Assembly (NCBI GenBank): GCA_048938855.1
Contig: JBHLLT010000052.1
Location: 1-10,936 of the forward strand
Direction: 5' to 3'
Origin: Promethearchaeota archaeon
Lineage (GTDB): Archaea > Asgardarchaeota > Lokiarchaeia > Sigyniarchaeales > SOKP01
Length of the DNA: 10,936 nt
Below are positions 1-10,936 of this stretch, in pieces. The notes beneath the pieces are model-generated. The model did not search any database, was not told the origin of the DNA, and saw only the letters and a program-made list of their open reading frames with translations. Both the position numbers and the translations under genes were made by a program. Each line of letters starts with the position of its first letter. The first letter of the stretch is position 1.

Positions 1-2
1 CA

Positions 3-1064
3 GAAGGAATTTTTGGAAATCCTACAGATCGATATATCTGGGAATATTTGACTTCAATGGGCAAAATTCTAGGTATTATTTCATTAGATCAAAATACCTT
101 TCAACCATATACATGTAATAAAACAAGTATCTTATTTTTTAAGAAATTAGAAAAGATACCTAACGATTATGTAATTGATTTTGCGATAGTAGAAAATGTT
201 GGTCATGATAAAGATGGCAAAATCTTATATAAACTGGAAAAAGATGGAAGTAAAAAGTTAGATTTTAATGGAAATTCGATGATTAATGATGATTTAATAG
301 ATTTACATCTAAAACTTACAGAAGCTGAAGAATTCAACTATTTGAAAGACCAAAAGATTTTTAAAATAAAGTTTAGCCAAATTAAGAATAAAATCTTCAT
401 TCCAGTTTATTATATTGGAGTAGAAAAAACATTAAAAAAATTTGCTACTGATGAAGATTTCATTCTTCTAACTATTAAAGAATTAACTGATAAAATGATA
501 ATATATACTAATAAAGGGGGTTATATTCCTAGAGGAGATGAAATTGGATCCCACGTTTATGGTTTAGGTGAAATTCCATTTATTAGAACTAGCGAAATTA
601 ATAATTGGGAAATAAATTTAGATTCCTATAAAAAAACAAGTGAAGAAGTCTATGAACAATATAAATTGAAACAGAAGATTGAAGTTGGTGATATTCTTTT
701 AGTCAAAGATGGTGGTCCTAACTTGATTGGGAAAACTGCTTATATAACAGATCAAGATACCCAAATTATAATTCAGAGTCATATTTTTCAATTAAAAACT
801 CTAGAAAATGATGAATTCATAGATTCTTATCTTCTTTTATACCTGTTAAATTTAGATATTGTACAAAAGCAAATCCAAGCAATAACTTTCGTTCAAGGTA
901 CTATAGCGACCATAGGGAATCGAATAATGGAGGTTATTTTACCAATCCCTTCTGATATGAATAAACGAACAGAAATTTCGAGACATATAAAAAGAATTAT
1001 AGAGGATAAAAAGAATATTCGTAAAAAAATTAGAAATTTGTCATTAAAATACTCATTCGGTTAA
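3..1064 (+). CDS. N6-adenine DNA methyltransferase (HsdM-like) fused to a C-terminal HsdS-like target recognition domain; type I/IIG-like R-M protein, 5'-partial
   Basis: The frame is open from base 3 (EGIFGNPTDRYIWEYLTSMGKILGIISLDQNTFQPYTCNKTSILFFKK), matching the C-terminal N6_Mtase motifs (PEGxFxN...ISL...FxPYT..KTSILF.KK), so TTG at 48 is not the true start. The second half has HsdS TRD motifs (IPFIRTSEI, GDILLVKDG...IGK, YLLYLLN, ILPIP plus terminal helix). Stop TAA at 1062-1064. Confidence 0.85.
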   Translation, partial: EGIFGNPTDRYIWEYLTSMGKILGIISLDQNTFQPYTCNKTSILFFKKLEKIPNDYVIDFAIVENVGHDKDGKILYKLEKDGSKKLDFNGNSMINDDLIDLHLKLTEAEEFNYLKDQKIFKIKFSQIKNKIFIPVYYIGVEKTLKKFATDEDFILLTIKELTDKMIIYTNKGGYIPRGDEIGSHVYGLGEIPFIRTSEINNWEINLDSYKKTSEEVYEQYKLKQKIEVGDILLVKDGGPNLIGKTAYITDQDTQIIIQSHIFQLKTLENDEFIDSYLLLYLLNLDIVQKQIQAITFVQGTIATIGNRIMEVILPIPSDMNKRTEISRHIKRIIEDKKNIRKKIRNLSLKYSFG

Positions 1065-1472
1065 ATTTTCATCCTTTTTTAATTTAAGTTCTGTTAGGTA
1101 AATAAGCTCTTTAGCATTCTTTAATTCTTCACTTGTTATTGGTAATATATCCATAACAGCATAAGTTCTTTGATTAAGTGCTACAATCATTCCAGGCTCA
1201 ATTTTTTTATCTTTTACTCTACGAGATAAATTAACTACAAAAAATGGTCCATTAGAAGTTACAACAACAACTCTGGGCTTTTCTTGTTCTAAAACACTAA
1301 CAACTACAGCACCTAAAAGAGGAGGTTCTCTTAATCTGTCAATTTCATTTCGTAAACTGTGTAATTCTTGTTCCAACCTTAAACGCTCCGCATCTAATAA
1401 TTGTTTTTCAGTTTCTAAATTACGTAATCTCTTTTCTAATTCATCCTTATGAATATCATTTTTGCTTGACAT
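1053..1472 (-). CDS. Stand-alone PAN (proteasome-activating nucleotidase) N-terminal domain protein: coiled coil + OB fold, no AAA+ ATPase domain
   Basis: 139 aa. Heptad coiled coil ending in LRNEIDRLREPPLLG (PAN CC-OB junction 'PPL'), then RVVVVTSNGPFFVVN and IEPGMIVALNQRTYAVMDILP, which match PAN/Rpt OB-domain motifs (S-x-GP.FVV, PG..VALNQ.T.AV..ILP). No Walker A/B follows. Stop TGA. Confidence 0.85.
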   Translation of the reverse strand: MSSKNDIHKDELEKRLRNLETEKQLLDAERLRLEQELHSLRNEIDRLREPPLLGAVVVSVLEQEKPRVVVVTSNGPFFVVNLSRRVKDKKIEPGMIVALNQRTYAVMDILPITSEELKNAKELIYLTELKLKKDENLTE

Positions 1473-1572
1473 TAGAATCCCTAAAATTTGTTTAGAGTTT
1501 AAAGAAATTTTATCTATTTTAATCTTTGGTAAAATTCCTAAAGTTCAAAATCCTTAAAATTAATTATTTCAT

Positions 1573-2010
1573 ATGAAGATCGAAACATTCTCTATGGAAT
1601 CCTATGATGATATTCTCTCAATTTGGAGGAAAGCAGGGATTAGTGTAGGTTCTACAGACACGAAAGAAGAAATTAAAAGAATCCTTGATGTAAATCCTCA
1701 GCTATTTTTAGTCGGAAAAATAGATCAAAAAATCATCGGTGTTGTTATAGGAGGATTCGATGGGAGAAGAGGATATGTGCATCATCTTGCAGTTGATCCT
1801 GATTATCAGAAAAAAGGATATGGTAAGATGATAATGGATGAATTAACAGCTAGATTTCGTAAAATGGGCGTACATAAAGTTCATCTATTTATAGAAAAAT
1901 ATAATAAAGAGGTAGTCAACTTTTACCTCAACTTAGGGTGGGAGATTCGAGATGATTTAGTTATGATGAGTTATATTCCTGATAAAAGTTTATACAAAAT
2001 GAGGATATAA
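1573..2010 (+). CDS. GNAT family N-acetyltransferase (YpeA-like)
   Basis: 145 aa. GGFDGRRGYVHHLAVDPDYQKKGYG (acetyl-CoA motif A) and N...VNFYLNLGW (motif B). Confidence 0.92.
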   Translation: MKIETFSMESYDDILSIWRKAGISVGSTDTKEEIKRILDVNPQLFLVGKIDQKIIGVVIGGFDGRRGYVHHLAVDPDYQKKGYGKMIMDELTARFRKMGVHKVHLFIEKYNKEVVNFYLNLGWEIRDDLVMMSYIPDKSLYKMRI

Positions 2011-2125
2011 CATGTCTTTCCAGCATGTATTATTAATTAAATTATATTCTTCAACTCCCTTTTATTAAAACTTTTAAATAATATTGAAAAGAATAATATC
2101 ACATATTTCATAAAAAACAAGTGAA

Positions 2126-3931
2126 ATGAAAATGAATATCGAAATGAGTAAAGAAGACCTAATAAAATTTTACGGGATAGATAAGAAATGGCCAAAAGAA
2201 ACACCAAGACATATTGATTATGAAGCAGTACCCTTAGGGCAGCTTTTAAGCACGACAGCTTTAAAATACCCTGATTCTGAAGCCATCTTTTTTGAGGGGT
2301 TTCGAATGACATATTTAGAATTAGATACTCTAGTAGACCAGTTTGCCACTGCTTTGACTAAGTTAGGGATAAAAAAAGGTGATGTTGTATGTATTGATTT
2401 GCCAAATATTCCCCAATATGTTATTGCTCATTGGGCCGTAGTGCGAATTGGTGCTACGTCTAACCCAATTTTACCTGTGAATCGATTTGTAGAGATTGTT
2501 CACCAAGTAAATGACTCTAAAGCAGAAACTTTAATCATACTGGACTTCCTATATGAAGAATACCTTCTTGACAAAGATCTAAGTAAAATGCCAACCTTAA
2601 AACAAATAATTTTAACGGGAACAGCTGAATATCTACCTCCATTGAAAGCAAAGCTAGGAACAGCTTTAGGGAAAGTCCCAAGAATGAAGGAATGGCCTAA
2701 AAAAGAAGGTGATATTATATTTCATAAATTTCAAGAAATCTTAAACAATGGACTTCCAATAAATATACCAAAAATCGACTTTAATCTGAAAGAAGATATA
2801 TCTGTTTTAATATATACCGGAGGTACAACTGGAGTTCCAAAAGGAGTAATGACATCTCATTATTCCATGGTAGTAAACACTCTTCAGACAGATGCTTGGG
2901 CTACAACCCAATTACCTGAGATGAACGAATTAAAGGGGAAGGGAAGTATGATGTTAGTGGTGCCACTTGCGCATTCTTTTGGTAATATTGGTATGACTGT
3001 ATCTGTACTAGAAGGTTGGAAGATGATATTATTACCACGACCTCCAGAAAGAATATCAGATATATTAAAAATTATGATGAAAGAGAATGCTACATACATG
3101 CCAGGAGTACCAACACTTTACATAAAAATCAATGAAGATCCTAATTCAAGTAAATATAAAGGTAAATTAAACTCACTGATTGCATGTATAAGTGCAGCTT
3201 CAGCAATACCCGAAGAGGTTAAGAATGAATATGAAAGAATAACTGGAGTGAGTATCGTAGAAGGATATGGAATGTCAGAATGTTCTCCTGTGGTATGCTT
3301 AAATCCATTTCAAGGAACATTTCAAAAAGTCAATACTGTTGGTTTTCCAATTTCTGACACATTACTTAAAATTGTAGATGCTGATAGTGGTAAAAAAATT
3401 TTATCTCCTTGTCCAAATGATAATTGTGAAAATTGTGGGGAAGATGAGTTCCAATATATCGGAGAAATATGTTGTAGCGGTCCCCAAGTTATGAATGGAT
3501 ATTTAGGGAGGAAAGAAGACTCTGATTACGCATTAAGAAAAGATTCTGAAGGCGTTATTTGGTATTATACTGCCGATATTGGATGTATCGATAACGAGGG
3601 ATATTTACATATTAAGGATAGAAAAAGGGATATGATCAAAAGGAAAGGTCATGGAGTATTTCCAAGAGAGGTTGAGGATTTAATATACATGCATGAATCT
3701 GTCAGTGAAGTTGGTGTTATAGGAGTACCTGATCCTGAAACTGGACAAGAAATTAAAGCATTTGTTTCACTAAAACCTGAGTTTAAGGGCAAGATAACAA
3801 AAGAACAACTCTTAGAATGGTGTAAGAATAATATTAGTCCTTATAAATACCCGAGAATGATTGAAATTGTCCCAGAATTGCCTAAATCAGTTGTGGGTAA
3901 AATTTTAAGACGAGAATTACGAAAGGAATAA
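2126..3931 (+). CDS. fadD: Long-chain-fatty-acid--CoA ligase (ANL/AMP-binding superfamily)
   Basis: 601 aa. P-loop YTGGTTGVPKG, EGYGMSE, TADIG, DRKRDMIKRKG..VFPREVE, PKSVVGKILRR with the catalytic Lys. The true start may be ATG 2132, which lies 7 nt after AGTGA (2120-2124). Confidence 0.93.
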   Translation: MKMNIEMSKEDLIKFYGIDKKWPKETPRHIDYEAVPLGQLLSTTALKYPDSEAIFFEGFRMTYLELDTLVDQFATALTKLGIKKGDVVCIDLPNIPQYVIAHWAVVRIGATSNPILPVNRFVEIVHQVNDSKAETLIILDFLYEEYLLDKDLSKMPTLKQIILTGTAEYLPPLKAKLGTALGKVPRMKEWPKKEGDIIFHKFQEILNNGLPINIPKIDFNLKEDISVLIYTGGTTGVPKGVMTSHYSMVVNTLQTDAWATTQLPEMNELKGKGSMMLVVPLAHSFGNIGMTVSVLEGWKMILLPRPPERISDILKIMMKENATYMPGVPTLYIKINEDPNSSKYKGKLNSLIACISAASAIPEEVKNEYERITGVSIVEGYGMSECSPVVCLNPFQGTFQKVNTVGFPISDTLLKIVDADSGKKILSPCPNDNCENCGEDEFQYIGEICCSGPQVMNGYLGRKEDSDYALRKDSEGVIWYYTADIGCIDNEGYLHIKDRKRDMIKRKGHGVFPREVEDLIYMHESVSEVGVIGVPDPETGQEIKAFVSLKPEFKGKITKEQLLEWCKNNISPYKYPRMIEIVPELPKSVVGKILRRELRKE

Positions 3932-4011
3932 ACCTTAAAAATTTTTTTATTCATTTATCTATTTATAGCTTGTTTCAATGAAAAAATAAGAAATTAAAAA
4001 ATAATCCAAGA
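3932..4011. terminator. Probable bidirectional oligo-T archaeal terminator region between convergent genes
   Basis: T7 run at 3942-3948 on + after the fadD stop. TTTCTTATTTTTT on - (3993-3981) after the flavoprotein stop. Confidence 0.5.
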
Positions 4012-5034
4012 TTAGACTATTTTTGAGCATAGATTTTTTAATATTTTTTCAGCTTTATTTGTAAATCCTGAGATTATATCATCAACATCTAATATTGAAT
4101 CAATTAATCCGACTGTTTGACCCACTGGAACAGCACCATCTACAGTATCTCCTTTTGTATAAACTAATTCATATGCCATAAGATCTGTTAAATATTCATC
4201 CATATCATAGGCTAGTTCTTGAGATATTTTTTCATCTCTACTCATTACTCTACCATGTTCTTCGCAATATTTATTTTTTAATAGCCTTATTGGCCCAAAA
4301 CCTCCTGTTGTAAGCATAGTATCTCGAGCTGTAGCAGGAGGAATAAGATCTTTGTAATTCTGATGAAATTCACTTTCAGTAGAGGCTATAAAACGTGTTC
4401 CCATTGCAATAGCATCAGCACCCAATGCTAGTCCTGCAGCTACACCTTCAGGAGTTGCAAAACCTCCACATCCAACTAACATTTTATCAGGATACTTTCG
4501 AGCGACCTGTTGCACTAAAACCAATGTAGTCACCCCTTCATAACTCTGATGACCTCCACCTTCGGTACCGGTTGCTACAATTCCATCACAACCAGATTCT
4601 ACAATTTTATCAACCAACCATAAAGCAGGACCGACATGGAAATGATACATATCAGGTGCGTTTTCTTTCCACATTTTTCCTGCAACACGAGGGCCACCAG
4701 CGCTAGTTAACGCATAAACTAATTGTTCTCTTAATTTAGGGTTTTCTTTACGCCATTGAGGTATTTTTCTTAATAAAACCCTATGATCGGTTTGAATTCG
4801 AGCAACACGGACATTAATACCAAAGGGTTTGTCAGAATGCTCTACATAATAGTCCAATTGATCTTTAAAATCTTTAACTGAATTTTTACCTCTTAATGTA
4901 GCATGACTTACAACTCCTAGACCACCTGCTTCTGAGACTGCAATAGCTAATTTTGTTGTATAAAATGGTCCCATCGGAGCACTAATAATAGGATATTTTA
5001 TTCCAAAATTTTCGGTAATTCTTGTTTTAATCAA
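4012..5034 (-). CDS. Nitronate monooxygenase / enoyl-[ACP/CoA] reductase FabK family FMN-dependent TIM-barrel oxidoreductase
   Basis: 340 aa. KTRITENFGIKYPIISAPMG, AVSEAGGLG, KPFGIN, EGGGH (catalytic His), GGFAT...AGLALGADAIAMGTRFIASTES, GQTVGLI. TTG start with GAGTGA 8 nt upstream. Confidence 0.9.
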   Translation of the reverse strand: MIKTRITENFGIKYPIISAPMGPFYTTKLAIAVSEAGGLGVVSHATLRGKNSVKDFKDQLDYYVEHSDKPFGINVRVARIQTDHRVLLRKIPQWRKENPKLREQLVYALTSAGGPRVAGKMWKENAPDMYHFHVGPALWLVDKIVESGCDGIVATGTEGGGHQSYEGVTTLVLVQQVARKYPDKMLVGCGGFATPEGVAAGLALGADAIAMGTRFIASTESEFHQNYKDLIPPATARDTMLTTGGFGPIRLLKNKYCEEHGRVMSRDEKISQELAYDMDEYLTDLMAYELVYTKGDTVDGAVPVGQTVGLIDSILDVDDIISGFTNKAEKILKNLCSKIV

Positions 5035-5174
5035 TTTTTATTTCACTCTAAAAAGTAATATTATGATAGTTTAGTTTTGCTTTTTAGAAGTAAAAAATTT
5101 ATCTAAATTGAATCCATAAAATATTCAATTTTAGATTAAATAGTAAAAAAAAATTTTAATAAATAAAAAGAAAC

Positions 5175-5828
5175 TTAAAACTTATAGCCACATTTCTTAC
5201 ACACGTTAATCTTAGAATAAAGCGGACTATGACCGACATATCCTAGAACTTTGCTTTTATCTTCTTCAACTTTTAAGTCTTTTCCTCTAGCACCGCAATT
5301 TGGGCAAATTAAACGCTCTTCACTGGTATATTCTTTAGGTGCTGTTGGTTTTAATGCTGATAATTCTGTTTCTGCTTTTTCTAATTTGCTAGCTTTTTCA
5401 TTTAATTCTTTTTCTTTTTCTGAAAGCGTTTCTGTTAATTCGTTGATCTTGGAATTTTTTTCAGCTAAATCTCTTTTCAACTCATCCTTATTTTTGGTTA
5501 ATTCAGCAATTTTCGGTTTTAAGCCATCTACTTCTGCTCTTAATTTATTAAGTTCGTCATTTTTTAAAGTAACTGTTTTCTTTAGATCATAAATTTCACT
5601 ATCTAATCTTTCTAGGTTACCGGCTTTACTTTCTAAATCTGATAACTTTCTTTGAGTTTCTTCTAATTCAGAATTTTTTTTGAGTAAAGTATCTTTTAGT
5701 TCATTTATTTCAGTTTCATATGTATTAACTTTATTTTGTAAAGCCTTTACAACTTTATCATCTAAATCTGATGTAAGGTCTTTTATTTCATCGTGAGAAA
5801 TAATTATTACACCTCTAACTTTTCCCAA
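5175..5828 (-). CDS. Hypothetical long coiled-coil protein with C-terminal Zn-ribbon (CPNC-x31-CKKC)
   Basis: About 140 aa of K/E/L-rich heptads (approx. aa 25-160), a Pro-rich linker (PTAP), then CPNCG...CKKCG. Start uncertain (TTG 5828 versus ATT 5801). Confidence 0.8.
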   Translation of the reverse strand: MGKVRGVIIISHDEIKDLTSDLDDKVVKALQNKVNTYETEINELKDTLLKKNSELEETQRKLSDLESKAGNLERLDSEIYDLKKTVTLKNDELNKLRAEVDGLKPKIAELTKNKDELKRDLAEKNSKINELTETLSEKEKELNEKASKLEKAETELSALKPTAPKEYTSEERLICPNCGARGKDLKVEEDKSKVLGYVGHSPLYSKINVCKKCGYKF

Positions 5829-6231
5829 ATAATATATTTAATTATAGTAAAAACTCGGAATTTCACTAATTGAAATTATTTACAATATAGAACGAATTTT
5901 TATAAGATTTTTATAATAGAATTTATATTTAAGCTTTTATTTTGTGATATTTTTAGTATAAAAAAGAAAATTTCGAGTATTTAAGAATATATCTAACTTT
6001 TCGGGGTTACAATATTAGTAACACTTCCATTAAGTGTTTAATCAGAATATTCAACAGTTTAAAGGTTTTATAGATGAATTAAAACAAATTTAGTCATTTT
6101 TGATTAGTAACAGATTATATTTCTTTTAAAAAGATTTGAGCTTAGATTTTTTGAGTAATGCAATACTAATTATATAATCAAACAATAAGAAAATCAATAT
6201 TAAATTTAAAATATATTATAAGTGAGAAAAT
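5829..6231. promoter_or_regulatory. Divergent promoter region with palindromic candidate operator sites
   Basis: 403-bp AT-rich non-coding gap between divergent genes. Palindromes at 6006-6022, 6020-6038 and 6154-6167. Direct repeat ATTAGTAACA at 6014-6023 and 6103-6112. Confidence 0.5.
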
Positions 6232-7482
6232 TTGAGAAAAGTTGCAATTATTGGTATTGGAATTACACCATTTAAAGCGAGATACTTAGATAAAACATAT
6301 TTTGAACTTGCCTTTGATGCAACCAAATTGGCAATTAATGATGCTCAAAAAAATGGGGCTACTATTACTCATAAAGACCTGCAATCTGCGGTTTATGGTA
6401 TTTATAATGAATTATTCGAGAGACAATTCATGCCAGATATTTTTACTAATTCATATTTAGGCATGAATAATAAACCCGGAACTCGTGTTGCAACAGGTGG
6501 CGCTACAGGAGGATATACTGTAAGGATGGCATTTGCAGAAGTTGCATCAGGATTATCAGATTTATGCCTTTGTATAGGGCTTGAAAAATGTAATGACTGC
6601 TATGATGAACAAACAGGTGTAACCACTCCAGAAGTTTTAAATGCAATTGCTTACTCCGCGGATATGACATATGAATATCCAATGGGAATGATGGCTGCGA
6701 GTTCATATGTTTCAATGGTTAACGCGCATTATGAGGAATTTGGCAATCCTACTGAAGAACAAATGGCTTACGTTAGCGTTAAAAACCATGGAAACGCTAT
6801 AAATAATCCAAAAGCACAATCTCCTATGAAAATAACTGTTGAGGATGTTATGAATTCGAGAATAATATGTTATCCATTTAAAATGTTAGATTGCTGTTTA
6901 TATTCAGAAGCATCTGCAGTACTAATACTAGCAAGTGAAGAAAAAGTTAAAGAATTAAAGGTCGAAAAGCCAATTTGGATAACGGGAGTAGCAGCAGCAA
7001 ATACAGATTGTTTTATTGGAAATAGAGAAGATATGGGTCGTTTATATTCTAATATTTACGCTGCAAAGGCAGCTTATAAGATGGCTGGATTAGACTACAA
7101 TAAAATAAAAAGTCAAATTGATTTAGCAGAACTGCATGATGCCTTTAGTGGGCAGGAAGTTATAAGCTATGAAGAACTTGGATTTGTTCCGTTTGGCGAG
7201 GGTGGTCCTTGGATTGAAAAATCTTTTGAAAAATCAGGAGAGGGACCTTGGATAGAAGGGGAATTACCATGCTGTCCATCAGGAGGGTTAATCGGTTGTG
7301 GACACGCCGTTGGTGCTACAGGAATAATGAGTACCGGAGAAGCTGCACTTCAATTAAGGGAGGAAGCGGGAAAGCATCAAGTCAAAATAGAAAAAGGAAG
7401 AGCTATTTCACATTCCATTGGAGGTCCCGGAGCAGCATATGCAGCGGTTATTGTAATGGCAAATAAGGAGGGGATGAAATAA
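6232..7482 (+). CDS. Thiolase-fold protein of the SCP-x/archaeal type (canonical catalytic cysteines absent)
   Basis: 416 aa. RKVAIIGIGITPF, VSVKNHGNAINNPKAQ, LDCC...A.A.ILASEE, ELHDAF, PSGGL...GHAVGATG, HSIGG. The nucleophile loop reads RVATGGATGG rather than RVExACASGG. Confidence 0.92.
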   Translation: MRKVAIIGIGITPFKARYLDKTYFELAFDATKLAINDAQKNGATITHKDLQSAVYGIYNELFERQFMPDIFTNSYLGMNNKPGTRVATGGATGGYTVRMAFAEVASGLSDLCLCIGLEKCNDCYDEQTGVTTPEVLNAIAYSADMTYEYPMGMMAASSYVSMVNAHYEEFGNPTEEQMAYVSVKNHGNAINNPKAQSPMKITVEDVMNSRIICYPFKMLDCCLYSEASAVLILASEEKVKELKVEKPIWITGVAAANTDCFIGNREDMGRLYSNIYAAKAAYKMAGLDYNKIKSQIDLAELHDAFSGQEVISYEELGFVPFGEGGPWIEKSFEKSGEGPWIEGELPCCPSGGLIGCGHAVGATGIMSTGEAALQLREEAGKHQVKIEKGRAISHSIGGPGAAYAAVIVMANKEGMK

Positions 7483-7484
7483 AC

Positions 7485-7979
7485 ATGAATGAAGAATTTC
7501 AAGATCATCAAATTAGAGATGTAATTCGGATAAACTATAAATATACAATGGGAGGTCAATCTAAGTTTTTCATAGAATTAATGAACAATAAAAAGCTGTT
7601 AGGTACAAAATGTACTAAATGTGGAAAAACTTGGATGCCTCCTAGAATTAATTGCTCCGATTGCTATGCATCAGCAGATTGGGTAGAACTTAAGCAAACT
7701 GGAACGATAGAAGTTAGTACAATAGTATGGTATACAACATCAGCTTTTATTAAGGCAATTCCTTATGGGGTAGGTTTTATAAAACTTGATGGTGCGGAAA
7801 CTGCATTACTTCAAGGTATTTTCTCTGAAAATTTGGTTCCTTCAAAAATAAAAAAGGGGAAAAAAGTAAAGGCTGTTTTCAATAAAGAGAGAGAGGGTAA
7901 AATGACGGATTTTTTCTTCGTTCCCGAAGATGAATATGAGAATTGGATTTCAAAACCAGAATATGAAGGAGGAAAATAA
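7485..7979 (+). CDS. DUF35 family Zn-ribbon/OB-fold protein (thiolase partner, acyl-CoA binding)
   Basis: 164 aa. LLGTKCTKCGKTWMPPRINCSDC Zn ribbon, WVELKQTGTI, PYGVGFIKLDGA, G.KVKAVF. Starts 2 nt after the thiolase stop. Confidence 0.92.
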   Translation: MNEEFQDHQIRDVIRINYKYTMGGQSKFFIELMNNKKLLGTKCTKCGKTWMPPRINCSDCYASADWVELKQTGTIEVSTIVWYTTSAFIKAIPYGVGFIKLDGAETALLQGIFSENLVPSKIKKGKKVKAVFNKEREGKMTDFFFVPEDEYENWISKPEYEGGK

Positions 7980-7981
7980 TA

Positions 7982-8353
7982 ATGGGGCAAGCAAAAGAAA
8001 GTTTGAGCCATATTATTGAGAAATTAAACACGATTCCAAAAGCACAAGCAGTTTTTGTTACAAATATCTCAGGAAAAGATGTTGATTGGGAAATGTCATT
8101 TCAATTTAACCTTAATAATGAAAATCCATTTTTTCTTGAAATCAAAAACAGAAAAATTTTGATATCTGATGGTTCTAAATCTGATGCTATAATTGTTATG
8201 TTAGGGGATCCTCAGGCTATTGTGAGAATTTGCGAAGGAAAAGGAGATTTTACACATGCCATTTCACGTGAACAAATAACTGTAGAAAAAGGAAAGGTAA
8301 TGGATGTAATACGTTTTACAAGAGCAATTACAATTGCATTAAAAACAAAATAA
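7982..8353 (+). CDS. SCP2 sterol/lipid-binding domain protein
   Basis: 123 aa. Pattern QFNL...FFLEIKN..I.ISDG...DAIIVM...AIVRICEGKGDFTHAISREQITVEKG fits the SCP2 fold. GGAGG at 7968-7972, 2-nt gap after the DUF35 stop. Confidence 0.72.
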   Translation: MGQAKESLSHIIEKLNTIPKAQAVFVTNISGKDVDWEMSFQFNLNNENPFFLEIKNRKILISDGSKSDAIIVMLGDPQAIVRICEGKGDFTHAISREQITVEKGKVMDVIRFTRAITIALKTK

Positions 8354-8428
8354 ACAAATCTTTCTTATTTTTTATTGGTTTTTAGTTATTTTAAAAGATA
8401 AAAAGAACAAGACGAGAATTTTAGTTAA
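8354..8428. terminator. Probable bidirectional oligo-T terminator region between convergent operons
   Basis: TTTCTTATTTTTT at 8361-8373 on +. TTCTTTTTATCTTTT on - at about 8407-8393. Confidence 0.5.
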
Positions 8429-10258
8429 TTATGTTTCAGAACTTTTAGAAATGCTAATATGTTTCTCATGCCAATCCAGACTTTGGTGTTCAAAATATTG
8501 TTTATACAATTTACCATATTTTCCACCTTTGGCAAGTAGAGATTCATGAGTACCTTCTTCAATTACTTTCCCTTTTTCCATAACAATTATTCGATCAGCA
8601 GTAAGAACAGTCGAGAGTCGATGAGCTATGATAATAGATGTACGTTCAGATAATAGAACTTCAAGTGCTTCTTGGATTAATGCTTCTGTATAGGCATCTA
8701 CACTTGATGTGGCTTCATCAAGGATAAGGATATTTGGGTTTAATAAAAGTGCCCGAGCAAAACTAATAAGTTGCTTTTGCCCAGCAGAAAGACCTCTTCC
8801 TCTCTCCCCAATTTCAGTTTGCAATCCACCTGGTAAGTATGCAATTAACTCTTCAGCATGTACGGTTTTAATAGCATTCAATAAATCTTCTTCTGATGCA
8901 TCTCTTCTTCCGTAACGGATATTTTCTTCTATTGTCCCAGAAAATAGAAATACATCTTGATGAACCATTCCAATATTTTTTCTATAGGAATCCAATTTGA
9001 TGTTTCGAATATCATACCCATCAATTTTGATAGAACCACCTTGGAATTCATAATAGCGAGATAAGAGTTTCACTAAACTTGATTTTCCAGCTCCGGTATG
9101 TCCCACTATAGCGAGTTTTTCTCCCTTTTCTATTCTTAGGTTTAAATCTTTGAATATCCATTCACCTTCTTTATAATAAAAATCCACATTATCAAAGACA
9201 ATTTCTCCTTCTAATTTCTTTACTTCAATAGCATTTGGATTTTGCTTTACTTCGGGTTCTGAATCTAGAATGTCTAGTATTCTTTCATATGCTGCCATAC
9301 CAGCACTTAGTTGAGGAAAAAAGAGAGCAACTACCATAATCGGACGAAAAAATCTCTGAAGATAAAGAATAAACATATAAATTGTCCCAGGATTAGTTAT
9401 TCCTTGAATTACAAATTGGCCACCATAATAGACTATAATCATTAGTGTAATTCCTGCTACTGTCTCAAGTAATGGTCTCCACATATGAGTGGTTGCAGTT
9501 AATTTAAATCCCGTTTTAAAATAATTTCTATTTGTCTCATTAAACTGCTCAGAAACCCTAGCTTCCTGGCCGTAACTTTTACATACCTGAATCCCTTCAA
9601 TTGATTCTACCATGGCTGCATTGATATTTCCTATAGATTTTCTATAACTCCTACTTACAATCCGAGCCAATTTTCTTAAAGAAAACATCAAAACAATTAT
9701 AATAGGAACAGAAGCTAAAGTAATAAGAGCTAATGTTAGGTTTAACCAAAGAAGAATACCAAAAGTTAAAATACTAATAAGAAAATTTCCCACTGTATCA
9801 GTTATTAAGATGGTTGTGTTACCAAAATCTAAAGCATCATTAGCAACTCTCGAATTTAATCTACCACTTTCAAATTTATCAAAGAAACTCATATCTTGCT
9901 CTTGTAATTTATCAAAAATATCCATGCGGAGAATATCAAGAAAGAATGGAGCAAACTTACCAATTTCTCTTCTTTGTAGAAAAAACATTATCCATATGAG
10001 TATCGATAAAATAATATATGTTAATCCTGCACCCATAGCTAAAAATATATTTGGATTCAATTTGGATAACTCATCAATAGCAAATCCCACCAATAGAGGA
10101 TTAATAATTTCTGCTATTGCTGATATTAAAACAAATAAGGAAATAAGCATTATATTTCTTTTAAACTGAGTTACACGTTTTATATAACGAACAAATAGCT
10201 CCCGATCTGAATATTTCCTTTTAATTTGTTCGCTATTTATTCCAGAATAAATACCCAC
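8429..10258 (-). CDS. ABC exporter half-transporter (TMD+NBD), subunit B of a heterodimer (TM287/288, TmrAB-like)
   Basis: 609 aa. N-terminal multi-helix TMD, Walker A GHTGAGKS, Q-loop VHQD, non-canonical signature LSAGQKQ, Walker B ILILDEATS, H-loop IAHRL. GTG start with GAGGTG (10273-10268) 9 nt upstream. Confidence 0.95.
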   Translation of the reverse strand: MGIYSGINSEQIKRKYSDRELFVRYIKRVTQFKRNIMLISLFVLISAIAEIINPLLVGFAIDELSKLNPNIFLAMGAGLTYIILSILIWIMFFLQRREIGKFAPFFLDILRMDIFDKLQEQDMSFFDKFESGRLNSRVANDALDFGNTTILITDTVGNFLISILTFGILLWLNLTLALITLASVPIIIVLMFSLRKLARIVSRSYRKSIGNINAAMVESIEGIQVCKSYGQEARVSEQFNETNRNYFKTGFKLTATTHMWRPLLETVAGITLMIIVYYGGQFVIQGITNPGTIYMFILYLQRFFRPIMVVALFFPQLSAGMAAYERILDILDSEPEVKQNPNAIEVKKLEGEIVFDNVDFYYKEGEWIFKDLNLRIEKGEKLAIVGHTGAGKSSLVKLLSRYYEFQGGSIKIDGYDIRNIKLDSYRKNIGMVHQDVFLFSGTIEENIRYGRRDASEEDLLNAIKTVHAEELIAYLPGGLQTEIGERGRGLSAGQKQLISFARALLLNPNILILDEATSSVDAYTEALIQEALEVLLSERTSIIIAHRLSTVLTADRIIVMEKGKVIEEGTHESLLAKGGKYGKLYKQYFEHQSLDWHEKHISISKSSET

Positions 10259-10936
10259 CTATTTTCCCACCTCAGAAGTTCTTTTAATTTTTAATTCAGG
10301 TAATGGTAACTGTTTTCCAAATATCCTTCTATAATCTTCTGAATTTAGTATTAAATCATTATGATTACCCTCTGCTATAATTTTTCCACGCTTTAATACA
10401 ACAATTTTATCAGAGTTTCTAATTGTGTGCAATCGATGAGTAATTATCAAAGTAGTTCTGTTTTTCAATATATTTTCCATAGCTCGACCAATTTTTTCCT
10501 CTGTTTCACTATCAACTGCAGAAACAGAATCATCAAGGATAATTATTTCTGGATCTGTTAGAAAAGCTCGAGCTATGGCAACTCGTTGTCTTTCTCCTCC
10601 GGATAATCTAGTACCCCTCTCGCCTATTATCGTATTATATTTTTCTGGAAATCGCTGAACAAAATCATCAACATACGCAATTTTAGCTACTTTCGTTATC
10701 TCCTCTTGATTTGCTTCTTGATTGCCAAACGCGATATTTTCATTTATAGAACGTGAAAACAGATAAATATCTTGTTCGATATAACCTATATGTTTTCTAA
10801 GTACTTGAAGAGGGTATTCTCGGATATCTACTCCATCTAATAAAATTGTTCCTTTTTGCGGTTCATAAAGACGTAAAATTAACTTTACTAAAGTTGTTTT
10901 TCCACAACCCGTAGGACCTACAAGAGCAACTCTCTG
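10259..10936 (-). CDS. ABC exporter half-transporter subunit A (NBD portion), 5'-partial
   Basis: The frame is open from the window end (QRVALVGPTGCGKTTLVKLILRLYEP...), with signature LSGGERQR, Walker B IIILDDSVSAVD and H-loop ITHRL. The 73-aa ORF in the track is only its C-terminus. Stop TAG. Confidence 0.95.
   Translation of the reverse strand, partial: QRVALVGPTGCGKTTLVKLILRLYEPQKGTILLDGVDIREYPLQVLRKHIGYIEQDIYLFSRSINENIAFGNQEANQEEITKVAKIAYVDDFVQRFPEKYNTIIGERGTRLSGGERQRVAIARAFLTDPEIIILDDSVSAVDSETEEKIGRAMENILKNRTTLIITHRLHTIRNSDKIVVLKRGKIIAEGNHNDLILNSEDYRRIFGKQLPLPELKIKRTSEVGK

Follow-up and report, generated by a model that had tools for sequence, protein, structure and literature searches.

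An ATPase-less PAN N-domain gene family under purifying selection in one family of Lokiarchaeia

Results

The locus

The window (the whole stretch of DNA that was analysed, 10,936 nt) is contig C21 of a 3.95-Mb host genome (G000) that is 97% complete and whose relatives are Promethearchaeota (Lokiarchaeia) MAGs. Its left end carries a short gene, here called mini-PAN, between a convergent and a divergent gene. The features are as follows.

3..1064, (+) strand: 3′ part of a fused type I-like DNA methyltransferase/specificity gene (~694 aa in relatives), convergent to mini-PAN; left border of the insertion site
1053..1472, (-) strand: mini-PAN gene, ATG start, 139 aa, ATPase-less PAN N-domain protein
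1440..1472, (-) strand: mini-PAN residues 1-11, short N-terminus in place of the longer basic leader of PAN1; helical in the model
1317..1439, (-) strand: residues 12-52, coiled coil and Pro50-Pro51 linker
1140..1316, (-) strand: residues 53-111, OB fold (PF16450)
1056..1139, (-) strand: residues 112-139, amphipathic tail helix (core 112-125) in the place of the PAN linker; family-conserved
1573..2010, (+) strand: GNAT acetyltransferase, divergent from mini-PAN; right border of the insertion site

In G007, G011, G035 and GCA_048941405, syntenic orthologues of mini-PAN are flanked by these two genes, methyltransferase on one side and GNAT on the other. In genomes without mini-PAN, which are most of the relatives, the two flanking genes directly adjoin, so that mini-PAN appears to have entered the site in a subclade and to have been lost repeatedly thereafter. 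Truncation of pan by a mobile element was considered and rejected, because an intact pan1 is found elsewhere among neighbours of its own, and the methyltransferase gene beside mini-PAN shows vertical conservation. A sigma-70 promoter scan at mini-PAN, a model ill-suited to archaea, stayed at chance level.

Several neighbours deserve mention in their own right. The methyltransferase gene matches N6_Mtase, with a MAD2-like match below cut-off; no restriction subunit lies alongside, and the gene is kept in most genomes of the family, which is unusual for a restriction-modification gene. Positions 5175-5828 (-) encode a coiled-coil protein with a C-terminal zinc ribbon that is syntenic in relatives, and 2126-8353 hold a lipid-metabolism cluster (acyl-CoA ligase, nitronate monooxygenase-like protein, thiolase, ChsH2-like OB/zinc protein and SCP2 protein).

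Architecture of mini-PAN and the full-length PANs of the host

The preliminary description had claimed an intact 139-aa ORF with the hallmarks of a PAN N-domain but neither an AAA+ domain nor an HbYX motif, and all of this was borne out. The ORF is present on the (-) strand with an ATG start, and the coiled coil, Pro50-Pro51, the loop at residues 73-76 and the strand-4/5 motif are all there. PF16450 matches residues 58-111 with 40.6 bits (Pfam cut-off 23), and the best sequence match in the PDB is Archaeoglobus (A.) fulgidus PAN (E 5e-24, residues 12-117). The AlphaFold2 model (mean pLDDT 82) consists of a helix at 2-47, five strands within 53-110 and a helix at 114-138, and its top Foldseek matches are the PAN N-domain crystals 2wg5, 2wg6 and 3h43. 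An ESM Atlas search returned only clusters auto-named as OB-domain fragments. The ORF contains no AAA+ ATPase domain with Walker A/B motifs, and tblastn found no AAA remnant anywhere in the window. There is no HbYX motif at the C-terminus, where the penultimate position is neither Tyr nor Phe. On TIGR01242 mini-PAN scores 89.7 bits against a cut-off of 500, which the two full-length PANs of the host pass with 590 and 558 bits.

These two, found on checking for a separate full-length pan in the genome, are PAN1 on C81 (402 aa, HbYX present) and PAN2 on C49 (404 aa). The host also has five 20S subunit genes and three Cdc48 genes, and no gene for a PAN motor without N-domain was found in it. PAN2 (C49:285531-286745; L209-L215 in relatives) represents a second, faster-evolving paralogue that occurs in many genomes of the family and often ends in Phe-Phe-X instead of Hb-Tyr-X.

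The tail of mini-PAN comprises 28 residues (112-139), 12 of them charged. Its last five are a local, non-conserved read-through into the convergent methyltransferase gene (12-bp overlap), and the orthologues end five residues earlier, at 132-134 aa. Here the preliminary description, which had called the tail unrelated to PAN, was right about length, charge and helix, but the tail is not arbitrary: it is conserved in the family and starts where the linker helix of PAN starts, albeit with only 2 of 19 residues identical. With this shared start and low identity, the tail is a PAN linker that was either replaced or heavily remodelled.

A real gene

Contigs from three other studies bridge the OB, the tail, the stop codon and the next gene, two of them over 700-1350 (0 and 8 differences) and one over 803-1277 (5 differences). 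These independent assemblies exclude a mis-assembly, and all four strain variants checked within the OB are synonymous. Between mini-PAN and its orthologues, dN/dS is 0.052/0.443 = 0.12 (G007) and 0.18/0.84 = 0.22 (GCA_048941405); by region it is 0.12-0.35 in the OB and ~0.1-0.3 in most comparisons of the tail. Mini-PAN is thus a real gene under purifying selection, neither a mis-assembly nor a fresh pseudogene. A pan pseudogene was rejected on dN/dS, the conserved tail and the missing AAA remnant. The preliminary description had named four results that would speak against it (no homologue, an unconserved tail, dN/dS near 1, a mis-assembly). We found instead similarly short AAA-less homologues in many genomes, a tail conserved across the family, dN/dS far under 1 and a locus confirmed by other assemblies.

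A family with a single origin

A protein search with mini-PAN gave 94 matches, and 65 metagenomic clusters of 130-190 aa have the coiled coil, OB and tail in common. Full PANs truncated by a contig end or a frameshift (e.g., P0040, P0044, P0049, P0053, G010, G053) and coiled-coil-only fusions were left out of these clusters. For 16 copies an internal stop was confirmed at the DNA level, and the rest were judged complete from their shared ends. Conservation of the tail centers on its core (Glu115 in 80%, Ala120 in 89%, hydrophobic residues at 112, 117 and 124); only the first ~14 residues are family-wide, and the tail is extended in subfamilies. A penultimate Tyr occurs in one of 66 members. 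In trees built without the tail, by a quick search on few columns (101 and 63), 56 sampled mini-PANs fall on one side of one branch against 50 full PANs, with SH-aLRT of 98 for coiled coil plus OB and 97 for the OB alone; the family accordingly has a single origin. Tandem gene pairs occur, usually with one diverged coiled coil, and P0124 (L235:887-1678) is a single 263-aa protein of two tandem coiled-coil/OB/tail repeats.

In other Lokiarchaeia lineages, ATPase-less PAN derivatives arose separately; their tails differ, and in the trees each groups with the PANs of its own lineage (G041, G057, P0074). Independent PAN N-domain proteins without ATPase, with unrelated C-terminal parts, were seen in other Lokiarchaeia families (L042:4696-5316, L041:5755-6237, P0137, P0142, P0150); the G057/P0150 type has a conserved C-terminal domain of ~75 aa.

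A remodelled OB beside an unchanged coiled coil

The OB of mini-PAN is identical to that of host PAN1 at 30 of 58 positions (52%), whereas PAN1 orthologues keep 92%. Positions 56, 71, 77 and 96 are polar in PAN1 and hydrophobic in mini-PAN. Among 79 PAN sequences they are nearly invariant (T56 96%, K71 99%, S77 100%, R96 99%), and in the 66 short proteins they are kept in 0-2%, having mostly turned hydrophobic; D59 is kept in 12%. D59, K71 and R96 are charged residues common to PAN1 and A. fulgidus PAN and lost in mini-PAN. Core and ring motifs are retained in the family (Pro51 in 98%, Gly75 in 95%, Asn100 in 100%, together with Val80, Val97, Arg102 and Thr103). Judging from OB strand topology, the altered positions would share one side of the sheet. 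This points to the amphipathic tail helix as a cap over the side once used by linker and motor. The residue swaps and the gained helix are consistent with a self-capped, motor-independent fold.

Residues 12-52, in contrast, are identical to host PAN1 at 41 of 41 positions, with 20 of the 41 codons differing synonymously; against host PAN2 only 26 of 41 match. Codon identity to its own pan1 in this stretch is 0.56, and the PAN1-PAN1 background mean is 0.55, on which ground recent gene conversion of the window gene was rejected. When 11 random substitutions were placed in the coiled coil, the protein stayed unchanged in 0 of 20000 simulations, and selection rather than conversion is the cause of the identity here. 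At the outward heptad positions (b, c, f) there are seven synonymous and no amino-acid differences to PAN1, and 6-9 synonymous and 0-1 amino-acid differences to distant family members, so that conservation appears to extend beyond the pairing core to the surface read from outside.

Identity to PAN1 has a family-wide median of 0.93 for the coiled coil and 0.57 for the OB. The coiled coil is at least 90% identical to PAN1 in 49 of 66 members and below 90% in 17, in a search that favors the former. Conversion from pan1 into the 5′ part is demonstrable in two other lineages. The tract in L197 (L197:5940-6120 vs. L095) matches the PAN1 of a 95%-identical genome at 173 of 180 nt, with identity dropping to ~50% at the Pro-Pro linker, and that in G113 (L045 vs. 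L216) matches at 117 of 120 nt. The family-wide identity of the coiled coil therefore reflects both conversion and selection.

Distribution and turnover

Intact mini-PAN genes occur in 5 of 135 genomes of one Lokiarchaeia (Promethearchaeia) family, with single copies in G000, G007 and G035 and two each in G011 and G113. At least six close relatives have lost the gene or carry it in broken form, and it is hence dispensable. A second copy in G035 is frameshifted, the copy in G017 is decayed and that in G150 has an internal stop; 3′ remnants persist in G003, G094 and G104 and a 5′ remnant in G101. One further subfamily sits in a hydrogenase region and others elsewhere; neighborhoods differ between subfamilies, and no conserved partner gene was found. 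With its frequent duplications, breakages and deletions, mini-PAN is an accessory family of the birth-and-death kind. The preliminary description had seen a bearing on the diversification of the proteasome regulatory particle, a claim that turned out weaker than proposed: with this query, no tail-bearing match is listed for ~265 other Asgard genomes, many of them incomplete. Found in one Lokiarchaeia family only, and intact in so few of its genomes, mini-PAN is a late accessory invention and not a step toward the 26S regulatory particle.

The PAN1 coiled coil in other proteins

The coiled coil of PAN1 also stands alone at the N-terminus of Rab-like GTPases (25 clusters, 20-33 of 35 residues identical). 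These are proteins of ~300-325 aa with a P-loop that looks degenerate (L038:1840-2802, L039:162-1145, L218:274-1281; P0096-P0120). In a separate fusion, Rab-like GTPases carry the PAN1 N-terminus and coiled coil at their C-terminus (P0090, P0093, G025 at L220:1866-2741). In proteins of ~355 aa without ATPase, a Cdc48 N-domain is followed by a PAN-like coiled coil and, at the C-terminus, by a zinc-ribbon-like segment with four Cys (L221:396-1460, L222:3-1058, L223:1617-2690); they occur in G113, G143 and G145. P0087-P0089 and P0092 fuse the PAN1 N-terminus to an unknown domain of ~110 aa and, in a single protein that may be chimeric, to an epimerase fragment. Neither the Rab-like nor the Cdc48-N fusions were found in the host genome.

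Discussion

In the current study, we characterized a natural gene that keeps the coiled coil, proline and OB of a proteasomal ATPase and lacks its motor and docking tail. Isolated coiled-coil/OB fragments of PAN form hexamers (PMC6006169, PMC6329974), built as trimers of dimers for which a cis/trans proline is required, and PAN coiled coils bind substrate (PMC8134078, PMC6006169, PMC6329974). ARC-N suppresses aggregation without ATP (PMC8134078). The reading that we tentatively prefer, at a little less than even confidence, is that mini-PAN is a stand-alone holdase or decoy ring for whatever the coiled coil of PAN1 binds. The 5′ third of pan1 would have been duplicated, losing the AAA+ motor and gaining the tail helix, and the duplicate would have become a stable oligomer of coiled coil and OB, with the tail packed on the OB; as with isolated PAN N-domains, its probable form is a trimer of dimers. 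Displaying the coiled-coil surface of PAN1, it may bind the same unfolded clients or cofactors, which it could neither unfold nor deliver by docking on the 20S core. The net effect may be an ATP-independent holdase or decoy that buffers or dampens PAN1-dependent degradation. This reading is favored by an OB insulated from PAN1, by selection on exposed coiled-coil positions and by the tandem and fused copies; the tandem pairs with one diverged coiled coil and the P0124 fusion suggest pairing among the short proteins themselves. Against it, a coiled coil identical to that of PAN1 offers no means of telling self from PAN1 and so leaves room for mixed rings. Given that the register of PAN coiled coils shifts (PMC6006169), ring assembly may constrain the "outward" positions as well. 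The 17 members with less conserved coiled coils and the dispensability of the gene also count against it.

A close and non-exclusive possibility, to which we give less credence, is that mini-PAN joins the OB ring of PAN1 through its identical coiled coil and Pro linker and acts there as an ATPase-dead subunit, a dominant negative in the manner of a microProtein. A ring of this kind would have a gap in its AAA tier and one HbYX tail fewer, and degradation would be slowed or stopped. The coiled coil fits PAN1 and not PAN2 of the same genome, it is PAN1-like in about three quarters of members (49/66), gene conversion keeps some copies in step with the pan1 of their host, and the cis/trans proline needed for pairing is retained (PMC8134078). 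The OB tells against such mixed assembly, having diverged to 52% identity and shed three charged residues while PAN1 orthologues stayed nearly constant, as do several copies with a strongly diverged coiled-coil surface yet conserved OB and tail. In a direct complex prediction, three mini-PANs with three PAN1 N-domains, their coiled coils cut to a stub, scored 0.02, a value that speaks neither for nor against mixed rings.

That mini-PAN is a substrate adaptor seems improbable to us. In this model, docking on PAN1 or capture of clients falls to the coiled coil, and recruitment of a specific partner for degradation to the tail helix or the new hydrophobic OB face. The conservation of the tail helix, and its extension in subfamilies, would fit such a role, and the PAN1 coiled coil on Rab-like GTPases and Cdc48 N-domain/zinc-ribbon proteins is what a portable docking module would lead one to expect; but the variable neighborhoods offer no constant partner gene, and a tail of which only the first ~14 residues are general resembles a structural cap. 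Even less credible is a nearly neutral by-product, in which transient partial pan duplicates have no real function and a coiled coil kept PAN-like by gene conversion. The patchy distribution, the pseudogenes and deletions and the two lineages with conversion agree with it. Yet the window gene combines background DNA similarity with an unchanged coiled-coil protein, dN/dS is low in the OB and tail, both of which are unconverted, and the OB strain variants are silent, by which this explanation appears largely refuted already. Finally, a mis-assembly, a frameshifted pan, or one half of a split PAN with its AAA domain encoded elsewhere is refuted, even though the contig measures just 10.9 kb and its coiled-coil repeat is also present in pan1. 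Other studies' contigs span OB to next gene with 0-8 differences, syntenic orthologues exist, and neither an AAA remnant in the window nor a gene for a PAN motor without N-domain in the genome was found.

MicroProteins, e.g., Id and LITTLE ZIPPER, are small proteins that retain the domain through which a larger protein pairs but not its effector domain; they are eukaryotic and mostly regulate transcription factors. We know of no microProtein for a proteasomal ATPase. Archaeal PAN (TIGR01242/PRK03992; 6he8) and its isolated N-domain, subcomplex I (3h43, 2wg5), have a coiled coil, Pro linker and OB homologous to those of mini-PAN, which would descend from the pan1 of the host family; mini-PAN differs from PAN in the missing AAA+ domain and HbYX, the remodelled OB face and the new tail helix. 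Whereas the solved PAN N-domains are engineered or proteolytic fragments, mini-PAN is a natural gene. ARC-N, the N-domain of actinobacterial ARC/Mpa (3m9b; PMC8134078), is a coiled-coil/OB ring that holds unfolded proteins without ATP. Mini-PAN resembles it in architecture, as known here from sequence, but ARC-N was derived in the laboratory from a full ATPase that has two OB domains, and the similarity is weak (E 0.004). The paralogues Rpt1-6 pair through coiled coil and linker proline, cis/trans (PMC8134078), and tandem mini-PAN pairs are likewise asymmetric; all Rpts keep the AAA domain, and a family confined to one Lokiarchaeia family is not their ancestor. By analogy, the closest functional counterpart may be mycobacterial ClpC2, an ATPase-less partial copy of the essential protease unfoldase ClpC1 that works as a molecular sponge, having retained the N-domain with which ligands are bound (PMC10030653). 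Mini-PAN, too, is an ATPase-less partial homologue of a protease unfoldase in the same genome as the full enzyme, here two PANs. The two are not homologous (Clp repeat vs. coiled-coil/OB; no Pfam match to the Clp repeat domain in mini-PAN), and ClpC2 is also a transcriptional repressor (PMC10030653). In the searchable literature, outside which most subscription papers lie, we found neither genes for a PAN N-domain on its own nor fusions of the PAN coiled coil described, and the architecture of mini-PAN, built from known domains, is apparently undescribed.

A broader and rather speculative idea, which we consider unlikely on present sequences, is that the PAN1 coiled coil is a portable docking module, and that mini-PAN, the Rab-like GTPases and the Cdc48-N/zinc-ribbon proteins engage the PAN ring or its cofactors as a ubiquitin-independent layer of regulators linking small-GTPase signalling to degradation. 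If this were true, mini-PAN would be the dead-subunit or decoy member of that layer. On the origin of the eukaryotic 19S particle mini-PAN is no evidence, since it is recent and restricted to one family. Its interest lies elsewhere. The N-domains of PAN and ARC have long been studied as laboratory fragments, and mini-PAN provides a natural, selected gene family with that architecture, in which a frozen coiled coil beside a remodelled OB would set the client-binding surfaces of PAN apart from those in the service of its motor. The family makes the role of a motor-less coiled-coil/OB ring directly testable, and among regulators of archaeal proteasomal ATPases mini-PAN is perhaps the first decoy or dead subunit.
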